Part shown: one piece after another, positions 1-64,000 of the stretch
How the letters are laid out: every line of letters begins with the position of its first letter
Position numbering within the stretch: the stretch's first letter is position 1
Source of the DNA: a virus
IMG/VR virus record: IMGVR_UViG_3300044858_003284
DNA length: 64,000 bases
Strand: one strand, 5' to 3'
The notes under the pieces: generated by a model
What the model was told of the DNA's origin: nothing
The model's database searches: none
The model's input: the letters and a program-made list of their open reading frames with translations, nothing else
Program-made: the position numbers and the translations under genes

Positions 1-2
1 AA

Positions 3-485
3 ACTGATCCAATTTTAAGGCAAGTATTACCAGAATTCGATTTCAAGAATCCACCTGTAAATCCGGAAGAATTTGCTGAATCATTGGCTGAAACTTGTAG
101 GCTGCATCGTGGTATTGGTCTATCTGCCAATCAATGTGGATTTCCTTATCGTGTATTTGTAATGGGTGCTGATGATCAATATGTGGCATATTTTAATCCA
201 AAAATAACAGGACAATCCGAAGAGCAGGTACACATGGTAGAAGGGTGTTTATCTTTTCCATTTTTAGGATTGAGAATTACCAGGCCACAAGAAATTATGG
301 TTGAATACCAAAACTATCACGGTGAAATAAAACACGCAAAATTTAATGGCATATCTGCTCGTTGTTTTCAACATGAGCTTGACCACATGAACGGTATTGT
401 GTATACTAGTCTGACAAAGCCAATGGCTTTACAGTCTGGCATGAATAAAAGAAATAAAATTATGAGAAAGTTGAAACTCAAATAA
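3..485 (+). CDS. def: Peptide deformylase (5' truncated by window edge)
   Basis: Motifs GIGLSANQCG, EGCLS, QHELDH; frame open back to position 3. Confidence 0.95.
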   Translation, partial: TDPILRQVLPEFDFKNPPVNPEEFAESLAETCRLHRGIGLSANQCGFPYRVFVMGADDQYVAYFNPKITGQSEEQVHMVEGCLSFPFLGLRITRPQEIMVEYQNYHGEIKHAKFNGISARCFQHELDHMNGIVYTSLTKPMALQSGMNKRNKIMRKLKLK

Positions 486-1750
486 TGGCAAGAGTAGAAC
501 CTGTAGAAACACAATGGAAACGGTGGACAGAAGATAATCCACCAGATCGATGTCCACATATTGACGAAGAACAACTAATAAAAACTGTTACACAAGATTT
601 AGAATATGCTTCACAAATGGATGTTCGTGAATATACTTTATATCAAAAATGGTGTGAAGTAAAAGAACGGTATCCTGGTACCGCAAGAATGAATATGTTT
701 GGTGAACCAGACGTTGCTTGGAAAGATGATAAGCAAGCGGCAATCATCAATAAAGTCAAAAACAATATTTGGATTCCTAAAGATCCAGATGATTTTCAAA
801 ATTTAGAACCACAAATGTATTTGGCAAATACGAATCGTGTTGATGAATGGAATGCCATAAGAACATTTTCTTCTACAATGAAAAACAATTCTAATATTGG
901 CAGAAATCTATATTACATTGTTAAAGATAGAAAAACCGACAAGTATCTTGGTGTCATCTGTATCTCCTCAGACTTTCTGGATCTCACTCCTAGAGATAAA
1001 GCAATTGGTTGGGATCGAGATGTAAAAACTTCTCAGAACATGATTAATCATACGGCAATTGGTTCAACAATCGTGCCATTACAACCACTTGGTTTTAATT
1101 ATATGGGTGGTAAACTACTCGCATTACTGTGTCTATCAGATAAGGTTCAAAATGATTGGAAGGCAAAATATGGCGATGTGTTGGTAGGAGTCACAACTAC
1201 TTCATTGTATGGAAAAACAAAATCAGGAGGCCTTTCTCAATACGACGGACTTGAACATTGGAATGCCATGGGTTTCTCCTCAGGTTCTGTTGCCTTTGAA
1301 CCAACAAAACAAACCAAACAATTAATTTTTGATTGGATAAAAGAAAAACATCCTCGTAAATATTTTGAATGGTGGGAAGCAAAGAATCCACAAGGATTAC
1401 CACTCAAACGAGACCATAAAAATCGTTCATTACATTTTGCCTATCCAAAACTTGGTATCTCAAAAGACAAAACGAGAACAGAACACCAACGTGGTATCTA
1501 TTTTAGTTATCTCTACAATAACACTAGTGAATTCTTACGAAAAGAAATTACAGAAGATAAACTGGTAAAGGCTTTTGATACCAGTGAAGAAGCATTGACA
1601 AACATCTGGAAAACAAAGTATGCCAAAGGTCGTATTCGGCAACTACAAAAGAAAAATAATGTTTCATATGAAACACTTTTCTATGATGATTTGATTTATT
1701 TAACTTGGGAAGAAACCAAGGCAAAGTATTTGCCACAAGTTGGCAGATAA
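485..1750 (+). CDS. DUF4338/DruA-like protein, probable GNAT (Mom-like) fold; paralog 1
   Basis: VPLQPLGFNYMGGKLLALL and TTSLYG...SQYDG...WNAMGFSSG; clear paralog of 23136..24245. Confidence 0.7.
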   Translation: MARVEPVETQWKRWTEDNPPDRCPHIDEEQLIKTVTQDLEYASQMDVREYTLYQKWCEVKERYPGTARMNMFGEPDVAWKDDKQAAIINKVKNNIWIPKDPDDFQNLEPQMYLANTNRVDEWNAIRTFSSTMKNNSNIGRNLYYIVKDRKTDKYLGVICISSDFLDLTPRDKAIGWDRDVKTSQNMINHTAIGSTIVPLQPLGFNYMGGKLLALLCLSDKVQNDWKAKYGDVLVGVTTTSLYGKTKSGGLSQYDGLEHWNAMGFSSGSVAFEPTKQTKQLIFDWIKEKHPRKYFEWWEAKNPQGLPLKRDHKNRSLHFAYPKLGISKDKTRTEHQRGIYFSYLYNNTSEFLRKEITEDKLVKAFDTSEEALTNIWKTKYAKGRIRQLQKKNNVSYETLFYDDLIYLTWEETKAKYLPQVGR

Positions 1751-1771
1751 CCAAGTATGCCACAAGTATAC

Positions 1772-1801
1772 TTGACATACACACATATATAATGTTATGA
1801 T
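1772..1801 (+). promoter_or_regulatory. sigma70-type promoter
   Basis: TTGACA(1772)-18 bp-TATGAT(1796) with extended TGn. Confidence 0.6.
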
Positions 1802-1856
1802 GTGAGAACTTGCAATACGCAAGGATTTATTTTTAACTATGATTGGAGTTTATATA

Positions 1857-2126
1857 ATGGCTAAGTTATCAGCTAAAGAGCGTATGCTCAATGTATTGAA
1901 GAAGCAAGACGGTTACAACACCTTTACAACTGCTCAAGCACAACGCCGTTTCGGCATCAGCAATGTTTCTGCTCGTATTGACGAGCTACGTCAAGAAGGA
2001 CATTGTATCTATACCAACACTCGCACCGGTACCGATGGACGTAAAGTTCGTTACTATCGTTTAGGCACACCATCTAAAGCATTGGTGCAAGCTGCCTTAC
2101 GTGCTGGATATTCTTTCACAGCCTAA
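1857..2126 (+). CDS. Small winged-helix DNA-binding protein
   Basis: GGAG RBS before ATG 1857; HTH-like FTTAQAQRRFGISNVSARIDELRQEG followed by a beta wing. Confidence 0.7.
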   Translation: MAKLSAKERMLNVLKKQDGYNTFTTAQAQRRFGISNVSARIDELRQEGHCIYTNTRTGTDGRKVRYYRLGTPSKALVQAALRAGYSFTA

Positions 2127-2138
2127 TTTAAGGTTATA

Positions 2139-2169
2139 GGGGAAGTCGTTACCGGCATCCCCTTTTTTT
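2139..2169 (+). terminator. Intrinsic terminator
   Basis: GGGGA-A-GTCG/CGGC-A-TCCCC hairpin followed by T7. Confidence 0.75.
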
Positions 2170-2184
2170 ATTCTCGGAGAACAA

Positions 2185-3003
2185 ATGGAAATTTCAATAA
2201 AAAAAGAGGACTTACAAAAGAAAAGTCTATTCGTGGCCACTCCAATGTATGGTGGCATGAATCATGGCTTATACATGAAAGCGTGTTTAGATTTACAAGG
2301 CATGTGTGTTCAGTATGGCATCAATATTAAATTTTCATTTCTTTTCAACGAATCATTAATCACACGTGCACGAAATTATTTGGTGGATGAATTCATTCAC
2401 CGTTCTGATTGCACACATATGTTGTTTATTGATTCCGACATTCATTTCAATCCACAAGATGTGATCGCCTTGTTGGCCATGGATAAAGATGTTTCTGGTG
2501 GTCCATATCCTAAGAAAGCAATTAAATGGAAATCCGTAAAGACTGCAATCACAAAAAATCCTGAAATCGATCCCTCTATTTTAGAAAAAGTTACTGGTGA
2601 TTACGTGTTTAATCCAGTGAAAGGCACAGCACAGTTTAATGTTACTGAACCACTAGAAGTTTTAGAAATTGGTACAGGCTTCATGATGATTAAACGTGAT
2701 GTGTTTAAGAGAATGGAAGAAGCATATCCAATGATTCGTTATAAACCTGACCATGTAGGACAGGCACACTTTGACGGTACTCGTTACATTCATGCTTTCT
2801 TTGATACAGTTATTGATACGAAAGATAGTATTGTAGGTGGTGGTTCTGATCGTTATCTATCAGAAGATTATATGTTCTGCCAGATGTGGCGTAAGATTGG
2901 TGGCAAGATTCACCTGTGTCCTTGGATGAGAACATCACATATTGGCACGTATCACTTCCAAGGAGATATGCCTGCCGTGGCTAATTTTGTTGGAGAAATG
3001 TAA
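2185..3003 (+). CDS. GT-A fold glycosyltransferase
   Basis: VATPMYGG, SLITRARN, FIDSDI (DxD), SEDYMFC. Confidence 0.8.
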   Translation: MEISIKKEDLQKKSLFVATPMYGGMNHGLYMKACLDLQGMCVQYGINIKFSFLFNESLITRARNYLVDEFIHRSDCTHMLFIDSDIHFNPQDVIALLAMDKDVSGGPYPKKAIKWKSVKTAITKNPEIDPSILEKVTGDYVFNPVKGTAQFNVTEPLEVLEIGTGFMMIKRDVFKRMEEAYPMIRYKPDHVGQAHFDGTRYIHAFFDTVIDTKDSIVGGGSDRYLSEDYMFCQMWRKIGGKIHLCPWMRTSHIGTYHFQGDMPAVANFVGEM

Positions 3004-3299
3004 TGTCAGAAGTAGGTCGTAAATTTGATGGTGGTAAATTAGAATATGGTTTATTACCACCATACGCATTAAAAGAAACAGTTAAAGTATTAACTTTTGG
3101 TGCTCAAAAATATGAACGAGATAACTGGCAAAAAGTGCCAGACTCTAAACGTAGATATTTTGATGCACTACAACGGCATCTATGGGCATGGAAAGAAGGA
3201 GAAGAAGTTGATCCTGAATCTGGTATACATCACTTGGCACACGCAATGTGCTGCTTGATGTTTCTGTATGAACATGATACAATATATTCGAAGCAGTAA
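3003..3299 (+). CDS. dATP/dGTP diphosphohydrolase-domain protein (DUF5664-like)
   Basis: GRKFDGGKLEYGLLP, GAQKYERDNW, DPESGIHHLAHA. Confidence 0.85.
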   Translation: MSEVGRKFDGGKLEYGLLPPYALKETVKVLTFGAQKYERDNWQKVPDSKRRYFDALQRHLWAWKEGEEVDPESGIHHLAHAMCCLMFLYEHDTIYSKQ

Positions 3300-3319
3300 T
3301 TTTTATAATGGAGAAAACA

Positions 3320-3991
3320 ATGAAGTTATCAAATGAAACACTGGCAGTATTGAAGAATTTTTCTACAATCAATCAAGGCATTCAATTCAAGAAAGGCACA
3401 AAACTTACCACAGTATCGGCTGGTAAAACTGTATTGGCCCAAGCCACACTTAAAGATGAGTTTCCACAAGATTTTTGTGTGTATGACCTGAATCAATTCT
3501 TATCGGTACATTCACTACACAAAGATTCTGAATTACAATTTGATGATTCAAATGTTATTTTCAAATCTGGTCGTTCTAGTACCAAGTATCGTAAGACAGC
3601 AAAAGAAATGATTGTTGTACCACCAGAAAAAGAATTAACTTTGCCTTCTAAAGATGTTGCCTTTACTCTAACAGAAGAAGATTATGCCAACATTATGAAA
3701 ACGGCTAGCGTTCTGAGTTCACCTCATATTGCTGTTGAATCTGATGGTGAATCTGTTCAACTAAGTGCATTTGATGCGTTTGATGATTCTGCTCATACAA
3801 ACTATATTCAAGTTGCTGAAGGTGATGGTAAGAAATACAAGGTCGTATTCAAAACAGAAAACATCAAATTGATTCCTGGAAGTTATGCTGTTGAGATTTC
3901 ATTCAAAGGTATTAGTCATTTCAAAAACACGAAAGACGAAATTGAATATTGGATCGCCATCGAACCAAAAGAATCAAAGATTGGAGAATAA
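3320..3991 (+). CDS. gp45: Sliding clamp
   Basis: MKLSNETLAVLKNFSTINQGI N-terminus; upstream of clamp loader. Confidence 0.92.
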   Translation: MKLSNETLAVLKNFSTINQGIQFKKGTKLTTVSAGKTVLAQATLKDEFPQDFCVYDLNQFLSVHSLHKDSELQFDDSNVIFKSGRSSTKYRKTAKEMIVVPPEKELTLPSKDVAFTLTEEDYANIMKTASVLSSPHIAVESDGESVQLSAFDAFDDSAHTNYIQVAEGDGKKYKVVFKTENIKLIPGSYAVEISFKGISHFKNTKDEIEYWIAIEPKESKIGE

Positions 3992-3992
3992 T

Positions 3993-4181
3993 ATGTTAGT
4001 CAATTTTAATGATAGTGTTACTAATGAATCTGTTGCCGTTAACCTGTCCAATCTTGTTTGTGTGTTTACAGTCAAAGAAGAAGGCGTTGAGAAAACCATT
4101 CTCAATATGATTAACGGTAATATTGCTGTAAAAGAAAATTACCTAGAAGTTGTTGGCAGAATCAATGCCGAAATGAAATGA
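3993..4181 (+). CDS. Hypothetical protein
   Basis: GGAG RBS and ATG at 3993, fills the gap. Confidence 0.6.
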   Translation: MLVNFNDSVTNESVAVNLSNLVCVFTVKEEGVEKTILNMINGNIAVKENYLEVVGRINAEMK

Positions 4182-4235
4182 TTTTATTGAAAGTAGTAGA
4201 AGTGTTGAGAGTTAATTATATTATGGGAGTGTTAA

Positions 4236-5171
4236 ATGGAACATTTATTGTGGGTCGAAAAGTATCGTCCAAAGACGATTGAAGATTGTATTCTTCCAGA
4301 TGCGATCAAGGAAACTTTTCAGGAGTTCGTTAAGAGAAAGGAGATACCAAATCTTCTTTTATCTGGTACGGCAGGTGTCGGAAAAACAACTGTTGCTAAA
4401 GCATTGTGCAACGAGGTTGGTTGCGATTTTATTATCATCAATGGCTCTGATGAGTCTGGCATTGATGTCCTCCGTAACAAAATTAAGAACTATGCTTCTT
4501 CAATGTCGCTCATGGGTGGCAGAAAAGTTGTCATCATTGATGAGGCTGATTATCTCAATCCTAATTCAACTCAACCTGCTCTACGAGGAGCCATTGAAGA
4601 ATTTGCCTCAAACTGCTCGTTCATTTTCACTTGTAATTTCAAAAATCGGATCATCGATCCGATCCATTCCCGTTGTTCTGTTATCGACTTTAAGATCAAC
4701 GGTTCTAAACCAAAGCTGGCGGCACAGTTTTTTAAACGGGTTGAAAACATCCTTTCACAAGAGGGAATCAAATACTCCAAAGACGTTGTTGCCGCCGTCA
4801 TCACCAAACACTTTCCTGATAATCGAAGAATTCTTAATGAGCTTCAGCGATACTCGGTTTCTGGCTCCATTGATTCTGGTATTCTTTCTAATGTTGCTGA
4901 TATTCAACTTGAAGCCCTAATCAAAGCACTTAAAGAAAAAGATTTTGCTTCTGCTCGTAAGTGGGTCACCAATAATCTCGACAATGATCCTGTAAAAATC
5001 TATCGTAAACTATACGATGGTTTATATGATGTTCTTGATGCTAGTGCTGTACCACAACTAGTTCTTATCCTCGCCAAATATCAATATCAATCAGCTTTTG
5101 TGGCTGACCACGAAATTAATATGACGGCTTGTTTAACTGAAATTATGGTAGATTGTGAGTTCAAAAAATGA
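4236..5171 (+). CDS. gp44: Clamp loader large subunit (AAA+)
   Basis: WVEKYRP, GTAGVGKT, IIDEAD, SRC. Confidence 0.97.
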   Translation: MEHLLWVEKYRPKTIEDCILPDAIKETFQEFVKRKEIPNLLLSGTAGVGKTTVAKALCNEVGCDFIIINGSDESGIDVLRNKIKNYASSMSLMGGRKVVIIDEADYLNPNSTQPALRGAIEEFASNCSFIFTCNFKNRIIDPIHSRCSVIDFKINGSKPKLAAQFFKRVENILSQEGIKYSKDVVAAVITKHFPDNRRILNELQRYSVSGSIDSGILSNVADIQLEALIKALKEKDFASARKWVTNNLDNDPVKIYRKLYDGLYDVLDASAVPQLVLILAKYQYQSAFVADHEINMTACLTEIMVDCEFKK

Positions 5172-5647
5172 TATTTGATAAAGATAAAATGAAAAGTTTA
5201 GGTGACATCGGTGAAAAAATTGCAATTGCTCACTACAGCGCACTAGGACATAAAGTTGTGCCTTCATATAACCCTTATGATAGTCAAAAAGATTTATTGG
5301 TTGATGGAAAAAGATATGAAGTAAAAACACAACAACCTCATGTTAAATTGAAATCATTAACATTTCGTCCTAATCAATTACCAAAATGTGGAAATAAAGA
5401 AACACAATTAGTTTTTGTCACAGCAGAATCTTCATTTAGTCCTACCTATAGATGGAATAATTGTTTTTTTGAGGTTGATTCTAATTTTAATTATTTTTCT
5501 TATAAAACAAAAGAAGGTGTGGATATGTTAGCTATTCCGATAGATCAACCAGCTGTTCGTTTTATTAAAAAACTTGATAAAGATGCAGTTCATGAGTTAA
5601 AAAAACAAGCACAATCAAACTATAAAGATGGCAAAAGAAAGTATTAA
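5168..5647 (+). CDS. PD-(D/E)xK nuclease-like protein inserted between clamp loader genes
   Basis: GDIGEKIA...KDLLVDGKRYEVKT pattern. Confidence 0.6.
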   Translation: MIFDKDKMKSLGDIGEKIAIAHYSALGHKVVPSYNPYDSQKDLLVDGKRYEVKTQQPHVKLKSLTFRPNQLPKCGNKETQLVFVTAESSFSPTYRWNNCFFEVDSNFNYFSYKTKEGVDMLAIPIDQPAVRFIKKLDKDAVHELKKQAQSNYKDGKRKY

Positions 5648-5649
5648 TA

Positions 5650-6039
5650 ATGCCTGATTTATTCAAAGAGATTCTTCCGTCCATACTAGAGAAGAAAAAA
5701 AGTGTATTTCAAGATGAATATGATTATAAAGAATATAATCCATATATCATCAACCGAGCTTTGTCGTACCACATGGATTGTATTCTGTATGTCAATGAAT
5801 TAAATAAGAATCCTAGTCTTGATAAGGACTTACAATATTCATATCTTCTAAATACCATAAGACCGATGAAACGGAAATTTCAACCGTGGCAGAAATCAGA
5901 GGTCAACAAAGATATAGAATGTGTCAAACAATATTTTGGTTACTCCAATGAGAAGGCCAAAGAAGCTTTGCGTATTCTTAATGATGAACAGATCGCTGAA
6001 ATAAAAGCAAAAACAAATAAAGGCGGAGTGACAAAGTAA
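5650..6039 (+). CDS. gp62: Clamp loader small subunit
   Basis: YNPYIINRALSY...VKQYFGYSNEKAKEAL; synteny gp44-gp62-regA. Confidence 0.9.
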   Translation: MPDLFKEILPSILEKKKSVFQDEYDYKEYNPYIINRALSYHMDCILYVNELNKNPSLDKDLQYSYLLNTIRPMKRKFQPWQKSEVNKDIECVKQYFGYSNEKAKEALRILNDEQIAEIKAKTNKGGVTK

Positions 6040-6446
6040 TGATTTCAATTATAGATTTAGTTGAAGTTACATTAGGTGAAAAAGATGATTTCCTGAAGGT
6101 CCGTGAAACTCTAACACGTATCGGTGTAGCTTCCAAAAAAGAAAAGATTCTCTACCAGTCCTGTCATATATTACATAAACAGAGCAGGTATTACATAGTG
6201 CATTTCAAAGAACTATTTGCTTTAGATGGTAAACCAACAGATATTACTGAGAATGATTTATCTCGTAGGAATGCCATAGCAAAACTATTGGAAGACTGGG
6301 GACTGGTAAAAATACTAGATAAAAGTAAGGTAGAAAACCCACCTCCAATCTTCTTATCACAAATTAAGATCATCTCTCATAAAGAAAAAGATGATTGGAA
6401 TTTGGTACCCAAGTATAATATTGGTAAAAAACCAGGAGCCTATTGA
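6039..6446 (+). CDS. regA: Translational repressor RegA
   Basis: DDFLKVRETLTRIG, LYQSCHILHK, VHFKELF. Confidence 0.97.
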   Translation: MISIIDLVEVTLGEKDDFLKVRETLTRIGVASKKEKILYQSCHILHKQSRYYIVHFKELFALDGKPTDITENDLSRRNAIAKLLEDWGLVKILDKSKVENPPPIFLSQIKIISHKEKDDWNLVPKYNIGKKPGAY

Positions 6447-6473
6447 CAAAATAGGCTTTTTGTGTTATAAATA
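6437..6473 (+). promoter_or_regulatory. Terminator hairpin overlapping a sigma70 -35, plus T4 late box
   Basis: AGCCTATT/AATAGGCT+T run; TTGACA(6443)-17 bp-TATAAA; TATAAATA at 6466-6473. Confidence 0.7.
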
Positions 6474-6511
6474 TGGATGTAGGTGCCTCAGGGGCCTATA
6501 ATTTTGATAAA

Positions 6512-6528
6512 CTCGCTTAACTAAGGAG
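6512..6528 (+). promoter_or_regulatory. ROSE-like RNA thermometer hairpin over hsp20 RBS
   Basis: CUC(G)CUU pairs with AAGGAG leaving a bulged G. Confidence 0.55.
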
Positions 6529-6536
6529 CATTAAAC

Positions 6537-7001
6537 ATGACTACAAGTCTATTACCAAGTCTATTTGACTTTCACAAAACGTTGGATCCATTCACAGTTG
6601 GTTACGATAAATTCTTCAAAGATATCGAAGAAGTTACCAAAAATGTAGCCAAGAATGTACCATCGTATCCTCCATACAATATCAAACAAGTAAGCAAAAA
6701 CAAGTATGTCATTGAAATGGCAGTTGCTGGTTTTGCCAAGTCTGATATTGAAATCACACTTGAAGGTAATAAATTGGTCATCAAAGGTGCTGCAAAAGAA
6801 AATGATCTTAAATCGGATGAAAACTTCCTTTTTAAGGGAATTGCTAACCGTGACTTCACACGTTCTTTTACCATCGCTGACAAGATTGAAATCGGTCAAG
6901 CTGAAATGGTAAATGGTATGTTACGTGTCTGGTTGGAAAATCTTGTGCAAACTCAAGATACCATTAAAAAGATTGCCATTAAGGAAAAGAAAGATGACTA
7001 A
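6537..7001 (+). CDS. Small heat shock protein Hsp20 (IbpA-like)
   Basis: SYPPYNI, IEMAVAGF, KGIANRDFTRSF, NGML. Confidence 0.95.
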   Translation: MTTSLLPSLFDFHKTLDPFTVGYDKFFKDIEEVTKNVAKNVPSYPPYNIKQVSKNKYVIEMAVAGFAKSDIEITLEGNKLVIKGAAKENDLKSDENFLFKGIANRDFTRSFTIADKIEIGQAEMVNGMLRVWLENLVQTQDTIKKIAIKEKKDD

Positions 7002-7059
7002 CTGGTGGCCTGTCTCCGATGAGGAATGGGAACAGTTGAATTATCCAAAAAGTCGGTAA
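6994..7059 (+). CDS. 21-aa peptide MTNWWPVSDEEWEQLNYPKSR
   Basis: AAGGA RBS, start overlaps hsp20 end, ends just before hairpin. Confidence 0.45.
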   Translation: MTNWWPVSDEEWEQLNYPKSR

Positions 7060-7063
7060 ACAT

Positions 7064-7102
7064 ATAGGGGGTCTTGACAACCCCCTATTCTTGTGATACA
7101 AT
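7064..7102 (+). promoter_or_regulatory. Hairpin with -35 in the loop plus sigma70 promoter
   Basis: ATAGGGGGT/ACCCCCTAT around TTGACA(7074); 17 bp; TGnTACAAT. Confidence 0.75.
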
Positions 7103-7112
7103 ATATTATATT

Positions 7113-7295
7113 ATGAAAAAAGTGAAACCAATTATTCGTAAGGTTCGTTCTAAGACGAACTTTGATATCTACTACACTTCTTCTTTATGGGAAAATAAAG
7201 AAATCGAAGGTGTAACTTTTATTCCAGTAACCAAAGATGTTAATACAAAGCAGATTCACTATCTGCGTAAAGATAATGTGGAGTTTGTAAAATGA
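7113..7295 (+). CDS. Hypothetical protein
   Basis: ATG downstream of promoter. Confidence 0.6.
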   Translation: MKKVKPIIRKVRSKTNFDIYYTSSLWENKEIEGVTFIPVTKDVNTKQIHYLRKDNVEFVK

Positions 7296-7522
7296 GTTTT
7301 TTAAATCAACATCAATTGATTACTAATCAAAAACGAATTTTTGATCCAAAGAATAAGAAAGATGTGGAGTTGTTTAAAACATTTCTTTCAGAGAATAAAT
7401 GGGGTGGGCCTTGTCCATTCTTTTTAGAAGAACCTTATCTAAACATTCCTGATATGCTAAAAGATCGATATATCAGAAGTCAGTTGAATATTCCACAACC
7501 AGTTGTTGAGATGTTAAAATGA
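7292..7522 (+). CDS. Hypothetical protein
   Basis: Coupled ORF, WGGPCPFFLEEPY. Confidence 0.65.
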   Translation: MSFLNQHQLITNQKRIFDPKNKKDVELFKTFLSENKWGGPCPFFLEEPYLNIPDMLKDRYIRSQLNIPQPVVEMLK

Positions 7523-7692
7523 AATGGTTAAGATATTCTGGTTGTAATATTACATTGAAACTAAATCCGTTTCATTGGAGATTACATTTTAGTAAAGGTA
7601 GTGATAATGATGCATGGGAAATATCGACATCTTATATTGTTGAATTACTACCCATCACAATTCGAATATGGATCGATGACGGATCGTGGTAA
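7519..7692 (+). CDS. Hypothetical protein (57 aa)
   Basis: ATGA overlap; MKWLRYSG...IWIDDGSW. Confidence 0.6.
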   Translation: MKWLRYSGCNITLKLNPFHWRLHFSKGSDNDAWEISTSYIVELLPITIRIWIDDGSW

Positions 7693-7699
7693 CCAATTA

Positions 7700-7776
7700 G
7701 GGCCGTTAGCTCAGTTGGTTAGAGCAGAGGACTCATAATCCTTTGGTCGTAGGTTCGAGTCCTACACGGCCCACCA
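7700..7776 (+). tRNA. tRNA with CAT anticodon, probably Ile2 (lysidine type); Met not excluded
   Basis: Full cloverleaf GGGCCGT/ACGGCCC, CTCATAA loop, encoded CCA; C4-G69 and C5-G68 as in Ile2. Confidence 0.9.
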
Positions 7777-7781
7777 AAACT

Positions 7782-8228
7782 ATGAAACAAAAATTTATTG
7801 ACGCTTATATGGATGTGGCAGAAAGATTTGCCAAACTATCATCCGCCAAACGATTACAAGTTGGTGCTATCATTGTCAAAAATGATAGAATCATATCTAT
7901 TGGTTACAATGGTATGCCTGCCGGATGGACCAATGAGTGTGAAGAAGTGGTAGAAATACATGAAGATGGCGGAGTTATCACCAAAACCAAGGACGAAGTG
8001 ATTCACGCAGAGGCCAATGCCATCGCCAAACTGGCTAAAGGCAGTGAATCTGGAGATGGTTCCACCATGTTCCTGACCCATGCTCCTTGTATTCATTGTG
8101 CCAAACAAGTCTATACCGCTGGTATTAAAAAAGTATATTACCGAAAATCTTATCGGGATACCATCGGCCTAGACTTCTTAAACAAATGTGGTGTTGAAGT
8201 AGAACAAATTTCACCTGGTGAAATCTAG
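7782..8228 (+). CDS. cd: dCMP deaminase
   Basis: GYNG, HAEANA, PCIHC. Confidence 0.93.
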   Translation: MKQKFIDAYMDVAERFAKLSSAKRLQVGAIIVKNDRIISIGYNGMPAGWTNECEEVVEIHEDGGVITKTKDEVIHAEANAIAKLAKGSESGDGSTMFLTHAPCIHCAKQVYTAGIKKVYYRKSYRDTIGLDFLNKCGVEVEQISPGEI

Positions 8229-8278
8229 AGAGCACCTAAATATTTGAGAAGTGTCGGTTTTCACAGGAGAAACCTCAG

Positions 8279-8815
8279 ATGCAACTCAGTATCATCGGAT
8301 GTCCCGATAAGAAACGCTTTCGTCCTTACGTCAGGCGAGCGGCTATGTTTTATGCTGAACAATTAATGACACCAAAGATGTTGGAAAATATCTTTGTTCG
8401 GATTAAGTTTGACTCTAAAATAGACGCTTTAGGTTATGCAGACGTTATTAATTATAATGAAAGCAATAAACCTAGAGAATTTCAGATTGAATTAAATCCT
8501 ATAGCTGGTTCACATGACATATTGGAAACATTAGCTCATGAAATGGTTCATGTTAAACAGTATGCGTATGGTGAAACAAATGAATATGGCACTCGTTGGA
8601 GAGGCCAAAGAATTACCGAAAATATAGATTATTATGATGAACCATGGGAAATAGAGGCATATGGTGTGTCAATCGGTTTGTTTAGTAAATTTGCCATTAA
8701 AGAAAAGTTATGGGAAGTGTTTGCAGATATACGGAATCCGGATGCACCATTATTACCAGAGCCAATAGCATGGCGAAATATACCACAAATATCTATTGAC
8801 AATCAACCTATATAA
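8279..8815 (+). CDS. Zincin-like (HExxH) protein
   Basis: TLAHEMVHVKQ and PWEIEAY. Confidence 0.7.
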   Translation: MQLSIIGCPDKKRFRPYVRRAAMFYAEQLMTPKMLENIFVRIKFDSKIDALGYADVINYNESNKPREFQIELNPIAGSHDILETLAHEMVHVKQYAYGETNEYGTRWRGQRITENIDYYDEPWEIEAYGVSIGLFSKFAIKEKLWEVFADIRNPDAPLLPEPIAWRNIPQISIDNQPI

Positions 8816-8824
8816 TGTTACAAT
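8796..8824 (+). promoter_or_regulatory. sigma70 promoter directly upstream of atypical tRNA-Gly
   Basis: TTGACA(8796)-17 bp-TACAAT(8819), TGn extension. Confidence 0.75.
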
Positions 8825-8832
8825 CTTTATAT

Positions 8833-8902
8833 GCGGTCGGGGTATAGAACCAGAGTAGGTGTCCAATCTACTCACTTAGTGCGAATCTAAGCCACCGCTC
8901 CA
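8833..8902 (+). tRNA. Non-canonical tRNA-Gly(TCC)-like RNA
   Basis: Acceptor GCGGTCG/CCACCGC-T-CCA, mini D arm, 7-bp anticodon stem with TCC, T arm CTTAG-TGCGAAT-CTAAG. Confidence 0.8.
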
Positions 8903-8920
8903 CTTTCTAAGGACTATATC

Positions 8921-9094
8921 ATGGCAGTTTCAAAAACTAAAAAGAAAAATCCAATGCTGACCAAAAATGGAAAGCCAAGATTAGGACCTTTAAACCTTAA
9001 GCAACTCAATGATATGCTAGAAAAATCTAGCAAGCCAAAAGATAAAGCAAAAATACAAAGACGGATTACAGCATTGACTTCGAAGCCGGTTTAG
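8921..9094 (+). CDS. Small basic hypothetical protein (57 aa); stop codon lies inside tRNA-Thr
   Basis: AAGGA RBS; MAVSKTKKKNPMLTKNGKPRLGPLN... Confidence 0.6.
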   Translation: MAVSKTKKKNPMLTKNGKPRLGPLNLKQLNDMLEKSSKPKDKAKIQRRITALTSKPV

Positions 9095-9160
9095 CTCATT
9101 TGGTAGAGCAACTGATTTGTAATCAGTAGGTGGTCAGTTCGAATCCGACAACCGGCACCA
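9085..9160 (+). tRNA. tRNA-Thr(TGT)
   Basis: Cloverleaf GCCGGTT/AACCGGC, TTTGTAA loop, CCA. Confidence 0.93.
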
Positions 9161-9766
9161 TTAACTATTTTGAGAAGAAGGATTCATAAAGTTTTCAATT
9201 AATGTTGCAACGTCACCATATTGGTAATCTTCAAGCATTTCAATTACCATATCAACTATTTGAATTTGACGTATAAAGTTTTGCAATTCATTTTCATGAT
9301 TCTTTAATTGATTCTCAGCAAACATCTTTAGTAAATTTTCACCTTGATCATTTTTCTTTTTGATTTTTTTAATTATCTTTTTTAGTCGAAATATATAACC
9401 GTTACACGTATTGATATTATTGTTTATGTTTAGTTTTTCTCGCCTACTTTCATTTTTCATGATGAGTATTAGATCATCAAGATCAGGATTAATATTTGGA
9501 AGTAGATTGAAGAATAAACGGCTGAGTTGTTCTAGAGCTTGATCACGGAGACTTGTACCAGATTCATAATGACCCGTTGTATCATATTTTTTTCTATTGA
9601 CAGGATCACTTAAAACTTCATAGGCGTTTTTTATCTCCTTGAATAATTCAGGATCGCCGCCTTTATCTGGATGATGTTGTTGAGCAAGAGATTTGTATTT
9701 GGCTTTGATTTCTTCAAATGTTGCATTTTTAGAAACGCCTAAGATATCATATAAGTTTTTATTCAT
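9161..9766 (-). CDS. DnaJ-domain protein
   Basis: LYDILGV...HHPDKGG...AYEVLSD J-domain; C-terminal coiled coil. Confidence 0.9.
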   Translation of the reverse strand: MNKNLYDILGVSKNATFEEIKAKYKSLAQQHHPDKGGDPELFKEIKNAYEVLSDPVNRKKYDTTGHYESGTSLRDQALEQLSRLFFNLLPNINPDLDDLILIMKNESRREKLNINNNINTCNGYIFRLKKIIKKIKKKNDQGENLLKMFAENQLKNHENELQNFIRQIQIVDMVIEMLEDYQYGDVATLIENFMNPSSQNS

Positions 9767-9771
9767 AAATG

Positions 9772-9779
9772 TATTTATA
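9772..9779 (-). promoter_or_regulatory. T4 late promoter box
   Basis: TATAAATA on minus strand 5 nt before the DnaJ ATG. Confidence 0.55.
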
Positions 9780-10493
9780 ATGAGCTCCATACCAAAGATT
9801 GCACACGTTGCCTGGAAGACCAAAGATGTGGTGAATAGTCAATCACCACTCATTCTTAATGGATTACGTAAACTCATTGATCTGAATCCAGATTGGACGG
9901 TCACCGTATATGATGACAATGAAATTGATGAGTATCTTAGAAACACTTTAAACAAAAGAGATTACAATCTAATTAAAGATATACATATAGTTGAAAAGAG
10001 TGACCTGTGGAGATTATTTAAGTTATACAATGAAGGTGGTCTTTACATGGACATTGATCGTTTTTATAATGTGCCGTTATCAGAAATTGTAACTGATGGT
10101 ATAAAGTGTGTATTACCAACCTGTTTAGATTGGGATTTTTCACAAGACTTTATGTTAACTGAACCAAAAAATCCTATTCAAGCACAAACGATTGAACTGA
10201 TTTTAAAGAGGCGGTATGAAGGCCATAAGAATGTTTTCTTTTTAGGACCACAAACATACATGCACGCATTGACTATGGTAATATTTGGTGAAATGATTAA
10301 TACGAATCCTGGTGTTGAGAAATTTAATGAAATGCGAAAGTACCTAGAGCAAATATCTTTTATTAAAACTTACAGAGAAAGTCCACCAAACGATACGATA
10401 GTTTATAGAGGTGAAAAAATTATTGATTGGGAAAATATAAAAAGACAATTTTACGCTGAATCGAATATTAAACATTGGTCAGGAGAATGGTAA
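9780..10493 (+). CDS. Glycosyltransferase, DxD sugar-binding (GT32/OCH1-like)
   Basis: IPKIAHVAW, DLWRL..LYNEGGLYMDID. Confidence 0.85.
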   Translation: MSSIPKIAHVAWKTKDVVNSQSPLILNGLRKLIDLNPDWTVTVYDDNEIDEYLRNTLNKRDYNLIKDIHIVEKSDLWRLFKLYNEGGLYMDIDRFYNVPLSEIVTDGIKCVLPTCLDWDFSQDFMLTEPKNPIQAQTIELILKRRYEGHKNVFFLGPQTYMHALTMVIFGEMINTNPGVEKFNEMRKYLEQISFIKTYRESPPNDTIVYRGEKIIDWENIKRQFYAESNIKHWSGEW

Positions 10494-11206
10494 TGAGAAC
10501 AATAAAGTTGCCTAGATTATTACAACCATATTATTGTTCTGATTTGATTCGAGTTGGTAAAGACAATGATGGTGGTTACCTTGTTAATAAAAGTGACATA
10601 TTGAAAAGTGAATGTTTGTTATCGTTTGGTATTAATGATGATTGGTCATTTGAAGAACAGTTTCTCAATATTAATAATTGTCCTTTGTATGGTTATGATA
10701 ATTCTGTTAATGATGAAATGCTAAAGGATAAAGGAATATACGAATCACATAAACAGTTTTTTACAGGTACAAAGCAACATATAGCAAAGAATATTGGTAA
10801 AAGAAATTCTGACGAAGAAACAACTTTCGATCAGGTTATGAAAGATAAAGGTGATAATATTTTTCTAAAGTGTGATATTGAAGGTTCTGAATATGACATA
10901 CTAGATAATATAATTATACACACAAAGAAATTTTCTGGCATCGTAATAGAGTTTCATGATATACAAGAAAATTACAAGTTAAATGAAATGGCCAACTTTG
11001 TTAGTAAACTAGACCAAAAGTTGGTTCACGTTCATATAAACAACTACACATATACACAAGTAGGTCAAAATGAATTCATACCGTCTGTTGTTGAATTGAC
11101 TTTTACATCATCAGAAAATATAAAGTTAAAGAAACACATTACTTTTCCTAATTCTTTAGACATGCCAAACTGTCCAGAAAGAGAAGATTTTACCATAATA
11201 TTTTGA
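10493..11206 (+). CDS. FkbM-like SAM methyltransferase
   Basis: RVGKDNDGGY, SFGINDDWSFE, LKCDIEGSEY, IEFH. Confidence 0.8.
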   Translation: MRTIKLPRLLQPYYCSDLIRVGKDNDGGYLVNKSDILKSECLLSFGINDDWSFEEQFLNINNCPLYGYDNSVNDEMLKDKGIYESHKQFFTGTKQHIAKNIGKRNSDEETTFDQVMKDKGDNIFLKCDIEGSEYDILDNIIIHTKKFSGIVIEFHDIQENYKLNEMANFVSKLDQKLVHVHINNYTYTQVGQNEFIPSVVELTFTSSENIKLKKHITFPNSLDMPNCPEREDFTIIF

Positions 11207-11296
11207 CGAAAGGTTGGAGATGTCGGAGCCTCCGAAAATTTTCCGGCGATTTCAAGGTTTCAAATTTTGTTTTTTGATTTTAAGATATATAGTTAT

Positions 11297-11371
11297 AGCG
11301 GGGTAGCTCAGAGGTAGAGCATTGGACTCATAATCCAGGGGCCGTAGGTTCGATTCCTTCCCCCGCAACCA
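11297..11371 (+). tRNA. tRNA-Met(CAT) with initiator-like unpaired 1:72
   Basis: AGCGGGG/CCCCGCA-A-CCA, CTCATAA loop, TTCGATT T loop. Confidence 0.88.
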
Positions 11372-11384
11372 ACAAGGAGATATT

Positions 11385-11507
11385 ATGACTGAACCAAAAA
11401 AGCCAGCAGTGATTTTACCTAAGCCAAAAACACCATCAGCACCAAAACCAAAACAAACTTTTATTCCTAAGATGACAGTAATGCGAAAGGCAGGCAGAGG
11501 CAGATGA
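11385..11507 (+). CDS. Pro/Lys-rich 40-aa hypothetical
   Basis: AAGGAG RBS. Confidence 0.55.
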   Translation: MTEPKKPAVILPKPKTPSAPKPKQTFIPKMTVMRKAGRGR

Positions 11508-11662
11508 CATCCGATTTAGAGAAATATCGTAAACAAGCTATGGAGTTGTGGTTCAGTAATGGTGGTAGTTGCACTGGTGCCACACCGCCAGAGCCAAAAG
11601 ATATTGATGATGCTATTGCTGAAGATGAAGAATTTAAGCGAATAGAGCAACAACAAAAATAA
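11504..11662 (+). CDS. Hypothetical 52 aa
   Basis: ATGA coupling with previous ORF. Confidence 0.5.
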   Translation: MTSDLEKYRKQAMELWFSNGGSCTGATPPEPKDIDDAIAEDEEFKRIEQQQK

Positions 11663-12364
11663 TTATTTGAGTTTTGCTAGTTTAAGTTTTTCTAATACTT
11701 TGATATAGAACCAACCTATATCTAACTCGAACCATTTCCTACTAAGCTTGGCAGAACCAGCATCAGAATGGTGATTATTATGAAGCTCTTCGCCACCAAT
11801 AATAATACCAATAGGGAAAATATTTCTAGATGATTCTCTCGTTTCAACATTTCTATACCCCCAATAGTGACCGATTCCGTTGACAACACCTGCAGCCCAA
11901 AACGGAATCCATAACATCTGTATTAACCAAACTAATATACCCCAATAACCAAACAAAGCAAAACAAACTAAAAAGTATATTGAAACACCCAAGTAATTTA
12001 AAGGTGTATACAAATTCTTTTCAATAAAATCTTCTGGTGTTCCTCTACCAAATGAATTAATCATCAATTTATCTTTTGCAGCTGTATTGTATAGGAGTGC
12101 ACCACCAAATAAAACTTTCCATATACCAAATAATTGAGGTGAATGTGGATCACCTTTTTGGTCTGTCATGCTATGGTGTTTACGGTGAATTGCTACCCAT
12201 TCTTTTGTGACCATACCTGTCGTTAACCATAACCAGAATCGAAAGAAGTGATTTACTACTGGATGAAATGATACAGATAGATGTGTTTGACTACGATGAA
12301 GATACAGAGTTACGGCGATAATTGTTAGATGAGTTGTTACTAGGACATAGAATAGTTCGTTCAT
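11663..12364 (-). CDS. Delta-9 type membrane fatty acid desaturase
   Basis: His boxes HRSQTH, HRKHH, HNNHH; TM segments. Confidence 0.93.
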   Translation of the reverse strand: MNELFYVLVTTHLTIIAVTLYLHRSQTHLSVSFHPVVNHFFRFWLWLTTGMVTKEWVAIHRKHHSMTDQKGDPHSPQLFGIWKVLFGGALLYNTAAKDKLMINSFGRGTPEDFIEKNLYTPLNYLGVSIYFLVCFALFGYWGILVWLIQMLWIPFWAAGVVNGIGHYWGYRNVETRESSRNIFPIGIIIGGEELHNNHHSDAGSAKLSRKWFELDIGWFYIKVLEKLKLAKLK

Positions 12365-12448
12365 TTGTATAATTTATGAGTGTGTGTGGAAGAAACCAAT
12401 ATCTGAGTATAAGATATACCCAAAAGTCTATTGGATTTGTTATTAACA

Positions 12449-12622
12449 TTACTTATTTAGGTCTTTATAACTGTGTCTACCACAAGTTCTTAAATACTCA
12501 TTTTTACCTTTACTGTTCATATTTTTAGCGGAATAAATTTGAGCAAAATGATTACATCCTCTGACTTGACAAGGTGGAGGTATATCTAAAACAGAAGTGT
12601 TTGCTGTGTTATTTGTTGGCAT
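12449..12622 (-). CDS. Small Cys/His (possible Zn-binding) protein
   Basis: CQVRGC...CGRH, 57 aa. Confidence 0.45.
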   Translation of the reverse strand: MPTNNTANTSVLDIPPPCQVRGCNHFAQIYSAKNMNSKGKNEYLRTCGRHSYKDLNK

Positions 12623-12685
12623 ATTCAGCCCACATTAAAAACATTAACAAAACAATTGTTATGATAAAAATTAATGGTTGATCTC

Positions 12686-13126
12686 TCATTTGTATAGTTT
12701 AAAAAAATAAGTTACTAATGCAGCCACAGTTAGACACCACCAAAAAACTCTAGTCATTTTATATCTATCACTATCCATGAATTCCATTTCTTCATCATGT
12801 TCTTTTTTCAATCTCGCTTTGACGGATTCGATTTCAGACCAAGCATTTTTACCATATTTTTGAGTTGCTTCTATTTTTAGTTTATCAATTTCTTTTTGAT
12901 GTCTTTTTTCTGCTTCATATTTTTCAAATGCTTTAAAATCCTGTGATGCTCGCATTAATTCTTGTTGAGCTTTAGTTTGCATCCTTTTACGGTGCTGTTC
13001 CTGAACGGCTCTTTCCATATCGGCTTGTTGGTCAGTAACAACACCACCCAACTGTTTGCCAATATTTTGTGCTTCTTTAAGAGTATTGACTGCAGCTTTA
13101 CCTGCGGCTAAATCAACATTTGACAT
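12686..13126 (-). CDS. Coiled-coil protein with C-terminal TM anchor
   Basis: Helical charged body, VFWWCLTVAALVTYFF. Confidence 0.7.
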   Translation of the reverse strand: MSNVDLAAGKAAVNTLKEAQNIGKQLGGVVTDQQADMERAVQEQHRKRMQTKAQQELMRASQDFKAFEKYEAEKRHQKEIDKLKIEATQKYGKNAWSEIESVKARLKKEHDEEMEFMDSDRYKMTRVFWWCLTVAALVTYFFKLYK

Positions 13127-13590
13127 TATTTGGCCAATGGATTGTCCATTGCTTTCTGAATCTTACTATCAATTTCTTTACGCAAAACACGAATGTCTTG
13201 GTCAATTTCACGGGATAATTGTTTATTGTCCCGTTCTACTTGCTCAACAATCTTTTCCAATTTACGAATATCGTTTTTGATATCGTTCTTAATATCACGG
13301 GTATAATCATTCGTCTTGGCAGATGTTTCTTCTACCACAATTAACCGTTTATCAAACTCAGATAAATCTGGTGCAACATATTTTTCAATCTTCATCTTCA
13401 TATCTTGGTATGATTTGTATACTTCAAATGCACCATAAAGAGCACCAAGTGTAGAAGATACGATTGTAAATGCCACCATAAGTTTGGCAGGAGTAAATTC
13501 GTAGCCACCAATACTGATAACAGTATCTTTACTGGCATATTTCTTAACCGCTGCTTCTGCTTCGTCTATTTTTTTATTAACGTCTGTCAT
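13126..13590 (-). CDS. Membrane-anchored coiled-coil protein
   Basis: One TM then heptad repeats, ends DNPLAK. Confidence 0.75.
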   Translation of the reverse strand: MTDVNKKIDEAEAAVKKYASKDTVISIGGYEFTPAKLMVAFTIVSSTLGALYGAFEVYKSYQDMKMKIEKYVAPDLSEFDKRLIVVEETSAKTNDYTRDIKNDIKNDIRKLEKIVEQVERDNKQLSREIDQDIRVLRKEIDSKIQKAMDNPLAK

Positions 13591-13591
13591 T

Positions 13592-15670
13592 TTATTTTCC
13601 TAATTCGAATTGTGATTGAACCATTTGATTATGTAATTGATCGGTCGCACCAAATAATCTACGACCAGCTCTTGCATTATCTACATTCTTTTGGCCACCG
13701 TAAATGGTAAACGGTTTATAAAAAGAAACATCTTTAATAATAACACTATTATAAGCATCAAATGCAGGACTAAATCCCATTGCTGCAATAACTAAACCTT
13801 GTGTTGCAACTTGAGCATTCATTGATTTTGCTTCACCACTTTCTTTAACGGCTTCAGAACCTTTTGCAACCGCTTCTCTCTTTGCAGCTTCAACTCTGGC
13901 TTGTTGTAAAGTTTGTCGAGGTGACTGTGTTGTGGTAGAAGAACTAGAACTAGATGAACTTGTTGAAGAAGAACTGCTAGTTGAAGAAGAACTAGAACTA
14001 GATGAACTCTGTACCGATTCAACCACCAAAGCTGTCGTTGTTTGTTGTGAAGATGATGGTGATGTTAATTGCACTGGTGCCGCTGGCGCTGTCGGTGCAG
14101 TAGATGTTGATGTTGTTGTTACCACTCTATTAACATTCGGATCAGCCACAATCGCTGGAGTATTACTCACAGAACCAGAAGAAGATACAACTATCGCTTC
14201 TGTGGTTGTATTATTATTTGTTGTATTATTTGAATTTGCAACTGGTGCCACATAACCAGAGCAAGTGGGACTGGATTGTGGATTGGCTGTGCAAGCTTGA
14301 TTACGTAGATATGCTTGATAAGCAGTTTCGTAACCAGGACATTGTGGACTATACAAAGTATTCAAAGAACATTGTTGATTAAAATATGCTTGTTGATAAC
14401 CAGGACACTCACTATTATATAAAGGATTGGCCGTGCATTGTTGATTAAAATATGCTTGTTGATATCCTGGACATCCAGAATTATATAAAGGATTTGCGGT
14501 ACATTGTTGTGTAAAATAAGCCTGTTGATATCCTGGACAAGATGAGTTATATAATGGATCTTGTGTGCAACGAAAACTAAAATATGCTTGTTGATAACCA
14601 GGACATTGTGGACTATACAATGCACTTAATGAACATTGTTGATTAAAATATGCTTGTTGGTAACCAGGACAAGATGAGTTATATAATGGATCAGCGGTAC
14701 ATTGTTGATTAAAATATGCTTGTTGGTAACCAGGACAAGATGAGTTATATAATGGATCAGCGGTACATTGTTGATTAAAATATGCTTGTTGGTAACCAGG
14801 ACAAGATGAGTTATATAAAGAATTCGAATTACATTGTTGTGTAAAATAAGCTTCTTGATAACCAGGACATGATGAATCATATAAAGCATTAATACTGCAT
14901 TGTTGTGCAGTATAAGCAGCTGCGTAACCAGGACATGAAGGTGAATAAAGTGGATTGATTGTGCATTGATCAACTCCAGGTCCTGTTCCACCAAGTGCTT
15001 GCCAACTAAAAATACTAGAACTTCCTGGTGTAATATTTAATCCTTGGCCATGGTAATATTGATAATATTCACCTTTACTTAAATCGCCAGCTACACCAGA
15101 TGTTACGGCATTCCAAGATATCATAGCACCAGCAATACGAGTGTCTATAAGACCTGATGAATTAATTTTTATTTCAAAACTATTACCGCCTTGTGAACCA
15201 CAACATTGACTAACATTATACCAACCATATGTCATACTATTACCTTCACGAAGATAATATTGATTTTGATCATTCCATGAATATAAATCAGTATGTAATC
15301 CATAAATTGTATAATTATACGATGGATTTGTGGTGTTTCTTAAATCTACACCAGAACAACATCCACCACCTAAACCAGATGTTTGTGGATTTTGAAATGT
15401 TACAAATCCATTTGTTGCAGCCCAAGATGTTGTGAAGTTTTGGCCAAACATTGGAAATGTAAAACCTAAAGGAACTTCATTATACCAATCATCACCAGTT
15501 GTAATGTTTACTGCGTTTGGATTATTTTTAATATCTTGTAGTGGTAAAGCATTGACGCCTGTTCCAACTGTCATATTAAGACCTGGAGTTCCAGGTATTG
15601 GAATAGTAACTATTTGAGCGAAAGAGCAAGCAGACACCACAAAAAGTAGTGCTGCTAAAATCTTTTTCAT
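13592..15670 (-). CDS. Exported Cys-rich repeat protein (692 aa)
   Basis: Signal peptide, nidogen-like PLGFTFPMFGQNF..NG domain, 11 x 22-aa repeats, Ser/Thr linker. Confidence 0.85.
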   Translation of the reverse strand: MKKILAALLFVVSACSFAQIVTIPIPGTPGLNMTVGTGVNALPLQDIKNNPNAVNITTGDDWYNEVPLGFTFPMFGQNFTTSWAATNGFVTFQNPQTSGLGGGCCSGVDLRNTTNPSYNYTIYGLHTDLYSWNDQNQYYLREGNSMTYGWYNVSQCCGSQGGNSFEIKINSSGLIDTRIAGAMISWNAVTSGVAGDLSKGEYYQYYHGQGLNITPGSSSIFSWQALGGTGPGVDQCTINPLYSPSCPGYAAAYTAQQCSINALYDSSCPGYQEAYFTQQCNSNSLYNSSCPGYQQAYFNQQCTADPLYNSSCPGYQQAYFNQQCTADPLYNSSCPGYQQAYFNQQCSLSALYSPQCPGYQQAYFSFRCTQDPLYNSSCPGYQQAYFTQQCTANPLYNSGCPGYQQAYFNQQCTANPLYNSECPGYQQAYFNQQCSLNTLYSPQCPGYETAYQAYLRNQACTANPQSSPTCSGYVAPVANSNNTTNNNTTTEAIVVSSSGSVSNTPAIVADPNVNRVVTTTSTSTAPTAPAAPVQLTSPSSSQQTTTALVVESVQSSSSSSSSSTSSSSSTSSSSSSSSTTTQSPRQTLQQARVEAAKREAVAKGSEAVKESGEAKSMNAQVATQGLVIAAMGFSPAFDAYNSVIIKDVSFYKPFTIYGGQKNVDNARAGRRLFGATDQLHNQMVQSQFELGK
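14252..14965 (-). repeat. Tandem 66-bp coding repeat, about 11 units (CxxxPLYxxxCPGYQQAYFNQQ)
   Basis: Units 14633-14698 and 14699-14764 are identical. Confidence 0.95.
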
Positions 15671-16146
15671 TAGTCTTTACTCTTTATTTTCTGTGGTTGG
15701 CGGTCTGGATTTGCTTCCCAAACCACTTTAGCTTCGTTACCAATTTTACCATCAACTGGACATGGAGTACCTGCATTCATCATAGCGGTAAATACACGCT
15801 CGTCTTGGCAAAGAGTAGAAACAGCAGCTACTTTCATACCCATATCATAAAGAGTTTTGGATAACTTTAAACGTTCACAATTCTTATCGATAAAAGTACC
15901 ACCAATGGCGATACCAAGAATTTGAGTTTGAGCTGCACCTGAAACACCCACAGCACACAAGTCATTATTCAATGATGTGATATTTGGTGCCACAGCGGTT
16001 GGAGGTGGAGATTTAATAGTTGTGGTACTATTGGAGGTGGAATCCGAGGTACTTCTGGTTGTGGAATCCGTCACAATAGGTTGAGCAAATACGTTGCCAA
16101 CAAATAACATTACTGTTATAATTGGAAATATCTTACTTTTTAACAT
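15670..16146 (-). CDS. Exported Cys-containing protein
   Basis: Signal peptide; SPPPTAVAP, CERLKLSKTLYDMGMKVAAVSTLCQD, GTPCP. Confidence 0.8.
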   Translation of the reverse strand: MLKSKIFPIITVMLFVGNVFAQPIVTDSTTRSTSDSTSNSTTTIKSPPPTAVAPNITSLNNDLCAVGVSGAAQTQILGIAIGGTFIDKNCERLKLSKTLYDMGMKVAAVSTLCQDERVFTAMMNAGTPCPVDGKIGNEAKVVWEANPDRQPQKIKSKD

Positions 16147-16226
16147 TTATTTTTGATAAAGGTTGTCCTCTACCATCCTCTGTTAGTTTTGTTATATGGG
16201 GATAATAAAGAATACCGAATGTCAGG

Positions 16227-16255
16227 TTGACACGGAAGAATAAAACAGATATAAT
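16227..16255 (+). promoter_or_regulatory. sigma70 promoter for polymerase operon
   Basis: TTGACA-17 bp-TATAAT. Confidence 0.75.
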
Positions 16256-16274
16256 TTCATTTCAACTACATACT

Positions 16275-16282
16275 TATTTATA
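16275..16282 (-). promoter_or_regulatory. T4 late promoter box for the minus-strand operon
   Basis: TATAAATA on minus strand. Confidence 0.6.
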
Positions 16283-16296
16283 CCATGGAGAAATAA

Positions 16297-16611
16297 ATGA
16301 AGATTTTGACGTTAAAATTAGTAACCGGTGAAGAAGTTTTGGGTGAAATTGAATCTGAATCGGAGACAGAATTCGTATTGGTCAATCCTGTTGGTATTGC
16401 CATTGTTCGTGATCCAAAGACTGGTCAACCCAATGTTGGTTTTGCACCATTTCCCATTCATGCCGAACAAAAGACAGGTGCTACGGTTGCCTTAAACAAG
16501 AAGAATGTAGTATACTCTTATGTTCCAGCTGAAGATTTTGTCAGTAATTACAATCAACTTTTTGGATCTGGAATCGTTCTTCCTCCAACCAAATCACTAA
16601 TTACAGGTTAA
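16297..16611 (+). CDS. Sm-like hypothetical protein upstream of polymerase
   Basis: LKLVTGEEVLG pattern, GGAG RBS. Confidence 0.7.
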   Translation: MKILTLKLVTGEEVLGEIESESETEFVLVNPVGIAIVRDPKTGQPNVGFAPFPIHAEQKTGATVALNKKNVVYSYVPAEDFVSNYNQLFGSGIVLPPTKSLITG

Positions 16612-19145
16612 TGAGTTCTTTTTATACTAATGTTCAGAGTATCGGTGGTAACATACTCTATCGTGGCATTCAAAACGGTAAGAAAATAAAAACAAAGGTC
16701 GAATACACACCTTCTCTTTTCTTACCATCTAAAAAAATCACCAACTTTACAAATCTAGAAGGTGATTATCTAGACGAGAAAAAGTTTCAAAATATCAAGG
16801 CGGCCAGAGATTACATCAAACAGTTTGAAGGTGTGTCTGGTGCCTCTAAGATTTATGGCCAAACTCGATTCGAATATGCCTTTATTGCTGACCAACACCA
16901 CGGTATGGTTGACTATGACTTTGATAAAATCTCAATCGCTGTAATCGATATCGAAGTTGGTTCAGAGAATGGCTTTCCTGATCCATATGAAGCGAATGAA
17001 CCTATCACGGCAATTTGTATAAAGTTTCTCAATGGTCAACCAATTGTCTTTGGTTGTGGTGCCTATGAAGTTAAAGAAGGTGAAATCTATATTCGTTGTA
17101 AAGACGAATACAATCTCTGCAAGAAATTTTTAGAATTCTGGAAAGACAAATATCCAGATGTTGTTACTGGCTGGAATACAAAGTTCTTTGATATACCATA
17201 TCTCATCAATCGATTTACAAAGATTCTTGGTGAAGATGAGGCCAAGAAATTATCACCATGGAATTTCATCACAGAACGCAAAGCGTATGTGAACAATCGG
17301 CAACTAACAGATTATACTCTTGTCGGTCTATCATCACTTGATTATATCGAACTATACAAATGGTACGCACCTGGTGGTAAATCACAAGAATCGTATCGCC
17401 TTGATAACATCGCTCAAGTAGAACTTGGTGAAGGTAAATTAGATTATGATGAATATGACAATCTTCATTCTCTCTATCGTTTGAATTTTCAAAAGTTTAT
17501 TGAGTATAACATTCGTGACGTTGATTTGATTCTAAAACTGGAAGATAAATTAAAACTGCTCGAGCTAGCAGTTACTCTTGCATACGATACCAAATCAAAC
17601 TTTGAAGATGTGTTTGCACAGACTAGAATGTGGGACGCATTGACATATTCTTATCTGCGTGAGAAATCAATTATTGTTCCACCACGAGTTGTCAAAGATA
17701 AAGATTCGGCATTTGAAGGCGCCTATGTTAAAACACCACAAGTTGGCCTACACGATTGGGTTGCTTCGTTTGACTTGAACAGTTTGTATCCACATTTGAT
17801 GATGCAATATAATATCTCACCAGAAACTTTAATTGAACCAGAGAATTACACCGATGCCATGCGTGATATACTTTCACAAGGTGTTTCTGTTGATAGAATG
17901 TTGAAGAAAGAAATTGATACTTCAAAACTAGAAGATGCAACTATCACACCAAACGGCCAATTCTTTCGTACCGACTTTCAAGGTTTTCTGCCTAAGATGA
18001 TGGAAGAAATGTATGAAGATAGAAAGAAGTTTAAGAAGTTGATGCTTCAAGCAAAACAGGAATATGAAAATGAAACGGATGAATCTAAAAAATACGAAAT
18101 CGAAAAACGGATTGCCAAATATAATAACATACAGTTGGCTAAGAAAGTATCACTTAATAGTGCTTACGGTGCTCTCGGTTCTCAATACTTTCGCTTTTAT
18201 GACCTGCGCATGGCTCTTGGCGTCACTACTGCGGGGCAATTAAGCATTCGTTGGATTGAAAATAAAATCAACGATTGGATGAATAAACTATTAAAAACGG
18301 AGAAAGATTATGTTATTGCATCGGATACGGACTCGATTTATCTCAATCTTGGTCCGCTTGTGGGTAACATCATTCAACCAGACTTCTCGGTACCAAGAGT
18401 TATCTCCATTATGGATAAGATTTGTGATGATAAAATTCAACCGTTTATTGACAAGAGTTATCAGGAACTTGCTGTTTACGTTCATGCGTATCAGCAAAAG
18501 ATGGAAATGAAACGAGAAGGTTTGTCTAATAAAGGTATCTGGACAGCCAAGAAACGATACATTCTCAATGTGTATAATAATGAAGGTGTGCAATACAAAG
18601 AACCACAGATGAAAGTCATGGGTCTTGAAATGATTAAATCATCCACACCATCAGCCATTCGTGAGAAGATGAAAGATGCAATTCAACTAATGGTGAATGG
18701 CACACAAGATGATATTCATAAATTCATTGATAACTTTAGAAAAGAATTCAAAACATTACCTGTCGAAGAAATTTCTTTTCCTCGTGGTCTGAATGGCCTA
18801 AATACCTATTCTGATTCATTAACATTGTATAAAAAAGGCACACCAATTCACGTTAAAGGTGCTATTCTTTATAATCATAATCTAAAACAAAAAAATCTAA
18901 CTAAAAAGTATCCACTCATTCAAGAAGGTGAGAAAGTTAAATTCACCTATCTAAAGATGCCTAATCCATTTAAAGATACTGTCATTTCGTATCCATCTCG
19001 TTTACCAAAAGAGTTTGAACTACAACAGTATATCGATTATGATATGCAATTCGAAAAGGCATTCTTAGAACCAATTAAAGTAATTCTCGATTGCATGGGC
19101 TGGAAAACAGAGAAAACTAATTCAATAGAGGACTTCTTCTCATGA
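16611..19145 (+). CDS. gp43: Family B DNA polymerase
   Basis: DIEV, FDIPY, SFDLNSLYP, KVSLNSAYG, SDTDS. Confidence 0.98.
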   Translation: MSSFYTNVQSIGGNILYRGIQNGKKIKTKVEYTPSLFLPSKKITNFTNLEGDYLDEKKFQNIKAARDYIKQFEGVSGASKIYGQTRFEYAFIADQHHGMVDYDFDKISIAVIDIEVGSENGFPDPYEANEPITAICIKFLNGQPIVFGCGAYEVKEGEIYIRCKDEYNLCKKFLEFWKDKYPDVVTGWNTKFFDIPYLINRFTKILGEDEAKKLSPWNFITERKAYVNNRQLTDYTLVGLSSLDYIELYKWYAPGGKSQESYRLDNIAQVELGEGKLDYDEYDNLHSLYRLNFQKFIEYNIRDVDLILKLEDKLKLLELAVTLAYDTKSNFEDVFAQTRMWDALTYSYLREKSIIVPPRVVKDKDSAFEGAYVKTPQVGLHDWVASFDLNSLYPHLMMQYNISPETLIEPENYTDAMRDILSQGVSVDRMLKKEIDTSKLEDATITPNGQFFRTDFQGFLPKMMEEMYEDRKKFKKLMLQAKQEYENETDESKKYEIEKRIAKYNNIQLAKKVSLNSAYGALGSQYFRFYDLRMALGVTTAGQLSIRWIENKINDWMNKLLKTEKDYVIASDTDSIYLNLGPLVGNIIQPDFSVPRVISIMDKICDDKIQPFIDKSYQELAVYVHAYQQKMEMKREGLSNKGIWTAKKRYILNVYNNEGVQYKEPQMKVMGLEMIKSSTPSAIREKMKDAIQLMVNGTQDDIHKFIDNFRKEFKTLPVEEISFPRGLNGLNTYSDSLTLYKKGTPIHVKGAILYNHNLKQKNLTKKYPLIQEGEKVKFTYLKMPNPFKDTVISYPSRLPKEFELQQYIDYDMQFEKAFLEPIKVILDCMGWKTEKTNSIEDFFS

Positions 19146-20143
19146 TATTAATTATACTAACATTATTATCAGCATTGTTTTTATCTGGCATTGCAGCCTA
19201 TTATTCTATCATTGGTCTTGCAGCAATATTTACCGGTGCATTCTGGCCAATCGTTTTTATGGGTTCTGTTCTTGAAGCCAGTAAATTGGTCACCGCATCA
19301 TGGTTATACCGAAACTGGAAAACTTGTCCAAAGTTATTGAAATATTACTTGACATCTTCCGTTGTGATACTCATGATAATCACAAGTATGGGTATTTTTG
19401 GATTCTTATCTAAAGCACATATCGATTCTACATTAGAAGCTGGTGCAAATTCAGTTGAAATACGAACACTCAATCAACAAGAAAAGATTGCCAAAGAACG
19501 ATTAGATTATTTACTGAAACGTGCTGGTAATCCTGAAACGGCATCGGCAAATGTTGACCGACAAGTTCAACAAACACAAAAAGAATTGGCAGATATTAAT
19601 AAGAGAAAATTGCCACTTCTTAAAGAAGAAAACAAATTAATTGCCGAAGTTGGACCAATCAAATATATTGGTGATATGATATATGGCACCGATGATGCCA
19701 ATGCCATTGACAAGGCAGTTCGTTTGGTAATATTGTTAATAATGGTTGTATTTGACCCGCTAGCTGTGTTATTATTAATAGCAGCAAATATGTCTTTACA
19801 ACAAAGAAACAGTATTGTCGTAAAGAAGGATGAAATTGTTGGTATAGTACCAGATATTCCTGTCTTTACTGAAAAGAAAGAAGTTGAAGAAGAAAAGGTT
19901 GAAATACCAAAAGATAATATTGTTGAGATTGAAGAAAAGCAGGAAGAAAAAATTGTAATCGATGAGGCTTCGGGTGAAACTATTCCTCCGTTGGTTGTTC
20001 ATCAATCACCAGGCATCTACACAGAACATCATCAGGTTGATGAACCATCTAAAAAGTTAGAGCCTAAGTATGATTATGAAGAAGAATTTGCTTTTAAAGA
20101 GAAAAAACAAAAACAAGTTAAATTAGATGGTGGTGATTTTTAA
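19142..20143 (+). CDS. Membrane protein with coiled coil
   Basis: Three N-terminal TMs, AEVGPIKY, FDPLAVLLL. Confidence 0.75.
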   Translation: MILIILTLLSALFLSGIAAYYSIIGLAAIFTGAFWPIVFMGSVLEASKLVTASWLYRNWKTCPKLLKYYLTSSVVILMIITSMGIFGFLSKAHIDSTLEAGANSVEIRTLNQQEKIAKERLDYLLKRAGNPETASANVDRQVQQTQKELADINKRKLPLLKEENKLIAEVGPIKYIGDMIYGTDDANAIDKAVRLVILLIMVVFDPLAVLLLIAANMSLQQRNSIVVKKDEIVGIVPDIPVFTEKKEVEEEKVEIPKDNIVEIEEKQEEKIVIDEASGETIPPLVVHQSPGIYTEHHQVDEPSKKLEPKYDYEEEFAFKEKKQKQVKLDGGDF

Positions 20144-20154
20144 AAAGGAAAATT

Positions 20155-21231
20155 ATGAGTATTCTTGATAAGATTAAAAAGAACAGTAGCATTAAAGAAT
20201 CAGCAATTCTTTCAAAGTCAAAGTTCTTTACTGATAAAGATATGATACCAACGGCAATTCCCATTATCAATGTGGCATTGTCTGGCAAACTAGATGGTGG
20301 ACTAACACCAGGTCTTACAATGTGGGCTGGTCCATCTAAACATTTTAAAACAGCCTTCAGTTTACTGATGGCAAAATCTTATTTGGACAAATATGAAGAT
20401 GCGGCTCTTTTATTCTACGATAGTGAGTTTGGTACTCCTCAAAGCTATTTTGACAGTTTCGGCATCGATACTGAGCGTGTATTGCACACTCCCCTTACAG
20501 ATATCGAACAGCTCAAATTCGACATTATGCAGCAGCTTACGAACCTTGATAGGGGTGACCGATTAATTATCGTCATTGATTCGATTGGTAATTTGGCATC
20601 AAAGAAAGAAGTTGAAGATGCACTCGAAGGCAAATCAGTTGCTGATATGTCCCGTGCCAAACAAGTTAAATCATTGTTTCGTATGGTGACACCACATCTC
20701 ACGATGAAAGATGTGCCAATGATTGTTGTGAACCATACTTACAAAGAAATTGGTATGTTCCCTAAAGATATCGTTGGTGGTGGTACAGGTTCATATTACT
20801 CTGCCGATAATATTTTTATTATTGGCCGCCAACAAGAAAAAGAAGGCACAGAAGTTGTTGGTTACAATTTTATAATTAATGTAGAAAAAAGTCGTTATGT
20901 CAAAGAAAAATCTAAAATTCCCGTTACTGTATCTTTTGATGGTGGCATTAGTAAGTGGAGCGGTCTACTTGATATTGCAATCGAATCTGGTCATGTGGTT
21001 AAGCCATCCAATGGTTGGTATAGTCAGGTAGATGAGAACGGTGAAATCCAAGAAAAGAAATATCGTATCAAAGATACTGATACTAAAGAATTCTGGTTGC
21101 CAATTATAAAGCAGAAATCATTCCAAGAGTTCATTAAGAACAAATATCAAATTGCATCCGGTAGTATTATGCGAGAAGATGTTGAGGAAGCTTTTGAAGT
21201 TGAAACTATGAATGGAACTGAAGATGAGTAA
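20155..21231 (+). CDS. uvsX: RecA-like recombinase UvsX
   Basis: GPSKHFKT, YDSEFG, IDSIGNLASKKE. Confidence 0.96.
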   Translation: MSILDKIKKNSSIKESAILSKSKFFTDKDMIPTAIPIINVALSGKLDGGLTPGLTMWAGPSKHFKTAFSLLMAKSYLDKYEDAALLFYDSEFGTPQSYFDSFGIDTERVLHTPLTDIEQLKFDIMQQLTNLDRGDRLIIVIDSIGNLASKKEVEDALEGKSVADMSRAKQVKSLFRMVTPHLTMKDVPMIVVNHTYKEIGMFPKDIVGGGTGSYYSADNIFIIGRQQEKEGTEVVGYNFIINVEKSRYVKEKSKIPVTVSFDGGISKWSGLLDIAIESGHVVKPSNGWYSQVDENGEIQEKKYRIKDTDTKEFWLPIIKQKSFQEFIKNKYQIASGSIMREDVEEAFEVETMNGTEDE

Positions 21232-21475
21232 TGAAGAAGCTAAAGTAAAACATAGCAAACGAATTTACCAAAAAAAGAATACAGTAGAAAAAAAAGTTAA
21301 ATTAGCCAAAGCCTACAAATGGACTGATGCACTAAAACAACCACATCGGTATTTGAAATGCTCATTGTTCAGTTGTGGTAATAAACATTGTATATTCTGT
21401 GGTAATCCAAGAAAAATTTGGAAAGAAGATACGATACAAGAGAAACGTCAAAAACAGAAGGTGAATGATGATTGA
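21224..21475 (+). CDS. Basic hypothetical protein with CxxxxCxxC motif
   Basis: CGNKHCIFCGNPRK. Confidence 0.65.
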   Translation: MSNEEAKVKHSKRIYQKKNTVEKKVKLAKAYKWTDALKQPHRYLKCSLFSCGNKHCIFCGNPRKIWKEDTIQEKRQKQKVNDD

Positions 21476-21791
21476 GGGAATAGATTATTGTTTCATTTAT
21501 CCAAAGAATGATGAAACTGCGGTACACATTAAATTCTTAGAAGGACCATACAAGAATACCGTATTCAAATATGGTAAGGTAAAATTTAAAGAAGAAGATC
21601 AGCAAGTGTATTTACTTTTTGCCTATGATGTGATAGAATCTCCAGTAGATAAGCCAAAGAAATTGGAAAAAGATATTGACTTTAAAAATTACATTGGCAA
21701 TTTATTAGTGGAAATTATGGGTAGTAACATTGAACAGGAAATAGTAGATGAAGCTGGAACAAACGATATTAAAGAATCTGATTTACAATGA
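21465..21791 (+). CDS. Hypothetical, possibly gp40-like by position
   Basis: Between uvsX and gp41; FKYGKV. Confidence 0.55.
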   Translation: MMIEGIDYCFIYPKNDETAVHIKFLEGPYKNTVFKYGKVKFKEEDQQVYLLFAYDVIESPVDKPKKLEKDIDFKNYIGNLLVEIMGSNIEQEIVDEAGTNDIKESDLQ

Positions 21792-23139
21792 AGATTATTT
21801 ACGAAAAGTATTACCATTTCTAAAGACTGAATATTTTTCTGATAGTGTTGAAAGAACCTTATTCAATGAAATCACATCATTCACAGAAACTTACAATAGT
21901 TCACCATCTATTGAAGCGCTCAGTATTGCCGTCAAAGAAAAAAGAAATCTCACAGCTGACGAGGTGCAGAGAGCAGAAGATTATCTGGAAGAAATTACAA
22001 AGCATAAAGAAGAAACTTCCGAGATACAATGGCTTGTTGATAAATCGGAAAAGTTCTGCCAAGAAAAAGCCATTTATAACGCTGTATTGGGGAGTATCTC
22101 CATTCTGGACGGGAAAGATAGAAATCACGACAAAGGACAAATTCCCAAGATTTTGTCCGATGCTCTTGCAGTAAGTTTTGATAACTCAGTAGGTCACGAT
22201 TATTTACAGGACTCAGATGCTCGATATGAATTCTATCACAGAAAAGAGGAAAGAATACCTTTTGACTTGGACTACTTTAACAAAATCACAAAAGGTGGTT
22301 TACCTGCTAAGACACTCAATGTCGCTCTTGCTGGCACTGGTGTTGGCAAATCTCTTTTTATGTGTCATGTGGCTGCTGGCTGTATGGTTCAAGGCAAGAA
22401 TGTTCTTTACATCACTTTGGAAATGAGTGAAGAAAAGATTGCAGAACGAATCGATGCTAATCTATTGAATGTAACAATTGATGATTTGATGGACTTGCCA
22501 AAGGATATGTATGATAAGAAAGTGGCGAGAGTTCGTGAAAAGACTACAGGCAAATTAATCATCAAAGAATATCCAACGGCATCCGCATCAACTATTCATT
22601 TTCGGACACTATTGAATGAACTTAATCTCAAAAGGTCTTTTGTACCTGACATTATATTTGTTGACTATCTTAATATTTGTTGTAGTGCTCGTATTAAAGC
22701 TGGTGCGAATATTAATTCCTACACCTACGTTAAAGCAATTGCAGAAGAATTACGTGGCCTTGCTGTTGAGTTTAATGTTCCTATTGTATCTGCTACACAG
22801 ACTACCCGTTCAGGATTTACATCAAGTGATCCAGGACTTGAAGATACGTCTGAATCATTCGGACTTCCCGCCACCGCAGACTTGATGTTTGCTTTGATTT
22901 CTTCAGAAGAACTAGAAGAACTTGGTCAAATCATGGTCAAACAATTGAAGAATCGATATAATGATCCAACATACCACAAACGATTCACTCTTGGTGTTGA
23001 CCGTGCCAAAATGAAACTGTATGATGTTGAACAGGCCGCACAAATGGGTATTGCAGATGCTGGCCATGATAAACCTTTAAACACATTTGGTACAAGAGAA
23101 GAACGACCAAAGAAATCATTTAGTGGATTCAAAGTATGA
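21748..23139 (+). CDS. gp41: Replicative DNA helicase
   Basis: AGTGVGKS, LEMSEE, VDYLNI, SATQ, KQLKNRY. Confidence 0.96.
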   Translation: MKLEQTILKNLIYNEDYLRKVLPFLKTEYFSDSVERTLFNEITSFTETYNSSPSIEALSIAVKEKRNLTADEVQRAEDYLEEITKHKEETSEIQWLVDKSEKFCQEKAIYNAVLGSISILDGKDRNHDKGQIPKILSDALAVSFDNSVGHDYLQDSDARYEFYHRKEERIPFDLDYFNKITKGGLPAKTLNVALAGTGVGKSLFMCHVAAGCMVQGKNVLYITLEMSEEKIAERIDANLLNVTIDDLMDLPKDMYDKKVARVREKTTGKLIIKEYPTASASTIHFRTLLNELNLKRSFVPDIIFVDYLNICCSARIKAGANINSYTYVKAIAEELRGLAVEFNVPIVSATQTTRSGFTSSDPGLEDTSESFGLPATADLMFALISSEELEELGQIMVKQLKNRYNDPTYHKRFTLGVDRAKMKLYDVEQAAQMGIADAGHDKPLNTFGTREERPKKSFSGFKV

Positions 23140-24245
23140 TATTGACTAGAGACCAAGCACTTCATTGTGCTGGTGTATTTAAAGACTACTTCAGTAATCT
23201 AGGAAGTACCGAAGAATACATGCGTGATGAGAAACTAAAAGATATTGATAATCGACCATTTTCATTGTTTCCAATTGAAGATGATTTGTTCTCCGATTTC
23301 TCAATGCACCCAAACGATATGGATATTGAAGTATGTGAAATACCAAATGAAACATGGGAATCATTACTTGCCATTACCTCATCTCACATCAACAAAGCAC
23401 CAGTTGGTAAGAATATACAATTGGCAGTCAGAGAACGGAACTCAGGAAAGATTCTAGGTTTCATTCGTTTAGGTTCACCAGTGATCTATATGAAACCAAG
23501 AAATGAACTCTTGGGGCAAGTTTGGATTCAAAACGAGAACACCGCCAAGCGGTTTAATACTGCTTGTGTGATGGGTTTCGTAATTGTACCATCTCAACCA
23601 TTTGGTTTTAACTATTTGGGTGGTAAGTTATTATCTGCCATTTGTACCAGTCATACCGTAAGAGAAATGTGTAATAAAAAATATGACATGAATGTGTGCC
23701 TATTTGAAACTACCAGTTTGTATGGTAGCACAAAAACGGTATCACAATATGATGGCATGAAACCATATATTCGTTTTAGGGGATTGACCGAATCGGATAT
23801 CGTACCTATGATGCACGGACAAAGATATCAAGATTTGAAAAACTATGTCGAGAATATCACTGGTGATTTACTCGGTGGTGACACATCTACAACCAGTAGA
23901 AAGTTGAGAACATTTACCAAGATTATTGCTCTCACAAAAGCTGCATTGAAAGGTAGTTCCGAAGGTAAAGAGTTTGTAGAGACCATCGATAATGCCAAGA
24001 AATTAACAGAGAAGAAAAGATACTATACATCCGATTATGGTTTTAAAAATTCAATCGATTACATGAATTGTAAGACCGATAAACTTTTACCAGGTGAAAA
24101 TTACGAGAAACATGAACTACAAAATGTGATTGAATGGTGGCGTGGAAAAGCTATAAATAGATATGAAACCCTTAAAGCTGAGGGTAGATTACGAACAGAA
24201 CTTGAAGTATGGACTTCAGGAAAAGACATTCAAATTATTAGATAA
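23136..24245 (+). CDS. DUF4338/DruA-like protein, probable GNAT (Mom-like) fold; paralog 2
   Basis: VPSQPFGFNYLGGKLLSAIC, ETTSLYG...SQYDG...GLTES; coupled to gp41. Confidence 0.7.
   Translation: MILTRDQALHCAGVFKDYFSNLGSTEEYMRDEKLKDIDNRPFSLFPIEDDLFSDFSMHPNDMDIEVCEIPNETWESLLAITSSHINKAPVGKNIQLAVRERNSGKILGFIRLGSPVIYMKPRNELLGQVWIQNENTAKRFNTACVMGFVIVPSQPFGFNYLGGKLLSAICTSHTVREMCNKKYDMNVCLFETTSLYGSTKTVSQYDGMKPYIRFRGLTESDIVPMMHGQRYQDLKNYVENITGDLLGGDTSTTSRKLRTFTKIIALTKAALKGSSEGKEFVETIDNAKKLTEKKRYYTSDYGFKNSIDYMNCKTDKLLPGENYEKHELQNVIEWWRGKAINRYETLKAEGRLRTELEVWTSGKDIQIIR
24152..24159 (+). promoter_or_regulatory. T4 late promoter box
   Basis: TATAAATA about 90 nt upstream of 24248. Confidence 0.5.
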
Positions 24246-24247
24246 AG

Positions 24248-25588
24248 ATGGCAAATTCAACCGATTTAGCAGAATCATCTCAAGCACTTTTCTGTGCTTT
24301 AGCTGATTTTGTTGGAGTTAACACAATTAAAGGAAAATTTAAGAATAATCCTAAAAGCAACATTATTAATAATGTGTTTGATATAGACAACGAAGAAAAT
24401 AATACTTATCAAAAATTTGCATACAATTGGTCCAAAAAATATCCAAGAACAACTATTAAAAGCTTGTTTGATAAGTATGTGGAATCAGGAGAAGCTTCTT
24501 TTACTCAGATAGAAAAATTTTTAAAAGGTTCTGGAGATAAAGATAAAACATCAATTGGATGGTTTAAATCATCAATTTTAATTGGTAAATACTTAGTTTT
24601 AAAAATCAATACGATAAGTTCTCGATTTCAATATATTCAAAGTGGTGGAATCTCAGCCACTCAAGTATTTTATGCACATAAAGATAATAGAATTATGAAC
24701 AACATTCAAATTTTATTCTCTGAAGCAAATAAAAATCAAAAAGAATTGAGAGATAAAATATCTAGAGGTTCAGCTCAAATACCTTTTGGAAATTTAAATA
24801 AATGGAGTCCAGCTGATATTTACTTGGCATCCAAAACAGCCGAAAAACTAATTGAAAATAAAGTTGCTAATAAAAAAGGATTAACATTTTCTGGTTCAGA
24901 TGGATTAAATAATTTTATAAGTAATTTAATTAAAGAGGGTCAACTATTACCATTATCTTTGAAAAAAACTACAAGGACGGTAAAATTAGAAAAAGTTAAT
25001 TTTACTAGATCAACCGAAGAAGCAATAATTAATAAAGTTGTTTTTGGAGGCATAAAAGATTGGAGACCATACAATGCATCCGAAATAAAGCCTGCCGCAA
25101 GAGATTTAAAAGTTTTCTTATCATCCGATAAGTCAGATTATGTATTTTTTAGACATGATCCATCCGGAAATTCTGGAGGAGCATTTAGAGGCGAAATACA
25201 AATTAAAGGTGCTGAAGCTAAAGCTGGAGGTTTAGGAACAGGACAAATTGAAACAATATTAAACCTTTGTGATCCAAAAAGAGGAAGATTTGGAACTTTA
25301 TTTAAAAATAAATTAGATAGAGCAACTACCAATTTTAAAAATCAAAAAGTACCAATTAGAAAAAAATATGAAGAAGATGGTGCACCATCAAAAGGTCCTA
25401 TAAGAGAAGAATATGATAAACAAGTTGGCCAACTTAGTGCTGAATTGGTTACGAATGTAATTATGCCATATTTAATTAAGTTTCTTTCTAATGATGAACG
25501 TGCAGCCGCTTTTACTAGATGGGTATTTGCGTATGCCACATCTCGCCAAAAGAATTCTTCTAAATTTGTCATAGCAAAAGGAACTTAA
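24248..25588 (+). CDS. Hypothetical, restriction-endonuclease-like motif
   Basis: NKWSPADIYL...LLPLSLKK resembles a PD...SLK variant. Confidence 0.55.
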   Translation: MANSTDLAESSQALFCALADFVGVNTIKGKFKNNPKSNIINNVFDIDNEENNTYQKFAYNWSKKYPRTTIKSLFDKYVESGEASFTQIEKFLKGSGDKDKTSIGWFKSSILIGKYLVLKINTISSRFQYIQSGGISATQVFYAHKDNRIMNNIQILFSEANKNQKELRDKISRGSAQIPFGNLNKWSPADIYLASKTAEKLIENKVANKKGLTFSGSDGLNNFISNLIKEGQLLPLSLKKTTRTVKLEKVNFTRSTEEAIINKVVFGGIKDWRPYNASEIKPAARDLKVFLSSDKSDYVFFRHDPSGNSGGAFRGEIQIKGAEAKAGGLGTGQIETILNLCDPKRGRFGTLFKNKLDRATTNFKNQKVPIRKKYEEDGAPSKGPIREEYDKQVGQLSAELVTNVIMPYLIKFLSNDERAAAFTRWVFAYATSRQKNSSKFVIAKGT

Positions 25589-25589
25589 A

Positions 25590-26063
25590 ATGACACTAGA
25601 CGATATAGAAAACGCAATCTATCAAGGTCACAAAGGTTTTGACCAAGTATTCGACCTGATCGAAAGATATAAAACAAACAAGAAACATTATCTCAATGAT
25701 GGCAAACTAATCGCCATTAACCAGAGAATCAATGGCATAAAAAGAAAATTGGAAACCATACCAATACAGTTTATAAACAAAATATCTGTAACACTTAAAT
25801 ATAGAAACTACATCAAGTCTGTTGTACCAGTAGGAAAAATAGATAGTGTTACAACTGCAGCAACAAAGGTGGTTGAGATAGCAACAGAAGATGCCAATAA
25901 AAAAATAATAAGTGCTAAAGAACCAGCCACTAAGAGAAATAGGCAATACGAAAAAACAGAAATAACAAAGTTTTTTTATCAGAATCATAATTCAATTGTT
26001 GCCTTGTTTGAATTATATAATATGTTACATGATGTAAAAGAAGTGATTAATAATAAGGAATAA
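25590..26063 (+). CDS. Hypothetical helical protein
   Basis: ORF fills gap; may be an internally deleted relative of 33218..34363. Confidence 0.55.
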   Translation: MTLDDIENAIYQGHKGFDQVFDLIERYKTNKKHYLNDGKLIAINQRINGIKRKLETIPIQFINKISVTLKYRNYIKSVVPVGKIDSVTTAATKVVEIATEDANKKIISAKEPATKRNRQYEKTEITKFFYQNHNSIVALFELYNMLHDVKEVINNKE

Positions 26064-26064
26064 T

Positions 26065-26346
26065 ATGGCTCTCGTTGATTTTGATAAGATTTTACAAGAA
26101 TACACCGAAGATGATGATGACTTTGGTTTTTCTGCTGTATCAGAAGAAGAATACAATTCTGTTATAAACAAAACTGCCGAAACAGCTGATGATTATAAAT
26201 TGAGATTGGCTGAAGTAGAAAAGATGATCATTCCTTTCCTTAAAAAATTACATTCGACCGGAGAGAAAGAATACATATATTGGCCAAATCGTAAACCAAT
26301 TATAGAGAAACAAATAGAGAGAATACTGAAACTAACAAGAGATTAA
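26065..26346 (+). CDS. Conserved T4-like hypothetical protein
   Basis: DFGFSAV...YIYWPNR. Confidence 0.7.
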   Translation: MALVDFDKILQEYTEDDDDFGFSAVSEEEYNSVINKTAETADDYKLRLAEVEKMIIPFLKKLHSTGEKEYIYWPNRKPIIEKQIERILKLTRD

Positions 26347-26348
26347 TT

Positions 26349-27062
26349 ATGTCTGCTACTGTGATTATACCAACTACTGGTTCGCCAGAAGTGAAAACTG
26401 CCGTTGAATCTGTCCTAAATCAAAGTCATCCTACAGAGTGTTATGTTGTGATTGATGGTGATGGATATATGGACAAAACCCTTGAAGTATTGGATTCAAC
26501 TGTTCATGATGAACGAGTTCACATTTGTTCTTTACCAATCAATGTCGGTGCCAATGGTTTTTATGGCCACCGTGTCTATGCAGCCTTCACGCACCTAATC
26601 AATACAGAATACGTTGGTTATCTCGACCAAGATAATTGGTTATATCGGTCTCATGTCGAACAATGTATTAAGACAATCAATACAAGAGGCCTGGATTGGT
26701 GTTACTCTCTCCGTCAAGTATATAATAAAGAAGGTAAGTTTGTTTGTTTTGACGATTGTGAATCACTTGGCATCTGGCCAACTTATCACGGAGTTCATCA
26801 CATAGATACTAATTGTTACTTCATCAAAACACAAGTAGCAAACAAGATTGCATCTGTTTGGCATGGTGGTTGGGGACAAGATCGAGTTTTTCTACAGGCT
26901 ATCACTCATCATTTTCCTAAGTTTCACTGCACAAGTGAATACACAACCTGTTATCGAGTAGATGGTGGTAAAGGTTCTGTAACAGCAGAATTCTTTGAAA
27001 ATGGTAATAAAGTAATGAATGAAAAATATAATGGAGAATACCCATGGCGGAAAAAAGCTTAG
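26349..27062 (+). CDS. Glycosyltransferase family 2
   Basis: VIIPTTG, VESVLNQ, YLDQDN. Confidence 0.88.
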   Translation: MSATVIIPTTGSPEVKTAVESVLNQSHPTECYVVIDGDGYMDKTLEVLDSTVHDERVHICSLPINVGANGFYGHRVYAAFTHLINTEYVGYLDQDNWLYRSHVEQCIKTINTRGLDWCYSLRQVYNKEGKFVCFDDCESLGIWPTYHGVHHIDTNCYFIKTQVANKIASVWHGGWGQDRVFLQAITHHFPKFHCTSEYTTCYRVDGGKGSVTAEFFENGNKVMNEKYNGEYPWRKKA

Positions 27063-27895
27063 TAATTGGTGCTATAACCAACTATGATTTCGATAAGGTT
27101 GCACCTTGGGTAAAATCAATTAATGAAACGGGTTTTGTTGGTGACAAGATAATGATCGTTTTTAATTCTACATTAGAAACGGTAGAAAAACTAGTTCAAC
27201 ACGATTTTAAAGTTGTTGTTGTTGGACAAGAAGATAAAGAAAACAAACGATTCGTCCACCAATCACATCTACCAATTCATGTTGAAAGGTTCTTTCACAT
27301 CTACAATATTCTAAAAGATAATTGGGAATTTTATGATTATGTTATTACTACGGATGTTAAAGACATTATCTTTCAAAGCAATCCCGTAGATTGGTTAAAA
27401 GAAAATCTAAATGGTAAAAAATTAGTCGCTGGTTCAGAAGCAATTCAATACATGCACGAACCTTGGGGCAATCAAAATTTAATGGAAACTTATGGCCAGT
27501 ATTTTCACAATGAATTTAAAGACTGTGAAATCTATAATGTTGGTACCTTAGGTGGTGAATCTGAATACATGAAAGATTTGTGTTTGAATATATTCTTATC
27601 TGCCGTTAATCGTCCTATTCCTATAGTAGATCAGGCTGTTTTCAATGTGTTGATACAAACTTTACCTTTCAGAGATGTCATTCAATTTGCAAGACAACGT
27701 GATGGTTGGGCTTGTCAAGCAGGCACAACAGTTGATCCATCTAAGATCGAATCGTTTAGACCACACTTATTGGAAGAAGAACCAGACTTTATTGATGGTT
27801 ATGTTTACACATCTACAGGAAAGAAATTCTGTATTGTTCACCAATACGATAGAGTTCCTGAATGGAGAAAAATTATAGAAGCGAGATACAAATGA
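27044..27895 (+). CDS. GT-A fold glycosyltransferase-like
   Basis: TTDVKDIIFQSNP, DQAVFN, HQYDR. Confidence 0.75.
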   Translation: MAEKSLVIGAITNYDFDKVAPWVKSINETGFVGDKIMIVFNSTLETVEKLVQHDFKVVVVGQEDKENKRFVHQSHLPIHVERFFHIYNILKDNWEFYDYVITTDVKDIIFQSNPVDWLKENLNGKKLVAGSEAIQYMHEPWGNQNLMETYGQYFHNEFKDCEIYNVGTLGGESEYMKDLCLNIFLSAVNRPIPIVDQAVFNVLIQTLPFRDVIQFARQRDGWACQAGTTVDPSKIESFRPHLLEEEPDFIDGYVYTSTGKKFCIVHQYDRVPEWRKIIEARYK

Positions 27896-28893
27896 AAATT
27901 TTTATAACAGGATTAGCAGGATTCTTAGGCAGTCATTTGGCTGATCGAATGATTGAACTTGGCCATGAAGTCATTGGTAACGATACCTTAATTGGTGGTT
28001 ATGTTGATAATGTACCAGAAAAAGCCAAGTTATATATTGTTGATTGTTGTAATGTTGAACATATGGCACAAATCATGAAAGGATGTGATGTTGTAATTCA
28101 TACAGCTGCAACAGCACATGAAGGCCTTTCGGTTTTCAGTCCAAGCTTCATCACACGAAATATCTTTGAAGCATCTGTTGCAACAATATCAGCTGCAGTT
28201 CAAAACAAAGTAAAACGATTTGTATATTGCACATCGATGGCACGATATGGTGAACAACAAACACCATTCACTGAAGATATGAAACCACAACCAGTTGATC
28301 CATACGGTATTGCAAAAGTTGCTGGTGAAGAAGTATTAAAAGTGTTATGTGATACTCATTACATGCAATGGAATATTGCAGTACCACATAATATTGTAGG
28401 ACCAAGACAACGATATGATGATCCTTTCCGTAACGTGATGAGTATCATGATTAATCGTAATCTACAAGGAAAACCTGCTATCATTTATGGTGATGGTTTG
28501 CAAACAAGATGTTTCTCTTATGTTGATGATTGTATTTCTTGTTTAGAAAAGATGGCACTTGATCCCAATCTGGTACATCAGATAATTAATATTGGACCAG
28601 ATGAAGGAACAATTACAGTTAAAGATATGTCGAAGATGGTTGCAGAAGAATGTGGTTTTGAAGGTGAACCAATTCATATGCCTGATCGACCAAGAGAAGT
28701 TAAGCACGCCTCTTGTTCTGCTGATAAAGCAAGGCGATTGTTGAATTATGAAACGAAAACTGACCTAAGAACAGCAATAAAAGAAACGGTACAATACATC
28801 AAAGAAAAAGGACCAAAAGAGTTTGATTATTCTTATCCTTTAGAAATCATTTCAGATAAAACTCCTGCCACATGGAAAGATAGGTTGATGTAA
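27892..28893 (+). CDS. NAD-dependent NDP-sugar epimerase/dehydratase
   Basis: GLAGFLGSH, YGIAK. Confidence 0.93.
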   Translation: MKIFITGLAGFLGSHLADRMIELGHEVIGNDTLIGGYVDNVPEKAKLYIVDCCNVEHMAQIMKGCDVVIHTAATAHEGLSVFSPSFITRNIFEASVATISAAVQNKVKRFVYCTSMARYGEQQTPFTEDMKPQPVDPYGIAKVAGEEVLKVLCDTHYMQWNIAVPHNIVGPRQRYDDPFRNVMSIMINRNLQGKPAIIYGDGLQTRCFSYVDDCISCLEKMALDPNLVHQIINIGPDEGTITVKDMSKMVAEECGFEGEPIHMPDRPREVKHASCSADKARRLLNYETKTDLRTAIKETVQYIKEKGPKEFDYSYPLEIISDKTPATWKDRLM

Positions 28894-29615
28894 TGGCCAC
28901 AATCGGTTTCTTTAACTGTGTTTCAACACAACCAAAAGCTACAGAACATTCTGTTCAATCGATTCGTAAGTTTCATCCGAATAGTTTCTTTATGATTGCT
29001 TGTGATGGTGGTCCAGATTATTATACATTATGTAAAGAGTATAATATCGAATACTACCATTCACAAAAGAATCTGAGTTATCCTGTTCAACCTTATGGAT
29101 ACAGAAAAGAAAAGATACTAGAATGGTTGAGTAGGTTTTATATCGCTTGCATTAAAACGGATACAACACATCTGATGATGGTTGAAGATGATGTGGTATT
29201 GGTTAAGCCAGTAACCGTTGAAGATGATTGGGAAGTTGCTGGACATCCAACAACACACGCAAATCTATTTCATCCAGAATTTACAAAGATGATACATGAA
29301 TTTTCTGGAGTTTATCCTGATGTTCAAGGTTATGGTGCTGGCGGCGGTTCAATTTTTAAAGTAAAAACATTCATAGACAATTACTTCAAAGTTGTAGAAT
29401 TCATTGATAAAAATGCTGACTACATACAAGATAACTTTTATCCTACGATGGGTTGGATGGACTGTTATATGACTTACTACTATTTGTTATGTGGCAAAAA
29501 ATATACAAACAATCCTTATTTGTTTAATATTTGGCCAACTGATAAAAATTATGATATTAACAATGTGCCTTCTGAAATGGAAATAGTTCACAACTATAAA
29601 AATTATTATGTATGA
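28893..29615 (+). CDS. GT-A fold glycosyltransferase-like
   Basis: SIRKFHP, CDGG, MVEDDV. Confidence 0.65.
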   Translation: MATIGFFNCVSTQPKATEHSVQSIRKFHPNSFFMIACDGGPDYYTLCKEYNIEYYHSQKNLSYPVQPYGYRKEKILEWLSRFYIACIKTDTTHLMMVEDDVVLVKPVTVEDDWEVAGHPTTHANLFHPEFTKMIHEFSGVYPDVQGYGAGGGSIFKVKTFIDNYFKVVEFIDKNADYIQDNFYPTMGWMDCYMTYYYLLCGKKYTNNPYLFNIWPTDKNYDINNVPSEMEIVHNYKNYYV

Positions 29616-30243
29616 AAATTATAAGGTAGTATCGCCTGGACATCTATTTCAAATTAGAACTGGTCCTGGTCCTGACTATAGTGAAACATATTCTAAAACG
29701 AGATATGATCTTTATCCAACAACGGATAAAATGTCACAATTAAGATATTCTATAATCGAATCAAATATTGGTCGTGTCAAATCGATCTGTGATTTTGGTT
29801 ATGGCAACGGAAGTTTTTTGAAATATTGTTACATAGAAGGCACTAAGGCTTATGGTTATGATATATCAAATTATCAATTACCTTCTTATATCACAAAAGT
29901 GGACAATCCTGATGAGGTTGAGGTTGATGTAATGACATTCTTTGATTCTTTGGAACATTTGGATGTTGAAGATTTGACACCAATACTCAAAGCAAAAAAA
30001 GCAAAATACTTTGTTATCTCTGTTCCTTGGTATCACGAATCATGTGGTAAGGAATGGTTCATGAATTGGAAACACCGTAGAGAAAATGAACATTTCCACC
30101 ATTTTGATTGTAACGGTTTGACAAAATTACTGATTGATGCTGGTTGTAAAATAATTCATGTTTGTAATGATGAAGATAAAATAAGAACACCATTTAGTGA
30201 TTTACCCAACATATTGACAATAGTGGCGAAAAAGAATGATTGA
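29608..30243 (+). CDS. Class I SAM methyltransferase
   Basis: CDFGYGNG, FFDSLEH. Confidence 0.85.
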   Translation: MYENYKVVSPGHLFQIRTGPGPDYSETYSKTRYDLYPTTDKMSQLRYSIIESNIGRVKSICDFGYGNGSFLKYCYIEGTKAYGYDISNYQLPSYITKVDNPDEVEVDVMTFFDSLEHLDVEDLTPILKAKKAKYFVISVPWYHESCGKEWFMNWKHRRENEHFHHFDCNGLTKLLIDAGCKIIHVCNDEDKIRTPFSDLPNILTIVAKKND

Positions 30244-30859
30244 AAATTATGAGATGATTGAACCAGGCCACTGGTTTCAAAAAAATCAAACTGGTGAAAT
30301 TATGAAGTATGATACTCGCTATATGGAATATTATACTAAGATGAATCTTGCCATGTCTAAGTTAAGATTTGATTTATTAGACAAATATACTAGTTTCGAT
30401 TCTATCTGTGACTTTGGTTATGGTGACGGCAAATTCTTAGAATATTGCCACCAACAAAAAGTTTCTAAATGCTATGGCCATGACATTTCAAATTTTCCAC
30501 TACCACAAGGTGTTGAATTTGTACCTGATGTTACCAAACAAAGTTTTGATGTGGTAACATTCTTTGATTCGATTGAACATATACCACAACCAAACATACA
30601 CGAACTGTTGGCCTCTTTACAAACCAAATATATTATGATATCATTACCATGGATGCACGAAAACATGGGTGCTGAATGGTTTAGAACGTGGAAACACAGA
30701 AAAGAAAATGAACACTTTCACCACTTTGATGTTCATGGTCTAATTAAATTGGCACATAAAGCAGGATACACACCTATACATATTTGTAATCATGAAGATG
30801 AAATTCGTAAATCAGTTTCCAATCTTCCCAATATATTAACTATGATTGCTAAAAAATGA
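30236..30859 (+). CDS. Class I SAM methyltransferase (tandem paralog)
   Basis: CDFGYGDG, FFDSIEH, WKHRKENEHFHHFD shared with previous gene. Confidence 0.85.
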   Translation: MIENYEMIEPGHWFQKNQTGEIMKYDTRYMEYYTKMNLAMSKLRFDLLDKYTSFDSICDFGYGDGKFLEYCHQQKVSKCYGHDISNFPLPQGVEFVPDVTKQSFDVVTFFDSIEHIPQPNIHELLASLQTKYIMISLPWMHENMGAEWFRTWKHRKENEHFHHFDVHGLIKLAHKAGYTPIHICNHEDEIRKSVSNLPNILTMIAKK

Positions 30860-31644
30860 ATGATATTACAATTGTAACCGCCTTCTTTGATATTGGTCGT
30901 GGTGATTGGACACCAGACAAAGGATTGCCACATTATCTACAAAGAACAACTCAAACTTATTTGGAAAGATTCAGTCATCTAGCTAAACTAGAAAACGATA
31001 TGGTGGTGTATACCTCTAAAGATATGGTTAAAGAGATTGAGTTTCTAAGACAAGATCGACCAACACAAATATTGACAGTCGATTTCCAAAAAAGCTTTAT
31101 TGAGTTAAGACAAAAAATTACAGATGTTCAGAAAAGTCCTGAGTATCAGAGTAAAATAAATCCCATGCAAGTAAAAAATCCAGAATACTGGAATGCTGAC
31201 TACGTTCTCGTCAATGCTTTAAAATCATCTTTTGTTAATAGGTCTTTAGACCTCATCAAAACTGATTTGATTGCTTGGTTAGACTTTGGTTATTGTAGAA
31301 GTGAAGAAACATTAAATGGTGTTAAGAAGTGGAAGTATTCTTTTGATAAGAATAAAATACACTTCTTTAATATCAAAGAATGGAAAGAAGGAACATACAT
31401 CCAAGACGTTATTGCAAATAATGATGTTCATATAACTGGACCGTGTATTGTTGCAGGCCGAGAGATGTGGCCAAAATTGGAAGCTATGGTTCATCATAGT
31501 GTTCATGAACTTCTAAAAAATAATTTAATTGATGACGACCAAACATTATTATTAATGTCTTACTTAATGAAACCAGAATTATTTGAATTGCATCCAGTTT
31601 CAAATTCAGATTGGTTTATTGCTTTTAAGGAATTTAGTGAATGA
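30856..31644 (+). CDS. HtrL/YibB (WlaTC)-like glycosyltransferase
   Basis: ITIVTAFFDIGRGDW, WLDFGY, DDDQTLL. Confidence 0.8.
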   Translation: MNDITIVTAFFDIGRGDWTPDKGLPHYLQRTTQTYLERFSHLAKLENDMVVYTSKDMVKEIEFLRQDRPTQILTVDFQKSFIELRQKITDVQKSPEYQSKINPMQVKNPEYWNADYVLVNALKSSFVNRSLDLIKTDLIAWLDFGYCRSEETLNGVKKWKYSFDKNKIHFFNIKEWKEGTYIQDVIANNDVHITGPCIVAGREMWPKLEAMVHHSVHELLKNNLIDDDQTLLLMSYLMKPELFELHPVSNSDWFIAFKEFSE

Positions 31645-32396
31645 AAATATTCTTATCAGGAACATCTAACTTAGGTGATTTTCTAAATGGTATGCCAGTA
31701 TTGTCTGGTATACAGAAGTCTTATGGAAATATTGATTTGATTATACGACCAGAAATGGCCAAGTTTAAGGGTATCAAACAATTCTTAGCACATCAAGGTC
31801 TTTTCTCTGATGTCAATTTTGCAAATGAAGTTTTTGTTTATGGTAATATTACTCACATGAGTAGTTGGCCAATTCGTGAAGATAAGAATGATACAAACCG
31901 ACCAATAGAAACTTGTCGTTATGAAAACTTCATGAAAGATAATTATAAATTAAATTTTGAAGTTGATGATAGTTTTGAAATTCAAATTCCTGAAATGAAT
32001 ATTGAAATCCACCAAGACACACCATATATTGGTGACCGATGGTCTGAAGGTACCGTTGATGACCGTAGAAGGTCAAACACATTATCTGGTTTACAGAAAT
32101 GTCATTATATTGATTACAGTAATGATTTGTTGACCAATGCCTACATCATTAAAAATAGTAAACATCCTTTTATTGCAAGCCTTTCAGGAGTTTCTGTATT
32201 AGCGGACTTATTGAATAAAGATGGTTATGTAATTTGGAAAGCAGAAGATTGGGATATACAGTTTAGAAATGGTGATGACATTTCTTGGGATAATGGTAAG
32301 AACATCAATACAATTTTTGAGAAGCACTATTATCTAAACAGAAAAATGAAATTATTACATCAAAATAAATTGGAAGAAATATTAAATGGTTATTAA
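31641..32396 (+). CDS. GT9 (heptosyltransferase)-like protein
   Basis: NLGDFLNGMPVL, FIASLSG..LA. Confidence 0.55.
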   Translation: MKIFLSGTSNLGDFLNGMPVLSGIQKSYGNIDLIIRPEMAKFKGIKQFLAHQGLFSDVNFANEVFVYGNITHMSSWPIREDKNDTNRPIETCRYENFMKDNYKLNFEVDDSFEIQIPEMNIEIHQDTPYIGDRWSEGTVDDRRRSNTLSGLQKCHYIDYSNDLLTNAYIIKNSKHPFIASLSGVSVLADLLNKDGYVIWKAEDWDIQFRNGDDISWDNGKNINTIFEKHYYLNRKMKLLHQNKLEEILNGY

Positions 32397-33081
32397 TATT
32401 GCGCCAAACACTTTTGGTGGACCATTGAGAAATGGTGATATGATTGCTCTGCTGAATGCTTTAGAATATATTCGTAGAAAAAATCCTGATTCAAAGTTTC
32501 ATATGATGGAAGGCACGATCAATTCTGCCAAGTATTGTCAAGACTTATTTAAATTTCTTTGTGAAAATACGGACTACTTTTCTTCTGAAGCCGGTCAACA
32601 AACTTTGCCATGGAGAAAAGTAAATCTTTGGGACTTTAGAGATATATCTGGTGATATTGCCAAAATTAAAAATACAAAGACTACACAGAAAAAGATAGTT
32701 GTGTTTCCTTTGTTTGATGCTCCGTATAATACATACAGGAATTGGCCAAGCCAATTACTTGACCAGATACTAACTGAATATAATCTACCAGACTATGAAA
32801 AAATAATCTGTGTTCAAAATGAACTTCCACAAACCTATGATAATTGGAAATATAGCACAGATTTTATGACCAATGTTTACCACATTATGGAAGCAGAGAT
32901 ATTCATAGGTGCCGAAACTGGTTCTGCCATTCTCGCTTCGGCGCTTGACAAACCACCACAAAAACTGATATACTATTATTCCAGTCGAGGTTTGATACAC
33001 ACCCTACCATTCAATGTTCTAAAAGGTCAAGGAGAGTTAAGAACCTATTGGGGTGATTTTGAAGGTACTTCCTGGCAGTAA
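32386..33081 (+). CDS. GT9-like protein
   Basis: RNGDMI, RNWP, FIGAETG..LASAL. Confidence 0.6.
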   Translation: MVINIAPNTFGGPLRNGDMIALLNALEYIRRKNPDSKFHMMEGTINSAKYCQDLFKFLCENTDYFSSEAGQQTLPWRKVNLWDFRDISGDIAKIKNTKTTQKKIVVFPLFDAPYNTYRNWPSQLLDQILTEYNLPDYEKIICVQNELPQTYDNWKYSTDFMTNVYHIMEAEIFIGAETGSAILASALDKPPQKLIYYYSSRGLIHTLPFNVLKGQGELRTYWGDFEGTSWQ

Positions 33082-33153
33082 AATCCAACATTTTTGACAA
33101 CTATGTATCAAACCCAATTTTTCTATCATTTGGGTATGGTAAGTAAGATGTTG

Positions 33154-33161
33154 TATAAATA
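33154..33161 (+). promoter_or_regulatory. T4 late promoter box
   Basis: TATAAATA upstream of internal-protein block. Confidence 0.7.
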
Positions 33162-33217
33162 ATCAAACCAGATTCGTATTTTGCAACCATAGTGTGTTGC
33201 ATTCTAGAAGGAAATTA

Positions 33218-34363
33218 ATGCAGTCATTTATAACGTTCTTGAGGGAAGCCACATCCATCGATGATGAGATGTTGGGTCATCTTACTCATACGAAAGACCT
33301 GCCACACGAAGATCCAAGACATACTCAAACTGCAATAGACCTACTACACCAATTTCACAAAAAAAGAATGGGACAAGAAAGCTCTGTTGGTGCATCATTA
33401 AAAACTGACGGTGGTGCCTCTGTTCACGTCATACACGATAAAGAAGGTGTTGGTGTTTCAGATAAACACAGAATTGCCAGAGGTGTCATAGCAAGAACAC
33501 CTAAAGAAGTTGACCAGCATTTTGGTCATAAACCAGACTATGCTGCTTCACTCAAAAGATTATTAAAACATGGCCACGAATTCGTCAATAAAGGTCACCA
33601 TGTTCAAGGAGATTTACTGCATACACCAGATTCTCCTGGAGAAAAATCTGATGGTCATACTACCACAACACCAAATAGAATCACATACAAAGCCAAAACA
33701 AAAGCACCAATTGGTTTAGCAGTTCATACTGAGATTACAAAAGGTGTGGCTCATGGTGTTAGTAAAAAGGCACTTAAACATAGTGATAATGTTTTTGTTC
33801 CTGAACACGAATACAAACCTGATCCAGATACTTATTCAGAAAAAGATAGGCAAGCCACAGAGAAACATTTAGAAAAAGCAAAAGAGTTACTAAAGAATCA
33901 TAGCACAGAACATTTGACACCAGAACACATTAATGTAAAGAAAGGTGGACACTTTACTACATACTTAAATAGAACAACAAGAAAAGGTCAAACTGCTTCC
34001 GTGGAAGGTTATAAAAAACATTTAGATGATGAAGCAAAGAAATCAGTTGGTAAATTAAAGACTCCTGTTGGTCAAGTAAGAAAACAAGCAGAGTATGATA
34101 AGTTGAAAAAACATGTTGATGATAATTCTAAACACTTTCAAAGGTCTTTAGATATTAGACATCACTTGGGTCAAGCTACAGAACATTTATTAAAAGGCGT
34201 AACACATCCAGATATGGAAACAAGTATAGATGGCAAAAAGTCCCAAGGTGAAGGTATTGTATTGCAACAAAAAGACAAAGCAGGAAAGATGAGACCGGTA
34301 TCTAAACTAGTTCCTGTAAAAGTTTCAAACTCAATTTTAAACAATCCTAGGTTTGCAAAGTAA
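33218..34363 (+). CDS. Ligase-like (KxDG) nucleotidyltransferase-fold protein, DUF6267-like
   Basis: KTDGG, QGDLL, EGIV, KLV in ligase motif order; N-terminal MQSFITFLRE. Confidence 0.6.
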   Translation: MQSFITFLREATSIDDEMLGHLTHTKDLPHEDPRHTQTAIDLLHQFHKKRMGQESSVGASLKTDGGASVHVIHDKEGVGVSDKHRIARGVIARTPKEVDQHFGHKPDYAASLKRLLKHGHEFVNKGHHVQGDLLHTPDSPGEKSDGHTTTTPNRITYKAKTKAPIGLAVHTEITKGVAHGVSKKALKHSDNVFVPEHEYKPDPDTYSEKDRQATEKHLEKAKELLKNHSTEHLTPEHINVKKGGHFTTYLNRTTRKGQTASVEGYKKHLDDEAKKSVGKLKTPVGQVRKQAEYDKLKKHVDDNSKHFQRSLDIRHHLGQATEHLLKGVTHPDMETSIDGKKSQGEGIVLQQKDKAGKMRPVSKLVPVKVSNSILNNPRFAK

Positions 34364-34364
34364 G

Positions 34365-36158
34365 ATGAAATCATTTTTAGACATAATCAAAGAAGAACAA
34401 CAAGGTGAAAAACACCATGTTATTACCTTTGGCCGAATGAGTCCTCCTACTGCAGGCCATTTAAAATTAATTGATAAAGTAAAAGAAGTTGCAAAGAAGA
34501 ATAATGCAACTCATTCTATCATTGTTTCACATACACAAGATACAAAAAAGAATCCTTTAACGGCTCAACAAAAGGTTAAACATCTAAAACGGTATGTTTC
34601 TGGTCCAATAACAGAAGCAAAAGAATCTGGCGGTACTAATATCGTAGCGGCTTCAAAAGAGAAACCAACAATTCTACACCATGCAGCAGAAGCACATAAG
34701 AGTGGCGTAACACATCTTCATGTGGTCGTTGGTTCTGATCGTGTTAAAGAGATGCACCATTTATTACACAAATATAATGGTGTTGAGGCTGGCCATGGAA
34801 AATACCACTTTAAAAAGATTACGGTACATTCTGCTGGACATCGTGATCCAGACGCTGAAGGCACAGAAGGTATGTCCGCTACTAAGATGAGAGAACATGC
34901 AAAGAACAAGAACTTTGGTGAGTTTAGGAAAGGTGTGCCATCTCACGTTTCAGATACTCATGCAAAAGAGTTAATGCACGATACTCGTAAAGGTATGGGA
35001 CTACATGAAACTACAGATCGTGGTATGTTCAAAGCTATTTTTGTTACCGGCGGACCTGGTTCTGGTAAAGATATCATCATTCGTGAAGCCATTTCTGAAG
35101 CCAAGATTGTTGAACTAAATTTCATACAGGCTCAAGAGTATTTGGCTGATAAACAAAAATTGTCTGAAAAAACAAGTGATTACAGGCAAGAAGCAATTCG
35201 AAATCGTGGTCCTTTAATCATTAATGGTCCTGCAGATGATACAACCAGAATATCATATATCAAAGAAGAATTAGAAGAATTAGGATATGAAACAATAATG
35301 GTATTTGTGAATACCACCAATGAGACCAGTAGAGAAAGAAACTCTTTATTGTCCAGGATGATGGTTGAATCGATACGACAAGAAAAATGGTTGAAATCTC
35401 AGAAAAATACTAAATATTTTAAAGAGACCTTTGAGAAATTTGTATCTTTTGATAATACAGGAGATATAGATAGTAAAGAGCAAGATATACATGAAATCTA
35501 TGAAAAAACTAATGATTTCTTGGATACCAAAGTTCTTAACGAAACCGCCGAAGATTGGTTGATTCGAAACTCTAAATTAAATATTAATTCATTATACAAG
35601 GAACAAAAAAATGTTAAAAGCCCTAATCGATTTCTTAAAAGTAAAGCCAACGCAAACCGTAGACCCTTGCAAGACAACAACTCCCCCTTCATCCAATTCC
35701 AGCGAAAGCTCGGAAAAATCGATGACGTCCGTGACGGAGACATCGCCAGCAACTCAGGTTACACCTTCCGCACCTACGAAGAAGGCCAGCCCAAAGTCGA
35801 AGTCCAGCCCCAAGCCAAAGAGCCAAACTTCCAAAAAGACAAAGAGCAAATAAATAAAAAGAAACGATGGGTCAATAGCGCCTCTGGTGCTATTCGATCC
35901 CAAGGTGTAGGACCAGAATTCGATACTCGCCAACAGGGAACAGTATACCCTATGTCAGGAATGGGCGATGTAACCTACCGTGAAGAATTTAAAAAGTTTA
36001 AAGAATTTGTAGAAGCCATAGACGATCCAGGTGCCAATGATATGGGACTTGCTGGGTCGATGTCTGGCGCAAGTAACAAAGAACCTTTAATGACCCCAGC
36101 AGATAAATTTGCTTTATCTGGTGTAACTATAAAGAAGAAGAAAAATGCTAAAATTTAA
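34365..36158 (+). CDS. HIGH-type nucleotidyltransferase fused to P-loop kinase-like domain
   Basis: TFGRMSPPTAGH, KNPL, VVGSDR, MSATKMR; then GGPGSGKD. Confidence 0.8.
   Translation: MKSFLDIIKEEQQGEKHHVITFGRMSPPTAGHLKLIDKVKEVAKKNNATHSIIVSHTQDTKKNPLTAQQKVKHLKRYVSGPITEAKESGGTNIVAASKEKPTILHHAAEAHKSGVTHLHVVVGSDRVKEMHHLLHKYNGVEAGHGKYHFKKITVHSAGHRDPDAEGTEGMSATKMREHAKNKNFGEFRKGVPSHVSDTHAKELMHDTRKGMGLHETTDRGMFKAIFVTGGPGSGKDIIIREAISEAKIVELNFIQAQEYLADKQKLSEKTSDYRQEAIRNRGPLIINGPADDTTRISYIKEELEELGYETIMVFVNTTNETSRERNSLLSRMMVESIRQEKWLKSQKNTKYFKETFEKFVSFDNTGDIDSKEQDIHEIYEKTNDFLDTKVLNETAEDWLIRNSKLNINSLYKEQKNVKSPNRFLKSKANANRRPLQDNNSPFIQFQRKLGKIDDVRDGDIASNSGYTFRTYEEGQPKVEVQPQAKEPNFQKDKEQINKKKRWVNSASGAIRSQGVGPEFDTRQQGTVYPMSGMGDVTYREEFKKFKEFVEAIDDPGANDMGLAGSMSGASNKEPLMTPADKFALSGVTIKKKKNAKI
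35611..35853 (+). CDS. Nested out-of-frame Ser/Thr/Pro/Lys-rich protein (80 aa)
   Basis: AAGGA RBS before ATG; local C-rich composition shift. Confidence 0.5.
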   Translation: MLKALIDFLKVKPTQTVDPCKTTTPPSSNSSESSEKSMTSVTETSPATQVTPSAPTKKASPKSKSSPKPKSQTSKKTKSK

Positions 36159-36465
36159 ACAATTCATATCTGAGGAATATCTTGATGAAAAGTCGCCAGC
36201 ATGGCAACGTTCTGCCGGTAAAGATCCAGAAGGTGGTTTAAATCGTAAAGGTATCGCTTCTTATCGTAGAGAAAATCCAGGCTCTAAGTTATCGATGGCT
36301 GTTACTACTAAACCATCAAAACTGAAAGCAGGATCAAAAGCGGCTAATCGTAGAAAATCATTCTGTGCTCGTATGGGTGGAATGAAGAAACGATTGACAT
36401 CCGCTAAGACAGCAAGAGATCCAGATTCTAGAATTAACAAAGCATTACGCAAGTGGAACTGCTAA
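36145..36465 (+). CDS. Basic conserved phage protein (DUF6321-like)
   Basis: GKDPEGGLN, RRKSFCARM, ALRKWNC. Confidence 0.75.
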   Translation: MLKFKQFISEEYLDEKSPAWQRSAGKDPEGGLNRKGIASYRRENPGSKLSMAVTTKPSKLKAGSKAANRRKSFCARMGGMKKRLTSAKTARDPDSRINKALRKWNC

Positions 36466-36480
36466 TAAACGGAGAATAAA

Positions 36481-37656
36481 ATGTTCACAAAAGTTAAAGT
36501 AACTCAATCAATGGTCGATGCCGTAAACTCGGTAATTTCTGAAAAGAAAATGTCTGAGGCTGACTTAGACGAAACTGGTTTACGTAAAGCTGCTTATGCT
36601 GCTCACACCAAAGGCGAAAAAATGTTTTCGTTTAAAGGCAAAACATATCCTGTTAAAGTTCAAGGTGAAGATATTTCTTATGGTGAAGCCATCGAAGAAG
36701 CTGCTTCTGGTGAAGTAACTAAAACCAAAACTGGTCTGATTCACAAATCTACCAAAGCATATGGTGGTTCCAAACCAGAGAAACACGTTGTTGATACACT
36801 CAAAGGTCCAAAAACAAAAGACCTAATGAAAACGGACAAAGAAGATGCCATGAAAAATCGTGGTCGTTACGATGAAGAATTAAAAGGTGCTCAACATAAA
36901 ATTGATGCAAACAAGAACAACAAAATTGATGCTCATGATTTTGCCATTCTCCGTGGCAAAAAGAAAGTAAAAGAGTCCTTTTCGGCTCGTTTAGAAGAAA
37001 AATGGAAGTCGATGAAAGAGAAAAAAGATGTTGTTATGCCTGAAGCTATTGAAAAGTCTCCAGAGAAAAACCAAGACGTTGCTGACAAAAGTTATCTTAA
37101 AGACAAACCAGGTTCTTTTAAGAGTGACCTAAAAAACCTTGGTCGTTTTATCACAGGTAAAAAAGAAACAAATGAAGAAACGAAACAAGTTGATGAAGTT
37201 AAAAAACCAACAGGTGAATTAAAAGATGCTTGCTGGAAAGGTTATACTGCTGTTGGTATGAAAATGAAAGGTGGCCGTAAAGTTCCTAACTGTGTACCAG
37301 AAGAGGTAGAAGAATATACCGAAGATCAACTCGATGAAATGATTAATGAAGTTCTTGGTAAAGATGCAAAAGCTGGTGATTGGATTAGTGACTTTGTTCA
37401 CTCTGATAATCCAAAGTTTGCTGGTAAATCCAAAGCAAAACGTAAAGAGATGGCTCTTGCTGCTTACTATGCTAAACAACGTAAAGAAGAAGTTGAAATG
37501 GATGAAGCGACAATTGCAGGCACATCTGGTTGGAAAGAAATACCAAAGAATGTCAAAGACAAATCTGGTGCTGTTCATACACCAATGAGTCGTGCAAAAG
37601 ATTTGGCTCGTTCAGCATTTAAAAAAGTCCAAGACAGAACAAAGATTAAAAAATAG
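36481..37656 (+). CDS. Probable internal head protein (modular)
   Basis: Repeated xxDE candidate cleavage sites, CWKGY...VPNCVP and SDNPKFAGKS modules. Confidence 0.65.
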   Translation: MFTKVKVTQSMVDAVNSVISEKKMSEADLDETGLRKAAYAAHTKGEKMFSFKGKTYPVKVQGEDISYGEAIEEAASGEVTKTKTGLIHKSTKAYGGSKPEKHVVDTLKGPKTKDLMKTDKEDAMKNRGRYDEELKGAQHKIDANKNNKIDAHDFAILRGKKKVKESFSARLEEKWKSMKEKKDVVMPEAIEKSPEKNQDVADKSYLKDKPGSFKSDLKNLGRFITGKKETNEETKQVDEVKKPTGELKDACWKGYTAVGMKMKGGRKVPNCVPEEVEEYTEDQLDEMINEVLGKDAKAGDWISDFVHSDNPKFAGKSKAKRKEMALAAYYAKQRKEEVEMDEATIAGTSGWKEIPKNVKDKSGAVHTPMSRAKDLARSAFKKVQDRTKIKK

Positions 37657-37664
37657 GAATAGCT

Positions 37665-39251
37665 ATGTCTAAGAATTTAAGAGATATCGTCAAGAAAAAT
37701 CCTACACCAGCTAAACCTCGGTTTGGTGTGGATCCTTCTGATCCATGGTCTGCTAAGGCAGGAATTTATGAAGCTGGTGGTACACTCGACCAGTTTTTGT
37801 CATCTCGTGGAATCAATCCTAAATTTGTTTCTAAAGATACAAAAATATCTCATGCGAAGTCAAGTGCTTTCTTAAAATGGAAACAAGATCATACCGTTGA
37901 AGAAGTTCAATTGGATGAAGATAAGTGGTTGAATCGTTTTCTCTCATCTCGTGGTATCGATCCTAAATTTGTTACAACTGATAAAAAAGTTAGTTATTCA
38001 AAATCTGGTGAATTTGCTAAATGGTTGCGTGACCATAAACCGGATGAAAGATTACAAAAAGAAGAACAGATTGATGAAGTATCTGGCATGGGAATTCGTA
38101 GCAGCCGTTCTCATGAACCAACTCAAGCTGATCACGATACAGTTAAAAAACATTTAAAGAATTTGATGGCTATTCATTCTGATGAACCATCTGCAACACC
38201 AGCTGTTCATCGTGCCATTAAAAAAGTATCTACTGCCGGAACAACATCAACAAAAACTAGAAGCCGAGAGATGTTAAGAGCTTTGATTCAAAAACATTCT
38301 ATTCCGATTGATCAAGAGCATCGTGCTTTGTTGAATAGAGAACAAGTAGAACAAAATGAATCAACAAAACCAACATCATTACAAAAGTTTCGTAAAGCAT
38401 CTGCTGAACGTGAAAAGAAACACGCTGATATTGAAGCCAAACGCCAAGCAGATGCCAAGCAAGGCAAAGAAGATATGAAAGGTGCTATTGACCGTTTAGA
38501 AAAACATCTGAATAAAGAAGCTGCTGACACTGGAGTAAGTAAAACTAAAGAAACACAATTTCACAAGAAATTAGATACTCTTGTTCATTCTACTTTTGGT
38601 AAACGTAAAGATGAAATGAAGATGAAAGAAGAAGTTGAACAGATTGATGAAATTTCAAAATCTACACTAGCTTCATACAAAGATAAATCTACAGCAAGTC
38701 TTAAAAATGCTCAAGCCAATCGTGATGCAGCTGAACCTGGTAAACATATGTCAAAAGGATTTGCTGATTTACACGCAAAATCCGATGCGATTGCTAAGAA
38801 ACGAGTTAAAGGTCTAATGGGTTATATGCAACGCAAACAAGGCATGAAACCTACCAGTGAAGATGTATTTCACGATACTCAATCCGCAACTCAAATGCCA
38901 TTTGATGGTGCCAATAATACAAATGATACTTCAACAATGAAACGTGAAATGTCGAAATCTGCTCGTATGATTAAGTCTTTATACAAGTCCAAGAATATGA
39001 AAGAAGATATGTATGATTGGGAAAAAGACGATAAATCAACCAAAGGTTATGGTAAGAAACCAAAGATGGCCACAACTGATAAAAAAGAAAGTTATGGAGA
39101 AAACAAACCAGAAGCCTTGGCCATAATGACTGGTGGTAAGACTTTAACTGGCCAAGATAGAGATACCGTTGAAATTGATCCATCAATGAAAAAGCGTCCT
39201 AACCAACCAGATGCTGGCCCACAGGATGGTAGTAAACAAGATAGAAAATAA
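37665..39251 (+). CDS. Probable internal head protein with internal duplication
   Basis: Two FLSSRGIxPKFV...KWxxDH modules; EQIDE/VQLDE sites. Confidence 0.65.
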   Translation: MSKNLRDIVKKNPTPAKPRFGVDPSDPWSAKAGIYEAGGTLDQFLSSRGINPKFVSKDTKISHAKSSAFLKWKQDHTVEEVQLDEDKWLNRFLSSRGIDPKFVTTDKKVSYSKSGEFAKWLRDHKPDERLQKEEQIDEVSGMGIRSSRSHEPTQADHDTVKKHLKNLMAIHSDEPSATPAVHRAIKKVSTAGTTSTKTRSREMLRALIQKHSIPIDQEHRALLNREQVEQNESTKPTSLQKFRKASAEREKKHADIEAKRQADAKQGKEDMKGAIDRLEKHLNKEAADTGVSKTKETQFHKKLDTLVHSTFGKRKDEMKMKEEVEQIDEISKSTLASYKDKSTASLKNAQANRDAAEPGKHMSKGFADLHAKSDAIAKKRVKGLMGYMQRKQGMKPTSEDVFHDTQSATQMPFDGANNTNDTSTMKREMSKSARMIKSLYKSKNMKEDMYDWEKDDKSTKGYGKKPKMATTDKKESYGENKPEALAIMTGGKTLTGQDRDTVEIDPSMKKRPNQPDAGPQDGSKQDRK

Positions 39252-39290
39252 GATAAATAACTAACAACCTTCAATAATAAGGAGAAGAAG

Positions 39291-39971
39291 ATGTCCTCAT
39301 GGGGAAAATACGATAACGCAGCCAATGCACCATATTGGGCTGTCAATTCAACAATTGTGAATGCCACAAACGTAAAAGCTAACTACTCTGCTCCAACAGC
39401 AGATAACGTAGCTCGTTTGTATGCAAACACCACAGCTGATGTTTACACCGTTGGTGAAACCATTGGTCTTTTTGGTGTTGATACTAACGAAGCTTCAGTT
39501 AATGGCAAAACACATTCTGGCTGGGTTCTAAGAACAACCGGTTCAGGTGGTCGTGCAAATCGTGTGCAAGAAGAGGTTTTGGTCGCTATTTCCAACTTCA
39601 ATGAAGATGGTGAAGATGGTGTATACCAAGATGCTATCGTTACGATTGGTACAAATCCATCTGCCAACTCCGTTGTATATGGTGGTGGAAATACAGCATC
39701 GTTTACAGTTGTGGCTTCGATCACAGCAGGAAACACTGCAGCTCCATTAACATATCAATGGCAGCGTTCTGCAACACTAGGTGGATCTTATGTAAACGTT
39801 TCGAACGGCACACCAGCAAATACAACATACTCTGGTGGTACAGGCGCAACATTGACAGTTACACCAACATTTACAGATGCAAACAACAATTACTATAGAG
39901 TAACTGTTTCTGCAACAACAACAGGTGCTTCTGCAACATCTACACCAGTTAAGTTGACTGTAACGGCATAA
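39291..39971 (+). CDS. Virion structural protein with Ig-like C-terminal domain
   Basis: GATAAATA box at 39252; TYQWQ...YYRVTV Ig pattern. Confidence 0.75.
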   Translation: MSSWGKYDNAANAPYWAVNSTIVNATNVKANYSAPTADNVARLYANTTADVYTVGETIGLFGVDTNEASVNGKTHSGWVLRTTGSGGRANRVQEEVLVAISNFNEDGEDGVYQDAIVTIGTNPSANSVVYGGGNTASFTVVASITAGNTAAPLTYQWQRSATLGGSYVNVSNGTPANTTYSGGTGATLTVTPTFTDANNNYYRVTVSATTTGASATSTPVKLTVTA

Positions 39972-40453
39972 TGTTTTCTTTTAGAAGGTATGTTAGTGAG
40001 TGTGGAGATGGACCGGATATGCCGGTCATCTCCATTTCTAAAGAGAAAATTGATTTCTCTGAAGAAGAAACACGTAATGAAATAAACGATAATTTGTATC
40101 AGGCTTTAGATCCTAATTTTCTAAATCCTTATATTGCATGGAATAGAGCTTCAAAATTATTGGCATTATATGGTATTGCTTTACCTAGAATTATTTTTGA
40201 TGATATTCTAGATGGAGAAGAAGTTGTTGCAATAAACCAGTTTGGAACGAAACAAGGTGTTGATACGGATGGCGTAACAACAAATCCAGACAATGAAGTA
40301 GATTACTATTTTTATTTCAGTTATGGTATGGTCGAAGATGGCCATTATGAATGTTATGCTGTGGTTACTGATGATGCAGGCTTGGACGAATTAGTATCTG
40401 ATGACACCGAACATTTAGATCCAGAAGGCGAAAAGCAACCACCACAAGAATAA
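39971..40453 (+). CDS. Hypothetical acidic protein
   Basis: Coupled ORF, starts MFSFRRYVSE. Confidence 0.65.
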   Translation: MFSFRRYVSECGDGPDMPVISISKEKIDFSEEETRNEINDNLYQALDPNFLNPYIAWNRASKLLALYGIALPRIIFDDILDGEEVVAINQFGTKQGVDTDGVTTNPDNEVDYYFYFSYGMVEDGHYECYAVVTDDAGLDELVSDDTEHLDPEGEKQPPQE

Positions 40454-40459
40454 CACAAT

Positions 40460-40846
40460 ATGTTTGATGATTTGAATGATGAAAATTTTATGATGTATGC
40501 GATGAAGTGTTATATGACACCAAATTGTATTATGTCTGAATTCGAAAGTGATATCAAAAGAACGAAATATTTAAAAAGGTTATTTCGTAGATATAAGATC
40601 ACAAAAACCCTCAAAGAGCGGTTGATATTAAATCACATTATTTTATTGAATAATGTTTTTGGTCCAGAAGACACATCTAGAATATTATTCTATAAGATTG
40701 ATAAACGAGATTATGATATTTTGAAAACGTTTCTAATATATTTGGGTATCATGCCTGACATTGTTAGAAGTGTTAACGGAAAAAATATTATATCAGCTGA
40801 CATTCCGGTTGATTTACATATTGCACAGATATTAAGGCAAATATGA
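40460..40846 (+). CDS. Conserved T4-like hypothetical protein
   Basis: KYLKRLF, ERLILNHII.L.NVFG. Confidence 0.75.
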   Translation: MFDDLNDENFMMYAMKCYMTPNCIMSEFESDIKRTKYLKRLFRRYKITKTLKERLILNHIILLNNVFGPEDTSRILFYKIDKRDYDILKTFLIYLGIMPDIVRSVNGKNIISADIPVDLHIAQILRQI

Positions 40847-41196
40847 ATTACGATATATTAACATTTAAAGATTTTGTAAGAGTTCAAGCAGATTTGAACC
40901 ATCTAAGACATAAACTGAAAAGTCCAATGACTGATGAAGATAGAATCGAACTCTTTAATCAAATATCGGACAAAACAAAAGAAGTAATGCATCATCTCAA
41001 TACTTTACATCAAGGTCAACTTGGCGAAGGTGTTGATCTGGATGAAGATGGTGTTGCTGTTGCTGGGCCAACTAATGTTGTTGGTCGTGGTGCAATCGCT
41101 GGCACAGGTGGACCTGGTGGTGAACCAGGTGTTAATTTGAAAAAGAAAAAAACTCCGGTTCTTATGTCTATTCGGAGAAAACCAATAAAGGCATAA
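40843..41196 (+). CDS. Hypothetical protein
   Basis: PTNVVG.GAIAG..GEPGV. Confidence 0.6.
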   Translation: MNYDILTFKDFVRVQADLNHLRHKLKSPMTDEDRIELFNQISDKTKEVMHHLNTLHQGQLGEGVDLDEDGVAVAGPTNVVGRGAIAGTGGPGGEPGVNLKKKKTPVLMSIRRKPIKA

Positions 41197-41199
41197 ACA

Positions 41200-41694
41200 A
41201 TGTGGTTTTTGTCATTCATACCTGACTGGATTTTACAATGGGCAATACATGGTCTGGTTATACTTGGACTTGTATTAACATTTATAGGATCACTTGTTAA
41301 ATTTATACCTGTGATTCAACCGTATGCTTTAGTTGGTAGACAGGTCGGTATCGTATTGTTATTGATTGGTGTTTATTTTGAAGGCGGTTATGGTGTAGAA
41401 ATGTCATATCGTGCTAGAATAGCCGAAATGCAAGCAAAGATAAAAGAAGCAGAAGTTAAATCTGCTAAGCTTAATGAAAAGTTGACTGTTGAAGTTAGTA
41501 AGAATAAAGAGTTGATTAAAGAGAAGGTGAATAGGAATGCTAAAGATATTGAAGCGAAAAGGGAAGCTATTAACGCTGAGTGTAAGTTGTCTGATGATGC
41601 TTGGGTGCTCTACAACCGTGCCGTTGAGCCAAAAGTTTCCAGAAGCTCCTCAAGTGCTAATGGAGCCCGCTCCGGTTCTAAAGCCTCTAAGTAA
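41200..41694 (+). CDS. Probable i-spanin (Rz-like)
   Basis: N-terminal TMs, periplasmic coiled coil, single Cys. Confidence 0.7.
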   Translation: MWFLSFIPDWILQWAIHGLVILGLVLTFIGSLVKFIPVIQPYALVGRQVGIVLLLIGVYFEGGYGVEMSYRARIAEMQAKIKEAEVKSAKLNEKLTVEVSKNKELIKEKVNRNAKDIEAKREAINAECKLSDDAWVLYNRAVEPKVSRSSSSANGARSGSKASK

Positions 41695-41830
41695 AGATAA
41701 AAAAACATTAGCTGATATGTTAGAGAATGCTAATGAGAATTACGGATTGTATTATGAATTACAAGATAGATACAATGCGTGGCAGTTATGGTATAAACAA
41801 CAGAAACAAATATTTGATAACGTAAAATGA
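41537..41830 (+). CDS. Probable o-spanin (Rz1-like lipoprotein)
   Basis: Lipobox MLGC, Pro-rich, overlaps i-spanin 3' end, AGGA RBS. Confidence 0.72.
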   Translation: MLKILKRKGKLLTLSVSCLMMLGCSTTVPLSQKFPEAPQVLMEPAPVLKPLSKDKKTLADMLENANENYGLYYELQDRYNAWQLWYKQQKQIFDNVK

Positions 41831-42261
41831 AAAAATTATTAACCGTTTTATTAATGTTACCTTTGGTGGCATTTGCACAGAAAACTCCGCAAGGTGTAAC
41901 CTATGATGCTCAGATTGTCCGTGTAAACGATGGCGATACTGTGGTCATAGCGGCTCCCTTTTTACCGGCACCACTTAAACCCGAACTTGCCGTTAGAATA
42001 TTCGGTGTTGATACTCCAGAAAAAGGATTCAGAGCCCAATGCCCATCAGAAGATGCCAGAGGACAAGCCGCTACAGAATTCACAAAGAAAGCTGTATCCG
42101 CTTCCACTCAGCGTCAAGTTGTGTTGTATGGCTGGGATAAATTTGGTGGCCGTGTCTTGGGTGATATCATACTAAATGGTCAATCACTACGCACCATGTT
42201 AATTAAAAATGGCTTTGCCCGTGAATATTTTGGTGAAGCAAAACAAAGTTGGTGTAACTAA
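41827..42261 (+). CDS. Exported thermonuclease (SNase family)
   Basis: Signal peptide, DGDT, RIFGVDTPE, DKFGGR. Confidence 0.9.
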   Translation: MKKLLTVLLMLPLVAFAQKTPQGVTYDAQIVRVNDGDTVVIAAPFLPAPLKPELAVRIFGVDTPEKGFRAQCPSEDARGQAATEFTKKAVSASTQRQVVLYGWDKFGGRVLGDIILNGQSLRTMLIKNGFAREYFGEAKQSWCN

Positions 42262-42665
42262 TGAAAAGATTATTACCTTTATTGTTCGTTTTGTCATTAA
42301 GTGGTTGCACATTATTTGATGCCTATTTTATGGCCAAGTATGACACTAACGAATACTTCATCGTTAATGATATTAAAACGAAGGCACAGATTGCAGAAGA
42401 AAATTGTGGTAACCAATTGTTGGTTGTTACACAGGTAAATGATTTGTATATCAAAGCATTGGAGTTTAAAAACTTCACAAGTCATATACCAAGAAATAAA
42501 GATACAGATAATATGTCGACAAAATTATTGACATTAACAAAAGACACAAGAGATTATTTTAATAAAGCCGAAAAGATTTCACCAGTATTTTGTAAAGCAA
42601 AGTTGCAACAAGTTATTAAATCAGCAGATACCATTCAACATGTTTTAGGGAGTAAACCGAGATGA
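42261..42665 (+). CDS. Lipoprotein
   Basis: Lipobox LSGC. Confidence 0.75.
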   Translation: MKRLLPLLFVLSLSGCTLFDAYFMAKYDTNEYFIVNDIKTKAQIAEENCGNQLLVVTQVNDLYIKALEFKNFTSHIPRNKDTDNMSTKLLTLTKDTRDYFNKAEKISPVFCKAKLQQVIKSADTIQHVLGSKPR

Positions 42666-42868
42666 ATCCAGAACAATTAAATGCTTTGATTATAGAATAT
42701 AATAAAATGTGGGCCGAAGGTCAGATTAGCAAAGAAGAATACATTCAATTAATAGAAGGCATTAACATTATGGAAGGCATCAATGATGATGCTGAAGGCT
42801 TAGCACTTAAAGAACAATTGAACACAATGATAAACGCAGCAATCTCTGTTGCAAAAATGGCGGTATAA
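42662..42868 (+). CDS. Hypothetical protein
   Basis: Coupled ORF. Confidence 0.6.
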   Translation: MNPEQLNALIIEYNKMWAEGQISKEEYIQLIEGINIMEGINDDAEGLALKEQLNTMINAAISVAKMAV

Positions 42869-42869
42869 A

Positions 42870-43496
42870 ATGGAACTAACAAAAGACCAACTCAAACAAT
42901 TACTGCCAAAGAATCCATACATTGACCAATGGCATAATGCTCTAGCACAACTTTTGCCTGAGTATGAGATTAATACTCCTCAACGCATTGCAGCTTTCAT
43001 AGCACAATGCGCTCACGAATCGGGTAATTTTATGTTTCTCAAAGAAAATCTAAATTATCGTGCTGCAACATTACGTAAATTATTTGGTAAGTATTTTCCT
43101 ACAGATGCACTAGCAGAAGAATATGCTAACAAACCAAATAAACAAGAAGCTATCGCAAATCGTATCTATGCTAATCGTATGGGAAATGGACCAGAAGAAT
43201 CTGGTGACGGATTTAGATATTGTGGCCGTGGACTCATTCAATTGACAGGCAAAGAAAACTATTCTTGGTTCGCTGCCTCACTTGGTATTACCGTTGAAGA
43301 GGCATCTGAATATTTACAAACATTTGAAGGTGCAGCTCAATCTGCTTGTTGGTTTTGGGAAACAAACAATCTCAATCAATGGGCCGACAAAGGTGACATT
43401 CTCACATTAACAAAGCGTATCAATGGTGGCACCATTGGTCTTGAAGATAGAGTTAAACATTATGAACACGCACTTCATGTATTAGGAGTTCATTAA
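42870..43496 (+). CDS. GH19 endolysin
   Basis: FIAQCAHESG, GRGLIQLTG, RINGGTIGL. Confidence 0.92.
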   Translation: MELTKDQLKQLLPKNPYIDQWHNALAQLLPEYEINTPQRIAAFIAQCAHESGNFMFLKENLNYRAATLRKLFGKYFPTDALAEEYANKPNKQEAIANRIYANRMGNGPEESGDGFRYCGRGLIQLTGKENYSWFAASLGITVEEASEYLQTFEGAAQSACWFWETNNLNQWADKGDILTLTKRINGGTIGLEDRVKHYEHALHVLGVH

Positions 43497-43768
43497 TGAA
43501 CGATAAAAAGTTAATGAAATGGATATTGTTCATTTTGTTATTACCTTTAACATTGGCGTATTTTAGTGGTGACCGATTCCGTTATCCATGCCAAGATCCA
43601 AATAATTGGGATAAACCAATGTGCAAGTTACCATACTGTGATGTAACAAGAACTTGTCCGGAACATATTTTCAAAGGCCAAAATGATCCACGAATTGGTC
43701 CAGATGGTAATCAACCTATGTCACAAAAAACACCAGTCACGCCAGTAACAGGAGCAAATTGCAAATGA
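43496..43768 (+). CDS. Membrane-anchored Cys-rich protein
   Basis: TM then RYPCQDP.NW...C...C....CPE. Confidence 0.7.
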   Translation: MNDKKLMKWILFILLLPLTLAYFSGDRFRYPCQDPNNWDKPMCKLPYCDVTRTCPEHIFKGQNDPRIGPDGNQPMSQKTPVTPVTGANCK

Positions 43769-44283
43769 ACTTAAATATTTTTAATAAAGAAGAAAAACAA
43801 CCAGAGCAAAACTTCATGTATACCGAAGATCAGCTTATGGCTCGGTTACGGTTCTTCATTGGTATTTGTTTAGCACTTACATTGTTTGGTATTGTGTTTG
43901 TTGTATTATATTCGTTGATATTTGTAACACAACCACTCAATGCTATTTCACCGATTGACCAGAAGTTTTTTGAGTTAATTGTGCCTATCGCCACATTTCT
44001 AACCGGCACATTATCAGGTATCATGTTGGCTGGTGGTGATAAAGAGTCACAAAAGATTGCACTACAAGCAGCAACAGCGAAAACAACAGTATCGCCTGCA
44101 CCAACAACTCCATCTGCACCTTCAACAAGTTTTGGTGGTAACACATCACAATTTACAAGTTCATTTGGCGGAAATACCAATCAATTTACCGCAACACCAA
44201 CAGCTGCACCGTTTACACCATCTGTTACAACAGGATTTGGTGGTAAACCTGCACCTGTTCAACCACCACAACCGGAGTTATAA
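43765..44283 (+). CDS. Two-TM membrane protein (holin/antiholin candidate)
   Basis: Two TMs plus Pro/Thr tail, in lysis cluster. Confidence 0.55.
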   Translation: MNLNIFNKEEKQPEQNFMYTEDQLMARLRFFIGICLALTLFGIVFVVLYSLIFVTQPLNAISPIDQKFFELIVPIATFLTGTLSGIMLAGGDKESQKIALQAATAKTTVSPAPTTPSAPSTSFGGNTSQFTSSFGGNTNQFTATPTAAPFTPSVTTGFGGKPAPVQPPQPEL

Positions 44284-44286
44284 TAA

Positions 44287-44511
44287 ATGAATTGGTTAAA
44301 TAGTATGTTGTCAGATGGAACAAATGGTTCTATTAGTAGTAAAAGATTTGTGACGGTAACGGCTTTTGTCGTATGCACGTTTGCTCTTATTGCTGATATT
44401 TTTGGTTATAAAGTAACACCATCATTATTTGATTCAATGATATATTTGGTAATCGCAGGATTAGGTTTTACTGCCTCAGAAAAATTTGCTAAAAAGGAAG
44501 AACAAAAATGA
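44287..44511 (+). CDS. Small two-TM holin candidate
   Basis: SSKR then two TMs, charged C-terminus. Confidence 0.55.
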   Translation: MNWLNSMLSDGTNGSISSKRFVTVTAFVVCTFALIADIFGYKVTPSLFDSMIYLVIAGLGFTASEKFAKKEEQK

Positions 44512-44699
44512 AAAAGCTTTTAATTGCACTTAATATTGTCGCTTGGTCTTTAGTTGGTTATCAAGTTGCTCAAGCAGCTGAAACCAAAAAAGCCTGTGTG
44601 ATGCAAAAAGATCCAAAGACTGGTAAAGAAAAAGAAGTTTGCAAAGAAATTAAAGTGCATAAGAAATTAGATGGCACTAAAGTACCAGAAAAGAAATAA
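44508..44699 (+). CDS. Small exported protein
   Basis: Signal peptide, two Cys. Confidence 0.6.
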   Translation: MKKLLIALNIVAWSLVGYQVAQAAETKKACVMQKDPKTGKEKEVCKEIKVHKKLDGTKVPEKK

Positions 44700-45122
44700 A
44701 TGTCAGAGTTTGACGATACCGACATTAAAGTTGATATTGGTGTTTTAAAGACACAGGTATTGACTTTATCTGCACTTTGTAATAAAATGGACCAGGTTAT
44801 AGAGAAACTGGTAGATCAACACGACCGGCATATTGCAAAGGTATATACAGACATGGATAATCGTAGACTCGAAACGGAGGCTGATATCAAAGAAATACAT
44901 CAACGAATAGATACCGTTTTGGATAAAATGGAAAGTTCTAATAAAGAGATTATGGAAGAATTCAAATCTCTCCGTAAAGATATGAGTGACCACAACAAAA
45001 ACGAAAAAGAATCTCTCGATAAAATACTACAATGGAAATGGATGGTTGCCGGTGGTATTATTGCTGTTTCATGGTTGATTTCTAATGTAAATTTAGATAC
45101 AATAAGTAAGTTAATTAAATAA
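44700..45122 (+). CDS. Coiled-coil protein with C-terminal TM
   Basis: WKWMVAGGIIAVSWLI. Confidence 0.7.
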   Translation: MSEFDDTDIKVDIGVLKTQVLTLSALCNKMDQVIEKLVDQHDRHIAKVYTDMDNRRLETEADIKEIHQRIDTVLDKMESSNKEIMEEFKSLRKDMSDHNKNEKESLDKILQWKWMVAGGIIAVSWLISNVNLDTISKLIK

Positions 45123-45144
45123 GAATTTTTTGAAATAATATATT

Positions 45145-46155
45145 ATGAGTGTTTTCATCGACAGGACTTTCCTGTTACAACTTTCGCCAAAATTACAAAG
45201 GTTTACCAAGAAGAAGGATGACCTTTATAATTTTAGGTGTCCTCTATGTGGTGATTCTCAAAAGAATAAGCTAAAATCTCGTGGTTATGTTTATCGCAAA
45301 AAGAATGATTATTTCTTCATGTGTCATAACTGTGGAGTTAGCACCACATTCTATAACTTCCTAAAACAAGTAGACCCGAACTTACTTAAAGAGTATGCTC
45401 TTGAACGATATAAGAATGGTGAAACAGGAAATAACAATTATGAGAAACCAAAATTCGAAGAGGCAAAAACAACCAAGCCAATATTTAAAAAATCGTTGGA
45501 CCTTCCATCTATCGACTCTTTACCAGAGGCACATTTTGCTAAAGTCTATGTTCAGTCAAGACGGATTCCGGAGGCCTTTCTCTCGCAACTATACTATGCG
45601 GAAGATTTCGCAGCCTTCATACAAAGTCTTGGGATTGAGAAGGAACTCACTAAAAACGATAAGCGTCTTGTCATACCGTTCTATGATGCGGAAAAGAATC
45701 TAGTAGCCATACAAGGCAGAGCATTAGGTGAATCAAAGTTAAGATATATTACTATTAAGACACACGAAGATAACCATAAGATATTTGGACTTGATAGGAT
45801 TGACGAGGAGAAGATGATCTATGTGGTCGAAGGTCCGATTGACTCAATGTTCATTGATAATGCTGTGGCCACGGCAGATAGTAACCTAGAATCCATCACA
45901 TCTATATACGATAAGTCCAAAGTAACATTGATATTTGATAATGAACCACGTAATAAAGAAATTATTAAAAAAATTGATGATGCAATAGAAAAACATTATA
46001 ATGTAGTAATTTGGCCAGATATGATTGATTCTAAAGATATTAACGATATGGTCAAAGATGGTTTCTCACCAGACGAAATCCAAGATATCATAAGTAAAAA
46101 TACATTCGTAAATTTGAGAGCAAAAGCTGAATTTATTCGGTGGAAAAAGATTTAA
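45145..46155 (+). CDS. gp61: DNA primase
   Basis: CPLCGDS...CHNC zinc finger, EGPIDS, DNEPRN, KDIND. Confidence 0.95.
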   Translation: MSVFIDRTFLLQLSPKLQRFTKKKDDLYNFRCPLCGDSQKNKLKSRGYVYRKKNDYFFMCHNCGVSTTFYNFLKQVDPNLLKEYALERYKNGETGNNNYEKPKFEEAKTTKPIFKKSLDLPSIDSLPEAHFAKVYVQSRRIPEAFLSQLYYAEDFAAFIQSLGIEKELTKNDKRLVIPFYDAEKNLVAIQGRALGESKLRYITIKTHEDNHKIFGLDRIDEEKMIYVVEGPIDSMFIDNAVATADSNLESITSIYDKSKVTLIFDNEPRNKEIIKKIDDAIEKHYNVVIWPDMIDSKDINDMVKDGFSPDEIQDIISKNTFVNLRAKAEFIRWKKI

Positions 46156-46191
46156 GTAATTGTAGTAATAATAATAAGAGGCGAAATAAGC

Positions 46192-47979
46192 ATGACTGAA
46201 TACCTAGGCATTAAAATAGATTTACAAAGAGATAAATTGTTTGATGAACTTGGCATTAAAAGACTTAAAGAAAGTTACATGAAGGAAGATGAAGAATCAC
46301 CACAACACAGATTCGCATTTGTATCGAAATCGTTTAGTTCCAATCCGGAACACGCACAGAGATTATACGACTACGCTAGCAAACATTGGCTGTCTTATTC
46401 TACTCCCATTCTTTCTTTTGGTCGTTCTAAGCGTGGTATGCCTATATCATGCTTTCTTAATTACATTGAAGATACTGCGGAGGGACTAGTTGATAACCTA
46501 TCAGAAACTAATTGGCTTTCTATGCTCGGGGGTGGTGTTGGCATTGGCTTTGGTATTCGTTCAGCAGACGATAAATCTACTGGTGTCATGCCTCACCTCA
46601 AAATCTATGACGCCAGTTCTTTGGCATACCGGCAAGGTCGCACTCGCAGGGGCAGTTATGCTGCTTACCTCAGCATTTCTCATCCAGATATTATCCCTTT
46701 CTTAGAGATGCGGAAGCCGACAGGCGACCCTAATGTTCGTTGTTTGAATCTACACCATGGTATTAATATCACTGATGATTTTATGAACATCATTGAAAAG
46801 TGTATGTTGGATCCTGAAGCAAAAGATGATTGGGAATTAAAAGACCCACACTCAGGTGAAGTCCGTGAAGTTGTATCAGCAAAAGAACTTTGGCAAAAAA
46901 TTCTAGAGCTTCGTATGATGACCGGTGAACCATACATTCATTACATCGATACAAGTAACCGTGAACTACCAGAATTTCTCAAAGATAAAGGTTTGAAGAT
47001 TCACCAATCAAATCTTTGTTCAGAGATTATTCTACCTACAAACGAAGAGCGCACAGCAGTATGTTGCCTATCTTCATTGAACTTGGAGAACTATGATGAA
47101 TGGAAGTCTGAACCATTATTTCTCAAAGACGTTGCCGAAATGCTTGATAACGTCCTTAATTACTTCATCGCTAATGCTCCTGATGCTATCGCTCGTGCAA
47201 GATATAGTGCCGAAAGAGAACGTTCTATCGGTATCGGTGCTCTTGGGTTCCATGCTTATCTACAGCGTAATGGCATTGCTTTTGAAGGAGTAATGGCCAA
47301 AGTTGCAAACAACAGAATGTTCAAACACATTAAAGAAGGATTAGATGTTGCAAATATTGAATTGGGTAAAGAACGTGGTGAAGCACCAGATGCAGTCGGC
47401 ACCGGCCGCAGGTTTAGTCATGTTATGGCTATCGCTCCTAATGCTAGTAGCTCTATCATTATGGGTAATACATCACCTAGTGTTGAGCCATACCGTGCTA
47501 ATGCTTATCGGCAAGATACACTATCTGGTGCTTACTTAAACAAGAATCGTTGGTTGGATGTTATCATCAAAGAGAAAGCAAAAGACGAAGAAGAATATAA
47601 TGAAATTTGGTCGTCTATCATTGCGAATGATGGTTCAGTTCAGCATTTAGATATACTCGATGAAGCAGTTAAAGATGTATTCAAAACATCTATGGAAATT
47701 GATCAACGATGGGTGATTGATTTGGCTGCTGATCGTCAAGCATATATCGACCAAGCACAATCACTCAATCTGTTCTTTAGACCAGATGCACACATCAAAT
47801 ATATTCATGCTATTCATTTCATGGCATGGAAAAAAGGATTGAAAACTTTGTATTATTGCCGTTCAGAGAAGATTGGTAAAGCTGATAAAGTATCCAAAAA
47901 GATTGAACGACAAGTAATTAAAGAATTGGACATGGAACAAATAGCACAAGGTAATGACTGTATTGCTTGCGAAGGTTAA
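46192..47979 (+). CDS. nrdA: Ribonucleotide reductase class I alpha
   Basis: SCFL, SNLCSEI, APNASSS, TLYYCR, C-terminal CIACEG. Confidence 0.96.
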   Translation: MTEYLGIKIDLQRDKLFDELGIKRLKESYMKEDEESPQHRFAFVSKSFSSNPEHAQRLYDYASKHWLSYSTPILSFGRSKRGMPISCFLNYIEDTAEGLVDNLSETNWLSMLGGGVGIGFGIRSADDKSTGVMPHLKIYDASSLAYRQGRTRRGSYAAYLSISHPDIIPFLEMRKPTGDPNVRCLNLHHGINITDDFMNIIEKCMLDPEAKDDWELKDPHSGEVREVVSAKELWQKILELRMMTGEPYIHYIDTSNRELPEFLKDKGLKIHQSNLCSEIILPTNEERTAVCCLSSLNLENYDEWKSEPLFLKDVAEMLDNVLNYFIANAPDAIARARYSAERERSIGIGALGFHAYLQRNGIAFEGVMAKVANNRMFKHIKEGLDVANIELGKERGEAPDAVGTGRRFSHVMAIAPNASSSIIMGNTSPSVEPYRANAYRQDTLSGAYLNKNRWLDVIIKEKAKDEEEYNEIWSSIIANDGSVQHLDILDEAVKDVFKTSMEIDQRWVIDLAADRQAYIDQAQSLNLFFRPDAHIKYIHAIHFMAWKKGLKTLYYCRSEKIGKADKVSKKIERQVIKELDMEQIAQGNDCIACEG

Positions 47980-47996
47980 TTTAAGGAAAAACAATA

Positions 47997-48983
47997 ATGA
48001 TAAAAAAAATAGAATCAAATCTTTCGGAAGAACGCAATTATTTCAAACCTTTTAATTATCCATGGGCATATGAAGCTTGGTTGAAACATGAGCAATCTCA
48101 TTGGTTACACACCGAAGTTCCTATGGCTGAAGATGTAAAAGATTGGAAGAAAAAATTAAGTAAAGAAGAAAAAACATTTTTAACTCAAATATTCCGTTTC
48201 TTTACACAAGGTGATATTGATGTGGCTGGTGGATATGTTAAGAATTATCTGCCATACTTTCCACAACCAGAAATTCGTATGATGCTAACAGGATTCGCTG
48301 CCAGAGAGGCGTTACACATTGCAGCTTACTCACACCTCATTGAAACACTAGGTCTACCTGAAACCACATACAATGAGTTCCTAGAGTATGAAGCGATGCG
48401 TGAGAAACATGATTACATTATGGACATCTCTAGTAAGAATACCACAAGAGAGAATACTGCCACACATATTGCTGTGTTCTCCGCCTTTACTGAAGGTATG
48501 CAATTGTTTAGTTCGTTCATCATGTTATTAAACTTTGCTCGTCATGGTAAAATGAAAGGTATGGGACAAATTATTACTTGGTCGATTGTTGATGAAACTC
48601 AACACGCAGAATCCATGATTAAATTATTCAGAACATACATAGAAGAAAATCGTGAGATTTGGAATGATGAACTCAAAGGAAAAATCTACACGGTTGCTGA
48701 GAGAATGGTTCAACTAGAAGATAAGTTTATTGACCTAGCATTTGGTGTAAATCAAATGGAAGGACTCTCAGCAGAAGATGTTAAGAAGTATATTCGTTAT
48801 ATTGCAGACCGCCGATTGATTTCATTAGGACTCAAAGGTGTGTTTAAAGTGAAAAAGAATCCTCTACCATGGGTAGAAGAAATGATTAACGCACCAACAC
48901 ATACTAATTTCTTTGAAAATCGTGCTACTGACTATGCAAAAGGAGCTTTGTCTGGAAATTGGGGAGATGTTTGGGCTCATTAA
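47997..48983 (+). CDS. nrdB: Ribonucleotide reductase class I beta
   Basis: EALHIAAY, DETQH, NFFE. Confidence 0.96.
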   Translation: MIKKIESNLSEERNYFKPFNYPWAYEAWLKHEQSHWLHTEVPMAEDVKDWKKKLSKEEKTFLTQIFRFFTQGDIDVAGGYVKNYLPYFPQPEIRMMLTGFAAREALHIAAYSHLIETLGLPETTYNEFLEYEAMREKHDYIMDISSKNTTRENTATHIAVFSAFTEGMQLFSSFIMLLNFARHGKMKGMGQIITWSIVDETQHAESMIKLFRTYIEENREIWNDELKGKIYTVAERMVQLEDKFIDLAFGVNQMEGLSAEDVKKYIRYIADRRLISLGLKGVFKVKKNPLPWVEEMINAPTHTNFFENRATDYAKGALSGNWGDVWAH

Positions 48984-48992
48984 GGAATTTAA

Positions 48993-49181
48993 ATGACAAA
49001 CAAATCATTATCAGGTGAATGCCTGAGTTGTGAATCAACTTATAACGTATCGTATATGGAAGAAATGGTATCTCAAGACTTACCAGAACATTGTCCATTC
49101 TGTGGTGAACAAATCGAAGAATTATCCGAGGACTATATAGAGGATGATGACGATGATTTGGACACTAAGGAATGGGACTAA
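48993..49181 (+). CDS. Zinc-ribbon protein
   Basis: CLSC...CPFCG, acidic tail. Confidence 0.75.
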   Translation: MTNKSLSGECLSCESTYNVSYMEEMVSQDLPEHCPFCGEQIEELSEDYIEDDDDDLDTKEWD

Positions 49182-49585
49182 ACTGGCAATATGATGGTAA
49201 AGATTTTACGGAAGACTTGATTGGTGATAATTACGGGTTCGTGTATCAGATTACTAATCTGACGAATGGTAAAAAATACATAGGCAAGAAATTTTTTTAT
49301 TCTACCAAAACCAAACAAGTCAAAGGTAAAAAGAAAAAACTCAAAGTCCAATCTAATTGGCAAACTTACTATGGAAGTAGTGACATCTTACAGAAAGATG
49401 TGTTACAATTAGGACATGAAAAATTTGTCCGTGAAATACTTCATTTATGTAAATCAAAAGGTGAATGTGGTTATCTCGAAGCAAAAGAGCAATTTGTTCG
49501 TGGTGTAATGGAAAGCGATGACTATTACAATACATGGATAATGGTACGAGTTAGAAAATCACATATAAAAGGATTACAATGTTAG
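49172..49585 (+). CDS. GIY-YIG-like endonuclease (Seg-like)
   Basis: GFVYQITNLTNGKKYIGKK, YYGSS. Confidence 0.75.
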   Translation: MGLNWQYDGKDFTEDLIGDNYGFVYQITNLTNGKKYIGKKFFYSTKTKQVKGKKKKLKVQSNWQTYYGSSDILQKDVLQLGHEKFVREILHLCKSKGECGYLEAKEQFVRGVMESDDYYNTWIMVRVRKSHIKGLQC

Positions 49586-49926
49586 AAATGTTAAAGCCTC
49601 TGAAAGATGAAAAATTAGATTTTCTTTATTTTTTGGCAGGTGAAACAGAAGATCAAATTCACATCATGAGTTCACAGTATGCAAATCCTGGTGAAAAGAT
49701 TGGTGGAAATTCATTAGGTGATTTATATCACATTGTATTGTTCCGTGAGAGTAAAGAGAATTCGGAAGAATATGATGATGTTGATGAATTTGAAGCAATT
49801 CTTGCCTGTCCGTTAGAATACGCTTCTGGTTTAATACCAGGTGGATTTTTTGGTATAATTGCCAGAAAGACTACCACATCAGACAAACTCGTAAACAAAA
49901 TTCTTGCCTTAATGAAAAAGAAGTGA
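49579..49926 (+). CDS. Hypothetical protein
   Basis: AAGGA RBS. Confidence 0.6.
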   Translation: MLEMLKPLKDEKLDFLYFLAGETEDQIHIMSSQYANPGEKIGGNSLGDLYHIVLFRESKENSEEYDDVDEFEAILACPLEYASGLIPGGFFGIIARKTTTSDKLVNKILALMKKK

Positions 49927-49959
49927 TATAATATAATTTTGAAACTGTGAAAGTTTGTT

Positions 49960-50805
49960 ATGATTCTCGTTGACTTAAATCAAGTATTACTGGCCGGTCT
50001 TATGGCTCAAATTGCCAACCATAAAGGCAAATTAGATGAAAACCTAATTCGTCATATGGTGTTAAACATCATTCGTAATCACCTGAAGAACTTTAGAGGT
50101 GAATATGGTGAAGTTGTTCTTTGTTGTGATAACCGTAAATACTGGCGCAAAGAATTCTTTCCATTCTACAAAGCATCTCGCAAAAAGAATCGTGAAAAGT
50201 CGGATTTAGATTGGCATCTGATTTTCGACATTCTTGCTAAACTAAAGCAAGAACTCAAAGAAAATTTCCCATATAAAGTAATTGATGTAGAAGGTGCCGA
50301 AGCGGATGATATCATTGGCACCCTGGTACCAATTTATTCACCACACCAAAAGGTTTTGATTCTTTCAAGTGATGGTGACTTTCTACAATTACAAATGTAT
50401 GGTGAGAATGTCAAACAATACAACCCATCTCAAAAGAAATTCATAAAGTCTATAGACCCACTCTCAGAACTAAAAGAGAAAATCATTCGTGGCGACAAAG
50501 GTGATGGCATACCAAACATTTTCTCTCCAGCTGATTGTTTTGTCCGTGATTTAAGACAGAAACCTATTACTCAAAAGGTCATTGAGAAATACATGGCCGA
50601 ACATTATGGTGAATGGCAAGATGAATCAGCGAGAACTGGTTTCTCTCGTAACCAGACACTAATCGATCTTAGAAACATTCCCGGCGACATCAAACAGAAA
50701 ATTATAAATAGTTATGAGGAGACAAAACCTGCCAGAGGTAAGTTACTCAATTATTTTATTGAACATAAACTGAAAAATCTGATGGAAGTGATCGAGGAAT
50801 TTTAA
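49960..50805 (+). CDS. rnh: T4 RNase H (5'-3' exonuclease)
   Basis: YWRK..FP.YKA.R, EADD, SSDGDF, GDKGDGIPN. Confidence 0.95.
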   Translation: MILVDLNQVLLAGLMAQIANHKGKLDENLIRHMVLNIIRNHLKNFRGEYGEVVLCCDNRKYWRKEFFPFYKASRKKNREKSDLDWHLIFDILAKLKQELKENFPYKVIDVEGAEADDIIGTLVPIYSPHQKVLILSSDGDFLQLQMYGENVKQYNPSQKKFIKSIDPLSELKEKIIRGDKGDGIPNIFSPADCFVRDLRQKPITQKVIEKYMAEHYGEWQDESARTGFSRNQTLIDLRNIPGDIKQKIINSYEETKPARGKLLNYFIEHKLKNLMEVIEEF

Positions 50806-51227
50806 TGAAGAACATTTATGAAATATTTGATGAATTTGAAGAAGCTACATCTAAAAAAGACAGAATGGCGGTAATTGAAAAGAATTTATCAAAAACATTG
50901 GTACAAGTTTTAGAATTGGCATTTCATCCAGCATATGAATGGTTAATAACCGAAATGCCGGTTGAATATAAGATACCTGATACATTACCTGGAGTTTCAA
51001 GGTGTCAGTTATCAACAGAAATTCGAAAATTGTATTTGTTTAGAAAAGGTGATGCATCTGCTGAAAAATTGTCGGATGAAAAGAGAAAACAATTACTATT
51101 ACAGTTAATTGAATCTATTGAACCGAGAGAAGCAGAAGTTGTTATTGGTATATTGAGTAAAGACTTAGGTGTTAAAGGTTTAAACTATAAGTTTGTCAAA
51201 GAGGCTTTTCCACAACTTTTACCATAA
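50805..51227 (+). CDS. Conserved T4-like hypothetical protein
   Basis: QLIESIEPREAE...VKEAFP. Confidence 0.7.
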   Translation: MKNIYEIFDEFEEATSKKDRMAVIEKNLSKTLVQVLELAFHPAYEWLITEMPVEYKIPDTLPGVSRCQLSTEIRKLYLFRKGDASAEKLSDEKRKQLLLQLIESIEPREAEVVIGILSKDLGVKGLNYKFVKEAFPQLLP

Positions 51228-51598
51228 TGTATCCGAAAGACAGAATAATAGTAGTAACAGGAAAATTTGATCCACTAACAAATCACGAATTAAGTTATCT
51301 ACAGAAGTGTAGGAGAAAAGGTGATTGGCTTGTTGTCGGTGTTCATTCAGATTGGTACTTAGCCTGGTGTGATGGTGGCTTTATGCAAAACTACGAATCA
51401 CGCAGAAATATCATAAAAGCTCTAAAATGCGTAGATGAAGTCTTTTCATTTAACGATTCTGATGGCACCGTCTGCCAACTTCTCAAAATTATAAAAGCTT
51501 GTTATCCTGATGCAAATATAACTTATATTTCTGAAGATGACATGTTTAATATGCCAGAAACAAAAATAAAAGGCATCAATTTTGAAACCATGAGATAG
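51227..51598 (+). CDS. Cytidylyltransferase-like protein (degenerate HIGH)
   Basis: GKFDPLTNHE, VVGVHSD, LKCVDEV. Confidence 0.75.
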   Translation: MYPKDRIIVVTGKFDPLTNHELSYLQKCRRKGDWLVVGVHSDWYLAWCDGGFMQNYESRRNIIKALKCVDEVFSFNDSDGTVCQLLKIIKACYPDANITYISEDDMFNMPETKIKGINFETMR

Positions 51599-51607
51599 GA
51601 GAACTAA

Positions 51608-51790
51608 GTGACAAAATTTGTAGGCAAGTTTCGTAAAAATAAAGACTACAATGATGATTATAACTACGCCAAAACAGCATTACACACAAAAAGACGTAGA
51701 GGCGAACATCCAGAAGTAAAAAAGCAGTTAAAGCATTGGCAAGACGAAGAATACGAAGAATTAGAAATTTCACATAGTAAGAATTTGTAA
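51608..51790 (+). CDS. Hypothetical protein
   Basis: AGGAG RBS, GTG start. Confidence 0.6.
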   Translation: MTKFVGKFRKNKDYNDDYNYAKTALHTKRRRGEHPEVKKQLKHWQDEEYEELEISHSKNL

Positions 51791-51864
51791 GTTTACCACT
51801 ATTTTTTCGATTTTTGAGCATAAGTAAGTATGCTGCCGTTTCAAATAAAAGGTATTGGTATTAA

Positions 51865-51917
51865 TGTTGTTCCAATACAACACATCTATTGACTTATTCT
51901 CTTTTCCGTGATACAAT
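51865..51917 (+). promoter_or_regulatory. Palindromic operator plus sigma70 promoter
   Basis: TGTTGT-N6-ACAACA; TTGACT-17-TACAAT. Confidence 0.7.
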
Positions 51918-51943
51918 GGTTCTTCTACAATGGAGAATTGTTT

Positions 51944-52288
51944 ATGATGATCTACGGATATATTCCAAAATCCAAAAAACGTAAAGTTTCAAAGTTAGTT
52001 CAACAGCGTAATGCAGAATGGTTGGCTTCTATCGAAGCAATATCACCAAAACGTAATATTACCACTTCCATCAAAAAATCAATCACAGATTATTCTCCAA
52101 AGATTCCTCCTGGCCGTGAAACTCCCCGTTATGCGTCCTCAGATACAGGTTTTGTGCCTTGCACGAAAAAACTTCCATTTTCTTATACAGGTGACAAAAT
52201 GAAAGGTGTGGCAACAATGCACAAGTCAAATGCCGTGCCGGTTTTCACGGATATAGAAGCAAAAGAAATTTCTAGCATGCGGAGATAG
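51944..52288 (+). CDS. Conserved hypothetical protein
   Basis: YTGD...ATMHKSNAVPVF, GGAG RBS. Confidence 0.7.
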   Translation: MMIYGYIPKSKKRKVSKLVQQRNAEWLASIEAISPKRNITTSIKKSITDYSPKIPPGRETPRYASSDTGFVPCTKKLPFSYTGDKMKGVATMHKSNAVPVFTDIEAKEISSMRR

Positions 52289-52294
52289 TCAAAA

Positions 52295-52462
52295 ATGAAT
52301 CCAAAAGGTTGGAATAATGAAGATTGGGACGATTATGAGGAATATTTGCAAAATTTGTCTGCCAAGGAGCTAGAAATTGAGTTAAAATTGCTTAAATCGC
52401 TCGGAGAAGCGAAAAAAGAAGGCAAAATTATCGTTCCGAATGAAACTTTTTATAAAATGTGA
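52295..52462 (+). CDS. Hypothetical protein
   Basis: GGAG RBS, 55 aa. Confidence 0.5.
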   Translation: MNPKGWNNEDWDDYEEYLQNLSAKELEIELKLLKSLGEAKKEGKIIVPNETFYKM

Positions 52463-52469
52463 GGTAAAT

Positions 52470-52658
52470 ATGTTAACACAATGGGAAGAAACGCAAATTT
52501 ATCGTGGAATTGACGAAATTATGCATAATCTGCGTCATATACCAGCTGATGATGTCGCTCATTTTCTGGTAAAATTCAATCCGAAGCTTGCCGAAGAGCT
52601 GGCAACTGCAATTGAGCAACGAATTTTCGATAAAATAGAAGGAAAAAGACATGAATGA
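52470..52658 (+). CDS. Hypothetical protein
   Basis: GAGG RBS. Confidence 0.6.
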   Translation: MLTQWEETQIYRGIDEIMHNLRHIPADDVAHFLVKFNPKLAEELATAIEQRIFDKIEGKRHE

Positions 52659-52812
52659 GATTCCTCAAAATATTTGGATGTCAGCGATTGCAGAAGATGA
52701 AGAAATTCCTGCGTGGAAACGCTTGGATATCGTAACTCGCAAGTGGGCTGTTTTGTCTGGAATGGAAAAAGACTTAAATGACTATCAAAAACGCAAAGAA
52801 TATTACCAATAA
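52651..52812 (+). CDS. Hypothetical protein
   Basis: AAGGA RBS, 53 aa. Confidence 0.5.
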   Translation: MNEIPQNIWMSAIAEDEEIPAWKRLDIVTRKWAVLSGMEKDLNDYQKRKEYYQ

Positions 52813-52984
52813 GAGATATTCAACAAAAATTGTTGATGCAAACGATGGTACGGGTGATGGTATTCTAATTCTTCCTGAAGAAATTGTGAAATACAATCAT
52901 TGGAAAGAAGGACAGGCCATTGAAATGGAATATAGAGAAGGAAAACTCTACCTAAAAGCCTTACCGGAACAGAGTGTTGCTTAA
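52778..52984 (+). CDS. AbrB/MazE-like DNA-binding protein
   Basis: GILILPEEI....WKEGQ.I. Confidence 0.65.
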   Translation: MTIKNAKNITNKRYSTKIVDANDGTGDGILILPEEIVKYNHWKEGQAIEMEYREGKLYLKALPEQSVA

Positions 52985-53037
52985 AAACAACAGTATGAAA
53001 GTTACCGCTTGACGGTAGATGATTTTTATGAGATAAT
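52975..53037 (+). promoter_or_regulatory. Palindromic operator plus sigma70 promoter
   Basis: TGTTGC-N6-ACAACA; TTGACG-17-GATAAT. Confidence 0.65.
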
Positions 53038-53060
53038 ACTATTATTAACTCGGAGAATCT

Positions 53061-55169
53061 ATGGAACTAATTCAATCTAAATCACTACTTGCCAAACTAA
53101 TGGCAAATGAAAATCTTACTATCGAACAGCGTAACACTAACACTGCTGCATTTGATGTAAAGAATCGTATTCTTACGGTTCCTGTCCTTGACAAAAATAT
53201 CTCAGGTTATCTCTATGACCTTTTTCTAGGTCATGAAGTTGGTCATGCACTCTATACTCCGTTAGATGGTATGATGAAAGCACACGAAGAAAAAATACCA
53301 ATGGGTATTATGAATGTGTTAGAAGATTCTCGTATTGAACGTAAAATCAAAAACAAATATCCTGGCATTCGTACCTCTTTTGTTCGTGGTTATCGTGAGT
53401 TGATTGAAAAAGATTTCTTTGGTACCAACGGTGTCGATTTGAATGATATGAATTTTATTGACCGTGTAAATCTCTACACCAAAGGCGGTGCAGCACAAGG
53501 TATTAAATTCAATGATGAAGAACGTGGTTTAGTTAATGAGATTGAATCTACTGAAACATATGATGATGTAATCCAGTTAGCATACAAAATAATGGCGTAT
53601 ATGAAAAAAGAAAAAGAAGAACGCCAAGTAACTATTCCTGAATTCGAAGAAGATCCAGATGGTGATTTTTCGGCCGATGGTTATGAAGATTCGGATGAGT
53701 TTGATGATGAAACAATTGAAAAGTTTGGTCAACCAAATTCAAACACCGATGAATCGATGGAAGAAATTGATGATGGTCGTAAACAAGATTTACGTGGCCA
53801 CGAAGGTGGTGATGAATCTGGTTTAGATTCTCAAACAGATAAATCGTATCGTCAGAATGAAAGCAAACTATTTGAATCAAGTAACAGGCATTTCTATTAT
53901 GGTAATATCAACGATATCGATTTGAAGAAAGCCGTTGTACCATACAAACAATTGTGGACTGAATACAAAAACGATTTGGCCAAATACAGTATTTCTGGTA
54001 TCGATACAAATGAATTCTTAAAAATTCGTAATGATGCTAAAAAAGTTGTAAGTTATTTGGCTAAAGAATTCGAGTTGCGTAAGAATGCCGACCAACAAAA
54101 ACGTGCATCGATTGCCAAAACTGGTGAACTGAATCTCAACAAAGTTTATGCTTATAAATTCACCGAAGATATTTTCAAACGCATGACTGTGTTACCAGAA
54201 GGCAAATCACATGGTCTCGTAATGTTCCTTGATTGGTCTGGTTCTATGTCTGACCACATGGAAAACACCATGAAGCAATTAATCAATCTGGTCATGTTCT
54301 GTAAGAAAGTAAATATTCCTTACGAAGTATATGCTTTTACTTCTGAACATTCTGATAAGTATAATGTTGAATTCAAAGAAGGTGATTTAGATTTACATGG
54401 TTTCAAACTAATGAATTTGTTATCAAGTAAAATGTCCGCTTCTGAATTCACATACGCTTGTTCTGCTTTGGTGTGTTCTGCTAAACCTAGAGCAATGCGA
54501 CCACACTGGATGCAACTCGGTGGTACTCCATTGTATGAGAGTGTAATTGCTGCCATGAAGATTATTCCAGAATTTCAGAAGAATTACAAATTACAAATTG
54601 TAAACACCGTGTTTCTTACCGATGGCGAAGGCAATCCTGTAAGAAATATTATGTTCTCACATACAAATAGTGATGGCAAAGAACAACGTTTATCTGGTTA
54701 CAACAATGCAGATTTGGATTTCGGTAATTCATATGGTAGAGATAAAGTTTTCGTGATTCGTGATCCAATTACTAAACACGAAGAAAAAGTTTACAATGGT
54801 TATGGTAATGAGTTGATGAGTGCTTATATCAAAATGTTGAAAGTAAGAACACAATGTAATATCATTGGTTTCTATGTGTTATCTGGCCGTGAGTTTGGTC
54901 GTGTTGCACATAACTTTTATCCAAGATCATCAGATCATGCCAAACTAAAAGCAGAGTTTCGTAAAGAGAAATATAAGATTGTGACCAATGCTGGTTTCGA
55001 TGAATATTATCTCTTACGATCAGAAGGCCTAGATACGGATGATGATACTGAATTCGTTGTAAAAGAAAATGCAACCACTCGTGGTCTTGTATCCGCTTTT
55101 ACAAAGTATGCAGGTAATCGTTTATCAAACCGTGTTGTATTAAATCGATTTATTGGACTTATTGCATGA
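53061..55169 (+). CDS. Metallopeptidase-vWA (CobT-like) protein
   Basis: HEVGH, EDSRIER, DWSGS MIDAS, GGTPL, LTDGE. Confidence 0.85.
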   Translation: MELIQSKSLLAKLMANENLTIEQRNTNTAAFDVKNRILTVPVLDKNISGYLYDLFLGHEVGHALYTPLDGMMKAHEEKIPMGIMNVLEDSRIERKIKNKYPGIRTSFVRGYRELIEKDFFGTNGVDLNDMNFIDRVNLYTKGGAAQGIKFNDEERGLVNEIESTETYDDVIQLAYKIMAYMKKEKEERQVTIPEFEEDPDGDFSADGYEDSDEFDDETIEKFGQPNSNTDESMEEIDDGRKQDLRGHEGGDESGLDSQTDKSYRQNESKLFESSNRHFYYGNINDIDLKKAVVPYKQLWTEYKNDLAKYSISGIDTNEFLKIRNDAKKVVSYLAKEFELRKNADQQKRASIAKTGELNLNKVYAYKFTEDIFKRMTVLPEGKSHGLVMFLDWSGSMSDHMENTMKQLINLVMFCKKVNIPYEVYAFTSEHSDKYNVEFKEGDLDLHGFKLMNLLSSKMSASEFTYACSALVCSAKPRAMRPHWMQLGGTPLYESVIAAMKIIPEFQKNYKLQIVNTVFLTDGEGNPVRNIMFSHTNSDGKEQRLSGYNNADLDFGNSYGRDKVFVIRDPITKHEEKVYNGYGNELMSAYIKMLKVRTQCNIIGFYVLSGREFGRVAHNFYPRSSDHAKLKAEFRKEKYKIVTNAGFDEYYLLRSEGLDTDDDTEFVVKENATTRGLVSAFTKYAGNRLSNRVVLNRFIGLIA

Positions 55170-55348
55170 GCAGAGAGATTGCATCATTCTTGGGTGAAGA
55201 AGGTAACCTAAAAGCTACCGTATATCACGATGAACGCTACGATAAACCTTATGTTGTTGAATACAACATTTGTGATGAATATCATGCAAAACTACATTAT
55301 GAAAATGAGAATGATGCAATCGAAGCTGCCAAGCAATTCACTTTATAA
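55166..55348 (+). CDS. Hypothetical protein
   Basis: Coupled ORF. Confidence 0.55.
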   Translation: MSREIASFLGEEGNLKATVYHDERYDKPYVVEYNICDEYHAKLHYENENDAIEAAKQFTL

Positions 55349-55356
55349 GGATTAAA

Positions 55357-55569
55357 ATGAAACTTTCCACTTTTATGAATGGTGATAAGAAAGCAATTGT
55401 TGAACGTGCTGAATACACTTATTCAATCGTATATTATCTTAATGACAAAGTAATTAAAAAAGAAACAACGAATGATTATCAGCGAGCCGAAGATTTGGCT
55501 GAAGATTATGTTTTGGCTGAAGAAAAGAAAGGTCCTGATTTTTTAGTTGAAAGGTGGAACAATGTCTAA
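55357..55569 (+). CDS. Hypothetical protein
   Basis: AEDLAEDYVL, AAGGA RBS. Confidence 0.6.
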   Translation: MKLSTFMNGDKKAIVERAEYTYSIVYYLNDKVIKKETTNDYQRAEDLAEDYVLAEEKKGPDFLVERWNNV

Positions 55570-55825
55570 TATGATTGCTGAAGATGGATTTGATCCTAAG
55601 AAGATTGCTGATGAAATGATCAAACGGTGCCTTGATGCCAGAGAATGGCACATCCAATGTTATGTGCAAGAAGAATGGTTTATTAATGGCGTTGTTCCGT
55701 TTACGATTTCTATGAAAGATGGTTTATATACGTGCAAAGTGATTGCACCAACCAGACAAGATGCAATTCGTAAAGTAGAAGAATATATGCCTGTAATTAA
55801 AATTGTAGAGAATGATGGAAAATAA
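55562..55825 (+). CDS. Hypothetical protein
   Basis: Coupled ORF. Confidence 0.6.
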   Translation: MSNMIAEDGFDPKKIADEMIKRCLDAREWHIQCYVQEEWFINGVVPFTISMKDGLYTCKVIAPTRQDAIRKVEEYMPVIKIVENDGK

Positions 55826-56099
55826 AACAAGAGAAACACTTATTATATTACAAGAAGAATGTGCCGAAGTAATTCAAGCCTCATCTAAGATATTTCGTTT
55901 TGGTTTTGATTCATGTTATCCAACCGAAGATTCACCAACAACAAGAGAATGTCTAACGATGGAACTAGGTCAATTACTTTGTATGGTTGCTTTATTGGTT
56001 GACCAGAAGGTAGTTGATGAAAATGAATTAATGAATTACATGGAACTCAAAAAGAAGAAGTTAGAAAAATGGTCGAGTATTTTCAAAGATGCATCCTGA
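55812..56099 (+). CDS. MazG-like NTP pyrophosphohydrolase
   Basis: QEECAEVIQA.SK..RFG...ELGQ. Confidence 0.7.
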   Translation: MMENKTRETLIILQEECAEVIQASSKIFRFGFDSCYPTEDSPTTRECLTMELGQLLCMVALLVDQKVVDENELMNYMELKKKKLEKWSSIFKDAS

Positions 56100-56221
56100 C
56101 GAACTATTGAAATTTCTGAAGCATCTTTTGCCTTGGGCACCTCACGGTTCATATATCAGAAATCAGATACAAAATATGATTAATCAGATAAAGGCAAGCA
56201 GGCAATAACATATATAGAGGT

Positions 56222-56431
56222 ATGTTAGAATATCTCCGTTTATCTCTCTTTATTATTGCCATTACGATGGCCTATGCCTATACGTCTAATGATGATTACC
56301 ACAAAAGATTTGACAAAATGATTGAAATACAGTATAATTGTAGTAAGTTGAGCTATGATGCTCCAATAGATGTGGTAACTATGTGTAACGATGGAAGGAG
56401 ATTTGTAATTGTTAAAGCCTATCAAGAATAA
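56222..56431 (+). CDS. Small membrane/exported protein
   Basis: N-terminal TM, GAGG RBS. Confidence 0.5.
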   Translation: MLEYLRLSLFIIAITMAYAYTSNDDYHKRFDKMIEIQYNCSKLSYDAPIDVVTMCNDGRRFVIVKAYQE

Positions 56432-56669
56432 TGTAATTGTTGAGTTGATCGAAAAAGAAAAGGTTACCAGCTCTGGTATTGTCCTTTCATCGGCCGATCC
56501 AGCAGAAGCCAATCGTGCTAAAGTAGTTTTCCTTGGACCTGATGTAGAAACTGTTCAGAAAGGTGACTTTGTATTACCTAACTGGAATTCAGCCCGCAAG
56601 ACAAAATATGATGGTACAGACTATTATATTGTAAGTGAAGAAGAAATTGTTTTAATTTTTGGAGATTAA
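56409..56669 (+). CDS. groES: Co-chaperonin GroES
   Basis: LKPI.NNVIV, TSSGIVL, GPDV, EEEI; AGGAG RBS with TTG start. Confidence 0.85.
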   Translation: MLKPIKNNVIVELIEKEKVTSSGIVLSSADPAEANRAKVVFLGPDVETVQKGDFVLPNWNSARKTKYDGTDYYIVSEEEIVLIFGD

Positions 56670-56670
56670 T

Positions 56671-56850
56671 ATGCCATTTGATATTACTAATGAAGAATAT
56701 ATTGCCGTTTTAGAAACTGAAAAAGAAACACTTCTACGACACTATTACAAACCTCAATCTGAAGGTACAGGACATTTTAATACGGCTGCTTCCGTATTAC
56801 AACACCGTATTGATGAGATTCGTAAAGAAATGGGTTCAACACTACAATAG
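56671..56850 (+). CDS. Hypothetical protein
   Basis: GGAG RBS; GTGHFNTA. Confidence 0.6.
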   Translation: MPFDITNEEYIAVLETEKETLLRHYYKPQSEGTGHFNTAASVLQHRIDEIRKEMGSTLQ

Positions 56851-56859
56851 GAGAATGGT

Positions 56860-57129
56860 ATGACCACGTTTACAACTGACGATAGAAAATCAGCCTATGA
56901 TCCAGGTTTAGGTTGTGTAACACCATCTTCTGCCAATGGCATGGAAGAACCAGACCTTGTTGCAGAAGCACCTTATCATCCAGGTTATGAAGATGCGGTC
57001 ATTGAAAGTAAACGATTAACTATTCTATCAAAAGAATTTGATGAGTTACTTAAAGTGAAAGATCGTCATGTTACCACCTCGGCTAAGATTATTGAGTTTC
57101 TGAAAGGTGGTCAGAAATGGGATCGTTAG
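56860..57129 (+). CDS. Hypothetical protein
   Basis: MTTFTTDDR, AGGAG RBS. Confidence 0.6.
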   Translation: MTTFTTDDRKSAYDPGLGCVTPSSANGMEEPDLVAEAPYHPGYEDAVIESKRLTILSKEFDELLKVKDRHVTTSAKIIEFLKGGQKWDR

Positions 57130-57492
57130 TCCAACTTGATTTATTTCCAGACAATGAACAACTCTCTTTTAACTTTGAACAAACCATGCAAAAATTAGGA
57201 CCGTCTTTTACAGTTACCACAAATAATCTTACCGCTGCCACCGAAGAAGAGGCAATAACCATTTCTAATGAATATGTGAAAGAAACAACATGATTACATT
57301 TTTAGGCATTATTGGCTTTATCATCACCGTGTTAGTGGCCATACCAGCAACACTCATCGCTTTCGCAACACTCATTGAGCATCCGATCCGTACCGTGATT
57401 ACTCTCTGGATGACTCTCATCGAGACCTACAAGGACCTCTGGCGTAACCTCACTCAATAACGAAACGCAGCTGCGAAACGTAACATTATATC

Positions 57493-57711
57493 ATGGCAAA
57501 ACTCCTAATACCATCTCTCTTAATCCTCTGCGTTTCCGCCGCCTCCGGCCAAGAAGCGCCTTCCGCATCCGAGATCGCAAAAGATTCTAAAGGTAAAGAA
57601 ATTCTTCTCCAATGTCGGCCTCAGAAGCCGCTGAGCCATACTTGGATTTGCACCGACCAGAATGGTAAAATAATTTCCAATTTACTCATTAAAGAGAGGG
57701 ACGCTAAATGA
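57493..57711 (+). CDS. Small exported protein
   Basis: Signal peptide, two Cys. Confidence 0.5.
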   Translation: MAKLLIPSLLILCVSAASGQEAPSASEIAKDSKGKEILLQCRPQKPLSHTWICTDQNGKIISNLLIKERDAK

Positions 57712-57859
57712 GGCTTCTACACATCTTCCAGTTCTGGACTTATCCGTCCCTCTGGCTCACTACTCGATTCTGGTATTGGAAAGAAACCACACCTAAAGGT
57801 TATCTTCTTCTGACTATCTGTGGTATCGCAATGGTCTTTGACCGAGCAGATAGGTTTAT

Positions 57860-58105
57860 ATGAACGGCCGCCAATGGAAAGACGGAGAGACCGCTGCTCA
57901 CTTTCTCTATTACGATGAAACTGGCCGAATCGTTGGTGAAGTGAACCGTGCTGGACATCAGATTAATACGAAACATACCACCACCGTTTATCCTAATGCC
58001 AGTCAAACACTTTCATTAGGCATGTATATTAATTCTGATACCGCTAAGGCAGCCGTAGAGAAATTCTGGTTAATACAAGAAAGGACTTTAATTGAACATG
58101 AATAA
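57860..58105 (+). CDS. Hypothetical protein
   Basis: ORF in dense array. Confidence 0.6.
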   Translation: MNGRQWKDGETAAHFLYYDETGRIVGEVNRAGHQINTKHTTTVYPNASQTLSLGMYINSDTAKAAVEKFWLIQERTLIEHE

Positions 58106-58289
58106 CGAAATGAAAGAATTATTAAAGAAACACAATATTGGATATAACCAACAAACCATTCATATTTCAGGTACCAGAATGGTTGAATTCTGTACCGATA
58201 TCTCAGGTAAATGGGTACCAATCCAGGATGTGATGCAGCTGGTAGAGAGAATCAATGAACTAGAGAAACAACTCCATGGGAGTAGATAA
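58098..58289 (+). CDS. Hypothetical protein
   Basis: Coupled ORF. Confidence 0.5.
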   Translation: MNNEMKELLKKHNIGYNQQTIHISGTRMVEFCTDISGKWVPIQDVMQLVERINELEKQLHGSR

Positions 58290-58492
58290 TGAAAGTAATA
58301 CTACAAGAAGTACCAGAAATATCAGGATCCACCTATCGGTTAATTGCTGAGACCGAACCTGGTCTTGGTGGCTATACCACTCTGACCTTCTCTAGTATAT
58401 GGACTGGTGCCAAGAAACCAGACGAACCACACATTAAGTACCGAGTCCACCTCACAGATGAAGCAAAGAAACACCTTAAAGAAATACTATGA
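58289..58492 (+). CDS. Hypothetical protein
   Basis: Coupled ORF. Confidence 0.55.
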   Translation: MKVILQEVPEISGSTYRLIAETEPGLGGYTTLTFSSIWTGAKKPDEPHIKYRVHLTDEAKKHLKEIL

Positions 58493-58752
58493 AAATTCTA
58501 TTATTATGCCTCTCTGTGATCCTTACTGGATGCTCTACGATTGCACAATATCCAGTCACAGCGGCTTCAATGACTATATGGGGAACCACAGGTAAGACTA
58601 CAGGTGACCATGTGCTTTCTTTTGTAACTGGTAAAGACTGCGTAACTCTCCGTATTTTTTCACAATATGAAAACGAGTATATCTGCGAAGAAGTGGTAGA
58701 AGAAAAAATCTATGAGATACGAGGACTGGATAAAGTCTTGGCAAAAAAGTAG
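58489..58752 (+). CDS. Lipoprotein
   Basis: Lipobox LTGC; TGKTTGDHVLS..TGKDC. Confidence 0.7.
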   Translation: MKILLLCLSVILTGCSTIAQYPVTAASMTIWGTTGKTTGDHVLSFVTGKDCVTLRIFSQYENEYICEEVVEEKIYEIRGLDKVLAKK

Positions 58753-59094
58753 GATCCTCTGGGGCCACCTGGAAAAAAATTTAGGAATTCGAAAATCCTG
58801 AAAAAATAGCCGAGAAAAAAAGTTACTGAATATCCAATCCGACCACCAGCAAAACTTTTTTAGCACTGCTATTCTGCGCTGAATAGCCTGTATTACTCCC
58901 CGAGCCGTGCCCCGTATACGATTCGGAGCAGCCTCTCAGAGCACCGCACCGTTCCGACTCAATCCCCACACGGACTCCACAGGGGCTCCCGTACCAAAAT
59001 CCACGAAAAATCTCGGTGGCCACCAATACCTGACCAATCCGGTCAAGAATTATCCTCAATGGCCTCAATGGCTTACGGCATGCAAAAATACCAT

Positions 59095-59122
59095 TTGACA
59101 AGCCCGCCAATACCTGTATAAT
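59095..59122 (+). promoter_or_regulatory. sigma70 (early) promoter
   Basis: TTGACA-16-TATAAT. Confidence 0.75.
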
Positions 59123-59155
59123 AATCTCATTAACTCAGAAAAGAAAGGTATTAAA

Positions 59156-59431
59156 ATGTTTTCATATATTGACACCATCCAGAATTTAACCGTTGCAGAA
59201 AAACGCAATTTGGTCAAATCCATTAAGCTCATGATTAAAGAGCATATTGCTGCTAACCGTGATGCAAATTTCCAGCGTAAGCAGAATTCCGCTTTATTGC
59301 GTGCTCAGAAAAAAGCTGACCGCATCGCCGCTCTTGAAGCAAAGCTCGAAGCGCTTCGCAATCCAGTCGGTGCCAAAGCTATCAAGGCTAACAAAAAGCC
59401 TTCCAAAGTGGTAGTTACCAAAACGGCGTAA
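59156..59431 (+). CDS. Basic hypothetical early protein
   Basis: AAGG RBS downstream of promoter. Confidence 0.7.
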   Translation: MFSYIDTIQNLTVAEKRNLVKSIKLMIKEHIAANRDANFQRKQNSALLRAQKKADRIAALEAKLEALRNPVGAKAIKANKKPSKVVVTKTA

Positions 59432-59500
59432 GCTGCTGTTTTTAGTGATTTTATAGTGGCGCTTCTCAGTAGGCGCCATTAGTAAGATTATTAGGATATT

Positions 59501-59710
59501 ATGTTAGAGCAAATTAAATTATTACCACTTAACGATAAAAAAACACTATTGGCCATGCTTCAATCGGACATAGGGTTGACCGTCAAGGTGGATATAGTAG
59601 TAGAAAAACCAAGTATTTTTACATTGGAGTCCAGGCGCTGTAATGATATAGCCTTAGTAAAGCGCCATGGCCGCTCAGTAATTTACACGGAATTAAATGA
59701 GATACTCTGA
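59501..59710 (+). CDS. Hypothetical protein
   Basis: AGGA RBS. Confidence 0.55.
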   Translation: MLEQIKLLPLNDKKTLLAMLQSDIGLTVKVDIVVEKPSIFTLESRRCNDIALVKRHGRSVIYTELNEIL

Positions 59711-59855
59711 AATGCTTAGGAGCTTTTCTCTAGGATACTCAGGAAGTGGTAGGAAATGTGCGGAGAATCGTGGAAACAAACTAAGAGCCGCAAAGAGCAC
59801 CTATATGGCGACTGGTATAGCGACTATATTACGGAAAGTAATAAAGAGGCCTCTA

Positions 59856-59916
59856 TGTTGTTTTTATACAACGGATGTTCGATTTTTATTGACATCCACC
59901 GCCATTCTGGTATAAT
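59856..59916 (+). promoter_or_regulatory. Palindromic operator plus sigma70 promoter
   Basis: TGTTGT-N6-ACAACG; TTGACA-16-TATAAT with TGn. Confidence 0.72.
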
Positions 59917-59946
59917 GGTATTTTGAATTGATTGGAAATTTTTATT

Positions 59947-60720
59947 ATGAAATTATTATCTACTGGTAATCCTAAGGTTTTGAAAGGATTGGCACAAGGT
60001 TACAATACTTACATATTGCACCTTGCTCCCTCTACCTTATCTGGCCATAATACCTGTCCTAAGGCTACTGCAGGTTGCATTGCTTCTTGCCTTAATACGG
60101 CAGGTCGTGGTGGTATGTTTAAGCGTGGTGAGACCACTAATACTATTCAGCAGGCTCGTATCCGTAAAACCAAATTATTCTATGAGTTCCGTTCGGAGTT
60201 TATGTCTATGTTGGTTGCTGATATTGAGCTCGGTATTAAACAATCGAAGCGGTTAGGTTTAATTCCCGTATTCAGATTAAATGGTACCTCGGATCTCTCA
60301 TGGGAAAAATATGAGGTTGTGCGTAATGGTGAAGTTTTCACTAACATATTTGCAGCATTTCCTGATATCCAATTCTATGACTATACCAAGGTTATTGGTC
60401 GTAAGGTATCAGGTATCAAAAATTACCATTTAACCTTTTCTATGGCGGATGGTAATTATATGGATTGCAAGCGTGCCGTGGTTGAAGGTTTGAATATTGC
60501 TGTGGTATTCGGTATCAAGAAAGGTACTGCAATGCCTAAGAAATTCTTCAACCATAATCTATCCGTATTTAATGGTGATGATAGCGATTTACGCTTTCTT
60601 GATCCAAAAGGTTGTGTGGTTGGTCTATATGCCAAAGGCAAGGCCAAAAAGGACACCAGCGGTTTCGTAAAATATCCTGTTGGTGATTATAAGTTTACTA
60701 TGAAATTGGAGGCAGCATGA
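59947..60720 (+). CDS. GP88-like protein (Cys-x6-Cys-x3-Cys, possible Fe-S/radical-SAM-like)
   Basis: CPKATAGCIASC, RLNGTSD, FYDYTK, GDDSDLRF.D. Confidence 0.7.
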   Translation: MKLLSTGNPKVLKGLAQGYNTYILHLAPSTLSGHNTCPKATAGCIASCLNTAGRGGMFKRGETTNTIQQARIRKTKLFYEFRSEFMSMLVADIELGIKQSKRLGLIPVFRLNGTSDLSWEKYEVVRNGEVFTNIFAAFPDIQFYDYTKVIGRKVSGIKNYHLTFSMADGNYMDCKRAVVEGLNIAVVFGIKKGTAMPKKFFNHNLSVFNGDDSDLRFLDPKGCVVGLYAKGKAKKDTSGFVKYPVGDYKFTMKLEAA

Positions 60721-60860
60721 GCGGTATGAAAGCATTTCTGGATGAAGTCCAGGTATTATTGGAGTGTGGTTACAATGCCGACCAAATCTCCCAAGCATTA
60801 GGTTGTTCCTTGGAAATGGCAGAGCAGGCAGTAGAGTATTGGACGGACTTTGCGGAGTAA
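60717..60860 (+). CDS. Small HTH-like protein
   Basis: GGAGG RBS; GYNADQISQALGCS. Confidence 0.5.
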   Translation: MSGMKAFLDEVQVLLECGYNADQISQALGCSLEMAEQAVEYWTDFAE

Positions 60861-60930
60861 TTATGTTATTATCGTATAAGTTGGATTTATATGTGTTTTT
60901 ATTTGGTTTATTATTAATGGTGGTGGTACT

Positions 60931-61116
60931 ATGAATGTGTATATTGTAAAATCTGGCCAGTTGGTTGATTTTGCTGGTTGGGAATGGTTGAACCTACGAG
61001 CTTTTGCTGACTATGACAAAGCCGTGGCATTTATGCAATTGGTTCAAAATCAGATACCACGAAAGAACCTTGGGAATACCGAGGATGTAGAAATTGAAGA
61101 ATTAACGCTGGAGTAA
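60931..61116 (+). CDS. Hypothetical protein
   Basis: MNVYIV...EIEEL. Confidence 0.6.
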   Translation: MNVYIVKSGQLVDFAGWEWLNLRAFADYDKAVAFMQLVQNQIPRKNLGNTEDVEIEELTLE

Positions 61117-61277
61117 AATTATGACTGAAAAACAATTGGTATTGGCAGCGATCCGTGAGTTCCACTTCAAAGGTCGTACCAATGAGCAGATAGCCAAGGT
61201 ATTGCATATGCCATTGGATCAAGTAATTGAAGAGGTTAAATTTATTGTATTTTCACCTGGTTATATTGGGAGGTAAT

Positions 61278-61565
61278 ATGTTTGGTGGTAAATTGTTAGT
61301 AGGTACTCGTAAAATGATTCAAGGCACCCATCGGATGCATGCGTATCAGGATACATGGGAAGATTCTGTGGATATTCAATTCGATGGTGAATTGACACCA
61401 GCCGTATGCTTGGCCATCTGTGAGGCATGGAAGAATTCTGGTCGCCTTGGTGAGAACCAAAGTGGTTATGGCAAACTCCGATGGGGTAATGCTGATACCA
61501 TACTTGGTGTGGATGTGGCAAAGCGCCAATTACGCCTTGGTTGCTCGGTTAATCTGTGTGATTAA
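61278..61565 (+). CDS. Hypothetical protein
   Basis: GGAGG RBS before ATG 61278. Confidence 0.6.
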   Translation: MFGGKLLVGTRKMIQGTHRMHAYQDTWEDSVDIQFDGELTPAVCLAICEAWKNSGRLGENQSGYGKLRWGNADTILGVDVAKRQLRLGCSVNLCD

Positions 61566-61607
61566 TCCACAATAGTTGACCGATTTGGTCGACTATTATA
61601 CAGGGTA

Positions 61608-61636
61608 TTGACATTTATACCAGTTTCCTGTATAAT
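61608..61636 (+). promoter_or_regulatory. sigma70 (early) promoter
   Basis: TTGACA-17-TATAAT, preceded by inverted repeat AATAGTTGACC/GGTCGACTATT. Confidence 0.78.
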
Positions 61637-61863
61637 GGTTTTTTAATGTGGAGAAATGTATGACATTTTATGTATGTGATGGTTTACTTTTTGATTCGTA
61701 TCAAATGGCGGTGAATTATGCCAATGAGCAATTTCGTAAGTTTGATATTGCTTTGAATATTGAGCGGGTAATCAAGGTATGATGCTCGCAATCAATGTAG
61801 GTATTTTGTTGTATATGGTAGCAGCAGGTTATTTAATTTATTATGTGATTAAGGAGTATTGAT

Positions 61864-62397
61864 ATGCCAAACTGGTGTAATAATAATATAGAATTGTCCC
61901 ATCCTGATAAGGCGATGGTAGAGCGTGCCGCTAAAGCGTTTGCTGACGGTACATTATTGAATGAGTTTATTCCATTACCAAAAGAATTGGAAGACACCAC
62001 GGCACCTGCTCGGCAGTCCGATGAAGCCTTGGTCGCCAAATACGGCCATTCTGATTGGTATTCGTGGTGCATCGCTAATTGGGGTACCAAGTGGGATATC
62101 TCGCCATATGGTGTAGAAATCAATGAGTTTGGTACTTTGGTCGGTGCCTTTGATTCACCATGGGGTCCTCCAATCGAAGCATATTCAAAGCTTGAGGAGT
62201 TAGGTTTTGAGGTTCGTGCATATTACTGTGAACCAGGCATGGGTTTTGCTGGAATGTATGAAGGATTTGATGAGTGCTATGATTATTCTGGCATGAATGC
62301 TGATGAAGCGGAAGAATACATTCCTGAGACCTTAAACGAAATGTATGGCATCACCGAATCAATGCGTGAATGGGAAGAGGAGAATTCTGATGAGTAA
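61864..62397 (+). CDS. DUF1281/YubB ferredoxin-like protein
   Basis: MPNWCNN, WGTKWD, FDSPWGPP, EPGMGFAG. Confidence 0.8.
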   Translation: MPNWCNNNIELSHPDKAMVERAAKAFADGTLLNEFIPLPKELEDTTAPARQSDEALVAKYGHSDWYSWCIANWGTKWDISPYGVEINEFGTLVGAFDSPWGPPIEAYSKLEELGFEVRAYYCEPGMGFAGMYEGFDECYDYSGMNADEAEEYIPETLNEMYGITESMREWEEENSDE

Positions 62398-62554
62398 AGA
62401 ATTTGAAAGCAAAGTCACTCTTGTGTTTGAAGGTAACAGTATTGAAGCCGATTCTAAAGAAGAATACCTTGAAAAGCTCAAGGAACTATTCTACGATGAA
62501 TTTAACATTGAATTGAGAGATTCTGAAATTACTGAAATTATGGAGGTTGTATGA
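62390..62554 (+). CDS. Hypothetical acidic protein
   Basis: GGAG RBS. Confidence 0.55.
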   Translation: MSKEFESKVTLVFEGNSIEADSKEEYLEKLKELFYDEFNIELRDSEITEIMEVV

Positions 62555-62757
62555 GTAGAAAATTTGAAATGATTGAGGTATTGATTGATAATGATATCGA
62601 TACCATTGTGGCCGATGCAGTTTGTAATGATATGTCATTATTGGCACAAATGCTACACTCTGGCTTCAAAGGTTATGAAAACTACACCGAAGAAGAATTG
62701 GTTCAAGAAATGAACGAGCGTGGCCTTTGGAATGAATGGTTTAAGGAAACTGTATGA
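62551..62757 (+). CDS. Hypothetical protein
   Basis: GGAGG RBS; GFKGYENYT. Confidence 0.6.
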   Translation: MSRKFEMIEVLIDNDIDTIVADAVCNDMSLLAQMLHSGFKGYENYTEEELVQEMNERGLWNEWFKETV

Positions 62758-62885
62758 GTAGATGGGAATTCACAATCAAAGAATTAAAGGCACTACAGCA
62801 GGAAACGCCAGATACACCATTAATCGTTGAGGCGTATGTAGAATGGGTTCTATTAAAAGGTTATTCCATCAAGAAAACCAAATAG

Positions 62886-62936
62886 TGTTGTATTTTTACG
62901 ACAGGGGCTTGAAAATCCCTGTGGTAAGAGTATAAT
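62886..62936 (+). promoter_or_regulatory. Palindromic operator plus sigma70 promoter
   Basis: TGTTGT-N6-ACGACA; TTGAAA-16-TATAAT. Confidence 0.7.
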
Positions 62937-62965
62937 GGTACAATTAATTGAGTGAAGGATATATT

Positions 62966-63250
62966 ATGTTGAAATTTGAAGGTATTGCAAAAGTTGGTGA
63001 TGTGATTCGTGCATACGATTTTGCACCATGTGCTGGTCGTGATGATGCATTTATTGAAGGTGTGGTAGAGCAGGCTAATTGTAATGAACCTGGTTTTAAT
63101 TGCTATAAGGTTACGGTGACTGCTGACAAATTTGTTAAGTTTGAAACCAAACCTAATAAAAAGAATCGTGTTGGTAAAATTATGTTTGTGCCACACCAGA
63201 CCAGTTTTATGGAATTTGATTTTCGTGTGATTAATTTGAGTAGAGGTTAA
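62966..63250 (+). CDS. Hypothetical protein
   Basis: VGDVIRAYDF, AAGGA RBS. Confidence 0.65.
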   Translation: MLKFEGIAKVGDVIRAYDFAPCAGRDDAFIEGVVEQANCNEPGFNCYKVTVTADKFVKFETKPNKKNRVGKIMFVPHQTSFMEFDFRVINLSRG

Positions 63251-63251
63251 T

Positions 63252-63542
63252 ATGGATTTATACGAAGGCATTGATGCATATATTAAACACTTGGCGGATG
63301 ATTACGGCACCAACGTTTACAATAATAAGAAGTTTTATGCTGCTGTTGGTCGTAAGTATGTGCATATCATCATGGAAGATAACCAACGCAGTTCACATTC
63401 GTGGGTGATGTTGGCAGATGATAAGAAGTTTAAGCAAGGTGACATTCTTAAATCAGCATCATGGAATGCACCAGCAAGAAACTTTGCTCGTGGTAATGTA
63501 TTGTGTGGTGGTTTTAAACATATTAGATGGTGTGGAGCGTAA
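63252..63542 (+). CDS. Conserved phage hypothetical protein
   Basis: GRKY...GDILKSASWNAPA...RGN. Confidence 0.75.
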   Translation: MDLYEGIDAYIKHLADDYGTNVYNNKKFYAAVGRKYVHIIMEDNQRSSHSWVMLADDKKFKQGDILKSASWNAPARNFARGNVLCGGFKHIRWCGA

Positions 63543-63544
63543 TT

Positions 63545-63859
63545 ATGAAATTAAATTATAATGAAAAAGAAGCGGTGATGCAGGCAATATTTGGCAATCA
63601 CAAATCACCTGCTGGCTTTCGGTCAACCTACAAAGGTGTGCCAATTGGTAACTATGAAATGGTAAAACAATTTATTGATTTTACCAAATATTTTGTAATG
63701 TTCCGTGGTCCTCGTAGGCGTGGTGCCAGTTCCACTCGGAAATGTGATGCTCATTCATTTGATGTGTATCAGCGTGATATGACATCGGTTCGTGAGATTC
63801 GTATTGAGCATGAAGCATTTCAGCGTGGCGTTAGGTGGGCTAATAATCGTAGCCATTAA
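63545..63859 (+). CDS. Hypothetical protein
   Basis: FRGPR motif. Confidence 0.6.
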   Translation: MKLNYNEKEAVMQAIFGNHKSPAGFRSTYKGVPIGNYEMVKQFIDFTKYFVMFRGPRRRGASSTRKCDAHSFDVYQRDMTSVREIRIEHEAFQRGVRWANNRSH

Positions 63860-63867
63860 TTGGAAAT

Positions 63868-64000
63868 CGCATAAGGTGTAACTAGTTTAAGCCGATATGC
63901 GTGGTGATGTGTGGGAAAATCACATTGCTTGGTCTTACTGGAGGAATATCCGTGGCAGACCTTAAAGAGCCAAAACAGCGGCTGATAGTTTGTTGGTTTC
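63868..64000 (+). ncRNA. Putative structured non-coding RNA (truncated by window end)
   Basis: Four consecutive hairpins with G-U pairs. Confidence 0.4.

What the first reader, a model, noticed from the sequence alone, without database searches (positions are those of the whole stretch)
8796..8902. Non-canonical tRNA-Gly with hallmarks of a non-proteinogenic glycyl donor
Seen: a 70-nt cloverleaf behind its own TTGACA-17-TACAAT promoter. It keeps the glycine identity set (G1-C72, C2-G71, G3-C70, U73, anticodon TCC at 8862-8864, encoded CCA). It lacks U8 and the D-loop GG (D arm is only GGT-ATAGA-ACC), has G instead of U33, a 7-bp anticodon stem with a 1-nt variable region, an A/U-rich T stem, and GTGC instead of GTTC. 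Established: staphylococcal cell-wall tRNA-Gly species, which are charged but kept out of translation, also lose the D-loop GG, carry GUGC and bind EF-Tu weakly. Inference: all stems are intact apart from one C-C mismatch and all identity elements survive, which argues against random decay. The RNA looks built to be charged by host GlyRS and delivered to a phage enzyme instead of the ribosome.
Basis: partly seen in the sequence, partly recalled or inferred. Interest (0 to 1): 0.9.

Follow-up and report, generated by a model that had tools for sequence, protein, structure and literature searches.

The report
Phage's private glycine tRNA for acyltransferase
This T4-like freshwater phage carries a real, conserved but deformed glycine tRNA that standard finders miss; it keeps the signals for being loaded with glycine, has lost those for protein synthesis, and travels with a Mom-fold enzyme, so it is probably a private glycine carrier, most likely for chemically disguising the phage's DNA.

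Summary
Observation confirmed: a 70-nt tRNA-Gly(UCC)-like gene (8833-8902) behind its own sigma-70 promoter, missed by ARAGORN and Rfam. About 55 IMG/VR homologues keep the cloverleaf by compensatory changes while the flanks diverge. GlyRS identity elements are fixed. U8, D-loop GG, U33, U55 and the G51-C63 EF-Tu pair are lost. Anticodon position 34 varies (U/C/A) across relatives, and several carry a normal tRNA-Gly beside it. I found the probable partner. GUGC-type tRNA-Gly lie within 300 nt of Mom or DUF4338/DruA-like genes in 51/85 viral loci, against 3/113 for matched GUUC tRNA-Gly. Mu Mom is a published Gly-tRNA-dependent DNA modifier. The window encodes two DUF4338 paralogs. The one at 485-1750 folds as a GNAT (nearest: Mom), and the odd RNA tracks it (18/26 vs 0/16 loci; cultured HTVC008M and Mosig carry an unannotated version). 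Weak links: DUF4338 has no sequence link to Mom; expression, charging and the acceptor are untested. Known pieces: staphylococcal non-proteinogenic tRNA-Gly, and a tRNA-Gly-like locus inside Dehalococcoides mom (2011, no function given). This scan noted the same class on other genomes before. New variant of a known kind.

The parts
8796..8824 (+). Sigma-70-type promoter (TTGACA-17-TACAAT, extended -10) overlapping the last codons of the SprT-like ORF; expected start only a few nt before the RNA
   Evidence: 11/12 match; TTGAY upstream in 33/38 homologous loci; not tested for activity
8833..8902 (+). Non-canonical tRNA-Gly(UCC), 70 nt, encoded CCA
   Evidence: missed by ARAGORN/Rfam
8860..8866 (+). 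Anticodon loop with G33 and TCC (8862-8864); C35/C36 fixed across the class, N34 = U, C or A in relatives
8875..8891 (+). T arm with U51-A63 (invariant in 22/22) and G55 in place of U55
485..1750 (+). DUF4338/DruA-like paralog A (421 aa), GNAT fold; proposed partner enzyme. Its orthologues lie 16-132 nt upstream of the odd tRNA in other T4-like phages
   Evidence: Pfam PF14236 E 3e-20; AF2 pLDDT 94; VIA top hit Mu Mom 8BV8 Z 9.6, rmsd 4.0, 172 aligned, tied with other GNATs; adjacency; co-occurrence
23136..24245 (+). DUF4338/DruA-like paralog B (369 aa, 26% identical to A); its S-SCSM2R homologue is annotated 'methylcarbamoylase mom' on predicted structure; less tightly tied to the odd tRNA
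8279..8815 (+). SprT-like HExxH ORF that marks the genomic slot of the RNA in the close clade (positional neighbour only)

Best explanation
The RNA is a phage-encoded, non-translational tRNA-Gly. It is transcribed from its own host-type promoter, needs no CCA addition, and is glycylated by host GlyRS (acceptor pairs 1-3, U73, C35, C36). Its broken elbow, G33 and U51-A63 pair keep EF-Tu and the ribosome from taking it, so Gly-tRNA stays available to a phage GNAT, most likely DUF4338 paralog A (485-1750). By analogy with Mu Mom, that enzyme transfers glycine to a DNA base to make the genome restriction-resistant. Shown: sequence, conservation, covariation, class-level linkage to Mom/DUF4338 genes, GNAT fold. 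Inferred: expression, charging, EF-Tu escape, use by paralog A, DNA as acceptor.
For: Covariation and fixed identity set; RNA 94% identical vs 43% in ungapped flanks. Identity elements match PMC9976931. The same slot holds a UCC or a CCC odd allele in 13 vs 12 loci, ACC in others, although GGG is only 13 of 1008 Gly codons here. Canonical tRNA-Gly(UCC) sits next to the odd one in L001, L279, L223, L242, L295. Pair 51-63 is A-U/U-A in 29/41 GUGC RNAs vs 7/102 canonical; staphylococcal NP tRNAs have A51-U63 (PMC7826273). RNA-only pattern, one base changed as control: Mom or DUF4338 within 300 nt in 51/85 vs 3/113 (68, 106); Pfam Mom in whole records 22/49 vs 1/49 (78, 79); the 44 linked Mom proteins form 20 clusters at 50% identity. 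Mom uses Gly-tRNA-Gly to modify adenine (PMC13219725). Paralog A is a GNAT with Mom as top structural hit. Odd RNA in 18/26 loci with A, 0/16 without; present in complete G007, HTVC008M and Mosig (all have A), absent from B-only S-SM2, S-CAM9, S-T4 scanned whole. No FemAB, Acetyltransf_6 or LPG-synthase gene in five A-bearing records.
Against: DUF4338 is not a Mom-family member by sequence: no PF25680 hit, hhalign probability 0.7%, Foldseek E 0.047, and the VIA Z is within 1 of ordinary acetyl-CoA GNATs. In this window the RNA is 7 kb from paralog A. The A/RNA table is confounded by relatedness, and loci are 14-21 kb fragments. Some odd RNAs in marine phages lie near paralog B instead. Mom does not need a private tRNA: all three E. 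coli isoacceptors work (PMC13219725), and Melnitz has Mom without one. Charging of such a shrunken RNA is not guaranteed (T. thermophilus GlyRS also reads G10, U16, C50-G64). The rest of this genome was not available.
Confidence: 0.57

Rival explanations
1. Same private Gly-tRNA and same DUF4338 GNAT, but the acceptor is not DNA: a protein, an RNA, or a cell-surface or virion glycan or lipid (the window holds many glycosyltransferase-like genes).
For: GNAT fold does not specify the acceptor (PMC13219725 says so); FemA and many small-molecule GNATs score within about 1.5 Z of Mom; no sequence link to Mom; GT genes at 2185-3003, 9780-10493, 26349-27062.
Against: Both paralogs sit among replication genes (gp46/gp45 region; next to gp41, gp43 or gp62 in relatives); the same RNA class serves true Mom genes; Mom is the best structural match with the longest alignment among the top hits.
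Confidence: 0.2
2. A decoy or counter-defence RNA: it mimics tRNA-Gly to soak up a host tRNA-targeting toxin or nuclease, or to occupy GlyRS, without handing glycine on.
For: Remodelled anticodon loop (G33, free N34) could dodge or bait anticodon nucleases (own knowledge, untested); strong own promoter.
Against: Does not explain embedding in or adjacency to Mom/DUF4338 genes in many unrelated phages, nor the systematic weak 51-63 pair (106).
Confidence: 0.1
3. An unusual but working translational tRNA-Gly that supplies GGA/GGN decoding, like shrunken mitochondrial tRNAs.
For: Intact cloverleaf, 7-nt loop, A37, CCA; no canonical tRNA-Gly in this window; GGA is 19% of Gly codons.
Against: U8, D-loop GG and U33 are present in 94, 99 and 100 of 103 canonical phage tRNA-Gly and all absent here; relatives keep a canonical copy beside it; CCC allele would read the rarest codon.
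Confidence: 0.07
4. A decayed tRNA pseudogene or integration-site remnant.
For: Missed by tRNA finders; C.C mismatch.
Against: Compensatory changes, invariant 'defects' and promoter retention across dozens of genomes; lytic T4-like genome; no exact-family match in bacterial genomes.
Confidence: 0.02

Closest known systems
Staphylococcal non-proteinogenic tRNA-Gly(UCC) NP1-NP3 (donors for FmhB/FemA/FemB; PMC7826273, PMC13443448, PMC4574755)
   Same: Gly identity kept; no G18-G19, no U55; A/U pair at 51-63; short D stem (as NP3); co-exists with translational tRNA-Gly
   Different: Phage-encoded; 70 nt with no U8, G33, 7-bp anticodon stem and 1-nt variable region; N34 free across the class; no Fem enzyme in related genomes; that lineage is described as staphylococcus-only, so this is convergence
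Phage Mu Mom, Gly-tRNA-dependent adenine hypermodification to 6-NcmdA (PMC13219725; PDB 8BV8)
   Same: GNAT fold of the window's paralog A; the same RNA class sits inside or next to true Mom genes
   Different: Mu uses host tRNA-Gly, no private tRNA reported; the window enzymes are DUF4338 (369-421 aa), not PF25680, with no profile similarity to Mom
76-bp tRNA-Gly-like 'pseudo-tRNA' embedded in the mom homologue of Dehalococcoides ssrA islands (PMC3146451)
   Same: tRNA-Gly-like, N34-variable ('DCC') locus physically tied to mom
   Different: Embedded in a true mom gene of a genomic island, no function proposed; here free-standing, shorter, with own promoter, in a lytic T4-like phage with DUF4338
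Druantia DruA (PF14236) and DruA-like proteins of cyanophages (bioRxiv 10.1101/2025.08.05.668817; PMC12801897)
   Same: Family of the two window enzymes; S-SCSM2R homologue already called Mom-like on predicted structure
   Different: No tRNA partner, donor or activity reported in the papers read

Membership tests
Bacterial tRNA-Gly (GlyRS substrate) | G1-C72, C2-G71, G3-C70, U73, C35, C36, CCA | tested here: met
   set from PMC9976931
Bacterial tRNA-Gly (GlyRS substrate) | Actually glycylated | not testable with these tools
   needs an aminoacylation assay
Canonical translational tRNA | U8, G18-G19, U33, T54-U55-C56 | tested here: not met
   all four absent; 91-97% present in 103 canonical phage tRNA-Gly for the first three; no ARAGORN/Rfam call
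Non-proteinogenic tRNA-Gly (works like) | Loss of G18-G19 and U55 | tested here: met
   vs PMC13443448
Non-proteinogenic tRNA-Gly (works like) | Weak T-stem pairs for EF-Tu (A/U at 51-63 instead of G51-C63) | tested here: met
   U51-A63 in 22/22; class 29/41 vs 7/102 (106); PMC7826273. Sequence feature only
Non-proteinogenic tRNA-Gly (works like) | Measured low EF-Tu affinity and exclusion from translation | not testable with these tools
   needs binding and translation assays
Staphylococcal NP1-NP3 family (membership) | Staphylococcal gene serving Fem transferases in peptidoglycan synthesis | tested here: not met
   phage gene; no FemAB/Acetyltransf_6 in five related records; no exact-family match in bacterial genomes
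Mom family PF25680 (for ORFs 485-1750 and 23136-24245) | Pfam Mom match or profile homology | tested here: not met
Mom family PF25680 (for ORF 485-1750) | Mom-type GNAT fold | tested here: inconclusive
   GNAT fold clear; 8BV8 ranks first (Z 9.6, rmsd 4.0, 172 aligned) but is tied with other GNATs; Foldseek prob 0.97, E 0.047 (75)
Mom family PF25680 (for ORF 485-1750) | Gly-tRNA-dependent DNA adenine modification | not testable with these tools
   needs LC-MS of DNA
DUF4338/DruA PF14236 | Pfam match above cut-off | tested here: met
   72.9 and 33 bits vs cut-off 27; Atlas 0.98 (118)
Druantia defence system | Operon with the large DruE helicase | tested here: inconclusive
   no ORF above 844 aa in the window and no such neighbour; rest of genome not held

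The most novel reading that the evidence does not exclude
DUF4338/DruA proteins are a second, sequence-unrelated family of Gly-tRNA-dependent DNA hypermodifiers, and T4-like aquatic phages (including cultured SAR11 phages HTVC008M and Mosig) supply them with a private, ribosome-proof tRNA-Gly, converging on the same solution as many Mom-carrying phages and as staphylococcal cell-wall synthesis. This would also give a first biochemical lead for Druantia DruA.
Probability: 0.45. Interest if true: 0.85.

Novelty: new variant of a known kind. Interest (0 to 1): 0.72.

Why it matters
Dedicated non-ribosomal tRNAs are established for cell-wall synthesis; a viral tRNA reserved for an acyltransferase, probably for DNA disguise, was not found in the papers searched. 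The class is invisible to standard annotation, so phage tRNA inventories undercount it. It offers a donor prediction for a large uncharacterised family (3,608 DUF4338 homologues at E<=0.001), names two cultured phages in which the prediction can be tested now, and gives natural minimal tRNA scaffolds (65-70 nt) that appear to be charged yet orthogonal to EF-Tu.

Tried and rejected
Whole genome not held. blastn of the RNA or of two marine variants against cultured phages gave only chance or canonical hits; CMs and a structural descriptor were needed. MAFFT misaligned variants of different length, so covariation was counted on the gap-free alignment A2 and the CM-fitted A5 (which leans to its structure). 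R1 and R2 both missed the D-armless RNA of G007, which first looked like a counter-example and was then found by hand; CM absences are therefore weak, and only the descriptor scans of S-SM2, S-CAM9, S-T4 and Melnitz cover whole genomes. phmmer vs PDB and hhalign gave no sequence link between DUF4338 and Mom. The SprT-like neighbour as partner was rejected: the RNA sits beside DUF4338-A, gp45 or Mom elsewhere. Fem/MprF-type partners not found. Literature searches found no report of a phage tRNA serving Mom or DUF4338; subscription papers are mostly not covered. Complex prediction was not used (no RNA partner possible).

Full report
Observation. A TTGACA-17-TACAAT site with an extended -10 (8796-8824; 11/12) precedes a 70-nt cloverleaf at 8833-8902 (MFE -24.9 kcal/mol, z -3.06). 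It has G1-C72, C2-G71, G3-C70, U73, CCA and anticodon TCC, and lacks U8, the D-loop GG, U33 and U55. ARAGORN and Rfam find three other tRNAs in the window (Met, Thr, Met) but not this one.

Context. The window is a T4-like phage replication region (gp45, gp44, gp62, RegA, gp43, UvsX, gp41), closest in gp44 to Methylophilales, cyano- and pelagiphages among cultured records and much closer to uncultured freshwater contigs. No whole genome is held.

It is a conserved gene. Pattern scans gave about 55 IMG/VR copies. On 22 distinct sequences 95% of cells pair, five pairs change on both sides, and 32 cells show such changes against 9.5 in shuffles; slid structures pair 27-45%. The RNA is 94% identical across 38 loci and the ungapped flanks 43%; a -35 box recurs in 33/38. 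The C6.C67 mismatch is unpaired in all 22, so it is a feature, not decay. No exact-family match was found in bacterial genomes.

Selected for charging, not decoding. The fixed positions are the published GlyRS set (PMC9976931). In close relatives the same slot holds a UCC form (13 loci) or a different odd CCC form (12 loci); ACC forms also occur. GGG makes up 13 of 1008 Gly codons in this window, so a CCC allele is a poor codon supply. Several relatives keep a canonical tRNA-Gly(UCC) right beside the odd one. Pair 51-63, G-C in tight EF-Tu binders and A-U in staphylococcal non-proteinogenic tRNAs (PMC7826273), is U-A here in 22/22 and A/U in 29/41 of the wider class against 7/102 canonical phage tRNA-Gly. 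The staphylococcal species also lack G18-G19 and U55 (PMC13443448).

The partner. Mu Mom transfers glycine from Gly-tRNA-Gly to adenine in DNA (PMC13219725). An RNA-only pattern (anticodon, GTGC loop, acceptor end) returned a broad class of 60-77-nt tRNA-Gly-like RNAs. Many overlap or abut genes that are bona fide Mom (PF25680 E 1e-43 to 1e-51; phrog_1384; E 2e-28 to Mu Mom 8BV8). The same pattern with GTTC served as control. Mom or a DUF4338 gene lay within 300 nt of 51/85 GTGC RNAs and 3/113 GTTC RNAs (Fisher p 1e-20, not corrected for kinship; the local Mom HMM came from eight GTGC loci, and overlap counts use stop-to-stop frames). With the independent Pfam model on whole records it was 22/49 against 1/49, although I had thinned Mom-positive loci from the test set and chosen the longest control contigs. 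The 44 linked Mom proteins fall into 20 clusters at 50% identity, so this is not one clone.

This window has no PF25680 gene but two DUF4338/DruA-like paralogs, A (485-1750) and B (23136-24245). In other T4-like contigs the short RNA, often as a CCC+UCC tandem, starts 16-132 nt after an orthologue of A. A folds with pLDDT 94 into a GNAT; Mom 8BV8 ranks first (Z 9.6, rmsd 4.0, 172 aligned) but within 1 Z of other GNATs, Foldseek E 0.047, and hhalign finds no profile similarity to Mom. So A works like a Mom-fold enzyme at best and is not a Mom family member. The S-SCSM2R homologue of B was called Mom-like by its authors on predicted structure only.

Which paralog. Among loci of 14 kb or more picked by gp44 or RegA alone, 18/26 with A carry an odd tRNA-Gly and 0/16 without A do; relatedness and fragment length confound this. 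Complete A-bearing genomes all have one: G007 (D-armless UCC), HTVC008M (ACC, record 91140-91213, unannotated) and Mosig (ACC, 7779-7852). B-only S-SM2, S-CAM9 and S-T4, scanned whole, have only canonical tRNA-Gly, and Melnitz has Mom with no odd RNA. A few marine odd RNAs lie near B, so the assignment to A is likely, not certain. Fem- and MprF-type genes were absent from five A-bearing records.

Mechanism. Most likely (0.57): host polymerase transcribes the RNA, host GlyRS charges it, EF-Tu largely ignores it, and paralog A moves the glycine onto a DNA base for restriction evasion. The advantage would be the one shown for staphylococcal FmhB, which EF-Tu inhibits by sequestering normal Gly-tRNA. 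Rivals: another acceptor (0.2), decoy (0.1), translation (0.07), pseudogene (0.02). Expression could not be examined.

What is known. Non-proteinogenic tRNA-Gly are known from staphylococci. A 76-bp tRNA-Gly-like locus inside a mom homologue was described in Dehalococcoides islands in 2011 without a function (PMC3146451). The Mom paper mined over 8,000 homologue contigs and its main text mentions no phage-encoded tRNA. I found no paper linking a phage tRNA to Mom or DUF4338. I had reached the Mom link before consulting earlier notes; those notes show this scan reported the same class on several other genomes and led me to the 2011 paper and to the paralog test. They are leads, not support.

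Verdict. Real, conserved, a new variant of a known kind; interest 0.72. The RNA is secure, the class-level tie to Mom is strong, and the open step is what DUF4338 does with the glycine.

Noticed in passing
L425:2500-2567, L433:15384-15451, L242:17424-17490, L295:13291-13357: A second odd tRNA-Gly allele (67-68 nt, anticodon CCC, non-standard T arm) occupies the same slot in about half of the close relatives; tandem CCC+UCC pairs follow the DUF4338-A gene in L138, L172, L176, L179, L201.
   Followed up: partly
L418:5161-5226 (G007), L568, L617, L627, L571: 65-66-nt tRNA-Gly(UCC) with no D stem, mostly A3-U70, and a T loop unlike GTTC/GTGC; missed by both of my covariance models.
   Followed up: partly
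L437:21141-21214 (HTVC008M) and L541:7779-7852 (Mosig): Unannotated tRNA-Gly-like genes with anticodon ACC in two cultured SAR11 phages; in HTVC008M it lies just before the phage S21 ribosomal-protein gene.
   Followed up: yes
L120, L124, L125, L128, L131, L134, L177, L215 and others: The tRNA-Gly-like gene is encoded within the last ~30 codons of the Mom ORF, usually followed by a terminase-small-subunit-like gene; L184 and L137 have two Mom+RNA units.
   Followed up: partly
L347, L365 (control set): tRNA-Gly(UCC) with GTTC but G33 and no D-loop GG, about 1.1 kb from a paralog-B gene: possible intermediates.
   Followed up: no
window 2185-3299: Glycosyltransferase-like ORF and dATP/dGTP diphosphohydrolase-N ORF (PF18909) just downstream of paralog A; a hint at further nucleotide or DNA modification.
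   Followed up: no
window 7074-7102 and 10042-10070: Two further 11/12 sigma-70 promoters; 7074 has the same TTGACA-17-TACAAT form.
   Followed up: no
window 9161-9823 and 9828-9849: DnaJ-domain-like ORF on the minus strand, with a hairpin that scores as a terminator on both strands.
   Followed up: no
window 13592-15670: 692-aa minus-strand ORF with many Cys-rich repeats (C-x7-N-x-x-CPGYQQAYF type) and a Ser-rich tail.
   Followed up: no
L483, L484 and S-SM2, S-T4, DSL-LC02, S-SCSM2R records: A conserved G-rich element ending in GCGCTCCA recurs in cyanophages with and without DUF4338; identity not checked.
   Followed up: no
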